From: an uncultured Prolixibacteraceae bacterium | GTDB lineage: Bacteria > Bacteroidota > Bacteroidia > Bacteroidales > Prolixibacteraceae | Direction of reading: 5' to 3' | Length of the DNA: 64,000 nucleotides | Assembly: GCA_903865775.1 (NCBI GenBank) | Contig: CAIPKZ010000419.1 | Span: 3,678-67,677, forward strand | Part shown: positions 1-64,000 of the stretch, in pieces | Numbering within the stretch: the first letter of the stretch is position 1 | How the letters are laid out: the number at the start of each line of letters is the position of its first letter | Translations under genes and position numbers: made by a program | The notes under the pieces: generated by a model | Told to the model about the DNA's origin: nothing | The model's input: the letters and a program-made list of their open reading frames with translations, nothing else | The model's database searches: none

Positions 1-2
1 GG

Positions 3-1418
3 CCCAGCATCACTGTTGACGGTAACACAATGATTTTCACCAAACTTGTTGGATCAAAAACTGCCTCCGGTGATAAACAGGTCATGGCCCAGGAGGACTT
101 CTATACTTCACAACTCGTGGATAATGTCTGGCAGCCCAGCGAACCTTTATCATCAATCAACACCATTTATAACGAAGGAGCACAATCAATTTCAACCGAT
201 GGGAAATTGCTGTTTTACACAGCATGTACCCGAATTGACGGAAAAGGAAGTTGCGATATCTATTATTCACGTAATAAAGCAGGAAGCTGGTCGGTTCCAC
301 AAAATGCCGGTGACCCGGTAAATTCGCCGTCGTGGGAATCTCAACCTTCCATTTCGGCCAATGGTGAAATCTTGTATTTTGTGAGCAACCGTGAAAGTGG
401 CAGAGGTGGCATGGACATTTGGAAATGCAATTTGAGAGGCTTTTCATTTTTAGGAAGTCCAATTTGGGGAAATCCGGTGAATTTGGGTGATTCGGTGAAT
501 ACCCCCGGCAATGAAATGTCTCCATTTATACATTCAGATGGAAAGACGCTTTATTTTGCCTCCGATTTTTGGCCGGGAATGGGCGGATATGATATTTTCT
601 ACTGCAGACAGAAGAACGATTCGGTTTGGTCAAGACCTCAGAATATTGGTTACCCGATTAACTCCTACAAAGATGAGCAGGGACTTGTTGTTGACGCTTC
701 CGGAAAGAACGCCTATTATTCATCAGACCGCCCAGGCTCACGAGGAATGGATATTTATTCGTTTGAACTATATAAAGAAGCACGGCCAAATCCGGTTTCA
801 TACATTAAAGGTAAGGTCGTTGACGAAGAAACAGGGGCTCCGGTTTGTGCCATAGTAGAATTAACAGATCTGGGAAATTCAAAATCGGTTATTCAAGGTG
901 AATCATGCTGGGAGAAAGGTGAATTTCTGATGTGTTTGCCTCTTGGAAAGGAATATGCTTTTAATGTTTCAAAAGAAGGTTATTTGTTTTATTCCGACAA
1001 TTTCCAGTTGAAAGAAAAGAAAGATATTATCGATCCGTATATTCTTCAAATTAAAATGAAAAAGATAAAGGTGGGCGGATCAGTGATTCTGCGAAACGTA
1101 TTCTTTGATACTGCATCGTATGAACTTTTGCCGGAATCAAAGATCGAGCTTCAAAAACTGACTGATTTTCTTAACCAGAATAATACTGTTTTTATTGAAA
1201 TTAATGGCCATACCGACAATGTCGGTAATGAGGAAATGAATCAAAAACTTTCTGAGTCGAGAGCCAAAGAAGTATTTAAATATATGGTTAGTAGCGGAAT
1301 AGATGAGTCCAGAATGAAATACACCGGATATGGTTTTACGAAACCGGTCAGTTCGAACGATTCGGCTGAAGGAAGGTCGTTAAACCGGCGTACCGAATTC
1401 AGGATAATTAAAAAGTAA
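3..1418 (+). CDS. OmpA-family protein with PD40/beta-propeller repeats (PorE-like architecture), 5'-truncated by the window edge
   Basis: The frame is open from base 3 (PSITVDG...). It has repeated PSISADG-type PD40 motifs and a C-terminal OmpA domain (GHTDNVG...LSESRA...NRRTEF). Confidence 0.85.
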   Translation, partial: PSITVDGNTMIFTKLVGSKTASGDKQVMAQEDFYTSQLVDNVWQPSEPLSSINTIYNEGAQSISTDGKLLFYTACTRIDGKGSCDIYYSRNKAGSWSVPQNAGDPVNSPSWESQPSISANGEILYFVSNRESGRGGMDIWKCNLRGFSFLGSPIWGNPVNLGDSVNTPGNEMSPFIHSDGKTLYFASDFWPGMGGYDIFYCRQKNDSVWSRPQNIGYPINSYKDEQGLVVDASGKNAYYSSDRPGSRGMDIYSFELYKEARPNPVSYIKGKVVDEETGAPVCAIVELTDLGNSKSVIQGESCWEKGEFLMCLPLGKEYAFNVSKEGYLFYSDNFQLKEKKDIIDPYILQIKMKKIKVGGSVILRNVFFDTASYELLPESKIELQKLTDFLNQNNTVFIEINGHTDNVGNEEMNQKLSESRAKEVFKYMVSSGIDESRMKYTGYGFTKPVSSNDSAEGRSLNRRTEFRIIKK

Positions 1419-1820
1419 TCATTTCAATCCATTCTGGAGAAAACATTCCGAATACTCTTTGTCTACTTCCAGAATATGATGTTCTATCCAGCCTTTCAAA
1501 AAGTTCAGCAATTCAAAAGATACAGCAATGGCTCCTCTATTTAACTCAGCTTTTAGTTCAGCAATTTTTTGTTTAAATAACTGATGTTCGCTGATATGCT
1601 TTTCAGCACCGGAATAATTGAACCGATGAAAAAAGTATTCCTCTTTTTGGAAATGAGTGACCGCATATTGTTCCAATTCCAGAATGATTTGAGTAGTTAC
1701 ACTATTGGCTTGTCCCTCTTTCATCGCCTCAAGCAAACTACTTAACAACCTGAATATCTTTTCGTGCTGAATGTCAATAGATTGAACTCCAACACTGTAT
1801 TTTTTTTCCCAAATGTACAT
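1419..1820 (-). CDS. Single-domain bacteriohemerythrin
   Basis: Iron-ligand pattern IDxQH, HFxxEE, HxxEH, HIxxxD is intact. Confidence 0.9.
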   Translation of the reverse strand: MYIWEKKYSVGVQSIDIQHEKIFRLLSSLLEAMKEGQANSVTTQIILELEQYAVTHFQKEEYFFHRFNYSGAEKHISEHQLFKQKIAELKAELNRGAIAVSFELLNFLKGWIEHHILEVDKEYSECFLQNGLK

Positions 1821-1894
1821 CAGAAATCATTTTATATTTAGTGAAAAAGAAGTAGCCAGCTAACTTTTACGAAATCAATGCAGTTAAATCGTAT

Positions 1895-2821
1895 TTAAAT
1901 TTCAAAATCCATCGCTTCAAGATTGAAAGGGGTTTGCTGATATACATAGTAATTCAGCCAATTGGTAATCATCAGGTTGGCGTGACCTCTCCATCGCATG
2001 ACGGGTTCATTTTCCGGATTATCATTAGGATAATAATTTACCGGAATTTCAATTGGCAGTTTTTTCTTTACATCCCGTTTGTATTCAGTATCCAGCGTAA
2101 ATCTGGAATATTCAGAATGCCCGGTAATGAAAAACTGACGCCCTTCCTGTGCCATGACCATATTTACCCCTGATTCATCAGATTTGGAAATAATATTCAA
2201 TTCAGACACTTTCCGGATATCTTCTTCCAACACTTCAGTATGTCTTGAATGAGGAACAAAATACTCATCGTCAAAACCTCTGTAGATAGGCAAGGCGTTA
2301 TTTACATTCTTATGTTTGAAAACGCCAAACATTTTTTTATCCAGAGTGTACTTCGGAACGCCGTAAAAATGAAACATACCGGCTTGTGCTGCCCAACAGA
2401 TGAATAGGGTAGAAGTCACGTGTTTTTGCGACCAGTCAAAAATTGCGGTAAGTTCTTTCCAATAGGTAACTTCCTCAAATGGAAGCATCTCAACTGGTGC
2501 TCCTGTGATAATCATGCCATCGTAATTTCTGGATTTTAGCTGATTAAAGGTTTTATAAAAGGCCTTCATGTGAACTTCCGGAGTATTTTTTGACTCATGA
2601 CCAGACATCCTCAAAAACTCAATCTCCACCTGCAACGGACTGTTCGAAAGCAAACGGATCAAATCGGTTTCCGTAGTAATTTTGATCGGCATCAAATTGA
2701 CTATTACAATCTTTAACGGACGAATATCCTGGTGCGCCGCACGCGATTCGTCCATGATAAAGATATTTTCCTTTTGCAGCAATTCAATTGCAGGCAATTG
2801 ATCAGGGACATTTATTGGCAT
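1895..2821 (-). CDS. metA: Homoserine O-acyltransferase MetA, predicted acetyl-specific
   Basis: MPINVP start, LFICWAAQA catalytic Cys motif and GHSEY. ITGAPVE has Glu at the acyl-specificity position (Gly in succinyltransferases), which fits the neighbouring metY. Confidence 0.95.
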   Translation of the reverse strand: MPINVPDQLPAIELLQKENIFIMDESRAAHQDIRPLKIVIVNLMPIKITTETDLIRLLSNSPLQVEIEFLRMSGHESKNTPEVHMKAFYKTFNQLKSRNYDGMIITGAPVEMLPFEEVTYWKELTAIFDWSQKHVTSTLFICWAAQAGMFHFYGVPKYTLDKKMFGVFKHKNVNNALPIYRGFDDEYFVPHSRHTEVLEEDIRKVSELNIISKSDESGVNMVMAQEGRQFFITGHSEYSRFTLDTEYKRDVKKKLPIEIPVNYYPNDNPENEPVMRWRGHANLMITNWLNYYVYQQTPFNLEAMDFEI

Positions 2822-2842
2822 AATTCAGCAGTTTATTAGAAA

Positions 2843-2987
2843 TTCCGGTGAAGCTGTTTCAAAAGGTACTTTCCCCGTCATCCTGAACTTGTTTCAGGAT
2901 CGCAATACTCAGTTCGACAGACCCCGAAATAAATTCGGGGTGACGGGTTCTACGAGTGTTTTAACTATTAAGACAGCCTCACCGGAA
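2843..2987. repeat. REP/MITE-like nested inverted repeat element
   Basis: Outer IR ttccggtgaagctgt / acagcctcaccggaa (14/15). Two inner 8-bp hairpins, at 2880-2900 and 2921-2941, are inverted copies of each other. Confidence 0.8.
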
Positions 2988-3001
2988 TATGGATTGTAAA
3001 A

Positions 3002-4324
<1,323 letters not shown>

Positions 4325-5677
4325 TTAAAAGTTCTCGTTAAAAAAAATACGATGTATTTCGGTGATGGCTTTTCGGGTGTCCTTCCGATCGACGATCAGG
4401 TAACTGACCAGGTCGGAAGCTCCCGAGCCACTCAGTAAAACATTGATTCGGTGCTGAGCAACGGCGGTAAACAATTTTGCTGAAACTCCGTGATGCTGCT
4501 GCATTCCATGTCCAACCACCGCGATGAGCGAAACCTGATCTTCAATAGTGATTTCGCTCACAGAACTGAGTTGCAAGTGCTGGCATATTTGCCATGCCTG
4601 TTCAATTTCATTTTTATTCAGGATGATGTTTATACTCACCTGTGAGGTGATCACCGAACGGATATTGATTCCGGAATGATGAAAGGCTGTAGTCACATTG
4701 GCCAGAATTCCGGGTTTAAATCCAACTCCGGGACCATTTAATTTTAAAATGGCGATATCTTCAGTATGAACTACACTCTTAACTACATTGGGCGATACAA
4801 ATGATTCGGAATTGATGATTGTCGTTAGCTCCTTACCTCCATTGGCAAGACGAAAGACCTGAATTGGAATGTGTTTGCTCATTAATGGCTCAACAATTCG
4901 CGGGTGAATGGAAAGTTCGCTGAAATAAGAAAGTTCAGAAGCCTCGTCGTATGTCAAACGTGGAATCAGTTTGGATTCAGGAATAAAGTCCGAGTCTGAA
5001 GTTCTGAATTCCTTATCGAGTTCCCATAATTGAAGTGAATCCGATTCAATGAGTCGTGCAATTCCGGCAGCCGAATAATCAGCCGACCGTTTTCCGAGAC
5101 GCACAATCTTTCCTGCTGAAGTGATTCCATAAGAACCTGGAATGAGGCTAATTCCATCGGGAATTGAATTTTTCAGCTCCTTTGATTCACTATACAAAAT
5201 GGAAGCATTTCCGAATTCTTCGGTTGCTATTAGGCCAATATCTTCAGGAAAAATCAGGCTGGCAGCGATTTGCTTATAAATCAGGAATTGGTGAAGCACG
5301 CCTGCCGTAATCCGTTCAGAAAAACTAATCACCTGATCTTTTAAAGCAAGCGAAAAATCACCGGTGAACTCGATGCCTTTAAGCAAATTCTGAAGGTTTA
5401 TAAGTTCATTTTTGAGGCTTTCAGCGGGTTCGTACTGTTGAAAAACCTGCAATTTATGGCCAATAATATTGTTTATCTGATTAATAATCAGATCAGAAGT
5501 AGCAGCATTGTTAATCAGCAATTCGATGCCTTGCTCAATGGCTTGTTGTATTTCAGGAACGGCGGAAACCACCACAGTTATTTTATTTTCTGATTCAGAA
5601 AGAAGACTTGCAAAAGCTTCTAAAGCAGTAAATTTGGATAAACTGTTTCCGCCAAATCGTACGGTACAATTTGACAT
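4325..5677 (-). CDS. Aspartokinase-like protein with two ACT domains; catalytic motifs degenerate
   Basis: AK fold markers (xFGG, VVSA, SxxER, ELSYF, HP) and two ACT domains are present. TDVDG, LGRGGSD and DP motifs are substituted. Confidence 0.8.
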   Translation of the reverse strand: MSNCTVRFGGNSLSKFTALEAFASLLSESENKITVVVSAVPEIQQAIEQGIELLINNAATSDLIINQINNIIGHKLQVFQQYEPAESLKNELINLQNLLKGIEFTGDFSLALKDQVISFSERITAGVLHQFLIYKQIAASLIFPEDIGLIATEEFGNASILYSESKELKNSIPDGISLIPGSYGITSAGKIVRLGKRSADYSAAGIARLIESDSLQLWELDKEFRTSDSDFIPESKLIPRLTYDEASELSYFSELSIHPRIVEPLMSKHIPIQVFRLANGGKELTTIINSESFVSPNVVKSVVHTEDIAILKLNGPGVGFKPGILANVTTAFHHSGINIRSVITSQVSINIILNKNEIEQAWQICQHLQLSSVSEITIEDQVSLIAVVGHGMQQHHGVSAKLFTAVAQHRINVLLSGSGASDLVSYLIVDRKDTRKAITEIHRIFFNENF

Positions 5678-5701
5678 GATAAAAAATTAAAGTGATAATT
5701 G

Positions 5702-5760
5702 GAAAAAAAACCGAGCTTTAGCCTTCAAACAACATGATTAATCACACCGCCTAAAGGCTA
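5702..5760 (-). promoter_or_regulatory. Long hairpin followed by U8; candidate attenuator element
   Basis: Minus strand TAGCCTTTAGGCGGTGTGA-TTAA-TCATGTTGTTTGAAGGCTA forms 19 consecutive WC/GU pairs, followed by 8 nt and then T8. Confidence 0.6.
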
Positions 5761-5853
5761 GTGCATTATCATAGGCATGACGGACATCAAAGAATCATGG
5801 AATCCCATTGGCCGGGAAACACTGAAAGCGGAATATTTTGCTGAATGATTCAT
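5758..5853 (-). CDS. Putative Met-rich leader peptide MNHSAKYSAFSVSRPMGFHDSLMSVMPMIMH (31 aa)
   Basis: Hand translation. 6 Met codons, 4 of them in the last 9 codons. Lies between a promoter motif and the met operon. Confidence 0.7.
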   Translation of the reverse strand: MNHSAKYSAFSVSRPMGFHDSLMSVMPMIMH

Positions 5854-5879
5854 TGTTGATAATCTATTACAATTGAGTG

Positions 5880-5909
5880 CAAACATAAACAGTTTTTCAA
5901 AATAGACAA
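5880..5909 (-). promoter_or_regulatory. Bacteroidota housekeeping promoter for the met operon leader
   Basis: TATGTTTG (-7, TAnnTTTG) at 5887-5880 and TTG (-33) 19 nt upstream. Confidence 0.6.
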
Positions 5910-5952
5910 TGTTTTATCGGAAATGTTCAGGTAAAATCCGATTAAATATTTG

Positions 5953-6615
5953 TTAATTGCCAGTTTCGTTTCCGAAGATGGACTTGAAGTTGCTGAAAAT
6001 TAAATTAATAAGTATTTCTTTTTCTATTTTCAGAATTTGCGATGCTGACAAATAGATTTGCCGGATGGAAATTTCACTGTCATCAGTTTCCAAAAATAGC
6101 CGTTCGGTAGGAATCGTTCGAAAAACAGAGTGACTGGAAACATTTTTCAGGAGTCGTTCACCTACGGAAAAATAGAATCCATGTTTTACAAGGCTCCGTG
6201 TTGTTTCCAGATTTCCATGGTAACCATGAAGTATCCAGGGAACCTCTGACTTTGTTTTAATTTTTAGATTGATGACATCAGAATAAGCTCTTACACAATG
6301 GATAATCAGGCATTTGGATTGATTTTTAGCTATTCTTATTTGTTCTCTGAAGATCATTTCCTGGATTGCGAAGTCGGTTGAGATTGATCGATCAAGACCG
6401 CATTCGCCGATCGCGATCATGTTTTTCATTTCTGAAATGCGTTCAACTGCACTGATACAATCCTCAGGATTCACCTGTCCGATGTGCCATGGATGAAGTC
6501 CGGCAGAAAAAAGAAACTCCGGTTCAGCTTTTGGAATATCCTGAGCAAAAAAATTCAGGATTTGGATGTCATCATCCTCGGTTAATCGATGGGTATGTAA
6601 ATCAATATGTTTCAT
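5953..6615 (-). CDS. TatD-family hydrolase
   Basis: DLHTH, GLHPW, IGECGLD, IHCVRA and FLETD motifs. Confidence 0.9.
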   Translation of the reverse strand: MKHIDLHTHRLTEDDDIQILNFFAQDIPKAEPEFLFSAGLHPWHIGQVNPEDCISAVERISEMKNMIAIGECGLDRSISTDFAIQEMIFREQIRIAKNQSKCLIIHCVRAYSDVINLKIKTKSEVPWILHGYHGNLETTRSLVKHGFYFSVGERLLKNVSSHSVFRTIPTERLFLETDDSEISIRQIYLSASQILKIEKEILINLIFSNFKSIFGNETGN

Positions 6616-6761
6616 CGGTTGAATAATTTCCGGTTGCAGAATATTTTATATGCAATCATTTTACTATCGGATCGTTTATTCTTTCAAAAATAGTGGCTTT
6701 TACTGAAATTAGTTTCCGTTTAATTATTTTATCTACTTTTGATGGTCACCGGTATAAAAAC

Positions 6762-8966
6762 ATGAGTATAAAAACGATATACAGAATAACACTATTCCTC
6801 TCAATTCTACTGCCAACACTGGTGATAGGACAGATTTCCGAAGGAGGGGTTCCTATTGAAATACAAAAACTTAAATCGGCTTCTTCGGATAATGACTGGA
6901 TTGTTATGCCTTCGGTTGACAACCGGAAAATGCGGATGATGAACAGCGAAACTGATCAAAAACATTTGAAGCCATTTCGGTTTGCTTATTCATTTCCGGT
7001 ACTGCTTTCTTTAAAAAATTCAGGAAAATGGTTCAATACTACCAAGGTCAATGTGTGGCAACTGTATATCCGGTCAACCAGCGCCTATTCATTGAACCTT
7101 ATTTTAGAACATTTTAAATTGCCCGATCATGCCCGGTTGTTTCTGATCAGCATGAAAACAGGTCAGATTAAAGGTGCATATACCTCGGCTAATAATTCAG
7201 ACAGCAAGGTGCTTGCCATTGAACCAGTTGAAGGCGATGAGATTCTGGTTCAGTATGAAGAACCAGTTCTGGCAGATTTCCCCGGCGAATTTCTAATCAC
7301 CAAGGTGGCCCACGATTTTATTGGCATTACTGGTGATGGAGTCCACCGTCCACTTGGAGTTTCAGGTACCTGTAATGTCAATGTAAATTGTGATGTTGCC
7401 AATGGATCGGAGAATATCAGGGATGCAGTTTGCCGGATTATTATCGAGGGAGCTGAAATTTGTTCAGGAACCATGCTAAATAATACCGCACTCGATGGAA
7501 TTCCGTATATTTTGACAGCTAATCATTGTATCGGAACAGAGAAAAAAGCCGAGGCTTCGGTATTTCTTTTCAATTACGAAGCGCCGTATTGTTCCTATTA
7601 CAATAGTCCTGCTATTGATGGCGATGTGAGCCGTTCGATGTCCGGAAGTTCGTTGAAAGCTTCGTTTGACAGTCTTGATTTTGCCCTGGTCCGGCTAAAT
7701 ACAATTCCACCCTATAATTACCGGACCTATCTGGCTGGCTGGAACAGGTTAAACATAGCACCAATTTCTTCCATGTCAATTCACCATCCGGAAGGCGATA
7801 TTAAAAAAGTATCTATTGACCTGGATGCTGCAACTACGGCCAATTTCAATGGCAGTTACCTTTCCAAGGGATTTTGGAATATTCTGACCTGGGAATATGG
7901 CGTTACCGAAGCAGGTTCCTCAGGTGGGGGATTATTCGACCAAAACAAGCAACTGATCGGATCACTGACCGGTGGTTCTTCGAACTGTACATCGAAGAAA
8001 AATGACTTTTATGAAAAATTCACTTTAAGCTGGAGCCACCGGAATGAAACAAATAAACAACTTCAATATTGGCTCGATCCGCTCAATTCGAATGTTGAAA
8101 AACTTGCTGGAATGGCTTCAAATTCAGGCAAAACACTCTGTATACCTTTCACAAATTTCAAGAATGGTGAGACTCAGGCAGTCATTCCGATTACGAATGG
8201 ATTAACAAAAAAAGGTTATTGGAGTGGGTCGAACAATGCCGGATTTACCGATTTTGCCGAAAAGTTCACGTTCTCCAGAAATTGTGAAGTTCAGGGAATT
8301 ACGATCGGTATTGCGAAAAAGAAAATCAATCCTTCAAACACGAAGCCATTAATCGAAATTCAGGTATACCAAGGAAAAGATAATCCGGAAACTTTGATTT
8401 ACTCTGAGATGTTCGACATCAGCAAATTTACCGTTGATGCTATGAATTACCTGTCATTCAAAAATCCGGTAAAAACAGAACGAAATTTTTTCGTCTCTTA
8501 CAACATTTCACAGTTGCAGCAAAGCGATACCCTGGTCGTTTATATGGCAAACCGCAAGTCGGATGTTACCAACAGCTTTTACCTCAAAAATCAAACCGGA
8601 TGGTCAACTTATAATGCGAATAATCCAAGCGGCAATGGCTCAGCTTTACTGTTCGAATTAATAGCCTGTAATATTGATGATCCCGTAGGAATCGATGAAT
8701 TTAAGACTGATTTACCCGGGGCACGTTTCTTTCCAAATCCGCTGACCGGAAATTCAGTTTTAACTATTCAGACCGCTGATCCTATTGATTGTGAAGAAGA
8801 AATTGCAGTTTACAATTTACTTGGAAAGAAACTGGATGTGCAATACATTTTAACCGGTTCAAACAGTCTGAGCCTGATTTTTTCCGGCAAAAGCCCTGGC
8901 ATTTACCTGATTCATCTGGATGCCGGAGGACGAACAATCACTGGGAAAATTGCCTATATGCCCTAA
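6762..8966 (+). CDS. Secreted trypsin-like (lysyl endopeptidase-like) serine protease with T9SS C-terminal domain
   Basis: Catalytic triad TANHC, DFAL, GSSGG. Signal peptide from ATG 6762. C-terminal FFPNP...GIYLI...KI sorting domain. Confidence 0.85.
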   Translation: MSIKTIYRITLFLSILLPTLVIGQISEGGVPIEIQKLKSASSDNDWIVMPSVDNRKMRMMNSETDQKHLKPFRFAYSFPVLLSLKNSGKWFNTTKVNVWQLYIRSTSAYSLNLILEHFKLPDHARLFLISMKTGQIKGAYTSANNSDSKVLAIEPVEGDEILVQYEEPVLADFPGEFLITKVAHDFIGITGDGVHRPLGVSGTCNVNVNCDVANGSENIRDAVCRIIIEGAEICSGTMLNNTALDGIPYILTANHCIGTEKKAEASVFLFNYEAPYCSYYNSPAIDGDVSRSMSGSSLKASFDSLDFALVRLNTIPPYNYRTYLAGWNRLNIAPISSMSIHHPEGDIKKVSIDLDAATTANFNGSYLSKGFWNILTWEYGVTEAGSSGGGLFDQNKQLIGSLTGGSSNCTSKKNDFYEKFTLSWSHRNETNKQLQYWLDPLNSNVEKLAGMASNSGKTLCIPFTNFKNGETQAVIPITNGLTKKGYWSGSNNAGFTDFAEKFTFSRNCEVQGITIGIAKKKINPSNTKPLIEIQVYQGKDNPETLIYSEMFDISKFTVDAMNYLSFKNPVKTERNFFVSYNISQLQQSDTLVVYMANRKSDVTNSFYLKNQTGWSTYNANNPSGNGSALLFELIACNIDDPVGIDEFKTDLPGARFFPNPLTGNSVLTIQTADPIDCEEEIAVYNLLGKKLDVQYILTGSNSLSLIFSGKSPGIYLIHLDAGGRTITGKIAYMP

Positions 8967-8997
8967 ATTAATGGGAGATTAGTTGAATGGCGAATGA

Positions 8998-9795
8998 TTA
9001 CTTTGTTCCTTCAAAGTAACCAGCCATCTGGGTAGCTTCCTGAGAATTGATGAAATCGGCCTTTGAAGTTTTTATTATATCAGCAACAGTTTTGTTGTTT
9101 GGACAATTCGTAAAACTGATTTTCTTATTCTGCGCATGAATTTTGGTTACCAAATCCTTGATTTTCACAAAGTCCTCAAACGGAATGTTCCCGGTTCCTT
9201 TCCAGCTTGTAATTTTACTGAAATCGATCTCAATTAAAGGCATTTGGCCTGAATCCACATTTTTTTCCATATCACTCAAACTGCCAACCAATCCGAGGAA
9301 ACTGGATTTAATACCATTAATCTGGTTCAATTGATTTTTGTCTTTGATCAGGATTCGGATTTTTCCCTGATGTTCATTCCCTTCTGCTTTTGAGCTAAGC
9401 ATTTCCGAAAACGGGCGCATTTCGCTGGCTAAATGTTTATATATCTGAACGGGTTGGGTCGTGAAATTTAAGATCAGAAATACATCTCCGGAATAGCCCG
9501 GAATAATTTCTCCACTATTCTTTTTAAACTGATTGTAGAGCGGGTAGAGGTAAGCTTCCGTCAGAGTAGGCAATTTATGGGCGGCACTATCCGGCATCAG
9601 TGAAGTTACATACAGCTTTCCGTAGATGTACATTACATCAGCCTGGTAGTTAAGAATTCCATTTCCGATTGATTCCCACAATTCTGATTTGCTGTCAAAA
9701 TTATGTGACGAAATGATTGGTTTTACCTTCATCTGCGAATAGGCCGACAGACCTACCAATAAAGCCAAAACAACGATAAGCAATTTGTTTTTCAT
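8998..9795 (-). CDS. Exported PLC-like phosphodiesterase-fold protein, apparently degenerate
   Basis: Signal peptide from ATG 9795. SSHNFD..., QADV... and TLTEAYLYPL resemble the HSHNDY/EADV/TLxxLYLxPL family. Confidence 0.5.
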   Translation of the reverse strand: MKNKLLIVVLALLVGLSAYSQMKVKPIISSHNFDSKSELWESIGNGILNYQADVMYIYGKLYVTSLMPDSAAHKLPTLTEAYLYPLYNQFKKNSGEIIPGYSGDVFLILNFTTQPVQIYKHLASEMRPFSEMLSSKAEGNEHQGKIRILIKDKNQLNQINGIKSSFLGLVGSLSDMEKNVDSGQMPLIEIDFSKITSWKGTGNIPFEDFVKIKDLVTKIHAQNKKISFTNCPNNKTVADIIKTSKADFINSQEATQMAGYFEGTK

Positions 9796-9896
9796 AGTCA
9801 CGCCTATAATATCTCCGGGTTTCTCAGTAAAAATAATTGTTTTCAATCTTAAAACTCAAATATCAGTCATTATTTTACAGAATGTTCCTATTGGAT

Positions 9897-10418
9897 CTAA
9901 TGATCAGTGAATTTCTCCCAATGTACTATTTCCGACAGAGATTTTCTGATTTTTACCGGTATTTCAGAGTTCGTGTACCCGATCGGAACCAAAACCATTG
10001 GTTCGAGGTGATCTGGAAGTCTGAGCTTTTTTCTCACCAGAGTTGCATCAAAATTACTTACCCAGCAAGTTCCAAGTCCCAGCTCTGTTGCTTTTAAAAT
10101 CAGATGATCGGTTACAATGGCCACATCAACATCGGCAAAATCTTTTCCGTCCGATTTCCGCTTCCATGATTGCGAGTGGTCTGAACAGATTACAATACAA
10201 ACCGGCGCTTCCCTGAACCAATTTCTTGGATAAACTTCCTGAAAATCAGATAAATTATCCGGTTCAGTAAGAACCAGAAAATGCCATGGCTGGTAATTAC
10301 ATGCCGATGGAGCCAAGCGGGCTGCTTCCAGAATTTCAAAAATCAAACTTCTCTCAACCGGTTTTTTTGTATATGATCTGACAGAAAACCGGCTGGCAAT
10401 GAGTTTACTAAATTCCAT
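9897..10418 (-). CDS. Nitroreductase family protein
   Basis: RFSVRSY, APSACNYQPW and LGTCWV motifs. Confidence 0.9.
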   Translation of the reverse strand: MEFSKLIASRFSVRSYTKKPVERSLIFEILEAARLAPSACNYQPWHFLVLTEPDNLSDFQEVYPRNWFREAPVCIVICSDHSQSWKRKSDGKDFADVDVAIVTDHLILKATELGLGTCWVSNFDATLVRKKLRLPDHLEPMVLVPIGYTNSEIPVKIRKSLSEIVHWEKFTDH

Positions 10419-10681
10419 GACTTAAAATTTGCAATTATTCATTCAAATGTACTCCATTAATTCAGAAACTAAAAGACCTGGTCCTACCTGAAATGACATC
10501 CTGAACTGATGCCTATTTGTACTTTTACTGATTTAATGGCAGTTATTGGCTTGAAAAATGCAATTCTGACCGTACTTTGACCGTTTTATCCACTGGCACG
10601 ATAATCGTAAAAAGCAATTTCAGATTTAAACAATATAACTACCTTTGAAACTTCAAATTTTGATCAATTAAAAACTGAATA

Positions 10682-13600
10682 ATGGCATTTTTAAATAAAA
10701 TTCTGGGCAAATTTCTGGGCAATAAAGCAGACAAAGATATGGCTGAAATTGCGCCAATGCTTGAACTTATCAAAAAAGAATACGAACGTATTAAACTTTT
10801 GTCAACTGATGAACTTCGGGACGAATCGGCCCGGTTAAAAGCAGTAATCCAGGAAAGGATCAAACCAGAGGAAGACCGGATCAAAGAACTCAATGAACTG
10901 GTGGAAACCGTTGAAATTCAGGAAAGTGAAAAGCTTTACCAGGAAATCGACAAATTGGAAGAAAAAATTACAGATAAGTTGGAAGCGGTTTTGAACGAAA
11001 TCTTGCCGGCAGCTTTCTCGGTTGTGAAAGCTACTGCAAAACTCTTTTTTGAAAATGAGCGGATTGTTGCAAAAGCAACTGATTTCGACCGTGATCTGGC
11101 TGCTGTACGAAATAGTATTGAAATTGAAGGAGAAAACGCGGTCTGGTTCAATAAATGGATGGCCGGCGGAAACCAAATCACCTGGGATATGGTTCATTAC
11201 GATGTTCAGCTCATCGGAGGTATTGTTCTGCATCAGGGTAAAGTTGCTGAAATGGGCACTGGTGAAGGAAAAACACTGGTTGCAACTTTGGCTGTATTCC
11301 TGAATGCATTGGCCGGAAGAGGTGTTCACCTGGTTACAGTAAACGATTACCTGTCGAAACGTGACTCGGAGTGGATGGGGCCGATCTTCGAATTTCATGG
11401 TCTGAGCGTGGATTGTATCGACAAACATCAGCCAAACTCCGAAGGCCGCCGCAAAGCATATCTTGCCGATGTCACTTACGGAACCAATAACGAATTCGGG
11501 TTCGATTATTTGCGCGATAATATGGCAATCAGCCCGCGCGATCTGGTACAACGCAAACATCATTATTCAATCGTCGATGAGGTCGATTCGGTTTTGATCG
11601 ATGATGCCCGTACTCCTCTGATTATTTCAGGACCAATTCCTAAAGGCGAAATTCAGAAATTTGAAGAACTTAAGCCAAAGGTTGAAAAACTATATGCAGC
11701 ACAGCGAAACCAGGTCAATCAGTGTCTTTCGGATGCCAAACGTATCCTGAATAATCCCAATGCAACCAAGGATGAGAAAGAAGCCGGTTCGATTCTGCTT
11801 TTGCGTGCACACAAGGGTTTGCCAAAAAATAAGGCCATCATCAAATTCCTGAGTGAAGAAGGAATAAAGGCCATGATGACCAAAACAGAAAATTACCATA
11901 TGCAGGACAATAACAAGCTCATGCATATTGTTACTGATGATCTGTTTTTTGTGATCGAAGAAAAGCAAAATTCGGTAGAATTGACCGATAAGGGAATTGA
12001 CCTGATTTCGGATGATAATGATGACCCAACATTCTTCGTTCTGCCTGACGTTGGCTCTGAAATTGCTGAAATTGAACAAAATAAAGAATTGACCAAAGAG
12101 CAGGTTCTGGAAAAGAAAGATGAATTACTGACCAGTTATTCGATCAAATCGGAACGTGTTCATACCATCAACCAGCTGTTGAAAGCCTACGCCATGTTCG
12201 AAAAGGATGTGGAATATGTAGTGATTGAAAATAAGGTGAAAATTGTGGACGAACAAACCGGCCGTATCATGGAAGGTCGTCGTTATTCTGACGGTTTACA
12301 CCAGGCTATTGAAGCCAAAGAGCATGTGAAAGTTGAAGCCGCTACGCAAACCTTTGCCACCATTACACTTCAGAATTACTTCAGGATGTATCACAAACTG
12401 GCCGGTATGACTGGTACTGCCGAAACTGAAGCAGGTGAGTTGTGGGACATCTACAAGCTGGATGTGGTGGTTATCCCGACCAACCGGAAAGTTATCCGTC
12501 AGGACCGCGAAGATTTGGTTTATAAAACCAAACGCGAAAAATACAGCGCCGTTGTTGACGAAATCGTTGAGCTGAATAAGATAGGAAGACCGGTTTTGGT
12601 AGGAACAACCTCGGTTGAAATCTCGGAATTACTGAGTCGTTACCTGAAAATGCGTGGCATCAAACACAACGTGCTGAATGCCAAAATGCATGCCCGTGAA
12701 GCTGAAATAGTTGCCGATGCCGGGGTAAATGGCATGGTGACCATCGCGACCAACATGGCTGGTCGTGGTACCGACATCAAATTAACTGCTGAAGTGAAGT
12801 CATTGGGTGGTTTGGCCATTATCGGTACCGAACGCCATGAGTCGCGTCGTGTCGACCGCCAGTTGCGCGGACGTTCCGGTCGACAGGGAGACCCGGGTTC
12901 TTCTCAGTTCTTTGTTTCGCTTGAAGACGATCTAATGCGTTTGTTTGGTTCCGACCGAATTACCGGAATCATGGATAAAATTGGTTTGAAGGAAGGCGAA
13001 ATGATTCAGCATTCCATGATTACCAAGTCGATTGAGCGGGCACAGAAAAAGGTTGAAGAGAATAACTTCGGAATTCGTAAACGCTTGCTGGAGTATGATG
13101 ATGTGATGAACTCTCAGCGTGAGGTAATCTATAAAAAGCGTCGTCATGCCTTGTTTGGCGACCGACTCGAAGTTGATATCCTAAATACCATGTACGATGT
13201 GATCGAAAATTTGGTCAGCGAATATCAGGAAAACGGAATGTTCGATGAGTTTAACAACGAACTGATCCGCCTGATGTCGATGGAATCGCCTGTTTCCGAA
13301 AAAGATTTTATGAACATGAAGGCCGATGACCTGGTCGATCAGATTTATCAGGAAATGGTTGCAAGCTATTCGCGAAGAATGGACATTATTGCCAAACAAG
13401 CCTATCCGGTAATTCGTGATGTTTATGAGACAAAATCTCACCTATACACCAATATTGTTGTTCCAATTTCGGATGGAAAACACATTTTCCAGATTATAAC
13501 TAATTTGGAAAAGGCATACAAAAACCAGGGAAAAGAACTGGTAAAATCATACCAGAAACAAACTGTTTTGTCGACCATCGACGATTCATGGAAAGAACAA

Positions 13601-14008
13601 CTACGCGAACTGGACGATCTGAAACAATCGGTTCAGAATGCCACTTACGAGCAAAAAGACCCGCTGCTGATCTTCAAATTTGAATCGTTCAATTTGTTTA
13701 AAATCATGATCAGCAAGGTGAACCGGTCGATCATTTCAATACTTTCTAAAGGTCACATCCCGATCAGCGAACAACAGCAAGTAAGGGAAGCTCAGGAACG
13801 TCGCGGACTTGATATGAGCAAGTTATCTACTTCAAAACAGGAATTGCCTGGCAGCTCAATCAATCCTAACCGCATAGCAGAGGAACCACGCGAACAGCGG
13901 CCGGTACAACCAATTCGGGTTGAAAAAAAGGTAGGACGAAACGATCCTTGTCCATGCGGAAGTGGTAAAAAATTCAAATCGTGCCATGGCAAAGATTTGG
14001 TAGATTAA
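10682..14008 (+). CDS. secA: Preprotein translocase ATPase SecA
   Basis: [38 protein letters not shown] and C-terminal SEC-C motif [13 protein letters not shown]. Confidence 0.99.
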
Positions 14009-14062
14009 AAAAGCTGAATTTTAAGGTGGCATTTTCATATATTTGAATAAAACAGTATAACT

Positions 14063-14266
14063 ATGACAACAATAGTAATCAGACCAAAAAATAAGGCGGA
14101 AGAAAATCTTCTCAGTCGTCTTTTAAAGAAAATGAATATTGATACACAATTTGTTGAAGAACCAGTTCCTAATTTTGAATCCCGAAAAGCCATTGAGGAT
14201 GTTGAGCTCAGAAAAGGAACTTCGGTAAAAGATTCAAAAGAACTTTTCACCAAACTGGGAATATAA
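14063..14266 (+). CDS. Putative antitoxin (RelB/DinJ-like position)
   Basis: Small gene directly upstream of a YafQ-like toxin; PNFESRKAIEDV resembles the DinJ C-terminal PNxETxxAI motif. Confidence 0.7.
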   Translation: MTTIVIRPKNKAEENLLSRLLKKMNIDTQFVEEPVPNFESRKAIEDVELRKGTSVKDSKELFTKLGI

Positions 14267-14314
14267 TTTTAACAGGTTATATTAAAATTTCTTTTTTGTC
14301 AAATTAGCCGAAGA

Positions 14315-14590
14315 ATGTTTCAACTCGTTTTCACAAACAGAATTAAAAAAGACATTAAACTCCTTTAGAAAAGGGGTTTTAATATGGAATTGGTAAAAAA
14401 TTCAATTTTATTGCTTGAAGAAAATGGGAGCCTTTCTTCAGACTATTCTCCACATAAATTATCAGGAAATTACTCCGGATATTGGGAGGCACATATAAAA
14501 CCAGACTGGCTAATCATCTGGAAATTTTTGGTGGATGAAAACCAAATTTGGTTAACCCGTAAAGGTACACATTCTGATTTATTCAAATAA
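14315..14590 (+). pseudogene. yafQ: YafQ/RelE-family toxin interrupted by in-frame TAG at 14366-14368
   Basis: ATG 14315 reads MFQLVFTNRIKKDIKLL*KRGFNMELVK... in frame with HKLSGNY, EAHIKPDWLII and GTHSDLF. Confidence 0.8.
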
Positions 14591-14614
14591 ACAAACTGAA
14601 AACCGAACAACTAT

Positions 14615-15445
14615 ATGGACATTCTTTCATTTATTCACTGGAACGTTAGCCCTGAAATTATTTCAATGGGATCTATTCATGTTCGTTGGTACGGACTAAT
14701 GTTTGCACTTGGTTTTCTGTTCGGATACCATCATGTCGAAAAGATGTTCAAACACGAAAATGAAGACCTGAAATGGCTTGAAAGTCTGTTCATTTATCTG
14801 ATTGTTGCTACCGTTGTTGGCGCCCGTTTGGGTCATGTTTTTTTCTACGGATGGGAATACTATTCGCAGCATCCGATTGAAATACTGTACGTTTGGCAAG
14901 GAGGTTTAGCCAGTCATGGCGGCGTTCTTGGAATTATTGTGGCCATGATTCTTTGGAGTGTAAAGATTTCGAAACGCAATTTACTATGGGTTCTCGATCG
15001 GATTGTGGTTCCATCAGTATTAGTCGGGGCATTAATTCGTTTTGGAAACCTGATGAATTCAGAAATTTATGGCAATCCAACCACTTTGCCCTGGGGTTTT
15101 ATCTTCGAACGGAACCATGAAACGGTTGCCAAACATCCAACCCAGATTTATGAATCGCTGAGTTACCTGTTTACTTTTGGAGTTCTGTGGTTTATGTACT
15201 GGAAAACCAAAGCCAAATCGTATCAGGGACTTTTAACCGGGGTGTTTTTTCTGTTCGTTTTTGGAACCCGTTTCTGTATCGAATTTATCAAAGAGGTTCA
15301 GGAATCCTTTGAAAAGGGAATGAGTCTGGATATGGGGCAATGGCTGAGTATTCCATTTATTCTAACAGGAACAATCCTCATTATTTTGGCATTAAAGAAA
15401 GGCCCTAAGATCATCCAAAACCAGACAGTAACAGGCAAGAAATAG
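14615..15445 (+). CDS. lgt: Prolipoprotein diacylglyceryl transferase
   Basis: RWYG, GARLGHV, GGLASHGG, RFGNLMNSE and HPTQIYE motifs. Confidence 0.97.
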   Translation: MDILSFIHWNVSPEIISMGSIHVRWYGLMFALGFLFGYHHVEKMFKHENEDLKWLESLFIYLIVATVVGARLGHVFFYGWEYYSQHPIEILYVWQGGLASHGGVLGIIVAMILWSVKISKRNLLWVLDRIVVPSVLVGALIRFGNLMNSEIYGNPTTLPWGFIFERNHETVAKHPTQIYESLSYLFTFGVLWFMYWKTKAKSYQGLLTGVFFLFVFGTRFCIEFIKEVQESFEKGMSLDMGQWLSIPFILTGTILIILALKKGPKIIQNQTVTGKK

Positions 15446-15454
15446 ACCTTAAAA

Positions 15455-16450
15455 TCAATTTCCGATCTGTTTTTCCAGCTTTTCAATCTCATATTTCCTT
15501 AAGGTTAAAACCCTTATGTATTGCTCGCAGTTGACTTCATATGGCTCATTATATTTGGTCAAAACCTTATGATTTAACCATTCGATTGCCAAATCATATT
15601 TTCCTTCCATTTCGCAAACAAGTGCCATGTTGTAACATGCTTTGGCGGCAATTTCCTCATTTATATTCTTCGTTTGCCGATTCCAGATTTCTCCGGCTTT
15701 GAGCCAATCCTTACTGATTGCATATTTCTCTGCCTTAAGCATTTCAGAATTTTTAGACTGATAATATATTCGTTCAACCGGAACCCATGAAGGAATTATT
15801 TTTGTTCCAAAGCATTTTCCAAGATGGTTCGAAGCATCCTTGTAGATTTGTTGCGAGTGGGGGTTCTTCTGCTGGATATCCTTTAATTGAGATTTGCTGA
15901 AAAACAATGTATCTATTTGATTATAAATGGTTGGTGAAGATGTATTACCTCGATAGGTTATTGTCCAGGATAGAACTGCCTTGGTACGGAATGTGCCATC
16001 GAAGAAGCTATACACTCCATTTTCGAATTGAAAAAGATCAAGAAAAATTAAAGCATCTGCTTTGGTCATTTCAATTAGATCCGAAGATTTTTGCATCAAA
16101 TAAGGATCTTCCGGTCTGTTGTTCAGGCTATCACGATAATTACTCACTTTTTGAAAATAAGCTTCTTTTTCGAAAAAACTGGTCAGACCATCAACACAGC
16201 AATTCGAAAGTTCTTCGTTATTGAGCATTGTATCACACACAAAATTGCTTTTGCATAAATCGTCCACAGAACGGGTATAATTCTTAAAATCCCGTTTGAA
16301 GATGGCAACAGTTTTAACATTCTCAGGAATAGCGAAATCTACGGGTTTCATAATCTCAATCCGGATAGTTTTTAAGCTATCGGTTAATTTGCATGAAGTC
16401 AGGCTTATCAAGGCCAGTAGAAGAGGTAAAACTATTCTGTTTGAAGTCAT
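15455..16450 (-). CDS. DUF6340-like TPR lipoprotein, paralog 4 of 4 in transcription order
   Basis: Lipobox LTSC, IEIMKP, WVPVERIYY and KACYNMALVCEMEG. Confidence 0.75.
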   Translation of the reverse strand: MTSNRIVLPLLLALISLTSCKLTDSLKTIRIEIMKPVDFAIPENVKTVAIFKRDFKNYTRSVDDLCKSNFVCDTMLNNEELSNCCVDGLTSFFEKEAYFQKVSNYRDSLNNRPEDPYLMQKSSDLIEMTKADALIFLDLFQFENGVYSFFDGTFRTKAVLSWTITYRGNTSSPTIYNQIDTLFFSKSQLKDIQQKNPHSQQIYKDASNHLGKCFGTKIIPSWVPVERIYYQSKNSEMLKAEKYAISKDWLKAGEIWNRQTKNINEEIAAKACYNMALVCEMEGKYDLAIEWLNHKVLTKYNEPYEVNCEQYIRVLTLRKYEIEKLEKQIGN

Positions 16451-16473
16451 ATTAGGTTCTTATAAGATAGTTT

Positions 16474-17562
16474 TCAGTTTTCTGTGCTATTCATTGTTCT
16501 CTTCATTTGTTTGTCCAATCGATCAATTTCTTTTTTACGATTGACCAGAATATTCACGTACCGCTGACAATTCTTCCGATGTTCATCATTGTTTTTCTGC
16601 AGGTATGTATATGACTTGACCAGCCAGTCAATCGCAGCATCCGGTTTGCCTTCCATCTCACACGCCACGGCCATGTTGTAAGATGCCTTGGCCGCTATTT
16701 TCTTGTTTTTATTCTTCGTTTCCCTGTTCCAGATTTCCGCAGCTTTCAGCCAGTCCTGATTATGCGCCAGTTTTTCTGCCTTGAGCATTTCAATATTCCG
16801 CGAGTTGTAGTACATCCGGTCAACCCGTGTCCAGGTAGGAATAACTTTCGGACCGAAAGATTTTCCCAGATAATTGGACGAATTATTCAATAACATACCC
16901 AATGTTTTCTCCTTATACCTCGAATAACTATTAACCTGTTCCTGATCAAAAAAAAGTGTATCTGTAAGATTATAGGAGTACGCCAGACTGTCGGTTTTAA
17001 ATACAACAGTCCATAGCAGGTTTGCCCGGGCTGTGAAAGGAAATGCAAAATACTTGTTATAAGTGGGGTTTAAATAGAAAAAATCAAGAAAAATACAAAC
17101 ATCCGATTTTGTTTTTTCAAACATTTCATCACGACTTTCAATACTTCCGGCAACTTTAAAAAGCCATTTCAAACTGTCGCCGGACGGGATCACTTTTTTA
17201 AAATAACTTTCCTCTTTTAAATAGGTAGTCAGCGCATTCACACAGGTGTCCGATAGATTCTGATATTTGATTGAGGTATCCTTAACCATTTCATACAATG
17301 AATGGTATTTAATCGTGGTATCCCTTTTTGTTAATAAAGTAGTATCCTGAACCTTAAAATAACCGGTAGAATAATAAAAAGTACAGGTATCCGATTTGAA
17401 CAAATCACGGTTTATAACAGCCACCGTGAGGTCCTTTGGAATATTAAAAATTCCAGGCTTCAGGATTTCGATCTGAAAAAGCTTTAATTGACTGGTTATC
17501 TTACAGCCAGATAACCCAATCACAATGAATAGAATAGAGATGAAAGTTTTAAGGAATCTCAT
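16474..17562 (-). CDS. DUF6340-like TPR lipoprotein, paralog 3
   Basis: Lipobox LSGC, IEILKP, WTRVDRMYY and KASYNMAVACEMEG. Confidence 0.75.
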   Translation of the reverse strand: MRFLKTFISILFIVIGLSGCKITSQLKLFQIEILKPGIFNIPKDLTVAVINRDLFKSDTCTFYYSTGYFKVQDTTLLTKRDTTIKYHSLYEMVKDTSIKYQNLSDTCVNALTTYLKEESYFKKVIPSGDSLKWLFKVAGSIESRDEMFEKTKSDVCIFLDFFYLNPTYNKYFAFPFTARANLLWTVVFKTDSLAYSYNLTDTLFFDQEQVNSYSRYKEKTLGMLLNNSSNYLGKSFGPKVIPTWTRVDRMYYNSRNIEMLKAEKLAHNQDWLKAAEIWNRETKNKNKKIAAKASYNMAVACEMEGKPDAAIDWLVKSYTYLQKNNDEHRKNCQRYVNILVNRKKEIDRLDKQMKRTMNSTEN

Positions 17563-18571
17563 ACTGAGTACTTAGCTTGTTAAGCTCATTCTTCCTTCGG
17601 TACAGAATAGCCGAATATTTCCGAACAGCCTCGTTTTCGGACGACATAAAAACACCTGAACTGGCAGTTGCAGCCTGGCTCGTCAACTTTAAGGCCCGGT
17701 CAACATCTCCATTCATTTCGCTTGCCAAAGCCAGATTGTATAACGAAATAGTTTTCTTTTGTTTGTTTCTGCTTTCTGCACCTTTCTGCCAGATGGAACT
17801 TGCTTCGTCCCATTTATTATCCTTCGCAAGCTTTGCAGCCTTCTGAAATCCGGCATCATGGGATGTCATGATATCGCGGTAAACCATGATCCATGAAGGC
17901 AGAACGTGTTTTGCGTAATTTGATCCAATTACACCAGCGGCAATAGGTATTGCAGCTTGCTTTTCAGGTATCAGGCTTTTTTTATAGTTTCCGGCTTCAT
18001 CTTTTCCATCCCAGTACAAAGTGTCAATATGAACAAACCGATCAATTATTTTTTGCTGTTTACTGGCATAAAACGACCATATATTGGAAGTTACCACTTT
18101 CGCATCCGAGAATTCATCGGATTGACTATAAAAATAAGAGAACATATCCAAAAGAATAATCCCGTCGGCACCTGTTTTATCGGCCAGATTTTGGTACCAT
18201 TCACCTTTTGCAGGCCGGATCTCTTTTACACGATATTCAGGGAATGTAGAAGAGGGTAAAATCCTGATGCTATCGAAACGATTTTGAGCCAATAACTTAA
18301 CTGAAAGACTATCCAGACAAGTTTCCAATGCCATACTTTCGATGCATAACTTTACTTTGTCCTTTACCAATTTATGATTTTTTACCCGATAGTTTTGCAA
18401 GGTGTCGTTCGCATACTTCAGGTTCCTTGAAACAATGGCAATCTTTTTAATTTCCGGAGGAAGAACCAGCTTGGAAGGTTGCATGACTTCAATCGAAAAT
18501 TTTTCATAACTCAGGCATGAACTCAAAATCAACAACAATGCAAGCCAAAGTAATCCGGAATTTCGTTTCAT
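17549..18571 (-). CDS. DUF6340-like TPR lipoprotein, paralog 2
   Basis: Start ATG 18571 lies 1 nt after the upstream stop. Lipobox LSSC, IEVMQP and YNLALASEMNG. Confidence 0.75.
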   Translation of the reverse strand: MKRNSGLLWLALLLILSSCLSYEKFSIEVMQPSKLVLPPEIKKIAIVSRNLKYANDTLQNYRVKNHKLVKDKVKLCIESMALETCLDSLSVKLLAQNRFDSIRILPSSTFPEYRVKEIRPAKGEWYQNLADKTGADGIILLDMFSYFYSQSDEFSDAKVVTSNIWSFYASKQQKIIDRFVHIDTLYWDGKDEAGNYKKSLIPEKQAAIPIAAGVIGSNYAKHVLPSWIMVYRDIMTSHDAGFQKAAKLAKDNKWDEASSIWQKGAESRNKQKKTISLYNLALASEMNGDVDRALKLTSQAATASSGVFMSSENEAVRKYSAILYRRKNELNKLSTQYEIP

Positions 18572-18572
18572 G

Positions 18573-19628
18573 TTATTTTGTTTTTTGCAAGGTTTCTTTG
18601 CGGACATTAAGCTTTTTAAGGTATGTTTCTGTCTGAAAACGGTAATAGGTATAAAACGATTTCAGGCCCAATTCAATTGCACCATCAAGATCACCATTTA
18701 ATTCCCGGATAAGGGCCAGGTTAAATTCAGCTTTACTTTTCACTTTTATATTCGTCGACTGAGCCATCTCGTTCCAGAGTTTACCGGCCTCTTCATAGTT
18801 ATTTTCATTCATCAATTGCTGTCCCCGATCATCTTTGCTCTGGAATAAAAAGTATCCTCTCTTTTCAGGAATCCAGGTAGGAGAGAGCTTTTGATCCAAG
18901 TCGAGGGCTATTTTAATTCCAGCATTAAGCATTGCCTGTTTGATTGAAGGTAATTTTCGGAACAATCTTTCCTGCGTGTAATCAGCGCTTTCCCAATTAA
19001 TGGTGTCAATCAGTTCGATTTCCTTCACCAGAGTTTTAAGACCCGGTTTATATATTCTGAAAAAAGCATCGTATTTCAAATCAAGCGAAGCATAATAATT
19101 ATAGTTCGCGCCGGTATTGGGATCAATAAATTTTTCTGAAGTGTAGTCAGCCATTGCTTTGGTTGAAAACCTTTCCAAAACCATTAGGGCATCCGTGTTG
19201 TAGTCGGCACAAATGGCCTTGATTCGTTCAGGAGTTAAGGTATCCGGAAGCATTTCATAGGGAAGGTATCGGTTCATATTTCGTTTTAACGGAACCACTA
19301 TATCATACCGTCCGGATTCAAATAATAATGCAGCCAAAGCCCGGATTGTTGTATCGGACGCAGCGCTATCCAAAATGATTTTTGAAAGCTGATATCCTTT
19401 CCGGTAAAAATACTTTTGGAGCGAATCTTCACGATAATTCTCAAACTGATTCGTCATGCTTCGATTCATCAAAGTTATACTTTGTATATCGGAAGGAAGC
19501 TCCTCATTTGCTGGTCGTGCATTTTCGATGCTGAGTACTGCAAAATTACTTTTACACGAAACCGCAATCGTTGCAGCAATGAAAAATAGAATAATCCGGT
19601 TGAATATGATTTTGTTGACCAGAAACAT
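18573..19628 (-). CDS. DUF6340-like TPR lipoprotein, paralog 1
   Basis: Lipobox AVSC, IENARP and FNLALIRELNG. Confidence 0.75.
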   Translation of the reverse strand: MFLVNKIIFNRIILFFIAATIAVSCKSNFAVLSIENARPANEELPSDIQSITLMNRSMTNQFENYREDSLQKYFYRKGYQLSKIILDSAASDTTIRALAALLFESGRYDIVVPLKRNMNRYLPYEMLPDTLTPERIKAICADYNTDALMVLERFSTKAMADYTSEKFIDPNTGANYNYYASLDLKYDAFFRIYKPGLKTLVKEIELIDTINWESADYTQERLFRKLPSIKQAMLNAGIKIALDLDQKLSPTWIPEKRGYFLFQSKDDRGQQLMNENNYEEAGKLWNEMAQSTNIKVKSKAEFNLALIRELNGDLDGAIELGLKSFYTYYRFQTETYLKKLNVRKETLQKTK

Positions 19629-19640
19629 CGTATGTTTTAG

Positions 19641-21710
19641 TTAATAAATCCCCCAATATTTTCTAAAAAACCACTCAACGCCTACCAGCAAAATAAGCAG
19701 TATAAACAGTGATTTCAAATTAATCCATTCGGTTTGAAAGGTTTGTTGATGTTGCTGAACGGCAATCTGTTTGTTCGCCCTGATTGTATCAAGTAATGTG
19801 CCATAATCGCTTAAGGGGAAAAACTTTCCGCCAGTAATTTCAGACAATTGATATAAAACACCGAAATCGGCTCTTGTATTTTGAATTTCAAGTTCGTTTT
19901 TCACAATACTGAAACTTCCTCTTTCAGTAAAATGCTGATCGCCAATATTTGTTTCAGCTTCGTAGGTATAATCTCCGGTCCGTAAATTACCGGCATTTAA
20001 GCGGTAAGCATCGCTGGAGCGGTCGAATTGGTAAGTGAATTCACGAAGGCTGTCGTTCTTAATCCGGATATTTACGTCCGGAGTGTTAACCAATTCATAG
20101 CTATCATTGTACAATTCGGCAATCAATTCTATCGCATCGGTTTCCTGAAAAAGTGCCGGATGGAAAATATTAAAGTTATCTTCGTTTTGCTTCAAAGCCA
20201 GGTATTGCATCGATTTTTGAACTAATTCATTGAATGCATCGTTATTTCTGCTTGTCTGATAATCGTACAAACGCCACCGCCAAAGTCCTTCGCCTGCAAT
20301 AAATCCAATTTTCCGGCCTTTATTAGAACCAAAAGCAATCAATGTTTTACTGGTCTGAATATTCCTGATGGTCTGATGTGCTAGATTTTGCATCATTGGT
20401 GCCAATTCGGTATTACCGAATGGAGAAACTAATGGTGGAGCAGTTTCCATCATCTTTTTTGTATCATCCAAAAGTATGAACAAGGAAAAGTTATTGTCGA
20501 TCAATGCCTGCACTTCTTCCGTATTATTACTGGTGGTGATCTTTAAACCCAATTCAAGCGAATTCAGCTGATCAAGTATAGTGTTCGGACCTATCAGGAA
20601 TAAAACGGGTATTCTGCTCTCTTTTATTTTGGACAGAAGTTTGCTGGCCGAATTCTTTTGGGAAGGTAATTGATTGATTATGATTAAACTGTATAAAGAA
20701 AGACTATCCGGAAAATCATTGCCGGTAAGAAGCTTTACATCATAGTTTTGGAGTTCAGAAAGACTGTTGCTGATAGCTCCCAAATCGGGATGTGGTCCAT
20801 CACTCAGCATCAGAATTTTTTGTTTGTTTTCCAGAACCTGAATCACAAACTCAAATTCATTATTCTTTAAATTAATCTCACCTTCAAACGACCTGATTTT
20901 AACTTTATAATGTTGCAGACCGGTTTCGTCAGCTTCCAGATTTACAAGTTGTAATTTAAAGTCGTCATCAGAATTAATAGGTAAGGTGCTCGAATTGATC
21001 AGTTTATGGTTGTGCTCAATATCAATAAACGCGATTTTGTTGTTCAGTTTCGAGAACTTCATTTCGATCTCAACCGGAAATTTATTTTTTAGAAATGCGA
21101 TTTTATTGGTTTTAACTTTTCCAATCAGTGCATCTGTTCTTCGGGTTGTATCTCCAACACCGAGTGTATAAACAGGAAATTTTAAGTCAGCAGCCAGATT
21201 TTCCGGATTTTGACCTTGATTATATATTCCGTCACCAAATAAGATTAAAGCACCGATATTTTTATTGATGTAATTATTTTTCAACGATTTAAGCATCTGC
21301 CCGTAATCCGATCTGCGATCAGTTCCGGAAAATTTTTCGGTATTCTCAACTTTCTCGCCAAACGACCAAAATTCGAGCTGGTAATCTTCTTTGAGCTGAT
21401 CCTGAATGGATTGATTAAATTGAGCGATTGAAGTCAAAAAGGTGCTAACTGATTGAGAATTATCCACTGCAACTGCAAGAATTGGAAGTTGCTTAATCTT
21501 TTTTGTACTCTCCATTAAAGGTGAAAGCAAAAAAATGAATATCAGACAAAGTGATAGAAAACGTAAAAATGCAAGGAATCCAATCTGAGGCCGTGACAGG
21601 CTCTTCGTCTCAGAATTCCGAAAGTATAGCAAATAACTTATACCTGCTGCCAATACGATGGCCAACAAAATATATAATCCGGCAAAACTGTGGTCAAAAC
21701 TAATTTCCAA
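19641..21710 (-). CDS. Membrane-anchored vWA-domain protein
   Basis: N-terminal TM helices, MIDAS-like VDNSQS and GDGIYNQG, glutamine-amidotransferase-like middle region, C-terminal TM (EWFFRKYWG). Confidence 0.75.
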   Translation of the reverse strand: MEISFDHSFAGLYILLAIVLAAGISYLLYFRNSETKSLSRPQIGFLAFLRFLSLCLIFIFLLSPLMESTKKIKQLPILAVAVDNSQSVSTFLTSIAQFNQSIQDQLKEDYQLEFWSFGEKVENTEKFSGTDRRSDYGQMLKSLKNNYINKNIGALILFGDGIYNQGQNPENLAADLKFPVYTLGVGDTTRRTDALIGKVKTNKIAFLKNKFPVEIEMKFSKLNNKIAFIDIEHNHKLINSSTLPINSDDDFKLQLVNLEADETGLQHYKVKIRSFEGEINLKNNEFEFVIQVLENKQKILMLSDGPHPDLGAISNSLSELQNYDVKLLTGNDFPDSLSLYSLIIINQLPSQKNSASKLLSKIKESRIPVLFLIGPNTILDQLNSLELGLKITTSNNTEEVQALIDNNFSLFILLDDTKKMMETAPPLVSPFGNTELAPMMQNLAHQTIRNIQTSKTLIAFGSNKGRKIGFIAGEGLWRWRLYDYQTSRNNDAFNELVQKSMQYLALKQNEDNFNIFHPALFQETDAIELIAELYNDSYELVNTPDVNIRIKNDSLREFTYQFDRSSDAYRLNAGNLRTGDYTYEAETNIGDQHFTERGSFSIVKNELEIQNTRADFGVLYQLSEITGGKFFPLSDYGTLLDTIRANKQIAVQQHQQTFQTEWINLKSLFILLILLVGVEWFFRKYWGIY

Positions 21711-21997
21711 TGCGCTTCATGTTTTAGGAACATCCAAAATTAACAAACTTGGCTTAATCAGGCATCCATGTTGAATACTTTCTGTTTAATAAATCAAACT
21801 TTATTACGTTTGATTTATTAACGTATATTTTATGACTAGCCTGGATTCTTTCAGATTGTGCAGGCGCATCTATTTTTGACCTTATTGGAATAATTTGATT
21901 AGTTTTAAAAGTTATATTTCTGGAATTATTTGGTTCAGAAAATTAAAAAACAGGGTAGGGAAGTGCGGTATTCAGCATAATTAATTCTTTAGGTTGC

Positions 21998-24901
21998 ATG
22001 AATAAATTTTTGATTCTTTTCATTTTGGCTCATAGTTTCATTTTTGCTGCGAATGCGCAGTATTTTCAAACCGGGCAAGACCCTTCGTCCGTCAGGTGGA
22101 GACAAATAAATACATCGAATTTTCAGGTAGTTTATCCGGAAGAGTTTGAAAAACAAGCACAACGAGTTTCATACATACTTGAGAACGTTTACGATTACGG
22201 CTCAATGTCATTAAATTATCATCCGCGAAAAGTTTCGGTCATTTTGCATACCAGGACGGTCAATTCGAATGGATTAGTGGCCTGGGCACCCAAACGAATT
22301 GAGCTTTTTACCACTCCAAACCAGCAAATTTACGCTCAGGACTGGCTTGAGCAATTGGGTTTGCATGAATTCAGACACCTGGTACAAATGGATAGAATCC
22401 AGAGTGAATTACCAGGTCTTGTGACAGCAATACTTGGGCAGCAGGCAGCTGCAATTGTGGTTGGAGCTTTCCTGCCATTTTGGTTTTTGGAAGGTGATGC
22501 TGTCGTTACTGAAACTGCACTATCGAATTCAGGACGTGGAAGATTGGCTTCCTTTAGCATGGATTACCGTGCCCAACTGCTTGAAAAAGGAAAATATTCA
22601 TTTGATAAGGCCTATCTTGGATCTTATAAAGACTATGTTACAGATTATTACCGACTCGGATATTGGATGGTCGGGAAAAGTCGAGAAAAATTCGGATCTA
22701 AAATTTGGAGTGATGCCGTAAAAAAGGTTGGCAGACAACCATTTATCCTGACGCCATTAAATTCTTTACTGAGAAAATCAACCGGACTTTCCACCAAACA
22801 AATGTATTCAGATATTTTCGATGGCCTGATTAAAGACTGGAAACAGAAATTACAGTTGTTGACAACCGATTCAATTTCTATAGTTTCGCCTGACAGAAAA
22901 AATTATACAAGCTATCTGTATCCAAAAATTTATAAAGATTCTATCCTTTTTGCATACCGGACTTCGCTCGATAACATTGGGCGGTTCGTCCTGATTTATC
23001 CGGATAAAACCGAAAAAGTAATTTATACTCCGGGAACGATCTTAGACGAATCAGTTTCGATGACGAAAAACCTGATTATTTGGGCTGAAAAAAGGGCAGA
23101 TTTGCGTTGGACACATGCCGATTGTTCAGTCCTACAGATATATGATCTTGAAAAAAAGGTCAGGAGTGAAATTAAAACCCAAAATAAAATCTTTGCCCCG
23201 GTGATCTCTCCTGATTTACTGACCTTTGCAGCAGTTGAAGTGGATCCTGCCAATAACTTCTTCCTTTCAGTTTTTGATTTAAAATCAGGAAAGTTAATAG
23301 ATCGATATAAAACTGCTGATAATCAATACTTTTTCACTCCATGCTGGGATAAAAAAGGGGAGAAGTTGTTTGTAGTTTGCATGTCGGCAAAAGGAAAATA
23401 CCTCGCTTCAGTTGATATCAGGAATAAAGAGGTTGTTCAATTAACTGCGAATGCCTTTTCAGAATTAAAATATCCCACGTATTCGGAAGAACAGCTCATT
23501 TTTACATCCGATTTTTCAGGGATAGATCAGCTTTATTCATTGGATTTGAAAACACTAAAAATCAATCAAATTGTTTCTGTCCGGTTTGGTGCCAATTATC
23601 CGACTGCTTTGAATTCTATGAATCAAATGTATTTCAGTAATTATACTTCCAATGGTTTTGAGCTTGCCAAATTCAAATTTCAGAATAATACTAAATCAAA
23701 GGAAATCTATACTATACAACTTCAAAAGGACTCCCTTTCAATAAAATTAGCGGCTCAGGAAAAGGGTATCCCCGACTTTTCGAATGCCGATTCGGTAAAG
23801 TACTTAACCAAGAGGTACTCAAAGGCAGGGCATATGTTTAATTTCCATAGTTGGGCACCGGCATTTATCGATGTAAACAGCTCTGAAATTAAGCCCGGGT
23901 TTTCTTTGTTTTCGCAAAATGCACTGGGGACTGCAGAAACCAGGTTAGGATACGATTACAATATAGCTGACCATACCGGATTTTATAAAATGGGGTTTAT
24001 CTACTCCGGGTTATTTCCCGAAATCAGTACCGAACTGTCAGCAGGAAATGCAGCATCAAATTATACACAGGTAAATAACACCAGGAACCAGTTTCATGAG
24101 ATTATCCAGCGTGACACAAGTATTCAGCATTATACCTGGAAGGAAATAATCGCCAATATTGATATCCGCTTGCCGCTCAACCTTTCGAAGGGTAAGTATT
24201 CACGTGTATTCAATCCTGAATTGAAATATTCGTTCAACCGGATCATTAACGGCACATCAACACCTGTAAACTTCTATTCCGGAGATTACAATGCATTAAC
24301 GTATCGGCTATATGGTTATAATTTACTCCATCAGTCCAGTCAAAACCTCCTGCCTAAATGGGGTCAGCAATTTGATCTGATATACCGGCATACGCCATTC
24401 AATGGCAATGATTTAGGTACATTAACAGGTATTCAGTCAGCATTGTATTTTCCGGGACTGACAAAAAATTCAGGAATAAAAATTAATCAGGGATATCAGG
24501 AAAAGAGATTTATCAGTAGAAACAGCTTTTCGAATTTCTTACGATTTCCACGTGGATTCCAAACCTATCAAAATAATAAAATGTACTCATTGGCAACCGA
24601 TTACAAGTTTCCAATTTTTTATCCTGATTTTAGTTTTGGAAGGCTGGCATACATTAAACGCGTGAAAGGATCAGTTTTTTATGACTTTGCGTGGCTTTCG
24701 GTGCCAGTTGAAATAAATGGTGAAATATTTCCCAATGATCATGAATTGAAAATGCAATCTTTAGGATTGGAATTAACAGCAGATTTACACCTTCTTCGTT
24801 TTTTTGCTCCTCTCGAAATTGGCTGCCGAACGATATATCTTCCTGATTTTAATACATTTAAGTTTGACCTGTTACTTTCGATACATTTCAATGGTTATTA
24901 G
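21998..24901 (+). CDS. Outer-membrane protein: zinc peptidase (HExxH) + beta-propeller + probable beta-barrel
   Basis: Signal peptide, LHEFRH and downstream EGDA third ligand, TolB-like repeats, C-terminal amphipathic beta strands. Confidence 0.65.
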   Translation: MNKFLILFILAHSFIFAANAQYFQTGQDPSSVRWRQINTSNFQVVYPEEFEKQAQRVSYILENVYDYGSMSLNYHPRKVSVILHTRTVNSNGLVAWAPKRIELFTTPNQQIYAQDWLEQLGLHEFRHLVQMDRIQSELPGLVTAILGQQAAAIVVGAFLPFWFLEGDAVVTETALSNSGRGRLASFSMDYRAQLLEKGKYSFDKAYLGSYKDYVTDYYRLGYWMVGKSREKFGSKIWSDAVKKVGRQPFILTPLNSLLRKSTGLSTKQMYSDIFDGLIKDWKQKLQLLTTDSISIVSPDRKNYTSYLYPKIYKDSILFAYRTSLDNIGRFVLIYPDKTEKVIYTPGTILDESVSMTKNLIIWAEKRADLRWTHADCSVLQIYDLEKKVRSEIKTQNKIFAPVISPDLLTFAAVEVDPANNFFLSVFDLKSGKLIDRYKTADNQYFFTPCWDKKGEKLFVVCMSAKGKYLASVDIRNKEVVQLTANAFSELKYPTYSEEQLIFTSDFSGIDQLYSLDLKTLKINQIVSVRFGANYPTALNSMNQMYFSNYTSNGFELAKFKFQNNTKSKEIYTIQLQKDSLSIKLAAQEKGIPDFSNADSVKYLTKRYSKAGHMFNFHSWAPAFIDVNSSEIKPGFSLFSQNALGTAETRLGYDYNIADHTGFYKMGFIYSGLFPEISTELSAGNAASNYTQVNNTRNQFHEIIQRDTSIQHYTWKEIIANIDIRLPLNLSKGKYSRVFNPELKYSFNRIINGTSTPVNFYSGDYNALTYRLYGYNLLHQSSQNLLPKWGQQFDLIYRHTPFNGNDLGTLTGIQSALYFPGLTKNSGIKINQGYQEKRFISRNSFSNFLRFPRGFQTYQNNKMYSLATDYKFPIFYPDFSFGRLAYIKRVKGSVFYDFAWLSVPVEINGEIFPNDHELKMQSLGLELTADLHLLRFFAPLEIGCRTIYLPDFNTFKFDLLLSIHFNGY

Positions 24902-26108
24902 ATCTGAAAAGAGTCAGTAGGGTGATTTCCGGACGCATTTCGATTCGACCGGGAAAGCCCACCGTTCCAAGCCCTCGATTCACATAAAGTAATTGATTGT
25001 CTGACTGATACAGACCGCCCCAATTTTTTTGGTTAAAAAATATCGGACTGAATTCGATACCAGCGAACTTCATTCCAAACTGACCGCCATGCGTATGTCC
25101 CGAAAGAGTTAATTGAATATCGGTATCAGGAACAACCTTGGCCCGCCAATGTGCCGGATCGTGTGACATCAGAATCTTAAATGAATATTTGGCAATACCA
25201 TTCATCGCAACCTCAAGATTAGCGTATTGCGGAAAAGGAGCATGTCCCCAGTTTTCAACACCAATAAGAGAAAATGATGTGTCTTTTACTGCAACTTTTT
25301 GCCATTGGTTTTGCATGAGAATAAAGCCGGCATCAATTAAACCAGCTTTGATCAGGTTAAGATTTTCCCTTTTACTAATGGTGTCAGGCCAATTGAAATA
25401 ATCGCCATAGTCGTGGTTTCCCTGAATAGCAAATTTTCCGTATTTGCCAGAAAGCTGTTTCAAAAAGGGTTCAAAACCAACCATTTCAACACCAAAATTA
25501 TTGACAATATCACCAGTAAATAATAAAATATCTGGTTGAAGCTGCTCTATTATTTGAATGGTTTTCTTCAATATTTCAGGATTTTTACCAAAACTACCCA
25601 AATGAATATCAGAAAGTTGGACAATTTTGAATCCATTCATTTGTTCCGGCAAATCTGAAAAATACAAGTTTTGCTTTTGTACTTGAATATCAAAACGACC
25701 TGCAAAAATACCATAGAAGATTACAACAACGAGTCCGCAACTTAGTAGAAATGAACCAGCCATCATCAGTATCTGAGAATTTCGCTTCAAAATAACTCTT
25801 GCCAGGTATGAAAGAATTGTCATGACAGTAAAAAAGAACTTCGGCAACAGATTTAGAAAGGTAACCGAGATTACAATATAAAATAAAGTGTAGTTACGAC
25901 TTTGCCGGAGAAGTTCAGGATTGGAAAAAGAATACAACAGCAAGCCAGTAGTTAAAATGCTAACTACAATTAAAATAAAAGCTATATACCGGCGGGTAGT
26001 TTTTTTGAAGTGCAAAAAAAGAATCCGAATTCCAAAGTAGGAGATAAGCTCCACCAGAAAAACGAATAAAAAAAAATAAATTAAAAATTGTGCTGGTATA
26101 CCTCTCAT
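24888..26108 (-). CDS. Membrane-anchored metallophosphoesterase
   Basis: SDIHLG, TGDIVN, GNHDYG and GHTHGGQ motifs plus N-terminal TMs. Confidence 0.92.
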   Translation of the reverse strand: MRGIPAQFLIYFFLFVFLVELISYFGIRILFLHFKKTTRRYIAFILIVVSILTTGLLLYSFSNPELLRQSRNYTLFYIVISVTFLNLLPKFFFTVMTILSYLARVILKRNSQILMMAGSFLLSCGLVVVIFYGIFAGRFDIQVQKQNLYFSDLPEQMNGFKIVQLSDIHLGSFGKNPEILKKTIQIIEQLQPDILLFTGDIVNNFGVEMVGFEPFLKQLSGKYGKFAIQGNHDYGDYFNWPDTISKRENLNLIKAGLIDAGFILMQNQWQKVAVKDTSFSLIGVENWGHAPFPQYANLEVAMNGIAKYSFKILMSHDPAHWRAKVVPDTDIQLTLSGHTHGGQFGMKFAGIEFSPIFFNQKNWGGLYQSDNQLLYVNRGLGTVGFPGRIEMRPEITLLTLFRSNNH

Positions 26109-26589
26109 GATCTTCAGTATTAATCAGAATAGAAAATTACTCATTTTGTGAACGATTACATGATCAAGAACCAATTTTAAAACACAAAGTTGCATTGATA
26201 GTTGAATTCGCACAGATTAACTCCACTAAGAATAAAAATAAAGGAAGATTACTGATCTAAAAATGAAATAATTACGATAAAAAATAAAGATAAAAGACTT
26301 CATTAGAATTCAATATTTATTTTGATTTAGAAATAGGGTAGGGAATAATCACCGGATTAGCGGTTAGAGTCCACTCAAAATCATTATTCATGAAAATTGA
26401 AGTTAAAAAAGCCAATTGAAGAAAAATTACTTTCAAACCTGGATATTTCAATAATGAAGATTTGAATCTGTAAAATTAAATTTCGGAAGCATGAATAATA
26501 AGTAAGCTGTAAGTCCACCTGAAAAATAAAATCTGTAACTATTCTATACTATTTACAAATCAAAATAGAAGAATTGAGACAAAATAGAC

Positions 26590-26989
26590 ACACATATGTA
26601 ACACGTGATTTGTAAGCACAAATGTTAACCGAAATAATTTACGTTTACAGTAAATATTTTCTTCTAATAAATGACATTAGTGTCGGAAAATACCGAACAA
26701 AATACAATACTAATTAAATCAATTAAAGCATTATATTTTAGATAGTTAGTGTGTGTAACATATACTATTAGTTCATCAATTAATTCACTTCTGTCAACTA
26801 TCACTCTAATTTGATTATTGTATTCATACTATACTACTGTATGTGAGTTTATTGCAAGTATATACTAAAGTATTAGTAGAAAGAATTACATGCAATAAAT
26901 TAAATGAAAGACACATTTGTATACAAATCTAATTGCATCAGATTGACATATGTGATTCTGTTTGATTAAACTTTTTATTACATTTGTGT
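26590..26989. promoter_or_regulatory. Cluster of five ACAwwTGT palindromes upstream of the XRE regulator
   Basis: Cores within 26590-26601, 26616-26627, 26911-26922, 26944-26955 and 26978-26989. The last overlaps a TACATTTG -7 promoter motif. Confidence 0.55.
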
Positions 26990-27009
26990 ATCTTCAAATT
27001 TACATATCT

Positions 27010-27528
27010 ATGGAAGAAAGAATCAAGAAATTCATGGAGTACAAAGGGATCTCTTCCTCTGAGCTTGCCGATTCAATCGGAGTTCAGCGTTCGAACGTGA
27101 CCCATGTTTTAAAAGCCAGGAACAAACCCAGTTTCCAGTTTATTGAGAAAATGCTGCAAATTTATCCGGAGATAAATGCCAAATGGCTTTTACTGGGAAC
27201 TGGCAATATGGTTGATGAGCCTTTAAAAACAAGAACATTATTTGATCAGTTGACTGCTCCTGCTAGCCTTCCGCAGCAAAAAACCAAAAAGAAAGAGGAA
27301 CTACCATTCACTCAAGTCACGAATTCATTAGAAACATCAATACCACCAGAAACAACTGAACCAAAGGAAGCAATCGAATCCATGGAGACTGTGATTCCTC
27401 CGTCAGTTGAAAAATCGGTTGGGAATACTGAGCTTCAGAATCACATTTTTAGTTCCGAAAAACCAATCGAACGGCTGATAATTTTCTATAACGACCAAAC
27501 TTTTAAAGTTTACAATCCTTCCAGATAA
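27010..27528 (+). CDS. XRE-family HTH transcriptional regulator
   Basis: MEERIKKF...ELADSIGVQRSNVTHVLKARNKPS HTH, low-complexity linker and C-terminal IERLIIFYNDQTFKVY. Likely start is ATG 27010. Confidence 0.85.
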   Translation: MEERIKKFMEYKGISSSELADSIGVQRSNVTHVLKARNKPSFQFIEKMLQIYPEINAKWLLLGTGNMVDEPLKTRTLFDQLTAPASLPQQKTKKKEELPFTQVTNSLETSIPPETTEPKEAIESMETVIPPSVEKSVGNTELQNHIFSSEKPIERLIIFYNDQTFKVYNPSR

Positions 27529-27564
27529 GTTTTTTAAGCTATATTTGCCGGCAAATTCGTATGC

Positions 27565-28338
27565 ATGAAAAAGACGGTGAATGATTTTCTATTGCTTGAA
27601 AATAAGCAACTTAATAAGGATAATTTTCAACTATTACTTCAATCTCCCCTTCCAATTTCCGACATTTACCCTGGACAATTTATAAATGTTGAAATCAAGG
27701 AAGCTTCAGAGATTTTTCTCCGGCGCCCTTTTTCAATTTTAGATGTCGATTATCAGGAGCAAACTATTTCATTGTTGGTAAAAATACTTGGAAGAGGTTC
27801 CAAAAAACTGACTGAAGCACATGCCGGCCAGACAATTAATGCAATATTTCCACTAGGAAAATCATTTACTTTACCCGATAAATCTGATCGTATTCTGCTT
27901 ATTGGTGGTGGTAGCGGAGTTGCACCCATGCTATTTCTGGCCAAAATCTGTGGATTGGATCCGGCAAATGTTTCAGTATTAATTGGTGCCCGGTCCGCTT
28001 CCGACCATATTGATGTCAGTTCATACCGAAATTACGGGCAGTTTTATTTTGCCACTGAGGATGGTTCGCTGGGTGAAAAGGGCTATGTAACCAATCATCC
28101 GGTATTTTCAGATCAATTGGATAAATTCAATAAAATATACACCTGCGGACCTGATTTGATGATGAAAGCGATTGGAAAAACAGCACTTGAAAAGGACATT
28201 TTCTGTGAAGTTTCGCTCGAAAATATGATGGCTTGCGGTTTTGGCGTTTGTTTGTGTTGTGTGGAAGATACCAAAACCGGTCACAAATGTGTTTGTACTG
28301 ACGGACCTGTATTTAATGTAAACGATCTGAAATGGTGA
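27565..28338 (+). CDS. pyrK: Dihydroorotate dehydrogenase electron transfer subunit
   Basis: [14 protein letters not shown] and [11 protein letters not shown]...C 2Fe-2S motif. Confidence 0.95.
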
Positions 28339-29243
28339 ATTTAGAAATAAAAATTCATGAGCTGGCTTTTAAAAATCCGGTTCTGACTGCATCAGGAACT
28401 TGTGGATTTGGTGAAGAAATAGCTGATTTTATTGATCTCTCGCTTCTTGGAGGCCTTGTTGTAAAAGGAACAACCTTGAAACACCGCGAAGGAAATGCCT
28501 ATCCACGCATGGCTGAAACACCTTCAGGAATGTTGAATGCAGTTGGACTTCAAAACAAAGGTGTCGATAATTTCATTCGAAATATTTATCCAAATATTAA
28601 AGATCTGGATACACACATCATTGTTAATGTAAATGGTTCAACAATTGATGAATACGTTGAATTAACTGAACGTATCAATGAACTGGATAAAGTCCCTGCA
28701 ATCGAATTAAATATAAGTTGTCCGAACGTCAAAGAAGGCGGAATGGCTTTTGGTATCAGTTGCCCTTCTGCCGAGGCTGTAGTTCGGGCGGTCAGAAAGG
28801 TGTATGATAAAACTTTAATTGTAAAACTTTCACCCAATGTTACCAACATTGCTGACATTGCCAAGGCAGTTGAAAGTCAGGGTGCCGACAGTGTTTCATT
28901 GATTAACACATTACTTGGTATGGCGGTAAATGCTGAAACCAAAAAACCTGTTTTATCAACTATTACAGGAGGTTTATCAGGACCGGCAATTAAGCCCATA
29001 GCACTGCGTATGGTATGGCAGGTTTATAATGCTGTTAAAATCCCGGTTATCGGAATGGGTGGTATTATGAATGCGACAGATGCCATTGAGTTTATGATTG
29101 CCGGGGCATCGGCTGTTCAGGTTGGTACAGCAATTTTTATTGATCCGACCATCCCATTACATATCATCGATGGCATTAAATCTTATATGGAACGGCATAA
29201 AATTCAGTCTGTTAACGAAATAATAGGAAGTTTACAATGCTGA
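28332..29243 (+). CDS. pyrD: Dihydroorotate dehydrogenase (class 1B)
   Basis: [14 protein letters not shown] and [10 protein letters not shown] motifs. Confidence 0.97.
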
Positions 29244-30553
29244 ATTTTATTAAAACACATATCTGCACCATTAATTTATTCAGAAATCTACTCATCTTTT
29301 TATTGATTGTTTCCAGATGCACCGTTCATTTGGATCCAAGTGAACTCAAAATTCATACGGAAGAATTAGATACAAAGAGTCTTAATTCAAATATTACCAA
29401 CAGTTTATCTGAGTTTTCCGGTAGTAAATTCATTAAGAAGGAAGTGGATGAATTCCTTCAGCAATGGAATCTGGCCGGACTGACCATGTCCATAGTAAAA
29501 GATGGTAAGTTGGTTTATGCTCATGGTTTTGGATATGCTGATGTAATTGCCAAAGAGCAGGTTACGCCGGGAAACTTATTCAGGATAGCAAGTGTAAGTA
29601 AATTGATTACCGCTGTTGCCATCATGAAATTAGTTGAAAAGAAAAGTATTTCACTTGATTCAAAAGTATTTGGTCCTAATGCAATTCTGAAAGATCAGGT
29701 TTTTAATACCGTTGCTGATAAACGAATTTATAATATTACCGTTCGTCACCTGCTTGCACATGCCGGTGGATGGTCTTTAAGTTATGGAGATCCAGCTTTT
29801 AATTCCCTGATTGTGCTTGAGAAAACAGGCGAAACCGGAGCAGCAACAATGGATTCGTATTGTAGATTTGTAGCTTCCAGACGGTTGCATTTTGAGCCGG
29901 GAACACGCTCTTCTTATTCAAATATGGGATATATGTTCCTGGCAAATGTAATTGCTGCTGTTTCCGGTCGTTCATATGAAGATTTTATTCGGAATGAAGT
30001 TTTAAAACCTGTCGGAATTTCGGACATGCACATTGGTAAAAGTTATCTTTCCGGTCGTCGGTTTAATGAGGTAAAATATTATGAATCAGAAGAAAGTCCA
30101 ATGATTCCGGCATTTGACGGATCAGGAACTTTGGTCCCGAAACCTTATGGCGGCAATCCAATAGAATTGCTCAGTTCAGCTGGTGGTTGGATTTCCTCAT
30201 CGGTAGAATTGGCCAAATTGATGGCCATGATTGATGGATCCAGAACTTTCCCGGATATGTTACCTCAAAGCCTGATCAATCAAATGACAGAAAATAAGTT
30301 TTTCAGAGGTCCGCTTGGATGGAAAATTGTCAAAGACAATGGTGATTGGATCAGGACAGGAAGTATGGCAGGCACCTCAGCCATTTTGAAACGACAAAGT
30401 AATGGATTTTCATGGGTAGTAATCATTAATTCGAGCAGCTGGAAAGGGCCGCGTTTGCCTGCCTATGTCAACTATATGATGGGGAAAATTGAGAAATCGG
30501 TAACCATTTGGCCCAAACAGGACTTGTTTAAATTTATTCCAAAGAAATTGTAA
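29237..30553 (+). CDS. Serine hydrolase, beta-lactamase/PBP-like family
   Basis: SVSK (SxxK) and YSN (YxN) motifs, LLAH. Confidence 0.9.
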
Positions 30554-30721
30554 AACAGACCAGTTGGTGTCCTATACTTTCACACTTTATTCCTGACTTT
30601 CCTTTCAGAATATATACTTTAACTTTAAATTTACTAACGAGTGATTGAACTTTTCAATCTCTATCTTGTTAGTTTGTTTGCTTACGTGAAGCTCATAATA
30701 GTTAAATAATATATTGGAAGT

Positions 30722-32059
30722 ATGTCAGAATTTAAAATCCAGATGCCAAAATTGGGCGAAAGTGTTCAGGAAGCTACCATTACCAAATGGTTTGTTAAAG
30801 AAGGTGATCGAATAGAGGAAGATCAGTCGCTTTTTGAGGTTGCCACCGATAAGGTGGATTCTGAAATCCCATCGCCTGTTGATGGCATTATTAAAACAAT
30901 ATTTTTTGCAGTCAATGCGCTGGTTCCTGTTGGTGATACAGTGGCAATTATAACTACTGAAGACGATGATGAACCAACAAAAATTGATGAAGTCAAAGTT
31001 CCTGTTACAGAACTAGAAAAACCTGTTGTTCAGTCAAAAAAAGATGTAATTGAACCGGTACAAATCGGAGCTCCTGTAAAGATAATTGAACCAGAACCTG
31101 TTGCTGAAGTTTCTGAAATCAAAGGAACCCGGTTTTATTCACCTTTGGTCATGTCAATTGCCAAATCAGAACAGGTAAGTTTAGGCGAGCTGGAATCGAT
31201 AAAAGGCTCAGGATTAAATAACCGGGTTCAGAAAAATGATATTCTGGCTTATGTTGATGACCGCAAAAAGGGCAAAGTTTCCAGTCCTGCTGCAGAAGTT
31301 AAGACAAAAGAAAATGTAGCGCAGGGAAAAGTTTCAATTTCATTGGGAGCCAGCGATCAGATTATTGAAATGGACCGCGTACGTAAAATTATTGCCGATC
31401 ACATGGTGATGTCAAAACAGGTTTCTCCTCATGTGACTTCAGTTGTTGAAGCCGATGTGACCAACCTGGTTTTATGGAGAAATAAGGCAAAAGACGAATT
31501 TCTTGCCAAACATGGTGACAAAATCACCTATATGCCAGTGTTTATTGAAGCTGTAGCCCGCGCAATTACTGAATTTCCATTATTGAATTCATCGGTTGAC
31601 GGCCGTAATATCATTATTCACAAGGATGTAAACATTGCCATTGCAGTAGCAAAACCCGATGGAAACCTGGTAGTTCCGGTAATTAAAAATGCAGAACAGA
31701 AAAATCTGGTTGGACTGACCAAATCCATGAATCAACTGGCAGATGCAGCACGTCGCAATAAACTGACTGTAGAAGATTACCAGGGTGGTACATTTACAAT
31801 TACCAATTTCGGATCATTCAGAAATTTAATTGGTACACCCATAATTAGTCAGCCTCAGGTTGCTATTCTTGCCACCGGAAGTATAGAGAAAAAACCAGCA
31901 GTAATGGAGACTCCAACTGGAGATGCAATAGTAGTTCGTCATAAAATGTTCCTCTCATTATCATATGATCACCGGATAATAGATGGCGCATTGGGCGGGG
32001 CTTTCCTTCGGCGAATAGCAGATATTCTTGAAGAATTCAGTATTGATCGCGAAATATAA
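30722..32059 (+). CDS. 2-oxoacid dehydrogenase E2 (dihydrolipoamide acyltransferase)
   Basis: Lipoyl motif TDKVDSEI, E3-binding domain and DHRIIDG. Confidence 0.95.
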   Translation: MSEFKIQMPKLGESVQEATITKWFVKEGDRIEEDQSLFEVATDKVDSEIPSPVDGIIKTIFFAVNALVPVGDTVAIITTEDDDEPTKIDEVKVPVTELEKPVVQSKKDVIEPVQIGAPVKIIEPEPVAEVSEIKGTRFYSPLVMSIAKSEQVSLGELESIKGSGLNNRVQKNDILAYVDDRKKGKVSSPAAEVKTKENVAQGKVSISLGASDQIIEMDRVRKIIADHMVMSKQVSPHVTSVVEADVTNLVLWRNKAKDEFLAKHGDKITYMPVFIEAVARAITEFPLLNSSVDGRNIIIHKDVNIAIAVAKPDGNLVVPVIKNAEQKNLVGLTKSMNQLADAARRNKLTVEDYQGGTFTITNFGSFRNLIGTPIISQPQVAILATGSIEKKPAVMETPTGDAIVVRHKMFLSLSYDHRIIDGALGGAFLRRIADILEEFSIDREI

Positions 32060-32084
32060 AATCATATAAATTTAAATCAGATCT

Positions 32085-34127
32085 ATGACAACAGTTCCAA
32101 AAGTATTTACGGTAAAGACAACGCCGAAAGAAATACTTGAAAAATGGTACCGATTGATGACTTTGGGAAGGGCTATTGATGAAAAAGCGCCGAATTACCT
32201 GAAACAGGCCATTGGCTGGTCTTATCATGCTCCATATGCCGGACATGATGGAATTCAGCTTGCAATCGGACAAATATTTGAGAAAGAAGTAGACCATATT
32301 TTTTTATACTACCGTGATATGCTCACCGCTTTATCATGCGGTATGACTGCCGAAGAAATTATTCTGAATGGAATTTCTAAGGCAACCGATCCAACAAGCG
32401 GTGGACGCCACATGTCAAATCACTTTGCCAAACCCGATTGGCACATTCATAACGTATCATCATTAACCGGAAATCACACCCTGCATGCAGTAGGAGTTGC
32501 CCGTGGAATTAAATATTACGGCGAAAAAGCTGTTGCAATCAGTGTTCAGGGCGAATCTTCACTTTCCGAAGGCTACGTTTATGAGGCAATTAATGGAGCA
32601 TCAAAAGAGAAATTGCCTGTAATATTTGCCATTCAGGATAATGGTTTTGGAATTTCAGTACCAAAGAAAGACCAGACTGCAAACCGGAAGGTTGCCAATA
32701 ATTTTACCGGATTTAAAAATCTGCTCATCATACATTGCAATGGCAAAGATGTGTTTGATTCAATGAACGCCATGTATGAAGCCAAACGTCATGCTCTTGA
32801 AACCGGAATGCCAGTAATGGTTCAGGCCAACTGCATCCGGATTCATTCACATTCGAATTCCGACAGGCACGAATTGTACCGTTCCGAAGCTGAACGGAAC
32901 TATGTTCAGGAATATGACCCATTGGTGAAGTTTAAACGAATGCTGATACGTTATGAGCGCTTTACTGCTGAAGAACTTGAAGCAATCGAAAATGAGGCTA
33001 AAATGGAGCTAAAAGAAGCACATAAGCTGGCATTAAAAGCTCCGGATCCGGATCCGAACACTTATCTTGATTTTGTGCTTCCGGAACCTTATCAGCCTAA
33101 AAAATATGTTGACGGCACTCATCACGAAGATGGTGAAAAGAAAAAGCTAATTACAGCATTGAATGAAACATTAAAAGCAGAATTCAGAAATAATCCGGAT
33201 ACCTTTATGTGGGGCCAGGATATGGCTAACAAGGATAAAGGTGGAATCTTCAATGTGTCCAAAGGTTTACAGGCTGAATTTGGACCTAAAAGGATATTCA
33301 ATGCGCCGATTGCAGAGGATTTTATCGTAGGAACGGCAAACGGAATGTCGCGGTATGACGAAAAAATCAGAATCGTGATTGAAGGCGCAGAGTTTGCAGA
33401 TTACTTCTGGCCGGCTATGGAGCAATATGTTGATTCGAGTCATGATTACTGGCGGTCAAATGGTCAGTTTACTCCGAATGTCACCATTCGACTTGCGTCG
33501 GGCGGCTATATCGGTGGCGGACTATACCATTCGCAGAACATTGAAGGCTCGTTGACATCAATTCCAGGAGTACGAATTGTCTATCCATCGTTTGCTGATG
33601 ATGCTGCCGGACTTTTAAGAACTGCCATAAGATCAAGGGGTTTGACCATGTTCATGGAACCAAAGGCATTGTATAACGATCCAAAAGCAGCCACTGTAAT
33701 TCCTGATGATTTTGAAGTTCCATTCGGTAAGGCAAGAATTCGCCGGGATGGGGAAGATTTAGTCATGATTACCTATGGAAACACCACACATATGTGCCTT
33801 GAGACTGCTGAACGGCTTTCCAAAGAAGGAGTTTCTGTTGAAGTTATCGATCTTCGGTCACTCATTCCGCTTGATAAGGATACCATTCTGAATTCAGTAA
33901 AACGGATTGGGAAAGTAATGGTTGTCCATGAAGATAAGGTTCATTCGGGATTTGGTGCTGAAATTACATCGATGATCATGGAAGAAGCCTTTGAATTCCT
34001 TGACGGGCCAGTAAAACGTGTTGGTTCGACCTTTACACCGGTTGGATTTCACAGGTCATTCGAACGGATGATATTGCCAAATGCTGAAAAAATTTATACT
34101 ACCGCCAAAGAAATTTTGGCTTATTAA
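32085..34127 (+). CDS. Fused E1 alpha/beta 2-oxoacid dehydrogenase (probably branched-chain)
   Basis: TPP motif GESSLSEG...DNG, transketolase-like beta part, 680 aa fusion. Confidence 0.92.
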   Translation: MTTVPKVFTVKTTPKEILEKWYRLMTLGRAIDEKAPNYLKQAIGWSYHAPYAGHDGIQLAIGQIFEKEVDHIFLYYRDMLTALSCGMTAEEIILNGISKATDPTSGGRHMSNHFAKPDWHIHNVSSLTGNHTLHAVGVARGIKYYGEKAVAISVQGESSLSEGYVYEAINGASKEKLPVIFAIQDNGFGISVPKKDQTANRKVANNFTGFKNLLIIHCNGKDVFDSMNAMYEAKRHALETGMPVMVQANCIRIHSHSNSDRHELYRSEAERNYVQEYDPLVKFKRMLIRYERFTAEELEAIENEAKMELKEAHKLALKAPDPDPNTYLDFVLPEPYQPKKYVDGTHHEDGEKKKLITALNETLKAEFRNNPDTFMWGQDMANKDKGGIFNVSKGLQAEFGPKRIFNAPIAEDFIVGTANGMSRYDEKIRIVIEGAEFADYFWPAMEQYVDSSHDYWRSNGQFTPNVTIRLASGGYIGGGLYHSQNIEGSLTSIPGVRIVYPSFADDAAGLLRTAIRSRGLTMFMEPKALYNDPKAATVIPDDFEVPFGKARIRRDGEDLVMITYGNTTHMCLETAERLSKEGVSVEVIDLRSLIPLDKDTILNSVKRIGKVMVVHEDKVHSGFGAEITSMIMEEAFEFLDGPVKRVGSTFTPVGFHRSFERMILPNAEKIYTTAKEILAY

Positions 34128-34140
34128 AACCTTTTAAATC

Positions 34141-34650
34141 ATGAGTATTACAGGAATATTTTATAGTTTCAATTCAACCAAGACAGCCAAAACTGCTGAA
34201 AAAATAATTGAAGAATTCGGAGCAGATTACCAAATTGTTCCGGTAAATGCAGAAGAATTAACCGAAGAGAAATTTCTTTCGTTTACAAACCTGATTCTTG
34301 GTGTTCCTACCTGGTTTGATGGTGAATTGCCAAATTATTGGGATGAATTCGTTCCTGCTTTGGAAGATTTAGATCTAAGCGGAAAAACAATTGCGATTTA
34401 TGGTCTTGGAAATCAGGTAGAATATCCTGAAAACTTTGGCGATGCAGTTGGTATTATGGCCGAATTGGTTCAACAAAGAGGAGCAAAGCTTGTTGGTTTA
34501 ACCTCCATCGAAGGTTATGAATATGAATCTTCGCGAGCTGTAATAGATGGGAAATTTTCAGGATTAATCCTGGATCAGGAAACACAAGCCAGACAATCGA
34601 AAGACAGAATTACCGACTGGGTTAAAGATCTGAAATCTCAGTTTTCCTGA
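34141..34650 (+). CDS. Long-chain flavodoxin
   Basis: GVPTWFDGEL, GLGNQVEYPENF and GLILDQE motifs. Confidence 0.93.
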   Translation: MSITGIFYSFNSTKTAKTAEKIIEEFGADYQIVPVNAEELTEEKFLSFTNLILGVPTWFDGELPNYWDEFVPALEDLDLSGKTIAIYGLGNQVEYPENFGDAVGIMAELVQQRGAKLVGLTSIEGYEYESSRAVIDGKFSGLILDQETQARQSKDRITDWVKDLKSQFS

Positions 34651-34672
34651 TAAATCAAATTAATAATTTTAC

Positions 34673-34709
34673 TAAAGGCGTGATTATTAAAATCATGCCT
34701 TTATTTTTT
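34673..34709 (+). terminator. Intrinsic terminator after flavodoxin
   Basis: taaaggcgtgatt-attaa-aatcatgccttta followed by a T-run. Confidence 0.8.
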
Positions 34710-34867
34710 ACATAAATATTGAATGCTTTGTTTGGTATTCATTCTGAAGAGGCAGGCATTATAAATCAAATTAAATATATCTTTGTTTAAGCCGATCAGG
34801 TTCAAATTAAGCAATTGCCTGTTGACAATTGATATTTGTTAATTGAATTTAGTTCAGAAATAAAAGA

Positions 34868-35353
34868 ATGCATAAAATGAAAAAAAAGAAAGTAATAGCA
34901 ATTGTAGCCCACGATAACCGGAAGAAAGATATGATCGAATGGGTTTCATGGAACTGGAAGGAATTTATTTCGCACAGCCTCATATGCACAGGAACTACAG
35001 GAAGTATGGTTCAGGCAACACTTGTTGAAAAATGCCAGGAAAACGATGTTATTCCACCTGAAATTGTCCGTTTAAAGTCAGGACCGCTTGGTGGTGATCA
35101 GCAATTGGGTGCTTTAATATGTGAAGGAAAAGTTGATATGCTGATCTTTTTCTGGGATCCGATGCAGCCTCAGCCACATGATGTAGATGTAAAAGCCTTA
35201 CTCCGTATTTCTACCTTATACAATATTCCAACTGCAACCAACCGGTCAACCGCCGACTTTATTATCTCATCCAAATTGTTTCATCAGGAATATGAACCGA
35301 TCCTCAAGGACTATAGTACGTATATCAAGCGGGACGTGGATTTCAACCAATAG
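34868..35353 (+). CDS. mgsA: Methylglyoxal synthase
   Basis: IVAHD, TGTTG, SGPLGGDQQ and PHDVDVKAL motifs. Confidence 0.97.
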   Translation: MHKMKKKKVIAIVAHDNRKKDMIEWVSWNWKEFISHSLICTGTTGSMVQATLVEKCQENDVIPPEIVRLKSGPLGGDQQLGALICEGKVDMLIFFWDPMQPQPHDVDVKALLRISTLYNIPTATNRSTADFIISSKLFHQEYEPILKDYSTYIKRDVDFNQ

Positions 35354-35437
35354 TTTTACTGTTTCTTAACAAAAAAGTATTCTTTTTATGTAGCGTTTTA
35401 AGCCAGGTCTATATAGATTTGAAGAAATTTATAAGCC

Positions 35438-35617
35438 ATGAAAGAGGACAGATTGAAAAAAATGATCAAAACGATGTATTTACTTCGTGATGTGTTGAAG
35501 CAGAAACATGAAAATGACAACGCGTTTAAATTTAAACCAAAATCAAAGGTTCTTAACGAAGTGGATGAGATAATAGACAAACGTTTGGAAGAGTTTTATT
35601 CACTTAGGATTAGTTGA
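35438..35617 (+). CDS. Small hypothetical protein, 59 aa (below the ORF-track cutoff)
   Basis: Hand translation MKEDRLKKMIKTMYLLRDVLKQKHENDNAFKFKPKSKVLNEVDEIIDKRLEEFYSLRIS; charged helical composition. Confidence 0.5.
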   Translation: MKEDRLKKMIKTMYLLRDVLKQKHENDNAFKFKPKSKVLNEVDEIIDKRLEEFYSLRIS

Positions 35618-36096
35618 GTTTGGTATTATTAGTTTAAAAATTGATTTGTATTTACATTTGTAAATGATCGCAAACTACAACACAACAGTACCTTACTGTA
35701 ATACATATTGTTTTATATTACATATGTAACCTATTTGGTATCTGTTTGAAATTGCGATTACAGGATTTTGGGAATATTAAAATATTCATTTGGAAAAATA
35801 ATCTAAGGAATTTTTTAAGAGTAAGAAATAATTGCTGAGAATCAGTAAAATCTAATGTTTAGCTGATTCAGATAATAGTAAAGAAATACCGCGCGGAAAA
35901 AGTTTTCAAGAAGATTTACGAAAAATTCAAGATTGAGATTAATTTTCTGCAATCAATTAGAATCGCATATTTCACAGGTTATGCACATAGGTCCAGAATA
36001 AGCCACAGGAAACAGACTTAATTATGATAATATTTAGGTTTTCAATTTCAATACGTTTGTCTTAGAATTAATATTATGTTATTTTTGTACAAATAA

Positions 36097-36123
36097 AAAG
36101 AAGGAGTAAAAACTCCTTCCTTC
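36097..36123 (-). terminator. Terminator of gyrA-TPR operon
   Basis: gaaggagt-aaaa-actccttc with an A-run on the plus strand (U-tract on minus), just past the TPR stop. Confidence 0.75.
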
Positions 36124-36135
36124 AATTATTGCTTA

Positions 36136-37314
36136 TTATAGATTTTTCATCTTCTCAACAATCTCTGCATGTTTATCTAACATCTTTAAACGATAGTACA
36201 AAGTCTTGAGTGATTCCATGGTAAATTTATCCGCTGGATTCAGTTCATGTGCTTTTTCCATATATGGAATGGCTTTTTTGAATTCAAGATCTGCCTTGTT
36301 CTTTTCTTCCTCGTATTTTAAAGGTTGATTGCTTGGAATAGCATTTGCAATATCCACTTGTTTAACACCCTTATTATAATACAATGCGCCAAGATTGTAA
36401 TACGCATCGAAATAATCGTCTCTGAATTCAATTGCTTTAAGGTAACTTTCTGTCGCTTGATCTACTTTTTGAAGCTTATCATACAGGGTTCCCCTGGCAA
36501 AATAGTAGGATGAATTTTTTGGGTCATGTTCAATGGCAATATTTAAATACTCCATTGCATCGTTTACTTTATTTGCATTCAGGAAGATATTAATAACGTC
36601 TACCAACAGAGGACCATTTTCAGGATATTCTTTCAGACCTTGTTTTAGAGCTCCCAAAGCTCCAACTGTATCTTGCTTCTGCATGTATGTATTCGAAATC
36701 AAAGCAAATGTTTTTGCTCCGTTGTATTTGTATTGTGTAGTTTTCGTGTAATATTCAATTGCTTTGTCGTAGTTCTTAGCATTATAAGCTGCCAAACCAG
36801 CATTAAACATGATCACTGTATCTACTGCATTCGGATCGTCTGCTTTATATACAGGATTTTGTTCAATTGCCATGATTTGCTCAAATGATTTAAGAGCCTT
36901 TTCGAAATTCTCTTCGTTAAAGGCAGCAACGGCTTGATTAGTAAGATCTCCGATCAAAAGTGTAAATTTTATTTTAACACTTTTCGAAAAACTATTCTTG
37001 ATATCAAGTTCCAACGCTTTAAAATAAGAATCATAGGCTACTGTCAATGGATCATTGTTTAGCTTCTTAAAGTTCTCATCTTTTGTTTGGAACACAGCCT
37101 GATAAATTTCACCACGGACTTCCCAGGTTCTTGGCCAGGAAATTGATCCTTCAGATTTTGGGTTGCTCGCATTAATAGTTTCTTCTATCGCTTCAACCGC
37201 TTTGTCGAGTTTTCCTGCTTCTTTATAACTTAAAGCACTGGTTACTTTGCCTTTCTGTGCGAATGCACCTGTTATGGCAATAAGTAAAGCAAATAAAATT
37301 GTAGTTCTTTTCAT
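36136..37314 (-). CDS. Exported tetratricopeptide repeat protein
   Basis: Signal peptide and multiple TPR motifs (YYNLGALYYNKG). Confidence 0.88.
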   Translation of the reverse strand: MKRTTILFALLIAITGAFAQKGKVTSALSYKEAGKLDKAVEAIEETINASNPKSEGSISWPRTWEVRGEIYQAVFQTKDENFKKLNNDPLTVAYDSYFKALELDIKNSFSKSVKIKFTLLIGDLTNQAVAAFNEENFEKALKSFEQIMAIEQNPVYKADDPNAVDTVIMFNAGLAAYNAKNYDKAIEYYTKTTQYKYNGAKTFALISNTYMQKQDTVGALGALKQGLKEYPENGPLLVDVINIFLNANKVNDAMEYLNIAIEHDPKNSSYYFARGTLYDKLQKVDQATESYLKAIEFRDDYFDAYYNLGALYYNKGVKQVDIANAIPSNQPLKYEEEKNKADLEFKKAIPYMEKAHELNPADKFTMESLKTLYYRLKMLDKHAEIVEKMKNL

Positions 37315-37370
37315 TTTAATAAAAAGTTTGTTATTACTGTAAAATGTGACTAATTGTAATTAATTGTTTA

Positions 37371-39890
37371 TTATTCAGGTGATTGATCATTATTTTCATC
37401 AGTTAATTCGGTATTCTCTTCCGGAATCTCAACAATTTCATCAGGATCTTCCGCCGTTGGTACAATTGTTATTGAAGCAATTTGATCTCCTTCTTTCAGA
37501 TTTATCAGTCGAACTCCCTGAGCTGTACGACCTATAATTCGAAGTGAAGAAATGGACATCCGGATGGTTAATCCAATTTGAGTAATTATCATCAAATCGT
37601 TGCTGTCGTCAACACTTTTTATCGAAATTACCTGACCGGTTTTTTCAGTAACATTAATTGTTTTGACACCTTTTCCACCTCTATTGGTTAACCGGTAATC
37701 CCCGATTTTTGAACGTTTCCCATAACCATTTTCAGAAACAACCAAAATGTCTTCATTTTCGTTTTCTACACAAACCATGCCAACCACTTCATCCTGATCG
37801 TGTCCGAGGGTAATACCACGCACTCCTGAGGCAGTTCTTCCAATCGGACGTACGCTACTGTCCTCAAAACGAACTGCTTTACCCGAACGAACTGCCATCA
37901 TGATATGATGATTTCCATTTGTCATCCTGGCTTCAAAAAGTTTATCATCTTCCCGGATTGTTATCGCATTTACCCCATTCTGACGAGGGCGCGAATATGC
38001 TTCCAGCGAAGTTTTCTTGATAATCCCTTTTTTAGTGCAAAGTATAATAAAATTATTATTGATATATTCTGGATCGGTTAGATTATTAACATTAATATAA
38101 GCCAGAATCTGATCGTCCTGTTCAATGTTAATCACATTCTGAATTGCCCGCCCTTTTGAAGTTTTTGTTCCTTCAGGAATTTCATAAACTTTCAACCAGA
38201 AACACTTGCCTTTTTCTGAAAACAGAAGCAAGGTATTATGCATTGAAGCATTTAACATATGTTCAAGGAAATCAGTATCGCGGGTTGTGCTGCCCTTTGA
38301 ACCAACTCCTCCCCTTCCCTGGGTTTTAAAGTCGGTTAACGGAGTCCGTTTAATATATCCAAGATGCGAGATCGTAATAACCATCTCTTCGTCGGCATAA
38401 AAATCTTCCGGATTGAATTCTTCTGCATTCGGAACAATCTCGGTTCGGCGTCCGTCGCCGTATTTTTCTTTTATCTCAAGAAGTTCATTCTTAATTATAT
38501 CCATTCGAAGATTTACATCAGCTAAAATTCCTTTCAGATATTCAATTTGTTTCAGAATGTCTTCATATTCCTGATGCAATTTATCCTGCTCCAGTCCGGT
38601 TAGCTGACGTAAACGCATTTCAACGATGGCGCGTGACTGAATGTCAGATAAACTAAAACGTTCTATCAGGTTCAGTCTGGCTTCATCAGGATTTTTTGCA
38701 GCACGAATAATGGCGATTACCTCTTCAATATTATCGCTTGCGATGATTAATCCTTCCAGAATATGTGCCCTCTTTTCAGCCTGCTCCAATTCAAATTGTG
38801 TTCTGCGAACAACAACATCGTGCCGGTGTTCAACAAAGTAATGAATCAAATCCTTCAGGTTAAGCATTTTTGGCCGGCCTTTTACCAAAGCAATATTATT
38901 TACGCTGAAGCTGTTCTGCAACTGTGTAAATTTGTACAGCTTATTCAGTACCACATTGGATATCTCATCTTTTTTGATGTCAAAAACGATGCGCATTCCG
39001 TCGCGGTCCGATTCATCGTTCACGTTCGAAATACCTTCAATCTTCTTTTCATTGATCAATTCAGCAGTCTTAATAATAAGCTCAGCCTTATTGACCATGT
39101 ATGGAATTTCTGTGATTACAATTTTTTCTCGGCCATTCGGTGTCACTTCAATATGGGCTTTTCCGCGAACAACAATTCGTCCCCTGCCTGTTTCAAACGC
39201 TTCCTGAACACCCTTATACCCGTATATTATCCCTCCTGTCGGAAAATCCGGAGCTTTAATAATTAATATAAGATCCTGAATATCAATTTCAGGATTAGCG
39301 ATGTAGGCAATAATTGCATCGATGGTATCCGATAAATTGTGAGGAGGCATGTTGGTTGCCATTCCTACAGCAATACCTGATGCTCCATTAACTAATAAAT
39401 TCGGAATTCTTGTTGGTAGAACAGTCGGTTCCTTCAGCGATTCATCAAAGTTTGGCTGAAAATCAACCGTATTCTTTTCCAGATCGGAAAGTGTTTCTTC
39501 GGCAATTTTTGATAAGCGTGCTTCGGTATAACGCATTGCTGCAGGACTATCACCATCAACAGATCCAAAGTTTCCCTGTCCGTCGACTAATGGGTATCGC
39601 AACGACCACTCCTGAGCCATACGAACCATTGTAAAATAAACCGATGAATCACCATGCGGGTGAAACTTACCTAATACTTCTCCAACTATCCTTGCTGATT
39701 TTTTATATGGCTTGTTTGATCCGGTTCCCAATTCGCTCATTCCAAACAACACGCGGCGATGTACTGGCTTTAAACCATCTCTTACATCTGGAAGTGCCCG
39801 TGAAACAATGACAGACATCGAATAATCGATGTATGCTGATTTCATTTGCTCTTCAATATTTATCTTGATAATTTTTTCGCCTTCAGACAT
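37371..39890 (-). CDS. gyrA: DNA gyrase subunit A
   Basis: [16 protein letters not shown], GyrA-box-like QGRGGVG, beta-pinwheel repeats and acidic tail. Confidence 0.98.
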
Positions 39891-40162
39891 TTACTCCTCC
39901 TTTAAATAAATTATGCTTAAAAAATTTGACTGACAAAAATACAAAAATACTTCTTGAATCAAGCGATTTAATTGCTTTTCATTTGTAAAATACGAAGAAG
40001 ATTTTAACAATGCAATGTTCAAAAAATCAGCAAATTGTATGATATGCCTCACAATAATTGTGTATTTTTGATGAAAGAAGTTTTCAATATTATAAACTAT
40101 GCCAACTTTTAGGAATAGTTTTTGTTATTTATGGGAAGTAATTTAATAAGGGAACTCGTTAT

Positions 40163-42691
40163 ATGGATTCACAATTTTCACCACGAATTAAAGATGTTCT
40201 CTCTTACAGCCGGGAGGAAGCTATCCGGTTAGGAAACGAGAGCATTGGATTAGAGCATATTTTTCTGGGAATCCTAAGGGACGGAGAAGGCATTGCAATT
40301 GAAATTCTTACGAATCTGGGTATCAATCTGGGGGAAATAAAACAATCAATTGAAGAAAAACTTAGAACCGGAAAAGATGTTGATTCTCAGGCATCTGTTC
40401 AACTGCTCAAGTCGGCAGAAAAAGCACTTAAACTTGTTTACCTGGAAGCCCGTGCTTTTAATAGTCCGACTATCAACACTGGCCATCTGTTACTTGCTTT
40501 AATCAAAGATAAAGAAAGCATGATCAGTAACATTCTGAGCGAATATCACATTAATTACTATATTTTGAAATCAAGGCTCGAAGATTATAAAAGTCCGGAA
40601 GCCAAATCGGATTTTGATGATGAAGATGATGATGCGGATGACAGTTTTTCCAAATCAAGTGGCACTGGTCCGGCTAATCCAGCCTCTGCCAAGAAACCTG
40701 CAAATCCTAAATCTGAAACTCCTGTTCTCGATAATTTCGGAGTAGATATTACCAAAGCTGCCGAAGAGAATAATTTAGATCCAATTGTTGGCCGTGAGCG
40801 CGAAATCGAACGTTTAGCTCAGATATTGTCACGCCGTAAGAAAAACAATCCGATTCTGATCGGTGAACCTGGAGTAGGTAAATCAGCTATTGCTGAAGGA
40901 CTTGCACTTCGGATTGTTCAGAAAAAAGTTTCAAGGGTTTTATTCGACAAAAGAGTAGTCAGCCTGGATATTGCTTCCATTGTTGCCGGAACCAAATACC
41001 GTGGACAATTTGAGGAGCGCATGAAAGCTATTTTAAACGAGTTATCGAAAGTAAGCAATGTGATTTTGTTTATCGACGAAATTCATACCATTGTAGGTGC
41101 TGGTGGTGCAACCGGATCGCTCGATGCCGCAAATATGTTGAAACCTGCACTTGCCCGGGGCGAAATTCAATGCATTGGTGCTACTACTCTTGACGAATAC
41201 CGTCAACACATTGAAAAAGATGGTGCACTCGAAAGAAGGTTTCAGAAAATAATGGTTGAACCGACTTCTATTGACGAAACCATTGAAATTCTAAACAACA
41301 TTAAATCTCGGTACGAAGATCATCACAACGTAATCTATACACCAGAGGCAATTGATGCCTGCGTAAAGCTGACAACCAGATATATTCCCGATCGGTTCCT
41401 TCCTGATAAAGCCATTGATGCTTTGGATGAATCCGGTTCAAGAGTGCATATTTCCAACATCAATGTTCCTGAACGAATTATTAAGCTGGAAGAGAAAATT
41501 GAACGCACCAAAGAAGATAAAATAAAGGCAGTTAAAAGTCAAAATTTTGAACTGGCAGCCAATCACCGCGATAAAGAAAAAAGTCTGTTACAACTTCTTG
41601 ATCAGGAAAAAGAAGAATGGGAAAAGGAATTGATAAGTCATCGGGAAACAGTTACTGAAGATAAAGTTGCTGAAGTGGTTTCCATGATGTCAGGTGTGCC
41701 AATTCAGCGTATTGCCCAGGCAGAAGGAAAGCGCTTGATGGATATGGGAAAACAGCTTATGGGAAGCGTTGTTGGACAGCAGGAAGCCATTGTGAAAATT
41801 GTCAAATCGATTCAACGTAACCGTGCCGGATTGAAAGATCCGAATAAGCCAATTGGATCGTTCGTTTTTCTGGGACCAACCGGAGTTGGGAAAACACAAT
41901 TAGCCAAGGTCTTAGCTACTTATTTATTTGATAGTGTTGACTCGCTGATACGAGTGGATATGAGCGAATATATGGAGAAATTCTCCGTTTCCCGATTAGT
42001 CGGTGCTCCTCCGGGATATGTTGGTTACGAAGAAGGTGGCCAATTAACCGAAAAGGTTCGTCGTAAACCATATTGTGTGGTTCTTTTGGACGAAATTGAA
42101 AAAGCTCATCCGGATGTATTTCATTTATTGCTCCAGGTTCTTGATGAAGGGCGCCTGACTGACAGTTTAGGACGAAATATCGATTTCAGAAATACGATCA
42201 TTATCATGACCTCCAATATTGGTTCACGCCAATTATCTGAATTTGGACGCGGTGTCGGTTTTTCCACTCAAAGTCAAGCAGTTGATCAAGGCGACCATGC
42301 CAAATACATTGTGGAAAAAGCGCTTAAAAAAGCTTTCGCACCTGAATTTCTGAACCGGATTGACGATGTGGTCATGTTTAACTCGCTGACAAAAGAGCAT
42401 ATTCATGAAATTATTGACATTGAATTGAAAGGTCTCTATGACCGTATTAACGCTTTGAATTTCAAGTTAAAAATTTCTACTGCAGCAAAAGATTTTATTG
42501 CTGAAAAAGGATTCGATACGCAATTTGGTGCACGACCACTGAAAAGGGCCATCCAAAAATATCTGGAAGATGAAATGGCTGAAGTTATTATTAAAGCGTC
42601 TGTAATTGAAGGTGATACTATCTCTGTAGGATTTGATAAGAAATCTGAAAAAATAAAAATCAGGATTTTATCTACACTCACAAAGAAATAA
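40163..42691 (+). CDS. clpC: ATP-dependent Clp protease ATPase subunit
   Basis: Clp-N domain, two AAA modules ([16 protein letters not shown]) and UVR-like middle domain. Confidence 0.96.
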
Positions 42692-42694
42692 ATA

Positions 42695-42731
42695 AAAGAG
42701 AAAACCAGGTTTAAGCTTGGTTTTCTCTTTT
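42695..42731. terminator. Bidirectional terminator-like hairpin
   Basis: aaagagaaaaccagg-tttaa-gcttggttttctcttt between convergent genes. Confidence 0.8.
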
Positions 42732-44615
42732 ATACAAGTATCTGAATATCATTATGGTAATATCATCCGCTTGCGGTTCTGTCCCTTCATGCTGTAAAAT
42801 ACTTTTTAACAGCCTTAAAGTTGCTTCTTCAGCGGTTAAATTCATTAGCTTTTGAATATTCATTTGTAGCCTTTCGGTTCCAAAATGCAAATTTTTATTG
42901 TCTCGTGAATTGATCACACCGTCGGTATATAAAATAATGAGGTCGCCGCTTTCCAATTTAATAAAATCACTTTTATAGGTTTTATCTTTATAAATTCCCA
43001 AAGGCAAACCATGACTTTGCGAAATAGTATGAATGGTCCCATCAGGATGAAGTAGGTATGGGTAATTATGTGCAGCATTGCAGTAATCCATAATTCCAGA
43101 CCGGACATCAATAATTCCGATGAACAATGTCACAAAATACTGATTCGAATTTCTGTCGCTTAATTCATTATTTACCCGGCTGACTATTTCCTTTGCCGAT
43201 AAAACTTTTGCGTGTGTCTTAATCAAGGTACTTGCAATGGCCATAAAAAGTGATGCAGGTATTCCTTTCCCTGAAACATCTCCAATTGCAATCAATAAAT
43301 GGTACTTGTCGATGAAAAAATAATCATACAAATCTCCACCCACCGATTCAACTGGTTTAAGGACAGCATAAAGATCAATTTCAGGATGATCGCGGAAAGC
43401 TGGTTTGCTTGTTGGAATAATATTGAACTGGATTTCGTGTGCTGACTTTAGATCTTTTTCATATTTAAGCCGTTCTATGGCTGTCTGAGTCTGTTGGTCA
43501 ACTAAAATTCCATATTTTATCTGCCAATTTTCCAAACTATCTGCAAGCATTTTTATTTCATTCCTCGATTTATTCTTATATCCATCTGGTGAAGCAAAAC
43601 GTTGAATGGCGTGTGCAACACGAACTAATGGATCAATTATTTTTTTGAATATCAACATATTAAGTAAAAAAAGCAACAGGATTCCCAGACCAGAAACAAG
43701 CAATATTTTCTGAAATATTGCCTGATGATCCAGAAATAATTCGTTTTCAGGAATGACCTGAATTACAGTCCAATTTGATTCGTTCAAAGGGGCAAAATAA
43801 AACCACGACTTTTGGTTGTTTAAATATTCTGAAATACCATATCCTGAACCTCTCCTACCACTTTTTATCATTGATTCAATCTCATCAATCTTATCCTGAA
43901 AAATGGTTGAAGGTTTTTCAAACAAATTCCTTTTCAGAATCCGGTCGCTTTTAGGATGGATCAGAAAATTGCCGGAATTATCAATGATAAAGGCATAACC
44001 ATTTTTCCCAATTTTAATTTCAGAAATCAACTGACTGATTCGGTCCATGGAAACAACACAGGTAACCAATCCTCCATACTCCTTTTTATCAGGAAGATAT
44101 ATGGGAAACTTATACAATACATAGATGTGTGTAGTGTCGTTTAAGTATAAATATGGATCAGACCAGATGCCAGGTTTAAAATTTACGGTTTCTGTCTTTA
44201 GCGTAGATGACAATTTCTCAAACTTTAAACTTTCCGGATCATCAGTAAACTGAGCGGACTTGCCTGAGGAAAATTTAAGAACGCGCTTTTTCTGATAGTC
44301 CAACAATTCGACTTGGATTCCCTCGAGGATATCATTGTATTTCACAACTTGTTGTAAAAAAATATCCAGGTCGTTATTTTTATGATAATAAAATGCCTGG
44401 TATGAAACATTTTTCGCCAGCTCTTCGGTTCCAACTGTATTCCGGGAAATCCTCGAAACAATCAGGTCGCTTTGATTAACTGCACCTTCTTCAATTTTTT
44501 CGATCAATACGTTGTTAATCAAATGATAATTGATGTAAACAATTGAAGCAATGATAAGTATTGCCAGAGAGGTAATGTTTGTATTCAACCGAAATGAGAT
44601 TCCTTTTTTACTCAT
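42711..44615 (-). CDS. Cache-HAMP-SpoIIE (PP2C) sensor phosphatase
   Basis: Two TMs flanking a periplasmic Cache-like domain; VGGDLYD, IGDVSGKG, YTDGV and DDIT motifs. Confidence 0.9.
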   Translation of the reverse strand: MSKKGISFRLNTNITSLAILIIASIVYINYHLINNVLIEKIEEGAVNQSDLIVSRISRNTVGTEELAKNVSYQAFYYHKNNDLDIFLQQVVKYNDILEGIQVELLDYQKKRVLKFSSGKSAQFTDDPESLKFEKLSSTLKTETVNFKPGIWSDPYLYLNDTTHIYVLYKFPIYLPDKKEYGGLVTCVVSMDRISQLISEIKIGKNGYAFIIDNSGNFLIHPKSDRILKRNLFEKPSTIFQDKIDEIESMIKSGRRGSGYGISEYLNNQKSWFYFAPLNESNWTVIQVIPENELFLDHQAIFQKILLVSGLGILLLFLLNMLIFKKIIDPLVRVAHAIQRFASPDGYKNKSRNEIKMLADSLENWQIKYGILVDQQTQTAIERLKYEKDLKSAHEIQFNIIPTSKPAFRDHPEIDLYAVLKPVESVGGDLYDYFFIDKYHLLIAIGDVSGKGIPASLFMAIASTLIKTHAKVLSAKEIVSRVNNELSDRNSNQYFVTLFIGIIDVRSGIMDYCNAAHNYPYLLHPDGTIHTISQSHGLPLGIYKDKTYKSDFIKLESGDLIILYTDGVINSRDNKNLHFGTERLQMNIQKLMNLTAEEATLRLLKSILQHEGTEPQADDITIMIFRYLYKRENQA

Positions 44616-44730
44616 TTTGCTTAGTTTTTGGCTTATCTAATTTAGTGAAAAGATAAAAGCAAAAAGTCAGGCAATCAGATAAAAATAGTTAAGGTCTGTC
44701 ATTTTTAAATTTTACTAAAAATGGACATAA

Positions 44731-44760
44731 AAAAAGCCGGTAAAAATATTACCGGCTCAG
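44731..44760 (-). terminator. Terminator after fabG
   Basis: On the minus strand agccggtaa-tattt-ttaccggct followed by a T-run. Confidence 0.8.
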
Positions 44761-44779
44761 AAAAATATATTTTTTCGCT

Positions 44780-45526
44780 TTAGGTGTTCATTGCACCACA
44801 AACGTTAATAACTTGTCCGCTAACATAGGATGACAGGTCGGAAGCCAAAAACAAAGCAACTTTCGCAACTTCTTCAGGAGTTCCACCACGTTTTAAAGGA
44901 ATACTTGCTTCCCATTGTTTACGGGCATCTTCCGGAATTCTGGCAGTCATTTCAGTAATAATAAATCCTGGAGCAATTGCATTTGAGCGAATTCCGCGTG
45001 AGCCAAGCTCTTTGGCGATTGATTTGGTAAAACCAATAATTCCGGCTTTTGATGCTGAATAGTTGGATTGGCCTGCATTTCCGCTAACTCCAACTACTGA
45101 ACTCAAATTAACGATCGAACCGGATTTTTGCTTCAGCATAATCTTCTGGACAGCTTTTGTAAAATTGAAAACAGATTTCAGATTTACGTTAATTACTGCA
45201 TCCCACTGGTCTTCTGTCATTCGCATCAACAAGGTATCTTTGGTAATACCTGCATTATTTACCAATGCATCAACTGCACCAAAATCGGCAACAATTTCAT
45301 TCACTACCCGATCAGTATCATCAAAATTAGCTGCATTCGATGCATATCCTTTGGCTTTTATACCAAGCGCATTTAATTCAGCTTCAGTATTTTTCATGTT
45401 CTCATCTTCAAAAAGGTCAGTGAAAGCAATGTTGCAACCTTCCTCGGCAAATTTAATGGCAATTGCTTTTCCGATGCCTCTTGATGCGCCAGTTATTATG
45501 GCAGTTTTTCCTAAAAGAAGTTTCAT
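44780..45526 (-). CDS. fabG: 3-oxoacyl-ACP reductase
   Basis: TGASRGIG, NNAGITKD, YSASKAG and APGFI motifs. Confidence 0.96.
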   Translation of the reverse strand: MKLLLGKTAIITGASRGIGKAIAIKFAEEGCNIAFTDLFEDENMKNTEAELNALGIKAKGYASNAANFDDTDRVVNEIVADFGAVDALVNNAGITKDTLLMRMTEDQWDAVINVNLKSVFNFTKAVQKIMLKQKSGSIVNLSSVVGVSGNAGQSNYSASKAGIIGFTKSIAKELGSRGIRSNAIAPGFIITEMTARIPEDARKQWEASIPLKRGGTPEEVAKVALFLASDLSSYVSGQVINVCGAMNT

Positions 45527-45770
45527 ATTAGAATATTTGATTTATGATTTTTCAAATTACGGCAAATGTAATAAAATATGCGAAACCAACTGTTTTACGC
45601 TCCTTTTATGAGCATTGTCAAACTATTGCTGACAAATTTTATGAAATATTTCAAACACCTGTGATTAAACGATCCTGAAATATCAATTGGAAACACAAAA
45701 CGTTGGAATATAAAAAATACTAACTTCGCGCACTTTTTGATTCAATAAAACTGCAGAAACAGATATTTAC

Positions 45771-46601
45771 ATGACGAATGTTCAGAAAAGCCTATGTGTT
45801 TTGATGCATTACAGTAAGCATGATCAAATCCCCAAATATGTGCGGTCATATATCTGTGAGCTTTCAAAATCTTTCGATCAGGTAATATTAGTTTCCAACC
45901 AGCGGTCGATACAAACAAGTACTTTTCCGGATAATCAAAACGTATCGATCATGTTTGTGATGAATGAAGGGTATGATTTTGGTATGTTTTATAAAGCCTT
46001 CAAATCAATTAATCCGTCTGAATATCATCAAATTGCGTGTATTAATGATTCCAACATACTTTTCAATAGTCTAAGCGAAATTTTTCAATGGGGTTCAACA
46101 CAGTCTGCTGATTTTTGGGGTCTCATCGACTCAAACGAAGCACCCTGGTTTTCAACTCACCTGAATAACTACCATATTCAAAGTCATTTTCTTGTCTTTA
46201 ATGAAAATGCAATTAAATGCCTGCCAGCCTATTTTGAAACGCTTGACACGAATGCAATATTTAATGAAAAGGATCCCAAAAAACTTCGAAGACTGGTTAT
46301 CGACCAATGGGAAATCGGATTAAGCCAGTTTTTACTGAATAAGGGATTAAAAAGTGCCTCATTCTGCACTAGCAAAACCTTGTTGTCAAAATATAAGAGT
46401 AAAGGGAAAAACATCACTCATTCACTTCATAAAGAATTAATTAAGGAAGGATATCCACTCTTGAAAAAGAAAATTGTTCTCCAAAAGAGTTGGAGGTCCT
46501 GGCTTGGTTTTCAAGAACCCTGGGAAAAATTAATCATAAAGCATTCAACCGATGATTGGAATATGCCTTCACTAATTCATGAAATACGTTCAATTTCTTA
46601 G
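45771..46601 (+). CDS. Rhamnan synthesis protein F-like protein
   Basis: NEGYDFG, NDS, ADFWG, HIQSHF and EIGLSQ motifs. Confidence 0.75.
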   Translation: MTNVQKSLCVLMHYSKHDQIPKYVRSYICELSKSFDQVILVSNQRSIQTSTFPDNQNVSIMFVMNEGYDFGMFYKAFKSINPSEYHQIACINDSNILFNSLSEIFQWGSTQSADFWGLIDSNEAPWFSTHLNNYHIQSHFLVFNENAIKCLPAYFETLDTNAIFNEKDPKKLRRLVIDQWEIGLSQFLLNKGLKSASFCTSKTLLSKYKSKGKNITHSLHKELIKEGYPLLKKKIVLQKSWRSWLGFQEPWEKLIIKHSTDDWNMPSLIHEIRSIS

Positions 46602-46724
46602 TCCCTGTTATAAGTATTCTTATTTCAAATTCCTTATTGATTGTAAAGTAAGCTGATGATGAAATAGTCGATATCGTTTGGTCAGAAGAAAATCAAGTGA
46701 TACTTTAGTGAAAATTTTGATCCA

Positions 46725-47534
46725 ATGGATAATCCGGAAATAAAAATATACTCATTTCATTATAAACCTGGTCCTCTGGTTGAATGCGAATCGATTTACA
46801 TTCCGGTTTTCTCAGGAAAAATCAATTTCACAGGATCATGTGATATGATTGGTGATGATACCGGTGAAAACATTTCAAGTAAAAACAATTATTACAGCGA
46901 GCTTACAGGTATTTATTGGGCATGGAAGAACCAACAGGCCGACATCACCGGAACCTGTCATTACCGGCGATTTCTTACCAATAAACAAGAACCCCTCTCC
47001 TACCGGATTAAGCGATTACTTTACTTCGTAGCCGGATTGCATAAAAAACGGTATGGTCTGATTTATACGAATAACATCGGACGGTTTAGAGATGCTATTC
47101 TGAAAAAAGACGAGATTACGGAAATATTGGAAACTTATGATGCAATATTTCCGCAAAAACGAAAATTCAGGTATTCTGTGAGAGAACATTTCAGTCGTTA
47201 CCATGACATTCGCGATTTGGATATACTTAAAGAAATTATTCAGGAAAAACATTCGGATTATTTAGCGGCATTTTATCATGTTCTAAATGGCAACCGCCTG
47301 TATGCCAACAACATGTTTATTCTTAAAGATAAACATTATCAAGAGTTTATGACCTGGTGGTTCGATATCTTATTTGAATTTGAAAGTCGTGTTAATAAAG
47401 CCGACTATGAAGGCTATCAGCAGCGAATCATGGGTTTTATTGCTGAACGATTACTCACCATCTGGGTGTATCATCAGAATTTACGGATCAAAGAGCTTCC
47501 GGTAATCTATTTTAAAAAGCTTAAGAAAGCTTAA
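46725..47534 (+). CDS. DUF4422-like glycosyltransferase-associated protein
   Basis: GDDTGENIS, YSELTGIYWAWKN, HYRRF and FIAERLL motifs. Confidence 0.85.
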   Translation: MDNPEIKIYSFHYKPGPLVECESIYIPVFSGKINFTGSCDMIGDDTGENISSKNNYYSELTGIYWAWKNQQADITGTCHYRRFLTNKQEPLSYRIKRLLYFVAGLHKKRYGLIYTNNIGRFRDAILKKDEITEILETYDAIFPQKRKFRYSVREHFSRYHDIRDLDILKEIIQEKHSDYLAAFYHVLNGNRLYANNMFILKDKHYQEFMTWWFDILFEFESRVNKADYEGYQQRIMGFIAERLLTIWVYHQNLRIKELPVIYFKKLKKA

Positions 47535-47623
47535 CTCTACAATTTCCCTTTTTCCAAAAATATCAGGGCATCATCCGAAATCCATTGCCATTTGCTATTT
47601 TTACAATCAATTTAAAAGGAAAA

Positions 47624-49018
47624 ATGCTCGACCAAATTACCATATGTGCCATCGCCACTCCTCCGGGAATGGGAGCTATCGCCACAATCCGCTTGTCAGG
47701 AGAAAAAGCAATTGAAATTGCTGATTCTGTATTTCATTCGCCAGTAAATGGCAAAAAACTGGCGGATCAAAAACCCAATACATTACATTTTGGAAGCATT
47801 TCGGATGGCAATGAGCTGATTGACGAAGTAGTTGTATCCATCTTTAAAGCGCCACATTCGTATACTGGTGAAGAGGTGATTGAGATTACCAGTCATGGTT
47901 CAGTATATATTCAGCAACGGATTCTTCAGCTTTTAATCACACAAGGAGCACGGATGGCTCTTCCGGGCGAATTTACTCAGCGAGCATTCCTGAATGGAAA
48001 GATGGACCTTTCGCAGGCCGAAGCAGTTGCCGACCTGATTTCTTCGACCAACCGGTCAGCACAGAAAGTAGCAATCAACCAAATGCGTGGTGGTTTCTCA
48101 TCTGAATTATCGAACCTTCGGAAAGAATTGTTGCATTTCATAGCCATGATTGAACTGGAACTTGATTTCAGCGAAGAAGATGTTGAATTTGCCGACCGCA
48201 ATCAACTCCGGAAACTGGTTTCTAAAATTGAAGAAATTCTCCGGAAGCTGAAAAATTCGTTTCAGCTGGGAAATGTGATTAAGAATGGAATTCCGGTTGC
48301 AATTATTGGCGATACCAATGTAGGCAAGTCTACCCTGTTGAATTCCTTGCTAAACGAGGAAAAAGCTATTGTATCCGACATTCATGGAACTACACGCGAT
48401 GTAATTGAAGATGTGGTGAATATTCATGGTACTGCATTTCGTTTTTTCGATACTGCAGGAATCCGTGAAACGACCGACAAAATTGAAACTCTCGGAATTG
48501 AGCGCAGTTACAGTAAGCTTGACCAGGCAACAGTGGTCATTCTGGTGGTTGATACTATAAATGAATTTAAAGTTGTTCTCAGCCGATTAGTAGAAATAAG
48601 AAAACGAATATCTGGACAGTACCTGATTATAGCTGCGAATAAAGTAGATCGCGGTTTACCGCAAACCATTTCAGAACTCAAAGAAATGCAGCTCCTTGAC
48701 AATGAAAAGCTCGTTTTTATCGCTGCCAAACAAAATACAAATCTCGACGTGCTGATTCAGGAAATGCAGAAAGCCGTTTCGCTTGATTCGATCGGCGAAG
48801 ATGCGGTAATCGTCACCAATGTGCGTCACTTCGAAGCACTGACAAGAGCACATGAATCAATTGAAAGAGTGCAACTTGGACTAGATAATCTGATTTCAGG
48901 AGACTTTTTGGCACAAGACATTCGTGAATGCCTTTATTACCTTGGCGAAATCACTGGTGAGATATCAAATGACGAGATTTTGGGGCATATTTTCAAGAAC
49001 TTCTGCATCGGCAAATAA
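47624..49018 (+). CDS. mnmE: tRNA modification GTPase MnmE
   Basis: TICAIAT, GEFTQRAFLNGK, NVGKST, DTAGIR and C-terminal FCIGK. Confidence 0.98.
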   Translation: MLDQITICAIATPPGMGAIATIRLSGEKAIEIADSVFHSPVNGKKLADQKPNTLHFGSISDGNELIDEVVVSIFKAPHSYTGEEVIEITSHGSVYIQQRILQLLITQGARMALPGEFTQRAFLNGKMDLSQAEAVADLISSTNRSAQKVAINQMRGGFSSELSNLRKELLHFIAMIELELDFSEEDVEFADRNQLRKLVSKIEEILRKLKNSFQLGNVIKNGIPVAIIGDTNVGKSTLLNSLLNEEKAIVSDIHGTTRDVIEDVVNIHGTAFRFFDTAGIRETTDKIETLGIERSYSKLDQATVVILVVDTINEFKVVLSRLVEIRKRISGQYLIIAANKVDRGLPQTISELKEMQLLDNEKLVFIAAKQNTNLDVLIQEMQKAVSLDSIGEDAVIVTNVRHFEALTRAHESIERVQLGLDNLISGDFLAQDIRECLYYLGEITGEISNDEILGHIFKNFCIGK

Positions 49019-49178
49019 TTCTTAATGAATGAATATCCATTCACTAAGGCAATAATATGATGTATGTGAATGATATTTCATTCAAACCACCATTGAGATA
49101 ACTGACCGGAAAAGGTTGAAGAAATAATATATATATCGTTTCTACCGTCAGTCACATGACAATTTTTATTTTACAAAA

Positions 49179-49544
49179 TCAAATTCCCAGTACAATATTT
49201 GGACTAATATCCAATTTGACACAGATCACACGGGCAACCTTCAATGTTGGTTCGCTTTTCCCAGTGAGATATTCACTAATGCGTGAAGGACTCACTCCGA
49301 TGATTTCAGATAACATGTTTTGTGTCAGATCCTTTTCATACATCTTTAGTTTTAGAACCTCAGGAAGTGATGGCGTTTTTATCGGGTAATGAGCCTCATC
49401 ATAATCGGCAACCAGATTCGAAAGCAATTCCAGTTCCACCAGGTTCTTATCAGTCAAAGGAGTATTATCTGTAACCAAAGGTAATAGTTCCTCTATTCTC
49501 TCCATAAAGGCTTTGTACTGTAGTTCGTTTTCTATTTTTGTCAT
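49179..49544 (-). CDS. higA: HigA-like antitoxin (HTH)
   Basis: ELELLSNLVADYDEAHYPI and C-terminal XRE HTH; downstream of higB. Confidence 0.88.
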   Translation of the reverse strand: MTKIENELQYKAFMERIEELLPLVTDNTPLTDKNLVELELLSNLVADYDEAHYPIKTPSLPEVLKLKMYEKDLTQNMLSEIIGVSPSRISEYLTGKSEPTLKVARVICVKLDISPNIVLGI

Positions 49545-49547
49545 ATC

Positions 49548-49841
49548 CTAAATATTAGTACAGTCAATTTTATCATATTCGCTATGCGTACCGATAAAGC
49601 GGATGTAAACCATCTTTATCTGAAATTTGATCACTACAACCAATCGGTATTCGTTCCCTTTTAAATTGAAAACGTAGTGTTGATTTCCCACGCTATCAAC
49701 ACTATTGAAATCCTTTTTAACGTCTGCAAAAGATTGCCAACCGGCAGAGGTTGTTTTGGTATACCAGTTCTCAATGGCCGTTTTGGCCTCCGGTCTGTTC
49801 GAGTAAAATTCTACCAATGTTCGGTGTGCAATAATCCTCAT
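49548..49841 (-). CDS. higB: HigB-family toxin
   Basis: YVFNLKGNEYRLVV and RFIGTHSEYDKI motifs. Confidence 0.92.
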   Translation of the reverse strand: MRIIAHRTLVEFYSNRPEAKTAIENWYTKTTSAGWQSFADVKKDFNSVDSVGNQHYVFNLKGNEYRLVVVIKFQIKMVYIRFIGTHSEYDKIDCTNI

Positions 49842-50321
49842 TTACGTTTTTGTTTTACACAACAAAGTTAGTAGCAATATTTTGAATTACAAAATTAATT
49901 TCTATAAAGCAAAATAATCTTGTTTCCTACATATATGAAAGCGATAGACAAAAACTGTCTTGAAGATCCGGAAGATAAGCCAAAAAGATTTCAACCAATC
50001 GATTCTAATCACTAATTTTGAGGAATTATGGGAGAATTGGGAGGCATTATATCTGTCTAAACTGCTCCAGGTAGCATTTAGCAAAATATCGAACGAAAAA
50101 CAAATCAATAATAGAGTTAAAATACTGATCTACAGGTTACAATATCGAATTAACATTTCCTTTAGTTGCTTTTGCATGACTGAATATTGTTGGCTATTTG
50201 TTGCCAAAATCCACGAAAAATCAATAAAATAAAACATTTTTACTTTCTGCATCTTCACATGGCACTTAAATTAAAAAAATCCCCGGAACATTAGCAGCCA
50301 GTGACTCTTGATCTGGCCAAA

Positions 50322-51446
50322 CTATTTAGTAATGATCAGTTTCAGGGTCGTTACAATTGAACCAAAAGTTGATTTGATAAAATACATACCCTTAGGTTGA
50401 TTCGACAGATTAAATTCTTCAGACAAACCTGAAAATATTCGCGATGCAACTTTTCTTCCTGAAATATCAAGGATTTCAATACTGCCATTGGCTTTAGAAA
50501 TTTGAGACATGCGAACAGTGATTCTACCTGTGGAAGGATTAGGGAAAATATCTATTTCAGCCAAATTTTCAATGCTTTTTGTAGTTGTTGAAACTGATTT
50601 CAATGACACCAGAATAGTGGCATTCTTTTCATATTTCATTTGCCCGTTGACAATTTCACCCTCCACAATTAATTCGTCACCAGTAACATGTTTCCAGGCT
50701 TTTAATTCAATTGTATTTCCATCGATAAATCCATCCGGCATTTTGTCGCTGCTTGATGAAGATGCAATTAAGCTTGCTGTTCCACTTGATAAAACATCTT
50801 CTGAAATCTTGAGAGTTCCAACACAAATTTTACCATCAAAGGCAGCTAATTCGTCTCCGGCAACAAGACCAGATTCACCGATTCCAAGCAAATTAATATT
50901 CATATGGTCAGAGCTATTTGGTGCAGAGACTGTTGAGAAAAATCCAGCATAGGATGAGATTTCAACTACTGAAGTTGCCTCCGAAATAAATTTTCCGGTT
51001 GTGATCCATGTTGCTACATCATTTCTAAAGGTAACAGAATTTGCACGAATTTCTTTCTGATTTTTATTATCCCAAATTTTAAAAGTAATGGTATCGTTAT
51101 TGGTGAAACCGTTATTTGTCCCATCATTTTGTGAGGCCGGAATATTAAGAAAAGTAGTATTTACAGCAATGTTAATGGGTTGTGATAATTTCTTTGCTCC
51201 AACGCACAAAGAGCCGCTAAACACAGCTATTTCGTCATCAACAGCAAGCGAAATATTTTCCAGATTTGCAGAAACTACTACAAAATTCATATGATTCTGG
51301 CCATTTTCACCTTGCCATACCGTAGTAAAATGTGTTTGTGCATTCGCCTTCTGTATATTTATTGAAGCAATGCTTAATAAAAGACAAAAAATAATGCACG
51401 AAAAATACTTTACTCTTTTTTCAATCCTTAGGTAAAACTCCATCAT
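50322..51446 (-). CDS. T9SS cargo protein with two internal repeats
   Basis: Signal peptide, two HMN...DE[I/L]A[V/A]F.G..CVG modules and C-terminal IFPNP...GMYFIK CTD. Confidence 0.8.
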   Translation of the reverse strand: MMEFYLRIEKRVKYFSCIIFCLLLSIASINIQKANAQTHFTTVWQGENGQNHMNFVVVSANLENISLAVDDEIAVFSGSLCVGAKKLSQPINIAVNTTFLNIPASQNDGTNNGFTNNDTITFKIWDNKNQKEIRANSVTFRNDVATWITTGKFISEATSVVEISSYAGFFSTVSAPNSSDHMNINLLGIGESGLVAGDELAAFDGKICVGTLKISEDVLSSGTASLIASSSSSDKMPDGFIDGNTIELKAWKHVTGDELIVEGEIVNGQMKYEKNATILVSLKSVSTTTKSIENLAEIDIFPNPSTGRITVRMSQISKANGSIEILDISGRKVASRIFSGLSEEFNLSNQPKGMYFIKSTFGSIVTTLKLIITK

Positions 51447-51494
51447 AACAATTGCTTTTTAAAATCGACAGCATAAGAAATCTGTCTTTTCCGA

Positions 51495-51518
51495 TTTGGA
51501 TAACATATGTTATCCAAA
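51495..51518. promoter_or_regulatory. Perfect 24-bp palindrome, candidate operator
   Basis: TTTGGATAACAT|ATGTTATCCAAA, about 50 bp upstream of the T9SS gene start. Confidence 0.55.
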
Positions 51519-51912
51519 CGGCATACCAAGGAGTTCAAAAGCTTTCAATAAAGTCTTTAACTAAAATATAAAACACTGTATGTATGTGATTTATATGAAT
51601 AAAAATAATATCTACTGAACGATATTTTTTACATTATGAATATTTGGCTGGCATTTAGCCTCATTTTATCGCACAATTGTGCGGCAAATTGCAAACTGCT
51701 AATAACCAAGGCATTCTCATTTTCACCTTTTCAGACTATGTTGATTTTAAGTTAATTAATGTTATAGTTTATCAAATAAACCCATATATATAAGCTTAAA
51801 GTTTATATTTGTTTTTTTATAAACCTTTTCAGGAATTTACACGTTAATTGTAGCACAAAGGCACTATAAGACTTTAATATAAAGTGATTTCAATAATTGA
51901 AAGGAAAACAAG

Positions 51913-52071
51913 ATGTTCGAAAAAAAACAGCACGATTTTAAAACACCGGATTTAACCAAATTACAGGAAGTGATCATTGATGTTAAGACAAGAATCTACA
52001 TTGCAGTTGGTGCTGATCCAAAAGAGGCCAGAATTCGATATTTTTCACGGCTTGAGAATAAGAAACTTTAG
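51913..52071 (+). CDS. Small hypothetical protein, 52 aa
   Basis: MFEKKQHDFKTPDLTKLQEVIIDVKTRIYIAVGADPKEARIRYFSRLENKKL, with an A-rich leader and a downstream hairpin. Confidence 0.65.
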   Translation: MFEKKQHDFKTPDLTKLQEVIIDVKTRIYIAVGADPKEARIRYFSRLENKKL

Positions 52072-52093
52072 GAGTTTTCTATTCCAGTTAACT

Positions 52094-52131
52094 TTTCAAG
52101 AATGCAATCTTAGCGGAGTGCATTCTTGAAA
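52094..52131. terminator. Terminator-like hairpin after the small ORF
   Basis: tttcaagaatgca / tgcattcttgaaa, 13-bp perfect IR between convergent genes. Confidence 0.65.
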
Positions 52132-52273
52132 TTTCAAAAAATACAACTTCATTTTACTTCAGAAACGATATTTTCCATAAATATCTATTGACTCTAATTT
52201 CTGAAAAATTTCCTTTTAATTTAGAATTTAAACGTAATCGCTTGCCTGTAGGTAAATGATTGATCCGATTAAT

Positions 52274-53128
52274 CTATAGTAAAACAACGATTGGGCTTTG
52301 CCGCGAAGTTTCGTTTCTGAATTTTACTTTGGGGTAACCAACCAACAGCGAAGCATAAACCTGATGGTTTGCTGGTACTTTAAACTGCGGATTTAGTTTA
52401 CTCTTTCTTCCCATCGCTTTCACAATAAACCCGTTAAAACAAGTACCCAAGCCAAGTGTATTGGCAAAAATAGACGTATAGGTTGCCCAGATATTGGCAT
52501 CGGCTTCAGCCATCCCGGTTTTTGAAGATTCGCCATGAAACAGCAAAACTGCCGGTGCATGGTGGCAAATCTGCGAATCGTTTGTTTGCTGGCGTTCAAT
52601 GAACAATTCTTTATAGCGTTTGAGCTTTTTAATATTCATCGAAGGAGCAAAAATCCGGATGAATGGACTAATCCAAGGGGAACAGACCAGGCTAAATAAA
52701 CGGATCAAAGCCTCAGCAGTTAAATCATTCAGTAATTTTACTTTTTCTTTCGAGCGGACAATCGAAATCTGCAACGGACGGGCATTGCTTGCCGACGGAT
52801 AATGTTTCATGTTATCAACCAACTGAAGCAAAACAGCATCCGGAACATCCTTTGACAGATAACTCCGGCAAGACCGGATACCTGAAGTTAAATTCCTGAA
52901 ATCTTTCGGAGTCACTGTATGCGGCTGAAGAAGAAAGACATCCCCAAAATCAGGCCGCACAGCCATTTCGGGACAAATAGCCACACAATGTCCGCAATGA
53001 ATGCAGCTATCGGAAATTTCGCCTGTTTCGATGGTGATGGCATTCGAAGGACAATCCTTCTCACATTTTAAACATTTGGTACATCTTTCGAGATTGATTA
53101 CAGGCATAACGTTGGATTTTTCTGTCAC
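52274..53128 (-). CDS. 4Fe-4S dicluster-nitroreductase fusion
   Basis: CxxCxxCxxxCP twice, PSASNARP and LGLGTCFNG motifs. Confidence 0.9.
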   Translation of the reverse strand: MTEKSNVMPVINLERCTKCLKCEKDCPSNAITIETGEISDSCIHCGHCVAICPEMAVRPDFGDVFLLQPHTVTPKDFRNLTSGIRSCRSYLSKDVPDAVLLQLVDNMKHYPSASNARPLQISIVRSKEKVKLLNDLTAEALIRLFSLVCSPWISPFIRIFAPSMNIKKLKRYKELFIERQQTNDSQICHHAPAVLLFHGESSKTGMAEADANIWATYTSIFANTLGLGTCFNGFIVKAMGRKSKLNPQFKVPANHQVYASLLVGYPKVKFRNETSRQSPIVVLL

Positions 53129-53179
53129 CCAAAAGTAGAATTTTTGCTTGAATTACCAGTAACAGACTCTCCTACTCTT

Positions 53180-53992
53180 TTACTTTCCTCCGGAATTTTC
53201 TATACTTCGCTTCAATTCGCGGATTTCTTCGGTCAGTAACTTTAATTGTTGCCCCACCTGATTGTCCGTCAGGGTTGGTTCAGCCACGTCCCGACTGATG
53301 TAATGCACAAATTTCCAGACTTCGCGAATTTCACTTGCTCCCATCTGATAAGTCTTGTATGCAGGATTGAGTGAAATCAGCTCAATATGCCCATGTTCTG
53401 ACAGTTCGTTTTTCAGCTGTTTAAAAACCAGACCTTCGTTCAGGGTGAGTACCACATACAAATCGCCGGTTTTAATTTCGCTCCAGTCCTGAACAAATTC
53501 TCCGGTAATCCAGGCGCCATCGGGAATGGGCAGCATCGAGTCACCACTGATCTGGAAAGTCCTGTATTTTCGCTCGGCCGATAAAAATGGAAGTTGAAAT
53601 ACGGGCAGTTCCGAAATGTACTCCGGATCAGCAAATCCATTGGTATATCCAGCCTTGGCTTTCTCCGAAACCAGTTCAATATTGTCGCGATTCAGCCGGT
53701 CAACCGTGGTGGCCATTACGCGCAGATTACTGCCTTTCAGAAAAACATCCTGTCCGTGTTCAAGTTCGTAAAGTTGACTTTCCCTCAGTTTGACCAGATC
53801 AACCCGCAGCAAAGTATCGATGGCTACATGAAAATAATCCGACAGCAAAACCAGAGACTGAATGCTAGGTCCTGAAATTCCATTCTCGTAATTATTCAGA
53901 GTTGACCGGTTGATATCCAGAGCTATTGCCAGCAGATCCTGTGTAAGTTTCTTTCGGTTTCGCAAAAATTTAATGTTCGAATCGAAATACAT
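53180..53992 (-). CDS. LexA-like repressor (XRE HTH + S24 peptidase)
   Basis: Likely start ATG 53992 (MYFDSNIK). HTH, Ala-Gly cleavage site KAGY, GDSMLP serine and VFKQL lysine. Divergent from dinB. Confidence 0.88.
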   Translation of the reverse strand: MYFDSNIKFLRNRKKLTQDLLAIALDINRSTLNNYENGISGPSIQSLVLLSDYFHVAIDTLLRVDLVKLRESQLYELEHGQDVFLKGSNLRVMATTVDRLNRDNIELVSEKAKAGYTNGFADPEYISELPVFQLPFLSAERKYRTFQISGDSMLPIPDGAWITGEFVQDWSEIKTGDLYVVLTLNEGLVFKQLKNELSEHGHIELISLNPAYKTYQMGASEIREVWKFVHYISRDVAEPTLTDNQVGQQLKLLTEEIRELKRSIENSGGK

Positions 53993-54368
53993 ATTTGGAA
54001 GTTTTAAATAATTGATTAATTTACAATCGTATTTTTTGATTAAAAAACAATCAAAAATACAAAATTGAAATTGATATACAAGAATTGAAGGATTTTTTTT
54101 CTGGTGTGATTTTACCGCGTATGCGGTTGAAGTATTGTAGTTAGGATAATGTGATGATGTCAGGCGCATTTGATCATGAAGATTGAAAAATGGAAGTTGC
54201 ATGCGCCGCATGTAAAAATTAATGAAAAGCGTATTCAGTTTAACCGCTATGCGGTATTGAATATTTCCTCATTCCTAATTTCTACAATACCTAAATCGCT
54301 ACGCGATATTCGATATCAATGGAAAATCCTGATTCAGGAAAAACCGAAATACAGGAACAATAAAAACA

Positions 54369-55604
54369 ATGAACTTTCAAAACAATACCATCGTACATCT
54401 CGATCTCGACACTTTTTTTGTGTCGGTTGAACGGCTCCAAAACTCCGGATTAATCGGAAAACCCGTTATTATTGGCGGACTTTCGGACCGTGGCGTGGTA
54501 GCCAGTTGCAGCTACGAAGCGCGGAAATACGGCGTTCATTCGGCCATGCCCATGCGAATGGCGCTAAACCTGTGCCGCGACGCCACCGTGATTCGTGGAG
54601 ATATGGATTTATACAGCAAGTATTCGCGGCTCGTCACCGATGTGATTGCCGATCGGGCGCCAGTGTACGAAAAAGCCTCAATCGACGAGCATTACATCGA
54701 TATTTCAGGAATGGACCGTTTTTTCGGTTCGTACAAATGGTCACACGAGTTGCGCAACAGAATTATCAGCGAAACCGGGCTGCCCATTTCGTTCGGCTTG
54801 TCGGTGAATAAAACCGTATCAAAAATTGCTACCGGAGAAGCCAAACCGAATGGTGAAAAAGAGGTACCACGCGATCTGGTGCAGCCTTTTCTGAATCCGC
54901 TTTCGATCAGGAAAATCCCGGGAGTCGGCGACAAAACCTATCATTTGCTTCGCTCGATGGGCGTGGTTACCATTCATACGCTGAGTGGCATTCCGCCTGA
55001 AATGATGCAAAATGTGCTCGGAAAATCAGGAATCGATATCTGGCGAAAAGCGAACGGCATAGATTTCACTCCGGTAGTATCCTATTCGGAAGAAAAATCA
55101 ATCAGCGCTGAACGAACATTTGAAACGGATACCATTGACATTCAAATGCTTGAGCGATTACTTATTCACATGGTCGAAAAAATAGCTTTCAAGATGCGAA
55201 AAAAGCAAAAACTGGCCTCGGTGGTGACAGTTAAAATCCGTTACGCCAATTACGACACGCACACACTGCAAAAGAAAATTGCCTACACCTCGTTCGACCA
55301 CACGCTCATGTCCACCACACTCGAACTGTTCCGGCGATTGTACGAACGGCGCATGTTGATCCGGCTCATCGGCGTCAAACTGGGTGGACTGATCGGTGGT
55401 GTACAACAACTCGATCTGTTCGACAACAACGAAAAAATGATCAAACTCTACCTGTCGATGGACAAAATAAGGCTTCGGTATGGTGCCGGGGCTATCCACC
55501 GCGCTTCGGGAGTCGAGAAGAGCGACCAGATAAAGAAAAGCCCCTCTCCCAGCCTCTCCCCGAAAAGGGAGAGGAGTTTGGCTCAGATCAATACTGATTC
55601 GTAA
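54369..55604 (+). CDS. dinB: DNA polymerase IV
   Basis: HLDLDTFFVSVE, SYEARKYG, SIDEHY and GEAKPNG motifs. Confidence 0.95.
   Translation: MNFQNNTIVHLDLDTFFVSVERLQNSGLIGKPVIIGGLSDRGVVASCSYEARKYGVHSAMPMRMALNLCRDATVIRGDMDLYSKYSRLVTDVIADRAPVYEKASIDEHYIDISGMDRFFGSYKWSHELRNRIISETGLPISFGLSVNKTVSKIATGEAKPNGEKEVPRDLVQPFLNPLSIRKIPGVGDKTYHLLRSMGVVTIHTLSGIPPEMMQNVLGKSGIDIWRKANGIDFTPVVSYSEEKSISAERTFETDTIDIQMLERLLIHMVEKIAFKMRKKQKLASVVTVKIRYANYDTHTLQKKIAYTSFDHTLMSTTLELFRRLYERRMLIRLIGVKLGGLIGGVQQLDLFDNNEKMIKLYLSMDKIRLRYGAGAIHRASGVEKSDQIKKSPSPSLSPKRERSLAQINTDS
55543..55574. repeat. REP-like cctctccc repeat/hairpin inside the dinB 3' end
   Basis: cctctccc-ag-cctctccc-cgaaaa-gggagagg. Confidence 0.65.
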
Positions 55605-55605
55605 C

Positions 55606-55788
55606 CCGGAGGGTTAAATGTTAGTCACCCCCAATGAAATTGGGGGAAAAACCAGCACAGCATACCGAACCCCGAAGTGGGTTCAATCTGTAGAACATAG
55701 CTATAATTGAACCCGTTCCGGGTTCTTGGTAATCAAAGTTACTCTTCCCCCAGTTTCACTGGGGGTCATTAACATTTAGCACCTTCGG
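55606..55788. repeat. MITE/REP-like nested inverted-repeat element
   Basis: About 40-bp imperfect terminal IRs, each containing a ccccca...tggggg hairpin, plus an inner pair of gaaccc/gggttc hairpins. Confidence 0.8.
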
Positions 55789-55821
55789 TGCATGTTGAAA
55801 TTACAAATAAAATCTCATGTC

Positions 55822-55880
55822 TTGATACCTGATACTTGCAGCTTTTTTTACTCGTAACCCGTAACCCGAAACCCGCAACT
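55822..55880 (+). repeat. Degenerate 7-bp tandem repeats
   Basis: ttgatac/ctgatac/ttgcagc, then cgtaacc x2, cgaaacc, cgcaact. Confidence 0.7.
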
Positions 55881-55885
55881 CTTTT

Positions 55886-58822
55886 ATGTTTCTAAATACC
55901 CATTCATATTACTCCCTTCGCTACGGCACGCTGAGCATCGATGAACTGCTTGATCTGGCCATTCATAACGGTGTGGAAACGGTTGCGCTGACCGACATCA
56001 ATACCACCATGGGTATTCCGGAACTGGTAAAAAAGGCGCAACAGAAAGGTATTCGGCCTGTTGCCGGGTGCGAGTTCAGGAAAGACGACGAGTTGCTTTA
56101 CATCGGGTTGGCTAAAAACCGTGAAGGACTGAAAGAGCTGAACGACTGGCAAACCGAACACAACCTGGAAAAGAAGCCTTATCCGGCTGATGCGCCTGAA
56201 TTTCAGGAGGTATTTGTGGTTTATCCATTTGGAACTAAGACTGCCAAAAACTTGCGTGGCAATGAGTTTACCGGCATCCGCGCCGAAGACCTCAATAAAC
56301 TGCTGACCTCGGAATACCGCAAACATCTGGAAAAATTAGTTGTCTGGCAACCGGTTACCTTTAAAGACCGCGCCGGATGGTTCCTTCACAAAACCCTGCG
56401 GGCCATCGATCACAATGTGCTGATTAGCAAATTGCGGGAGAATCAGTTTGCCAATCCGCTGGAAACAATGGATTTCAGGAGTTTAAAACAGCAATTTGAA
56501 AGATTCCCGGAAATCATAAAGAATACTGAAAACCTTCTGGAAACTTGCAGCATCAGCTTCGATTTTACGACTTCCAAGAATAAAAAGGTTTTTGGTCAAT
56601 CGGCCTACGACGACAAGCTTTTGCTACGGAAACTGGCACTCGACGGCATGCTTTACCGCTACGGAAAGAACAATCCGGAAGCAAAGAAACGAATCGCGCA
56701 CGAACTTGAAATCATCGATAACATGGGATTTTCGTCGTATTTCCTGATCACCTGGGACATTATCCGCTACAGCATGTCGCGTGGTTTTTACCATGTCGGG
56801 CGCGGAAGCGGTGCCAACAGCATTGTGGCTTATTGCCTCAAAATCACAGATGTTGACCCCATTAAACTAAACCTTTACTTTGAGCGGTTCCTGAACCCAA
56901 AACGCACTTCCCCACCCGATTTCGACATTGATTATTCATGGCGCGACCGCGATCAGGTTCAGGATTATATTTTCAAACGATATGGCCGCCATCACACGGC
57001 TTTGCTGGGCGCCACCTCAACGTTTAAAGATCGTTCGATTTACCGCGAATTGGGCAAGGTTTTCGGACTTCCGAAAGAAGAAATCGATTTGCTGGTGCTC
57101 GATCCTGAAAATGATCAGAACAAGAATCAGATAACCATGCTCATCAACACGATGGTGAAGGAAATCGTTGATTTTCCGAATCTCCGGAGTATTCATGCCG
57201 GCGGAATTCTGATTACGGATGAGCCGATTACCTATTACACCGCGCTGGACATGCCGCCCAAAGGTTTTCCTACCACCCAGTGGGACATGTATATGGCCGA
57301 AGACATGGCTTTCGAGAAGCTGGACATCCTGAGTCAGCGAGGCATCGGGCATATCAAGGAGGCGGTTGATATTATCCGCGAAAACAAAGGTGAAGTTGTG
57401 GATGTGCACCAGGTGGAGCGTTTTTTTCAGGATGAAAAGGTGAAATTTCAATTGCGAACTGCCGAAACCATTGGCTGTTTCTACATCGAAAGTCCTGCCA
57501 TGCGCGGATTACTCACCAAGCTGCATTGCGATAATTACCTCACTTTGGTGGCTGCCAGTTCCATCATACGTCCGGGCGTGGCCAAATCAGGAATGATGAA
57601 ACAGTACATTCAGCGGTTTCACCGGCCTGAAACCATTCAGTATCTGCATCCGGTAATGAAGGAACAACTCGAGGAAACTTATGGTGTGATGGTTTATCAG
57701 GAAGATGTGATCAAGGTGGCACATCATTTTGCCGGACTCGATCTGGCGGAAGCTGACGTGCTGCGCCGCGCCATGAGCGGAAAATTTCGCTCACGGATCG
57801 AGTTTCAGCGCATCGAAGACAAATACTTCAGCAATTGCAAAGAGAAAGGTTATACCGACGAAATTGCCCGTGAAGTGTGGCGTCAAATTGAATCGTTTGC
57901 CGGATATTCGTTTTCGAAGGCACATTCGGCTTCGTATGCCGTCGAGAGTTTCCAGAGTTTATTCCTGAAAGCGCATTTTCCGCTTGAATTCATGGTGGCT
58001 GTAATCAATAATTTTGGAGGATTTTACCGCACCTGGGTTTACTTCAACGAAGCACAACGCTGCGGGGCACACATCGAACTGCCCTGCGTCAACACGAGCC
58101 GGAATGAAACCCGGATCATCGGGAAAAACATCTACATGGGTTTTGTGCACGTGCAAAACCTTGAAAGCAATTTCATTACAGAAATTGTGAATGAGCGGAA
58201 TTGCAGTGGTCCTTTTTTGTCGCTTGCCGATTTTATCCAACGCACACCGGCTACGAAAGAAATGTTGGTTATTCTGATCCGACTGGGCGCATTTCGCTTC
58301 ACCGGAATTCCCAAAGCACAACTGCTCTGGGAAGCACACATGCTGTTGAATAAGACCGTTCCGGTAGCCAGAACCCGTGCGATGTTCGAAACCAAACCCC
58401 GGGAATTTACTTTGCCCAGACTCGATCACTCGTTGCTGGGTGATGCCTGGGACGAAATTGAGTTGCTGGGTTTTCCCATTTCTATGACCACTTTCGAACT
58501 GCTTCAAACCAACTTCCGGGGCGAACTGATGGCTAAAAACATGATGAGTCATTTGGGCCGGAAAGTGCGAATGCTTGGGCGTTTGGTAACGATCAAATAC
58601 GTTCGGACTGTTCGCAAAGAAATTATGCACTTCGGAACATTCATCGATGTGCAGGGCGAATTTTTCGACACAGTGCATTTCCCGCCATCACTCAAATTCT
58701 ACCCATTCCGGGGCGATGGCATGTACCTGATTCTGGGCAAAGTGGTTGAAGAATTTGGTTTCCCAAGCATTGAAGTTGAAAAAATGGCAAAACTGCCGTT
58801 TCAGGCAAATCCGAAAGCATAA
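55886..58822 (+). CDS. dnaE2: Error-prone DNA polymerase III alpha (DnaE2-type)
   Basis: PHP domain, GRGSGANS, PPDFDID, KLDILSQ, FSKAHSASY and OB fold; short (978 aa); SOS context. Confidence 0.9.
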   Translation: MFLNTHSYYSLRYGTLSIDELLDLAIHNGVETVALTDINTTMGIPELVKKAQQKGIRPVAGCEFRKDDELLYIGLAKNREGLKELNDWQTEHNLEKKPYPADAPEFQEVFVVYPFGTKTAKNLRGNEFTGIRAEDLNKLLTSEYRKHLEKLVVWQPVTFKDRAGWFLHKTLRAIDHNVLISKLRENQFANPLETMDFRSLKQQFERFPEIIKNTENLLETCSISFDFTTSKNKKVFGQSAYDDKLLLRKLALDGMLYRYGKNNPEAKKRIAHELEIIDNMGFSSYFLITWDIIRYSMSRGFYHVGRGSGANSIVAYCLKITDVDPIKLNLYFERFLNPKRTSPPDFDIDYSWRDRDQVQDYIFKRYGRHHTALLGATSTFKDRSIYRELGKVFGLPKEEIDLLVLDPENDQNKNQITMLINTMVKEIVDFPNLRSIHAGGILITDEPITYYTALDMPPKGFPTTQWDMYMAEDMAFEKLDILSQRGIGHIKEAVDIIRENKGEVVDVHQVERFFQDEKVKFQLRTAETIGCFYIESPAMRGLLTKLHCDNYLTLVAASSIIRPGVAKSGMMKQYIQRFHRPETIQYLHPVMKEQLEETYGVMVYQEDVIKVAHHFAGLDLAEADVLRRAMSGKFRSRIEFQRIEDKYFSNCKEKGYTDEIAREVWRQIESFAGYSFSKAHSASYAVESFQSLFLKAHFPLEFMVAVINNFGGFYRTWVYFNEAQRCGAHIELPCVNTSRNETRIIGKNIYMGFVHVQNLESNFITEIVNERNCSGPFLSLADFIQRTPATKEMLVILIRLGAFRFTGIPKAQLLWEAHMLLNKTVPVARTRAMFETKPREFTLPRLDHSLLGDAWDEIELLGFPISMTTFELLQTNFRGELMAKNMMSHLGRKVRMLGRLVTIKYVRTVRKEIMHFGTFIDVQGEFFDTVHFPPSLKFYPFRGDGMYLILGKVVEEFGFPSIEVEKMAKLPFQANPKA

Positions 58823-58839
58823 GTTTGGAGAGATTTCAT

Positions 58840-59166
58840 CTAAGGAACAGACTTAAAGATTTGATCCAGTTCAATATCAGATATTGAGTCCTTCTCCGAT
58901 TTATCATATATAGCCGTGAGATAGACAGTAGTCACAGTAACCTTTAAGTATGTAATAACTCTTGCCCCACCCGATTTCCCCTTTCCTTTACTCGAAATAG
59001 CCAGTCTGACTTTATAAAAATTGTTGCCAAGCGCTTTCCCTTGTTCTGGTTCAATAACAAGACTTTGAATAAGTTCAGATAGTTCTATTTTAAAAGAAGG
59101 ATATTTCCTGGCTAATCGTTTAGCTTGCCGATCAAAAAGTGGTATGGATGAAACCTTATAATTCAT
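58840..59166 (-). CDS. RelE/ParE-family toxin
   Basis: YKVRLAISSKGKGKSGGARVITY and IYDKSE motifs. Confidence 0.9.
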   Translation of the reverse strand: MNYKVSSIPLFDRQAKRLARKYPSFKIELSELIQSLVIEPEQGKALGNNFYKVRLAISSKGKGKSGGARVITYLKVTVTTVYLTAIYDKSEKDSISDIELDQIFKSVP

Positions 59167-59389
59167 CTAATAATGCCTGAGCTGGTCGCGCATTAAGTTT
59201 ACCCTGTTCAATTAATTTTAGCTCAATGACAGCTTCTTTAAGTTCTTGCAATATAAATTCCTTAGAAGGTTCAAAAGTCTCCAATGCTTCTAATTCTTTG
59301 TATAATTTTTTGAGTTCTTTCCATTCATTAATGGGGATAAAAACTCCAGCTGCCTTTCCTTTACTGTCTTGTATTACTTGTAGTTTCAT
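59156..59389 (-). CDS. Cognate antitoxin
   Basis: Small gene overlapping the toxin start; GVFIPINEW and ARPAQALLDEL. Confidence 0.8.
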   Translation of the reverse strand: MKLQVIQDSKGKAAGVFIPINEWKELKKLYKELEALETFEPSKEFILQELKEAVIELKLIEQGKLNARPAQALLDEL

Positions 59390-59556
59390 ATCTGAATTAA
59401 TTCTTCAACTATTTCTAACTTTCAAAACAAAGATAAAAAATAAAAATTGGAATAATCCTGGATTTGTTACCGCTATTAATAATCTCCGCTCCCAGTTTTA
59501 TTTCAGAAATACCACTTCGATAGATTCCGAATGTTTGTTGTCCGTTATCGTGTCAA

Positions 59557-60552
59557 TTAAACTTCAATAATCAGTTTACCCAGGTTTTTCCCTTCAAAAA
59601 GTGCAATAAAAGCTTCCGGAAGCTGATCAAAACCACGATAGGTCGTTTGTGTGTACTTCAGTTGGCCACTCACAACCCAATTAACCAATGCTTTAAATCC
59701 TTCAGGAAAACGGGAGGCATAATCGCTCACTATAAAGCCCTGCATCAAAGAACTTCGTTTTAAAAGGGTTGGCTGAATGCGTGGTCCGACCGGCAGACGA
59801 GTGGCATTGTAAAGCGAAATCTGACCACAGATAATTATCCGGGCACCATTGTTGATCTGTGCATTTACTGCATCCGAAATTTCACCACCCACATTATCGA
59901 AATAAACATCCACTCCTGAAGGACATGCTGTGGCAATTGCAGCATCCAGATTTTCAACCGTTTTGTAATTAATAACCGCATCAAAATTTAACTCTTTCAT
60001 CAGGTATTCATTTTTAGCATCGTCGCCGGCAATACCAACAACCCGGCAGCCCTGAATTTTGGCAATTTGGCCAACAACCAATCCGACTGCCCCTGCGGCC
60101 CCGGAAACCACCACTGTTTCACCTTGCTGAGGTTTCCCGATATCGAGTAAGCCAAAATATGCTGTAAGTCCCGGCATTCCCAGAATACCAAGATAATAAC
60201 TCAGAGGAGCTATCTTTTCATCCACCTTCTGCAATCCGGCAGCAGGAACCACCAATTCTTCCTGCCATGAAAGCCGGTCCATCACATAGTCACCAACTTT
60301 GAGATTTGCTGCTTTACTCTCAGCAACACGGGCAACCAGTCCACTCACAATTGGTTCTCCAACCTGAAATGGTGCAATATACGATTTACCATCGCTCATC
60401 CGGCCACGCAAATACGGATCAACTGAAAAGGTATGAGCTGTTAATCTGACTTCACCATCAGCCAACGCTGGAAGTTCGATGAATTTAGTTTCAAAATTAG
60501 CGGCAGTTGGTGTACCGAATGGTCGCGATTTTAATACGATTTGTTTGATCAT
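59557..60552 (-). CDS. NADP-dependent oxidoreductase (MDR, prostaglandin reductase/CurA-like)
   Basis: SVDPYLRGRM, LGMPGLTAYFGL, VSGAAGAVG and YFDNVGG motifs. Confidence 0.93.
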   Translation of the reverse strand: MIKQIVLKSRPFGTPTAANFETKFIELPALADGEVRLTAHTFSVDPYLRGRMSDGKSYIAPFQVGEPIVSGLVARVAESKAANLKVGDYVMDRLSWQEELVVPAAGLQKVDEKIAPLSYYLGILGMPGLTAYFGLLDIGKPQQGETVVVSGAAGAVGLVVGQIAKIQGCRVVGIAGDDAKNEYLMKELNFDAVINYKTVENLDAAIATACPSGVDVYFDNVGGEISDAVNAQINNGARIIICGQISLYNATRLPVGPRIQPTLLKRSSLMQGFIVSDYASRFPEGFKALVNWVVSGQLKYTQTTYRGFDQLPEAFIALFEGKNLGKLIIEV

Positions 60553-60676
60553 TTTTTTTGTATTAGTATTTTCTCTTATGTAACTATATTTCTCGACGCG
60601 ATTTCAATTCCGTCCGAAAGAAGATTAGTTCCTTGAATAACCTATTCGCGCGGACGGTTTCCTTTTGTTCTTTCCT

Positions 60677-60737
60677 ACCCAGGGCGACACTCCTTCGTCG
60701 TTTGCCCTGGGTTACCAATATTACGCCCATACTGGGC
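60677..60737. repeat. REP-like hairpin pair
   Basis: acccagggcga...ttgccctgggt followed by gccca-tac-tgggc. Confidence 0.6.
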
Positions 60738-60842
60738 TAAACCCCAAACCCGTTCTCATTTTTCCAGTTATTCATTTATAGGCTGTACGCCAACATACTG
60801 ACGGACTATTGATTATGAGTGAATTGCTTTTTTTTTATAAAA

Positions 60843-61661
60843 TCAGAATAACTTTCCCTGTAGTTCAGGTGGATTTTGTTTTCGTTTTCCAGTTCCCATT
60901 CCTTCCAGCCGAAGGTCTTTTTTTACTGTAACATCGAATTCAGTCACCTTGTTCTCGTCAATTGGAATAATCAGGTCGCGACTCTTATTCTTCGGATCTT
61001 TTACCTGAATGGATACGGCTTCTGTTTTCAAAAGATCACCCGGAAATGGTTTTAATAAGCTGAGAACTTTTTCGATTGGTAAATCTAAATCGAGCCATCG
61101 TTTTTCGTCCTTTTTATCCAGAATAACCGGTGATCTTGGGTGTCCAATCTGCTGAGTTGCTTCATTGGCAACTGTTGTAATAACCGAAAAAGTATTCGAG
61201 ATTTCACCCGTTTTGTCGTTGACCCAGGTATCCCAGATTCCGGCGAAAGAAAACACCTCTTCATCATTTCTCCGGATCAGGTATGGTTTACTCAGCTTTT
61301 CCTTTGCTGGTCCTTCATAAAACGCATTGGCAATCACCAAACATCGCTGTGAGCGGATAGCTGTCCGGAAAGCTGGCTTCCTTGCAATTCCATTCTCACC
61401 GGAATAATTAATGTCATTTTCCTGATTCAAATCCCCTTCGGCCCTCGCATTGATCAGGTACATCGGTTTTTTTGCCCATGATGGAGTCAGCCCAAACTGA
61501 AAGCTTTGTAATTCATTTGGTTTATCGCCGGTAATCACATAAGCCTGATCACCGGGAGCTACATTATAGTTGGATTCAATGAAGTTAACGGCCGGACGAT
61601 TCACGCCAAACCGCTTCACAAAAACTTCAATGTCAATAATTTGAACAAACCGGCCACACAT
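60843..61661 (-). CDS. SOS response-associated peptidase (SRAP/YedK-like abasic-site protein)
   Basis: N-terminal MCGRF, INARAE, FYE and HPRSPVIL motifs. Confidence 0.93.
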   Translation of the reverse strand: MCGRFVQIIDIEVFVKRFGVNRPAVNFIESNYNVAPGDQAYVITGDKPNELQSFQFGLTPSWAKKPMYLINARAEGDLNQENDINYSGENGIARKPAFRTAIRSQRCLVIANAFYEGPAKEKLSKPYLIRRNDEEVFSFAGIWDTWVNDKTGEISNTFSVITTVANEATQQIGHPRSPVILDKKDEKRWLDLDLPIEKVLSLLKPFPGDLLKTEAVSIQVKDPKNKSRDLIIPIDENKVTEFDVTVKKDLRLEGMGTGKRKQNPPELQGKLF

Positions 61662-61901
61662 AGTTTTCAGGTTAAAAGTTGAACAGCAAAATTTGAAGAA
61701 TTTCCGGGTTCAAACCCCTTTCATTCGTTATAAACGAATATTAACTGACAATTGTTTTATTGGATTATTTTCCGGCGAATTCATTTGCTTTCAAACTTTT
61801 CTATTTATTTTGCAGTAGAAACGTGGAGCAGTATTTTAATCATTTGGCAACTTGCTTCTTATGCCGTAAGAAAGCAGAACTTAAAGCACTTGAATTGATT
61901 T

Positions 61902-62411
61902 ATGGGAAATTTAGCATTGAATATCAGAAGTCTAATTATTCAATTTATTGATTTTTTCTATATTCCCTTCCGGAAGTATATTCCGCTTGAAACATTCAGG
62001 TACGCCGCAACCGGTGGTTTTAACACGGTTTTAGATATTACTCTTTATTTTGTTTGCTACAATTTTGTTCTGGATAAAAACATTGTTGATTTGAAAATTG
62101 TGGCAATTAGTCCTTACATCGCAGCATTTCTGATCGTTTTCCCTATAACTTTTCTGACCGGATTTATTCTGGCCAAATACATCACATTCTCCAATTCCGA
62201 AATTCGCGGTCGCGTTCAATTGATTCGTTACATGCTTTCTGTCACCGGATCGGTAGTACTTAATTATGTCTTCCTGAAGTTTCTGGTCGAATTTGGTGGT
62301 TTATGGCCGACACTTGCCAAACTTATCACGACAGGTATTGTGGTAATTTACAGTTTCTTCGTTCAGAAATTCTTTACCTTCAAAACCTCAAAAATGGCTA
62401 CTGCATCATAA
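61902..62411 (+). CDS. GtrA-family membrane protein
   Basis: Four TMs; FRYAATGGFNTVLD and FITF motifs. Confidence 0.88.
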   Translation: MGNLALNIRSLIIQFIDFFYIPFRKYIPLETFRYAATGGFNTVLDITLYFVCYNFVLDKNIVDLKIVAISPYIAAFLIVFPITFLTGFILAKYITFSNSEIRGRVQLIRYMLSVTGSVVLNYVFLKFLVEFGGLWPTLAKLITTGIVVIYSFFVQKFFTFKTSKMATAS

Positions 62412-62504
62412 AGTTATCAACTGAATTTACTTCATGTTGATAATTTTGCGGCATTTTTCCTTGCCTGCCTGATCCTGAAATTGATTTTGCTGTATCTTAG
62501 CCGA

Positions 62505-62665
62505 CGAATTGGTGATGCCCGTTTGGGTATCAAAAGGGAATCCGGTTAAATTCCGGAGCTGTACCCGCAGCTGTAAACTCTGAATAATTTTTGCACTTCG
62601 TGCCACTGCCCCGAGGACTCGGGGTGGGAAGGCCGCAAAAATGGAGTGAGCCAGAAGACCGACCA
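62505..62665 (+). ncRNA. Cobalamin (B12) riboswitch
   Basis: GGT..., AAGGGAATCCGGTTAAATTCCGGAGCTGTACCCGCAGCTGTAA, GCCACTG...GGGAAGG and GAGCCAGAAGACC; downstream aagcttt...aaagctt hairpin. Confidence 0.95.
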
Positions 62666-62790
62666 TTCATGATACAATATTCAAAGCTTTCGGGAGAAAA
62701 AGCTTGGAGTAACCAACACCATTTTTTAATCGGTTATTTCAGCAGTTTTGCGTATTGTAATTGTTTTGAAACCATTCAAAATTATTACAT

Positions 62791-63747
62791 ATGAGACCAT
62801 TTTACCTGGCAATTACTGCCTTATTTTTTACTATTACTACTAATGCACAATCAGTTGCCAAGTTCGACGATCTCACTCTGGCTCCGGAGAGTTTCTGGAA
62901 TGGATCCGATGAATCCGGAAGTTTTAAAAGTTCTGATGTCACTTTCTTAAACTTGTATAATACATCCTGGCAAAGCTGGAGCGGTTTTGCTTTTTCAAAC
63001 ACGACTGATATTACCACTGCAGGATATGGAAATCAGTATAGTGCCATTACCGGAAAAGGATTTGATCAAAGTGCCAATTACGCAGTATGTTATCCATCTC
63101 CTTCAGCCGAACTTGGAATTACTCTGCCAGGCAAAATTAGCGGATTCTACGTCACAAACTCTACCTACGCCTATTTGTCGATGAAAAACGGCGATGCATT
63201 TGCCAAAAAATTTGGTGGAGAAGCCGGAAACGATCCCGATTATTTCAAACTTATGATTGAAACAACAGATGCTAATGGACAATCCGTGGATACACTTGAT
63301 TTCTATCTGGCAGACTTCCGTTCAGCCGACAATTCAAAAGATTATATCCTTAACAATTGGACCTGGGTTGATTTGAGTGAAATGAAATTAACAGGAAACC
63401 TTCGCTTCAGCCTGAGCTCGAGTGACAATAGTTTTGGCTTTATGAATACTCCCGGATATTTCTGCATGGATGACTTAAAATATACGGTAATGGTTTCTGC
63501 TCCTGAAGTTCGGCAAATTCAGGCCGCAGTTTTCCCAAATCCATTTGTTGATGGCATAACAATTTCAGGATTAAAAGGAATGGCCAGAGTGAATATTTAT
63601 GACGCGTCAGGCAGGAAAGTTGCAGAATACTGCAACATTTCGAACAACCAGAAGATTAACAATTTGGAAGGTTTGAATTCCGGAGTTTATTTTGTTCAGA
63701 TTTCCGAAGGTAAGAGTCAGTTTACCAGTAAGTTGATCAAAAATTAG
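62791..63747 (+). CDS. DUF4465-like (putative B12-binding) protein with T9SS C-terminal domain
   Basis: WSGFAFSN, GFYVTNSTYAY, FYLADFR, WTWVD and PGYFCMDD motifs; signal peptide without lipobox; VFPNPF...GVYFVQI CTD. Confidence 0.8.
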   Translation: MRPFYLAITALFFTITTNAQSVAKFDDLTLAPESFWNGSDESGSFKSSDVTFLNLYNTSWQSWSGFAFSNTTDITTAGYGNQYSAITGKGFDQSANYAVCYPSPSAELGITLPGKISGFYVTNSTYAYLSMKNGDAFAKKFGGEAGNDPDYFKLMIETTDANGQSVDTLDFYLADFRSADNSKDYILNNWTWVDLSEMKLTGNLRFSLSSSDNSFGFMNTPGYFCMDDLKYTVMVSAPEVRQIQAAVFPNPFVDGITISGLKGMARVNIYDASGRKVAEYCNISNNQKINNLEGLNSGVYFVQISEGKSQFTSKLIKN

Positions 63748-63926
63748 TAATCTGACTATTCCGCACTTCAGCCATTTAACATCAGAAACTCTTTTGACTG
63801 TTTAAACCAAACCCTGTTTCTGATGTTATCCTTAATAATTCAAGCGGAAAACGCGGATCCTATTTTTATTATCCGCGAATTTTATTTCTTTGTACGATTA
63901 TAAAAAAACAATTAAAACAAAAGTTT

Positions 63927-64000
63927 ATGAAAATTGGAAAAAACAAAATGGTTTCCCTAACATACGATCTGCACTATGATGATGCTCAGGGAGAAATGAT
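63927..64000 (+). CDS. slyD: FKBP-type peptidyl-prolyl isomerase (SlyD-like), 3'-truncated by the window edge
   Basis: MKIGKNKMVSLTYDLHYDDAQGEM matches the SlyD-type N-terminus. Confidence 0.7.
   Translation, partial: MKIGKNKMVSLTYDLHYDDAQGEM

What the first reader, a model, noticed from the sequence alone, without database searches (positions are those of the whole stretch)
4325..5677. Aspartokinase pseudoenzyme with intact ACT domains heading the met operon
Seen versus canonical AK motifs: KFGG is RFGG, VSAMGGxT is VSAVPEIQ, SxGE is SFSE, GF is GS, TLGRGGSD is RLGKRSAD, TDVDG is ELDKE and ADP is SDS. The two C-terminal ACT domains look well preserved and the ORF is full length. Inference: it is likely a catalytically dead AK kept as an amino-acid sensor or regulatory subunit (compare the ACT-only beta subunit of alpha2beta2 aspartokinases), possibly modulating a true AK, MetA or MetY. 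With the leader peptide this would be an undescribed two-layer Met control module.
Basis: partly seen in the sequence, partly recalled or inferred. Interest (0 to 1): 0.72.

Follow-up and report, generated by a model that had tools for sequence, protein, structure and literature searches.

The report
Catalytically dead aspartokinase kept in met operon
The first gene of this bacterium's methionine operon is an aspartate-kinase look-alike that lost its catalytic residues once, long ago, yet has been kept under strong selection across a whole bacterial family, so it probably now works as a sensor or regulator, not as the enzyme databases call it.

Summary
The ORF lies on the minus strand (5677..4325, 450 aa). 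It has the full class-I aspartokinase architecture: an amino-acid-kinase domain plus two ACT domains (AF2 pLDDT 90; TM 0.84-0.87 to M. jannaschii and Arabidopsis AKs).

The changes are clade-wide, not strain decay. About 70 orthologs, from all the major named Prolixibacteraceae genera recovered and some Bacteroidales MAGs, form one clade (SH-aLRT 100, long stem). That clade nests among canonical AKs that occupy the same slot (Met-rich leader, AK, MetY, acyltransferase).

In the dead clade, K7R is fixed. The former substrate and nucleotide positions have become highly variable. The ACT domains are more constrained than the kinase domain (dN/dS 0.02-0.09 versus 0.07-0.24).

The genome has two canonical AKs (ThrA-type and LysC-type). 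The best reading is a pseudoenzyme retained as a ligand-sensing regulatory protein of the Asp-to-Met branch. Its partner and ligand are unknown. No description was found in the searchable literature, and databases label it "aspartate kinase".

The parts
4325..5677 (-). AK-like pseudoenzyme gene (450 aa, P0001), first structural gene of the met operon
   Evidence: ORF. Pfam AA_kinase plus ACT_9/ACT_7/ACT. Below every NCBIfam AK cut-off. AF2 pLDDT 90 and Foldseek TM 0.84-0.87 to 3c1m and 2cdq.
4793..5677 (-). Degenerate amino-acid-kinase domain (residues 1-295). Changed: R7 for the catalytic Lys, S182 for Phe, K196 for the Asp-carboxylate Arg, ELDKE for TDVxG, SEL for GAK. Retained: E121 and D200.
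   Evidence: Alignments. Entropy analysis. dN/dS 0.07-0.24.
4328..4792 (-). Two ACT domains (residues about 296-450) with intact Gly-rich ligand loops (LNGPGVGFKPGILA and VVGHGMQQHHGVSAKLF)
   Evidence: Pfam. Beta-alpha-beta-beta-alpha-beta repeated twice in the AF2 model. dN/dS 0.02-0.09. ACT/kinase identity ratio 1.5, versus 1.07 in canonical relatives.
5758..5853 (-). 31-codon Met-rich leader ORF (MNHSAKYSAFSVSRPMGFHDSLMSVMPMIMH*)
   Evidence: Sequence. A homologous ...MxMxMR leader, with its stop usually about 85-95 nt before the start codon, is found in the great majority of the ~70 loci carrying the degenerate gene, and in loci with a canonical AK. It is also retained in relatives that lack the AK-like gene.
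5705..5760 (-). 19-bp hairpin followed by a U-run (intrinsic-terminator-like), starting right after the leader stop codon
   Evidence: strand folding gave -29.9 kcal/mol, z = -3.2. The consensus terminator scan did not list it.
3002..4306 (-). metY, O-acetylhomoserine sulfhydrylase, 18 nt downstream
   Evidence: Pfam Cys_Met_Meta_PP and TIGR01326 at 666 bits. Immediately downstream in about 60 of the 70 loci with a degenerate gene; the rest are truncated contigs or AKL-MetA loci.
1895..2821 (-). metA, homoserine O-acetyltransferase (HTS fold, acetyl type)
   Evidence: PF04204 and NF047918 at 489.9 bits, above the 460.5 cut-off.
1419..1820 (-). Hemerythrin-domain gene ending the gene string (present only in close relatives)
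   Evidence: Pfam PF01814. Present in L016, L021, L023, L027 and L037 only.

Best explanation
The gene encodes a non-catalytic descendant of a methionine-operon aspartokinase.

Ancestral state (still seen in some Prolixibacteraceae genera and other Bacteroidales): the operon began with a real, Met-dedicated AK. It sat behind a Met-rich leader peptide, sometimes with homoserine dehydrogenase in the same operon.

One lineage lost AK chemistry once. The catalytic Lys became Arg, and the Asp-carboxylate Arg and the nucleotide-binding loops decayed. The whole class-I AK fold was kept, and selection on the two ACT domains tightened.

Inferred mechanism: the protein is made only when Met-tRNA is scarce. 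It binds a small-molecule effector at the ACT domains. That effector would be a pathway amino acid or SAM, as in real AKs. Through protein-protein contact it then tunes flux into the Asp -> homoserine -> Met branch.

The most likely targets are the genome's Thr/Lys-controlled AK or AK-HSDH (about 0.3). That would resemble the ACT-only beta subunit of alpha2beta2 AKs, or the AK module of a split MetL. Next most likely are the co-translated MetY or homoserine acyltransferase (about 0.25).

Shown here: loss of catalytic residues, single origin, purifying selection, shift of constraint toward the ACT domains, operon context, and the presence of two canonical AKs. Inferred only: ligand binding, the partner, and the direction of regulation.
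For: Catalytic residues:
- K8 and D202 (catalysis) and E119 and R198 (Asp binding) of E. coli AKIII are the defining residues (PMC4142519).
- Here K->R7 and R->K196. R7 is 100% fixed in the clade. Position 196 is hypervariable at 2.67 bits.
- Canonical-invariant G42, T44, K219, D220, V221, G223, P229 and G253 all become variable, at 1.7-2.5 bits.
- The protein falls below all NCBIfam AK cut-offs.

The fold is kept: pLDDT 90, TM 0.84-0.87 to AKs.

Selection: dN/dS is 0.04-0.2 overall, and ACT is lower than kinase. The ACT/kinase identity ratio is 1.5, versus 1.07 in canonical operon AKs.

Origin: one clade, SH-aLRT 100, stem 0.68-0.86, nested in canonical AKs.

Context:
- Canonical orthologs occupy the same slot: leader-AK-MetY-MetA in the same GTDB family, and AK-MetY-MetX-Hom-MetH in Bacteroidales MAGs.
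- Synteny with MetY holds in about 60 of 70 loci with a degenerate gene.
- The Met-rich leader is conserved.
- The genome has ThrA-type and LysC-type canonical AKs.

New clade-specific invariant residues: R7, D107, S109, R193, A199, H390, M392, Q393 and the S416-S418 segment.
Against: - No biochemical data exist. Ligand, partner and oligomeric state are all unknown.
- The gene is dispensable in evolution. 22 of 61 family genomes lack it, and at least four of those keep leader-MetY-MetA.
- The adjacent acyltransferase is non-homologous between subclades (MetA versus MetX). Two loci lack the adjacent MetY. This weakens the case for a specific complex with any one operon enzyme.
- Identity to the genome's ThrA and LysC is only 26% and 22%, so hetero-oligomerisation with them is not a given.
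- E121, D200 and S38 are retained and R7 is fixed. Some residual or altered ligand chemistry in the old active site therefore cannot be excluded.
Confidence: 0.72

Rival explanations
1. It is still an enzyme: an aspartokinase with an unusual active site (Arg in place of Lys), or a kinase or transferase acting on another substrate or phosphate donor in the old Asp pocket.
For: K->R is conservative and 100% fixed. D200, E121, S38, G181 and G195 are retained. New invariant residues R193 and S182 line the former substrate region. The kinase domain is under purifying selection, dN/dS 0.07-0.24.
Against: The phosphate-binding Gly loop varies within the clade: RFGG, RLGG, RLSG, RIEG, RING, RYDG, RLSE. 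The nucleotide-site positions 219-223, 229 and 253, and the Asp-carboxylate Arg, are hypervariable. An active site under selection would not drift like this. All AK family models score it below cut-off.
Confidence: 0.08
2. It is a decaying relic: a redundant third AK drifting toward loss, with no function of its own.
For: The gene has been lost repeatedly in the family (22 of 61 genomes, sometimes within a genus). A second, independent partial degeneration is seen in G054. AK activity is redundant with ThrA and LysC.
Against: The frames are intact in almost all of the roughly 70 genomes, across many genera, at 35-55% identity. The one exception is L063, from a fragmentary MAG contig. dN/dS is about 0.1, and 0.02-0.09 in the ACT domains. 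The ACT domains are more conserved than in active relatives. AF2 gives a confident fold.
Confidence: 0.02
3. It is a stand-alone metabolite-binding protein: a homodimer that buffers or sequesters an effector, or signals to a non-metabolic partner such as transcription or translation machinery. In this reading it is not a subunit of a pathway enzyme.
For: No single operon enzyme is an invariant neighbour. Relatives without it have working-looking MetY-MetA operons. Class-I AKs are self-sufficient ACT-mediated homodimers (PMC4142519).
Against: There is no precedent in the AK family. The operon position and tight spacing to metY (18 nt) suggest a pathway-internal role. No nucleic-acid-binding domain is present.
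Confidence: 0.15

Closest known systems
Class-I homodimeric aspartokinases (M. jannaschii Thr-sensitive AK 3c1m/2hmf; Arabidopsis AK1 2cdq, Lys+SAM; E. coli AKIII 2j0w)
   Same: Same domain order and fold: AA-kinase N-lobe and C-lobe plus ACT1 and ACT2. TM 0.79-0.87, phmmer E 1e-45. The Gly-rich ACT loops are retained.
   Different: The catalytic Lys, the Asp-carboxylate Arg and the nucleotide-binding motifs are lost and free to vary. It scores below all AK family cut-offs.
Canonical met-operon aspartokinases of Bacteroidota (L082, L086, L087, L095-L103); functional analogue: E. coli MetL (AKII-HSDHII), the Met-controlled isozyme
   Same: Orthologous operon slot behind the same Met-rich leader and in front of MetY and the acyltransferase. 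They are the nearest relatives in the tree.
   Different: Those proteins keep KFGG, GRGGSDY, WKDVxGF and FGAKILHPR, and some operons also carry Hom. Operons with the dead form never carry Hom.
ACT-only beta subunit of alpha2beta2 (class II) aspartokinases (C. glutamicum LysC-beta, 2dtj/3aaw)
   Same: A non-catalytic polypeptide with two ACT domains from the AK family, which could pair with a catalytic chain to build effector sites (E 7e-7 to the ACT region).
   Different: Beta subunits are made from an internal start in lysC and have no kinase domain. This is a separate full-length gene with a folded but dead kinase domain, and no conserved internal start (M266 is not conserved). Pairing is untested.
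HisZ (a catalytically dead HisRS paralog that is the regulatory subunit of ATP-phosphoribosyltransferase HisG) and MetW (accessory protein of MetX). Recalled from background knowledge, not tested here.
   Same: An enzyme paralog or accessory protein without its ancestral catalysis, encoded in an amino-acid biosynthesis operon, and thought to confer regulation.
   Different: Unrelated folds. For this protein no partner or ligand is known.

Membership tests
Aspartate kinase (EC 2.7.2.4), class I | Amino-acid-kinase fold followed by two ACT domains | tested here: met
   Pfam. AF2 model pLDDT 90. Foldseek TM 0.84-0.87 to 3c1m and 2cdq.
Aspartate kinase (EC 2.7.2.4), class I | Catalytic Lys of the KFGG loop (E. 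coli AKIII K8) | tested here: not met
   R7 in the window protein and in 100% of 60 non-redundant clade members. K in 100% of 86 canonical relatives. Residue role from PMC4142519.
Aspartate kinase (EC 2.7.2.4), class I | Aspartate-binding pair E119 / R198 (AKIII numbering) | tested here: not met
   E121 is retained (97%). The Arg is K196 here and hypervariable in the clade (2.67 bits).
Aspartate kinase (EC 2.7.2.4), class I | Catalytic Asp of the GGSDY loop (AKIII D202) | tested here: met
   D200 is invariant, but the flanking GG became (R/x)(S/A) and S became A199.
Aspartate kinase (EC 2.7.2.4), class I | Nucleotide-site motifs W(T/K)DVxG, DPR and FGAK | tested here: not met
   ELDKE, SDSD and FSEL here. 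Positions 219-223, 229 and 253 are variable in the clade (1.7-2.5 bits).
Aspartate kinase (EC 2.7.2.4), class I | Score above curated family cut-offs (NCBIfam/TIGRFAM) | tested here: not met
   TIGR00657: 207.6 versus 208.7. All equivalogs are far below their cut-offs, for example PRK06291 at 229 versus 528.
Aspartate kinase (EC 2.7.2.4), class I | Aspartate-dependent ATP phosphotransfer activity | not testable with these tools
   Needs an enzyme assay or complementation of an AK-null strain.
ACT-only regulatory beta subunit of alpha2beta2 aspartokinase | Consists of the two ACT domains only, translated from an internal start of the AK gene | tested here: not met
   Full-length 450-aa protein from its own gene. 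The candidate internal Met (M266) is not conserved.
ACT-only regulatory beta subunit of alpha2beta2 aspartokinase | Pairs with a catalytic alpha chain to form effector sites | not testable with these tools
   No multimer prediction or interaction data are available.
Regulatory pseudoenzyme (HisZ-like concept) | Paralog of an enzyme, catalytic residues lost, maintained by purifying selection | tested here: met
Regulatory pseudoenzyme (HisZ-like concept) | Binds a catalytic partner and confers allosteric control | not testable with these tools
   Partner unknown. Context evidence is ambiguous.

The most novel reading that the evidence does not exclude
The dead aspartokinase is a starvation-induced, swap-in allosteric subunit. 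It is made only when the Met leader attenuator reads through. It docks through its ACT and kinase-domain interfaces onto the Thr-inhibited AK-HSDH (ThrA), or onto a stand-alone Hom, and re-programmes that enzyme's feedback control from Thr to Met/SAM. The old Asp pocket (E121, D200, plus the new invariant R7, R193 and S182) would serve as a second ligand site. That would be a new way to solve the branched-pathway problem: a pseudo-isozyme in place of a third isozyme.
Probability: 0.2. Interest if true: 0.85.

Novelty: new variant of a known kind. Interest (0 to 1): 0.62.

Why it matters
1. It is a clean natural experiment. The same operon slot holds an active aspartokinase in some genera and a dead but strongly conserved one in others, so function-after-catalysis can be dissected by direct comparison.

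2. Bacterial pseudoenzymes in amino-acid pathways are rare and instructive. If this one re-wires feedback control of the aspartate pathway under Met starvation, it adds a new regulatory principle for branched pathways.

3. Practical point: these proteins are annotated 'aspartate kinase' in public databases. Metabolic reconstructions of Prolixibacteraceae therefore over-count AK isozymes.

4. Cultured species carry the gene (Aquipluma nitroreducens, Sunxiuqinia elliptica, Mangrovibacterium marinum, Mariniphaga sediminis), so it is testable.

Tried and rejected
- Riboswitch or other known RNA upstream of the gene: none in window 1-12000 at E <= 1. The control element is the leader ORF plus hairpin.
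- Pseudogene or decay hypothesis: rejected by dN/dS and by the intact frames.
- Strain-specific decay: rejected, because orthologs at 44-95% identity share the motifs.
- Internal start giving an ACT-only beta subunit: M266 is not conserved.
- Link to a second homoserine dehydrogenase. A second HSDH occurs in 12 of 22 genomes without the gene, against 1 of 30 with the dead form. However, the window's own genome has both, within-genus contrasts are mostly neutral, and no phylogenetic correction was made. I do not rely on it.
- Obligatory partnership with MetA: weakened by the MetX-type acyltransferase in subclade L085/L088/L089 and by relatives that keep MetY-MetA without the gene.
- P0218, another partly degenerate AK: it lies in an unrelated context next to a MutS2-like gene, so it is not part of this family.
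- Literature: four full-text searches found no description of a dead AK in a met operon. GapMind 2026 does not mention it.
- Complex prediction with ThrA, LysC, MetY or MetA: no multimer tool was available.
- Weak Hammerhead_HH10 hit inside metA (E 0.13, 25.9 versus 75 bits): treated as chance.

Full report
WHAT IS THERE

The ORF at 4325-5677 is on the minus strand (5677..4325; 450 aa). Pfam finds an amino-acid-kinase domain (residues 7-275) and two ACT domains. NCBIfam aligns it end to end with aspartokinase models, but below every curated cut-off. TIGR00657 scores 207.6 against 208.7, and the equivalogs reach less than half of their thresholds.

The gene is the first structural gene of a minus-strand string:
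- a 31-codon Met-rich leader ORF, 5853..5758 (MNHSAKYSAFSVSRPMGFHDSLMSVMPMIMH*);
- a 19-bp hairpin with a U-run, about 5760..5705 (-29.9 kcal/mol, z -3.2);
- the AK-like gene;
- metY, 18 nt later (O-acetylhomoserine sulfhydrylase, 4306..3002);
- metA (acetyl-type homoserine O-acyltransferase, 2821..1895);
- a hemerythrin-domain gene, 1820..1419.

No riboswitch or other Rfam family lies upstream.

CHECK OF THE OBSERVATION

- R7-FGG for KFGG
- SAVPEIQ for SAMxxxT
- SFSER for SFGER
- PGS for PGF
- RLGKRSADY for TLGRGGSDY
- WELDKE for WTDVxG
- SDSD for ADPR
- FSEL for FGAK

The two canonical AKs are a ThrA-type AK-HSDH on contig C310 and a LysC-type 415-aa AK on C299.

The published roles of these residues are as follows. 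AKIII K8 and D202 act in catalysis. E119 and R198 bind the alpha-amino and alpha-carboxylate groups of aspartate. MjAK D239 and R241 bind the nucleotide (PMC4142519). Here K8 is Arg and R198 is Lys. D202 (D200) and E119 (E121) are kept. The DPR Arg is Asp.

The fold itself is intact. An AF2 model built on 51 sequences has pLDDT 90 and pTM 0.87, with two beta-alpha-beta-beta-alpha-beta ACT units. It superposes on M. jannaschii AK and on Arabidopsis AK1 (Lys + SAM) with TM 0.84-0.87.

IS IT STRAIN DECAY OR A FAMILY TRAIT?

A word-index search returned 833 relatives. The 120 best (76-100% identity) are mostly from Prolixibacteraceae, and their sources call them 'aspartate kinase', 'ACT domain-containing protein' or 'hypothetical protein'. 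All those inspected share the degenerate motifs.

An exhaustive profile-free search of 50%-identity representatives showed that the degenerate type extends down to about 36% identity (P0123, P0124, P0125, P0131, P0146). The next-best hits are canonical AKs of about 460 aa.

A scan of one genome per species gave 80 loci. The degenerate form occurs in:
- Sunxiuqinia, Mangrovibacterium, Draconibacterium, Mariniphaga, Maribellus and Tangfeifania;
- a Salinivirgaceae MAG;
- a divergent Bacteroidales/VLC group.

Cultured carriers include S. elliptica, S. dokdonensis, M. marinum, M. lignilyticum and M. sediminis. Aquipluma nitroreducens is a further cultured carrier.

In a maximum-likelihood tree the degenerate sequences are one side of a single branch. 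Support is SH-aLRT 100 and the stem length is 0.68-0.86 substitutions per site. The group is nested among canonical AKs.

SELECTION

Nei-Gojobori dN/dS was computed on 37 ortholog pairs with dS < 1.5. It is 0.04-0.21 overall, 0.05-0.24 for the kinase domain, and about 0-0.12 (mostly 0.02-0.09) for the ACT region.

I compared column entropies in 60 non-redundant dead-clade members with 86 canonical relatives. Positions invariant in real AKs split into three classes:
- Fixed to a different residue: K7R at 100%.
- Released from constraint: G42, T44, R196, K219, D220, V221, G223, P229 and G253, at 1.7-2.7 bits. The Gly loop reads RFGG, RLGG, RLSG, RIEG, RING, RYDG or RLSE.
- Still invariant: structural residues E245, E248, Y251, F252, H258, P259 and P264, all Gly-rich ACT loop residues, and also E121, D200 and Y201.

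New clade-specific invariants appear: R7, I102, G106, D107, S109, G156, R193, A199, and in ACT2 H390, M392, Q393, S416-G417-S418 and D422.

At matched overall divergence (40-60% identity), the ACT/kinase identity ratio is about 1.5 in the dead clade and about 1.07 in canonical met-operon AKs.

So the old active site is drifting while the scaffold, and especially the ACT domains, are held. This is the signature of a pseudoenzyme. It fits neither a decaying gene nor an enzyme with a re-tooled site.

ORIGIN AND CONTEXT

In essentially every locus with enough sequence, the gene is followed by MetY and a homoserine acyltransferase. It is preceded by a homologous Met-rich leader ending ...MxMxMR, with the leader stop about 85-95 nt before the start codon.

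The nearest canonical AKs sit in the same slot:
- In eight genomes of the same GTDB family the operon is leader-AK(canonical)-MetY-MetA (L095-L099, L101-L103).
- In Bacteroidales MAGs it is AK-MetY-MetX-Hom(-MetH) (L082, L086, L092).

No operon with the dead form contains Hom.

One family member, G054 (L100), nests inside the canonical clade but is partly degenerate: KLGA, PGSYG, LFGQNGSDYM, WKSTDGF. It has a long terminal branch. This suggests that catalysis at this slot is dispensable and can be lost again.

Of 61 family genomes, 30 carry the dead form, 8 the canonical form, 1 the partial form, and 22 carry none. Four of eight gene-less genomes examined keep leader-MetY-MetA, with a 142-296-nt gap where the gene would be. 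The protein is therefore an accessory and is not required for MetY or MetA to work.

The acyltransferase neighbour is HTS-type MetA in most subclades. It is alpha/beta-hydrolase MetX in the VLC subclade. Two loci have AKL-MetA without MetY.

MECHANISM (INFERENCE)

The protein is co-expressed with the Met branch when the leader attenuator reads through. It cannot plausibly phosphorylate aspartate. Its most constrained parts are the ACT domains, which in class-I AKs form the dimer interface and bind the end-product effector (PMC4142519).

I therefore read it as a ligand-sensing regulatory protein of the Asp -> homoserine -> Met route. Candidate partners are:
- the Thr/Lys-controlled ThrA or LysC, or an HSDH. 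That would be a 'split MetL' or beta-subunit-like arrangement. It would make sense of the ancestry, of the retained kinase-domain scaffold, and of the need to override Thr/Lys feedback during Met starvation;
- MetY or the acyltransferase, because of tight operon coupling.

I could not discriminate between these. A raw anticorrelation with a second HSDH exists: 12 of 22 genomes without the gene against 1 of 30 with the dead form. It is not corrected for phylogeny and is contradicted by the window's own genome, which has a stand-alone Hom as well. I give it little weight.

COMPARISON WITH WHAT IS KNOWN

By fold and ancestry this is a class-I aspartokinase family member. It fails the defining catalytic features, so it should not be filed as an aspartate kinase.

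It resembles the ACT-only beta subunit of class-II AKs in being a non-catalytic ACT carrier. Unlike that subunit, it is a separate full-length gene. Conceptually it resembles HisZ-type regulatory pseudoenzymes (from background knowledge).

Four full-text literature searches and a reading of GapMind 2026 found no description of it.

VERDICT

The pseudoenzyme interpretation is well supported at the sequence and evolutionary level. The regulatory role, ligand and partner are inferred only.

It is a new variant of a known kind (a dead paralog of an allosteric enzyme kept in its pathway operon). It has an unusually clear active-versus-dead ortholog contrast, and cultured carriers are available for testing.

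Noticed in passing
L086:5676-5792 and about 5806-5913 (Bacteroidales MAG OY762280.1): In a relative with a canonical AK-MetY-MetX-Hom-MetH operon, a SAM-I riboswitch (RF00162, 71 bits) is followed directly by the Met-rich leader ORF and then the AK gene. This looks like a tandem SAM riboswitch plus Met leader-peptide control region.
   Followed up: partly
window 5705-5853 (-): The leader ORF's stop codon lies at the foot of the 19-bp terminator-like hairpin. A ribosome paused on the last Met codons would cover the hairpin's 5' arm. No separate antiterminator was looked for. The simple consensus terminator scan missed this hairpin.
   Followed up: partly
L100 (G054:C24): A partly degenerate AK (KLGA, PGSYG, LFGQNGSDYM, WKSTDGF; catalytic K kept) sits inside the canonical family clade, in the same AK-MetY-MetA slot, on a long terminal branch. 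This may be a second, younger loss of catalysis.
   Followed up: partly
L111-L114 (G002, G035, G034, G023): Family genomes without the AK-like gene keep the Met-rich leader and MetY-MetA. A 142-296-nt spacer takes the gene's place. L111:2949-3052 shows a very faint similarity to AKL residues 137-174 (E 0.5), perhaps a deletion scar.
   Followed up: partly
G000 contigs C420:1-555 (-) and C94:3861-4745 (-) (L116, L115): The window's genome has a stand-alone homoserine dehydrogenase split across two contig ends, next to a small RelA/SpoT-type synthetase gene. G002 has the same Hom and RelA_SpoT genes a gene apart (an MFS transporter lies between them). Its two congeners showed only the ThrA HSDH.
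   Followed up: partly
L118:151-1524: P0218 is another partly degenerate AK homolog (KLGA, PGSFG, GGDDYA, WTETAG, FDQRHFHPR). It lies next to a MutS2-like gene in an unrelated context and falls outside the dead clade.
   Followed up: no
L088:9681-10319: In the divergent VLC subclade the operon is dead AK - MetY - MetX - FKBP-type prolyl isomerase. The FKBP gene may be coincidental.
   Followed up: no
window 1419-1820 (-): A hemerythrin-domain gene closes the met gene string. It is present only in close relatives (L016, L021, L023, L027, L037).
   Followed up: no
window 5953-6615 (-): A TatD-family hydrolase gene lies just upstream of the leader. It is a conserved neighbour in close relatives, and lies downstream of metA in the Draconibacterium/Mariniphaga group.
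   Followed up: no

Follow-up and report, generated by a model that had tools for sequence, protein, structure and literature searches.

The question raised by this locus is how an operon with an aspartokinase-like (AK-like) gene, metY and metA is regulated, and in particular whether the short methionine-rich open reading frame (uORF) that precedes it could sense the methionine supply of the cell. Leader-peptide attenuation is textbook knowledge for Trp, His, Phe, Leu, Thr and Ile/Val and, to our knowledge, methionine is missing from that list. The met genes are thought to be controlled by SAM riboswitches, T-boxes or MetJ/MetR-type proteins. Methionine limitation also lowers the charging of the initiator tRNA, which is the usual argument against Met attenuators: since initiation is limited too, methionine starvation is often held unsuitable for attenuation. 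A description of a Met leader-peptide attenuator was not found in a literature search, in line with the original prediction, which had called the mode one not known to be characterised in Bacteroidota. Naville and Gautheret 2010 (PMC2965389) do not mention such an attenuator.

The window is the whole stretch of DNA that was analysed, 64,000 nucleotides from an uncultured Prolixibacteraceae bacterium. The features on which the argument depends are the following.

5880..5910, minus strand: predicted promoter of the Bacteroidota type, read from the sequence.
5758..5853, minus strand: uORF of 31 codons plus TAG (MNHSAKYSAFSVSRPMGFHDSLMSVMPMIMH, then stop), with the ATG at 5853 and the TAG at 5760-5758.
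5792..5851, minus strand: helix A, 5851-5845 with 5798-5792, enclosing hairpin B (~5817-5803), from RNAalifold and pair counts in 45 leaders.
5764..5790, minus strand: Met-codon cluster, codons 22-30, predicted single-stranded and closing with the invariant block UAUGAUAAUGC.
5719..5760, minus strand: hairpin C, 19 bp and G-U rich, the stop codon being its first triplet, from folding and pair counts in 45 leaders.
5678..5718, minus strand: G-poor unstructured spacer and AK-like initiation region, from composition and the lack of a consensus structure.
1895..5677, minus strand: AK-like/metY/metA operon, from Pfam, NCBIfam and alignment to the solved aspartokinase 3c1m.
5677-4325, minus strand: gene of the AK-like ACT-domain protein (Pfam, NCBIfam; 3c1m alignment).
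4306-3002, minus strand: metY, O-acetylhomoserine sulfhydrylase (Pfam, NCBIfam).
2821-1895, minus strand: metA, acetyl-type homoserine O-acetyltransferase MetA (Pfam, NCBIfam).

The promoter, uORF, hairpin, U8 tract and AK-like start had been read beforehand from the letters of the window, and all of them were confirmed with small corrections of coordinates only. The -7 box TATGTTTG occupies 5887-5880 (minus strand), and the -33-like (T)TTG is placed 19 nt upstream, at 5909-5907. Nearly all of the 45 leaders compared here carry TATGTTTG as the -7 box; leader L018 has TAGGTTTG. The distance from the box to the conserved uORF ATG is 26 nt (24-26 across the leaders), and two leaders (L021 and L050) contain an additional in-frame ATG 9 nt upstream of the conserved one.

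The Rfam search of positions 5600-6000 returned no match at the gathering score and only noise at E<=10. The covariance models of the SAM riboswitches (SAM-I/IV, SAM-II/V, SAM-III, SAM-VI and SAM-SAH) and of the T-box gave no match to the same region. This search method does detect SAM-I in sister loci and in relatives. The earlier remark that no SAM-I/II core was recognisable is thus upheld, and neither a SAM riboswitch nor a T-box accounts for the region.

Each of 45 species-level Prolixibacteraceae-type genomes has the leader element in a single copy, without exception at the AK-like/metY locus. It is present in 22/22 orthologous loci of the relatives searched, and when 185,579 species genomes were scanned for the pattern, 44 more or less distinct Prolixibacteraceae-type MAGs with one copy each were retrieved. 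No second copy was found in the source genome. When the leader covariance model was run against 301 genomes of the order, the matches were confined to the source genus; the phylogenetic depth of the comparison is limited because the element is restricted to one genus-level clade of uncultured bacteria.

The Met codons of the uORF are placed at positions 1, 16, 23, 26, 28 and 30, six in all. Across the 45 leaders there are 5-9 Met codons in 28-35 codons, with metY and metA in the operon downstream. Short open reading frames that precede long ones and hold at least four Met in 10 codons number only four in the whole 4.9-Mb genome, a background of about 1 per 1000 genes. The remaining three (contigs C82, C140 and C301) were set aside as fragments unrelated to methionine. 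The leader features at this locus exceed chance.

The start ATG is invariant in the 45 leaders. In-frame stops are absent from frame 0 and number 193 and 63 in frames +1 and +2, respectively; within the weakly conserved codons 5-19 there are none in frame versus 15 and 23 in the other frames. The uORF has 28, 30, 31 or 35 codons, from which it follows that every indel is in frame. Codon-position periodicity is absent, the entropy being flat across codon positions. These patterns indicate that the translatability of the uORF is under selection, and a drifting peptide in an open frame is the signature expected of a leader ORF whose translation, not its product, matters. Looked for in the orthologous leaders, as the original prediction had advised, the Met-rich uORF proved to be conserved and kept translatable in 45/45.

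The C-terminal end of the uORF is invariably M-x-M-I-M-R/H in the 45 leaders. The codon written x has the form NNU and encodes S, P, Y, F or V, unless it is deleted along with two neighbouring codons, and the Ile is encoded by AUA in every leader. The last Met codon is separated from the foot of hairpin C by 3 nt in 45/45 leaders. The UAG is lost in 7/45 species, in which the next stop is found within the 3' arm of hairpin C or at its foot, and this tolerated loss would fit the arrival of the ribosome at the hairpin as the signal. From the frame, the codons and the location, we consider it likely that the uORF is a Met-sensing leader upstream of AK-like/metY/metA.

The leader RNA is predicted to form three helices. 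The first paired base of helix A is the G of the uORF start codon, and changes on both sides of a pair were counted at 5/7 pairs of helix A and 4/4 of hairpin B in the 45 leaders. In leader L022, GAAUCAU/AUGAUUC of helix A is replaced by GAACCG/CGGUUC; helices A and B are each altered in both arms, and the peptide with them, and the 31 codons and the ending ...MFSMPMIMR are retained. The conservation of the peptide outside the Met cluster appears, from these substitutions, to be accounted for by the RNA helices.

The stem of hairpin C consists of 19 contiguous pairs, of which 8 are G-U, and carries a 4-nt loop; the folding energy is -21.3 kcal/mol (z = -5.3), and 0/200 shuffles fold equally well. 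Its pairing amounts to 99% across the 45 leaders, with one covarying pair (C-G in 28, U-A in 12, U-G in 5) and six pairs with one-sided changes, and its 5' arm AGCCUUyAGGCrGUGUG is almost invariant. Over the three helices, 96.3% of the cells are paired versus 36-45% when the partners are slid, and the 11 pairs changed on both sides were reached by 0/500 shuffles. Covariation thus supports the three predicted helices. The GU-rich 19-bp hairpin at 5760-5719 opening with TAG, first proposed from a single sequence, is real, conserved and covarying in the 45 leaders.

The spacer that follows hairpin C measures 41-52 nt and contains 4% G, 20% C and 44% U; 60-nt stretches with G<=5% make up only 3% of those upstream of genes in the source genome. 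Consensus folding of the leader set downstream of hairpin C gave no structure. The U8 is placed at 5710-5703 (minus strand), 8 nt past the hairpin foot, and it belongs to the source genome, not to the family. A run of at least five U within 3 nt of hairpin C was found in 0/44 leaders; 7/44 have no U-run and elsewhere it lies 9-40 nt from the foot (median 24 nt). Hairpin C was not called by a simple terminator scan. The hairpin with U8 was rejected as an intrinsic terminator, as the U-run is neither conserved nor ever within 3 nt of the foot. The terminator logic of a hairpin followed by U8, put forward in the original prediction, is not borne out by these leaders. Its caveat that the logic was not classical was justified. 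The Trp (..IWWWH..) and His (..GHHHV..) leaders before trpE and hisG in the source genome have canonical stem and U7 terminators, from which the source organism appears to use leader-peptide attenuation elsewhere, for Trp and His.

The ribosomal helicase is positioned at about +11 from the P site. Ribosome geometry suggests that only the last Met codon is near enough for a ribosome to touch hairpin C, and then only its lowest 2-4 pairs, and that a ribosome at the stop codon would melt 5-9 pairs. In the seven UAG-less species the ribosome would enter the 3' arm, and in two of them it would traverse the whole hairpin. Since a Met stall barely reaches hairpin C and a ribosome at the stop codon melts more, the hairpin is more likely the fold of an ON state than a blocked terminator.

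Further evidence comes from the metY orthologues of sister families, which are preceded by SAM-I riboswitches and/or by different Met/Cys-rich uORFs. A SAM-I riboswitch (RF00162) is found before the metY orthologue in 7/20 sister-family loci; in relatives of the source genus, the sole SAM-I copy precedes a methanogenesis-marker-16-like gene. Met/Cys-rich uORFs before metY occur in at least three other Bacteroidales families (loci L083, L097, L110-L121), and in the family f30 they were present in 12/18 loci examined. Their tails read MMMGMMCSMMMSC, MMCCMMCCC or GMMMGRMSMA. They share with the leader of the source genus a terminal Met cluster (the last 3-10 codons), the position before metY (about 90-140 nt upstream) and a long conserved hairpin that starts at the stop codon or just past it. 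On the other hand, they lack sequence homology to it. These uORFs would fit a Met-sensing leader as well. In f30 the Met codons are predicted to pair with the 5' arm of the long post-stop hairpin: the energies range from -14.5 to -19.2 kcal/mol for the 1:2 pairing and from -17.6 to -27.5 kcal/mol for the 2:3 pairing, and both pairings beat shuffles in 9/9 leaders. Given these two alternative pairings, the post-stop hairpin there must form upon stalling. A 3:4 helix was searched in the f30 analogues and nothing consistent was found. Whereas f30 would use the pairing of Met codons with the 5' arm, in the source genus this role seems to fall to a ribosome that has reached the stop codon.

We lean, by a narrow preference, towards a leader that acts as a ribosome-mediated sensor of the methionine supply, in which the folded hairpin C is the ON state. 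Transcription would begin a few bases past the TATGTTTG box, and a ribosome would load at the A-rich 5' end and translate the 31-codon uORF, of which the run of Met codons 16-30 would be the relevant portion. When charged tRNA(Met) is scarce, the ribosome would be held within the Met run, short of the stop codon, and hairpin C, whose 5' arm begins at the stop, would fold once transcribed. With ample methionine, the ribosome would reach the stop and, in seven species, continue into the 3' arm of hairpin C. Its mRNA channel would then keep at least the lower half of the hairpin open while the RNA polymerase advances, and the 3' arm together with the G-poor spacer would be exposed as about 65 nt of naked RNA, the OFF state. 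As an RNA terminator is absent, the OFF state is ascribed to a factor, possibly Rho or a ribonuclease. Helix A, once transcribed, would hide the uORF start and restrict leader translation to the pioneering ribosome behind the polymerase. The model depends on co-transcriptional timing, because hairpin C folds at equilibrium in every modelled ribosome state. What is retained of the predicted Met-tRNA-dependent attenuation of metY-metA is the Met-rich uORF and the hairpin, conserved in 45 leaders, and the absence of a SAM riboswitch or T-box; its hairpin-U8 terminator is not retained. A wider proposition is possible, though we hold it doubtful as a whole: a terminator-less Met attenuator of inverse logic, in which the ribosome at the stop opens hairpin C for Rho or an RNase, and which belongs to a broad undescribed class of Met/Cys leaders replacing or supplementing SAM riboswitches before metY in Bacteroidales.

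The original prediction corresponds to the opposite sign, in which hairpin C would be negative, whether as a non-canonical terminator, as a pause site or as an RNase III site; under methionine starvation a ribosome that has stalled at the last Met codons would block it sterically and allow read-through. We regard this as unlikely. The constant 3 nt between the last Met codon and the hairpin foot, the U8 in the source genome 8 nt downstream and a sign correct for a biosynthetic operon speak for it, as does the 19-21-bp duplex, since the RNase III substrate size range includes duplexes of that length. However, the scarcity and distance of the U-runs in the 44 leaders and the negative terminator scan count against a terminator, and with Met30 in the A site no more than about 2-4 of the 19 pairs would be opened, stalls at Met16-28 missing hairpin C altogether. 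A ribosome at the stop, or reading on in the seven species without it, would disturb the hairpin more than a starved one, and the f30 analogues are predicted to form the post-stop hairpin upon stalling.

It is rather improbable that the nascent ...M-x-M-I-M-R is an effector-dependent arrest module sensing free Met or SAM from within the exit tunnel, or that the leader acts as an RNA that binds a protein or ligand, its AUGAU repeats resembling TRAP sites and the ORF being secondary. The last six residues and the surrounding nucleotides are invariant, synonymous positions and bases beyond the ORF included, AUGAU is present three times, and both arms of hairpin C are conserved beyond the needs of pairing. 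The invariance of UAUGAUAAUGC, with its synonymous AUA, and of both hairpin arms exceeds what codon sensing and pairing would require and hints at an extra partner, a point that counts against the preferred sensor model as well. Yet the Met/Cys tails of the sister families differ greatly, which fits codon hunger better than a specific arrest peptide. An RNA without a translated frame would not hold 31 codons open with exclusively in-frame indels, an Rfam match is absent, and the variability of the helix A and helix B junctions does not resemble an aptamer core.

Of four alternative pairings, each set against shuffled or competing partners, none demonstrated a mutually exclusive antiterminator/terminator pair. 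The 5' arm of helix A with the 5' arm of hairpin C (mean -8.0 versus -5.4 kcal/mol for shuffles; p<0.1 in 34% of leaders) was rejected; it is strong in L009, L015 and L020 (-13 to -14.5 kcal/mol) and the best upstream partner in 10/44 leaders only. The Met cluster with the 5' arm of hairpin C (-7.5 versus -8.1 shuffled) and the hairpin C 3' arm with the AK start from -12 to +30 (-7.2 versus -7.1) were no better than shuffles and were likewise discarded; the 3' arm with the rest of the spacer gave no structure in consensus folding. The long-range pairing GUUUGCA/UG-UCAAAU suggested by RNAalifold was rejected because its 5' partner is the -7 promoter box, which is probably untranscribed. In about 60% of leaders, inspection by eye pairs a post-hairpin ACCCA/AUCCA motif with the 3' arm of hairpin B; this pairing was dropped, as no covariation was seen in the clade where hairpin B changed.

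The fourth of the pairings compared would support translational attenuation of the ermC type, to which we give a slim chance: the Met block UAUGAUAA would pair with UUAUCAUG at the AK-like start, hairpin C would act as a clamp and a parked ribosome would free the start. Translation initiation in Bacteroidota proceeds without Shine-Dalgarno pairing and is sensitive to structure, the 8-bp pairing belongs to the minimum-energy fold in the source genome, and it would account for the invariant AUA and the fixed U preceding AUGAUAAUG. It exists in about half of the leaders, at -6 kcal/mol or below, but it is significant against shuffles (p<0.05) in only 18% of leaders, and it is not conserved. The start-site side varies (UACCAUG, UCUCAUG, GAACAUG, AAGAUG, UUCUAUG, GAUAUG). 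With the stalled ribosome modelled as an unpaired stretch, the accessibility of the AK start site did not change consistently (mean 0.56 versus 0.53-0.56). Finally, small proteins are common and under-annotated and the N-terminus MNHSAK is conserved, but a small Met-rich protein with its own function, or an ORF that lies by chance in a structured 5' UTR and senses nothing, is hardly credible given the lack of codon periodicity, an N-terminal and middle conservation that maps to the arms of helices A and B and is lost upon covariation (L022), and the location directly before met genes together with recurrent Met-rich uORFs before metY, which argue for sensing.

If the leader is a ribosome-mediated sensor with hairpin C as the ON state, the conserved Met-codon leader upstream of metY-metA would close the methionine gap in the list of attenuated pathways. 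The Bacteroidales relatives of different design, some in tandem with SAM-I, suggest that Met-tRNA charging and SAM are read as separate signals. A terminator-less leader in a genome with canonical Trp and His terminators would also be a defined system for the coupling of ribosome position and expression in Bacteroidota.

Among known systems, TnaC senses free Trp via the nascent chain; the operon that it induces is a catabolic one, the tna output being Rho-dependent, and in the pyrBI leader UTP is sensed through polymerase pausing. The leader described here would share with both that the position of the ribosome at or near the leader stop decides the outcome directly, without an antiterminator helix. 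In contrast, the signal proposed here is charged tRNA(Met), and a role of Rho is only a guess. The plant CGS1 MTO1 peptide senses SAM; compared with such effector-dependent arrest peptides (TnaC, SpeFL, CGS1 MTO1), only the last six residues are conserved here. The mycobacterial polycysteine leaderless uORF attenuators are reported (bioRxiv 10.1101/834739) to control downstream operonic genes and to respond to the cognate amino acid. A uORF rich in codons of a sulfur amino acid before operonic genes is common to both, whereas the phylum and the amino acid are different, and in place of a leaderless uORF the present element has some 20 nt of leader and a structured body. With the SAM-I riboswitch (RF00162) the present leader shares the position, the controlled gene (7/20 sister loci) and the pathway end; on the other hand, it has no match to it in sequence or structure and the proposed signal is tRNA charging, not SAM. 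The classical attenuators (E. coli trpL, hisL, pheL, thrL, leuL and ilvL; Bacteroid-trp RF01692, which has no match in the source genus) differ in the amino acid, which is Met here, in their intrinsic terminator, absent here, and in the exclusive antiterminator/terminator pairing, not shown here; in the present leader the main hairpin opens with the stop codon as its first triplet. The leader shares with them a short ORF in the 5' leader of a biosynthesis operon, the enrichment of codons for the end product, a peptide otherwise unconstrained and helices set relative to the stop codon.

The leader of the AK-like/metY/metA operon is read on the minus strand of the window. Family searches identify the genes 3' of it as an aspartokinase-like gene with ACT domains (AK-like), an O-acetylhomoserine sulfhydrylase (metY) and an acetyl-type MetA. 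The promoter, Met-rich leader ORF (uORF), stop-codon hairpin (hairpin C), U8 tract and AK-like start of the original prediction are present in the sequence in that order:

5909-5907, minus strand: -33-like TTG of a Bacteroidota-type promoter, with a 19-nt spacer to the -7 box (sequence reading)
5887-5880, minus strand: -7 box TATGTTTG of this promoter (sequence reading)
ATG 5853 to TAG 5760-5758, minus strand: uORF of 31 codons, MNHSAKYSAFSVSRPMGFHDSLMSVMPMIMH (sequence reading)
5760-5719, minus strand: hairpin C, 19 contiguous pairs (8 G-U), its first triplet being the uORF stop codon
5710-5703, minus strand: U8, after an 8-nt gap from hairpin C
5677, minus strand: AK-like gene start, downstream of U8

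Between the -7 box region and the uORF lie about 20 A-rich nt (sequence reading, minus strand); uORF codons 1, 16, 23, 26, 28 and 30 are Met. Folded alone, hairpin C reaches -21.3 kcal/mol (z = -5.3); it is confined to the minus-strand RNA because many pairs are G-U. The claim that the leader holds no SAM riboswitch agrees with the Rfam scan, which gave no match there at the gathering score or at E<=10. Elsewhere in the window, a full-length cobalamin riboswitch (RF00174, 96.7 bits) lies at 62493-62681 (plus strand).

Forty relatives were queried with the AK-like protein. The 22 orthologous loci found belong to one genus-level group and all carry the leader. A covariance model built from them finds a single copy in the own genome and, across 301 genomes of the order, matches this genus only. 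The invariant core ATGATAATGCNNNAGCCTTNNNGCNGTGTG, scanned as a pattern over 185,579 species-level genomes, occurs in 44, one copy each; their labels are mostly Prolixibacteraceae, the others being broader or, probably, mislabelled Bacteroidota names. This gives 45 distinct leaders, all from MAGs of one genus-level clade, with AK-like directly downstream wherever its start was locatable. A conserved Met-rich uORF and a covarying hairpin, proposed as the check on orthologous leaders, are both present among these 45.

The AK-like gene (4325-5677, minus strand) is likewise limited to the genus with the leader; one other family has a 35%-identical homologue. Its motifs diverge from those of the M. 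jannaschii enzyme 3c1m (KFGG to RFGG, SAMSEVT to SAVPEIQ, SFGER to SFSER, GRGGSD to GKRSAD), both ACT regions are alignable, and its score of 207.6 falls just under the NCBIfam asp_kinases cut-off of 208.7. From its sequence, the protein may be a regulatory pseudoenzyme.

Several features of the 45 leaders bear on uORF translation. The start ATG is invariant, 24-26 nt downstream of the -7 box. The lengths are 28, 30, 31 or 35 codons, therefore all indels (-9, -3, +3/-3, +12 nt) are in frame. Stop codons number 0 in frame 0, 193 in frame +1 and 63 in frame +2; within the weakly conserved codons 5-19, frame 0 again has 0, against 15 and 23 in the other frames. The tail M-x-M-I-M-R/H is invariant, x being any NNU codon. 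In 38 leaders the stop is the UAG at the foot of hairpin C; the other 7 have CAG or GAG there, and the frame closes at UGA within the 3' arm or UAA at the 3' foot. The invariant tail could suit another reading, in which the leader peptide is an arrest peptide. Variability is equal across the three codon positions, and the conserved stretches MNHSAK and MGCNDSMM overlap RNA helix arms; in one relative (L022) helices A and B are altered in both arms and the peptide along with them, with 31 codons and the tail MFSMPMIMR retained. A leader ORF that would need translation, and whose product would be irrelevant except for its Met codons, is expected to show this pattern.

RNAalifold and pair counting define three helices. 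Helix A, which joins the base after the start AUG to codons 19-21, has both-side changes in 5/7 pairs, and hairpin B, inside helix A, in 4/4. Pairing in hairpin C is at 99%, with one pair that switches between C-G and U-A in 12 leaders and six that vary one-sidedly only. Overall, 96.3% of cells are paired vs 36-45% with slid partners, and 11 pairs show double changes, a number reached by 0/500 shuffles. The Met-cluster stretch from helix A to hairpin C is single-stranded, as is the spacer of 41-52 nt 3' of hairpin C (5678-5718, minus strand, and 44 relatives; G 4%, C 20%, U 44%), which holds conserved blocks UUUUUCC(C)AAAUU and UUUUAAA. Equally G-poor stretches make up only 3% of the upstream regions of this genome. 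The spacer could serve Shine-Dalgarno-less initiation as a landing pad, or be a rut-like site. The leader might also be an RNA that binds a protein; none of the readings fully accounts for how extremely UAUGAUAAUGC and both hairpin C arms are conserved.

The reading of the hairpin and U8 as a terminator, whose logic the original prediction itself called not classical, is contradicted by the comparison. A U-run of >=5 within 3 nt of hairpin C occurs in 0/44 leaders (none at all in 7; median distance 24 nt), so hairpin C is ruled out as an intrinsic terminator and the U8 is a local feature of this window. This absence is no peculiarity of the organism, because its Trp (..IWWWH..) and His (..GHHHV..) leaders have canonical terminators, each with an A-tract, a perfect stem and U6-7 immediately 3':

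Contig C33, 13847-13913, plus strand: Trp leader ORF MNVMRNIWWWHRNFTQYRGRK, before a trpE-like gene
Contig C282, 2414-2477, plus strand: His leader ORF MNNTFKHLGHHHVNLSAGRQ, before hisG

The Rfam Bacteroid-trp model does not pick up this Trp leader. Contig C29 of the same genome (minus strand, 5753-5879 in reverse-complement coordinates) has a short ORF MRKFRWWWWWWS... with six consecutive Trp codons, 278 nt before a 235-aa ORF whose translation, by eye, is unlike a trp-pathway enzyme; it may have arisen by chance or be a leader for some purpose.

Alternative pairings were compared with shuffled controls across the family. Neither the Met cluster with the hairpin C 5' arm nor the hairpin C 3' arm with the AK start exceeds them; helix A 5' arm with hairpin C 5' arm is suggestive in a few lineages and family-wide not above shuffles. 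The Met block could instead be read as an anti-start sequence; its pairing UAUGAUAA with UUAUCAUG at the AK start is again not above the controls. Modelling of stalled ribosomes left predicted AK start-site accessibility unchanged.

Counted from the first P-site base, the ribosomal mRNA channel extends to about +11 to +13 nt. A ribosome with one of Met16-28 in its A site would open 0 pairs of hairpin C; one with Met30 there, only the lowest 2-4; and one with the stop codon there, 5-9. In the 7 species without the UAG the ribosome would enter the 3' arm, and in the 2 with UAA at the 3' foot it would cross the entire hairpin. A starved ribosome would therefore spare hairpin C and an unhindered one disrupt it; the productive stall sites would span 45 nt and share only non-arrival at hairpin C. 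As the operon is biosynthetic, folded hairpin C would thus be the ON state. In the opposite reading hairpin C would act negatively and the stalled ribosome would block it. On in silico evidence, the leader is probably translated and, through its Met codons, signals the supply of Met-tRNA to the operon; we infer its transcription start, translation, stalling and regulatory sign. For the output step, a kinetic scheme is a best guess, and a rather doubtful one. The pioneering ribosome would trail the polymerase, helix A re-forming afterwards and shutting the uORF start. If the Met run held it up, hairpin C would fold immediately, giving a productive transcript; at the stop, the hairpin C 3' arm and the G-poor spacer would leave about 65 nt of naked RNA, on which Rho or an endonuclease would act.

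Other families of the order were sampled through 28 metY loci. Of the 20 on which Rfam was run, 7 have a SAM-I riboswitch on the metY strand, and several loci carry Met/Cys-rich uORFs 90-140 nt upstream (90-260 nt over L110-L121 of family f30, L097/L126 and L083):

L083 (G151), 1265-1376: uORF tail ..FIMPMLPMSMPWPEFR, directly after SAM-I (1155-1255, plus strand); metY at 1485
L091 (family f30), upstream of metY: uORF tail ..FMMMGMMCSMMMSC
L097 (family f11, with L126), upstream of metY: uORF tail ..AMMCCMMCCCNYSW

L083 may combine a SAM sensor and a Met-tRNA sensor in tandem. Met/Cys-rich uORFs occur in f30 at 12 of 18 examined loci, from at least nine genera (GMMGKMCMMTK, HMMMCMMMTR, TMRMSMRR, GMMMGRMSMA, HRMHMGM, MMCCMMMTS); in the window's own genome, uORFs with so many Met codons have a background rate of about 1 per 1000 genes. 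In f30 the uORF stop is followed, after 6-8 nt, by a long hairpin whose outer helix covaries and whose conserved arms are about GCGCAUCGUAUCUGA (5') and UCAGAUNCCGAUGCGC (3'). Its 5' arm (GCAUCGU/GCAUCAU) can also base-pair with the Met codons, and both pairings are better than shuffles in 9/9 leaders tested. A ribosome on the Met codons in f30 must favour the post-stop hairpin, which supports this hairpin as the starvation-state fold. L091 matches no Rfam family, and the f30-type uORF and hairpin look like a separate, undescribed Met-attenuator family. In four complete relatives (L076-L079; G015, G012, G020, G023) the sole SAM-I precedes a methanogenesis-marker-16-like metalloprotein gene; SAM-I was not found in the own 500-contig draft genome. 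The methanogenesis-marker-16-like family (COG1900) is linked to homocysteine synthesis; therefore SAM sensing and a Met-codon leader would coexist on different genes.

No description of a Met-codon leader attenuator was found in the open-access literature searched. Of the proposed Met attenuation of metY-metA, the conserved translatable Met uORF and the hairpin hold, whereas the classical terminator/antiterminator logic does not (no U-run, no alternative pairing above shuffles). Classical leader-peptide attenuators have an intrinsic terminator and demonstrable alternative helices, and the met leader departs from them in both, although it would otherwise work as they do.
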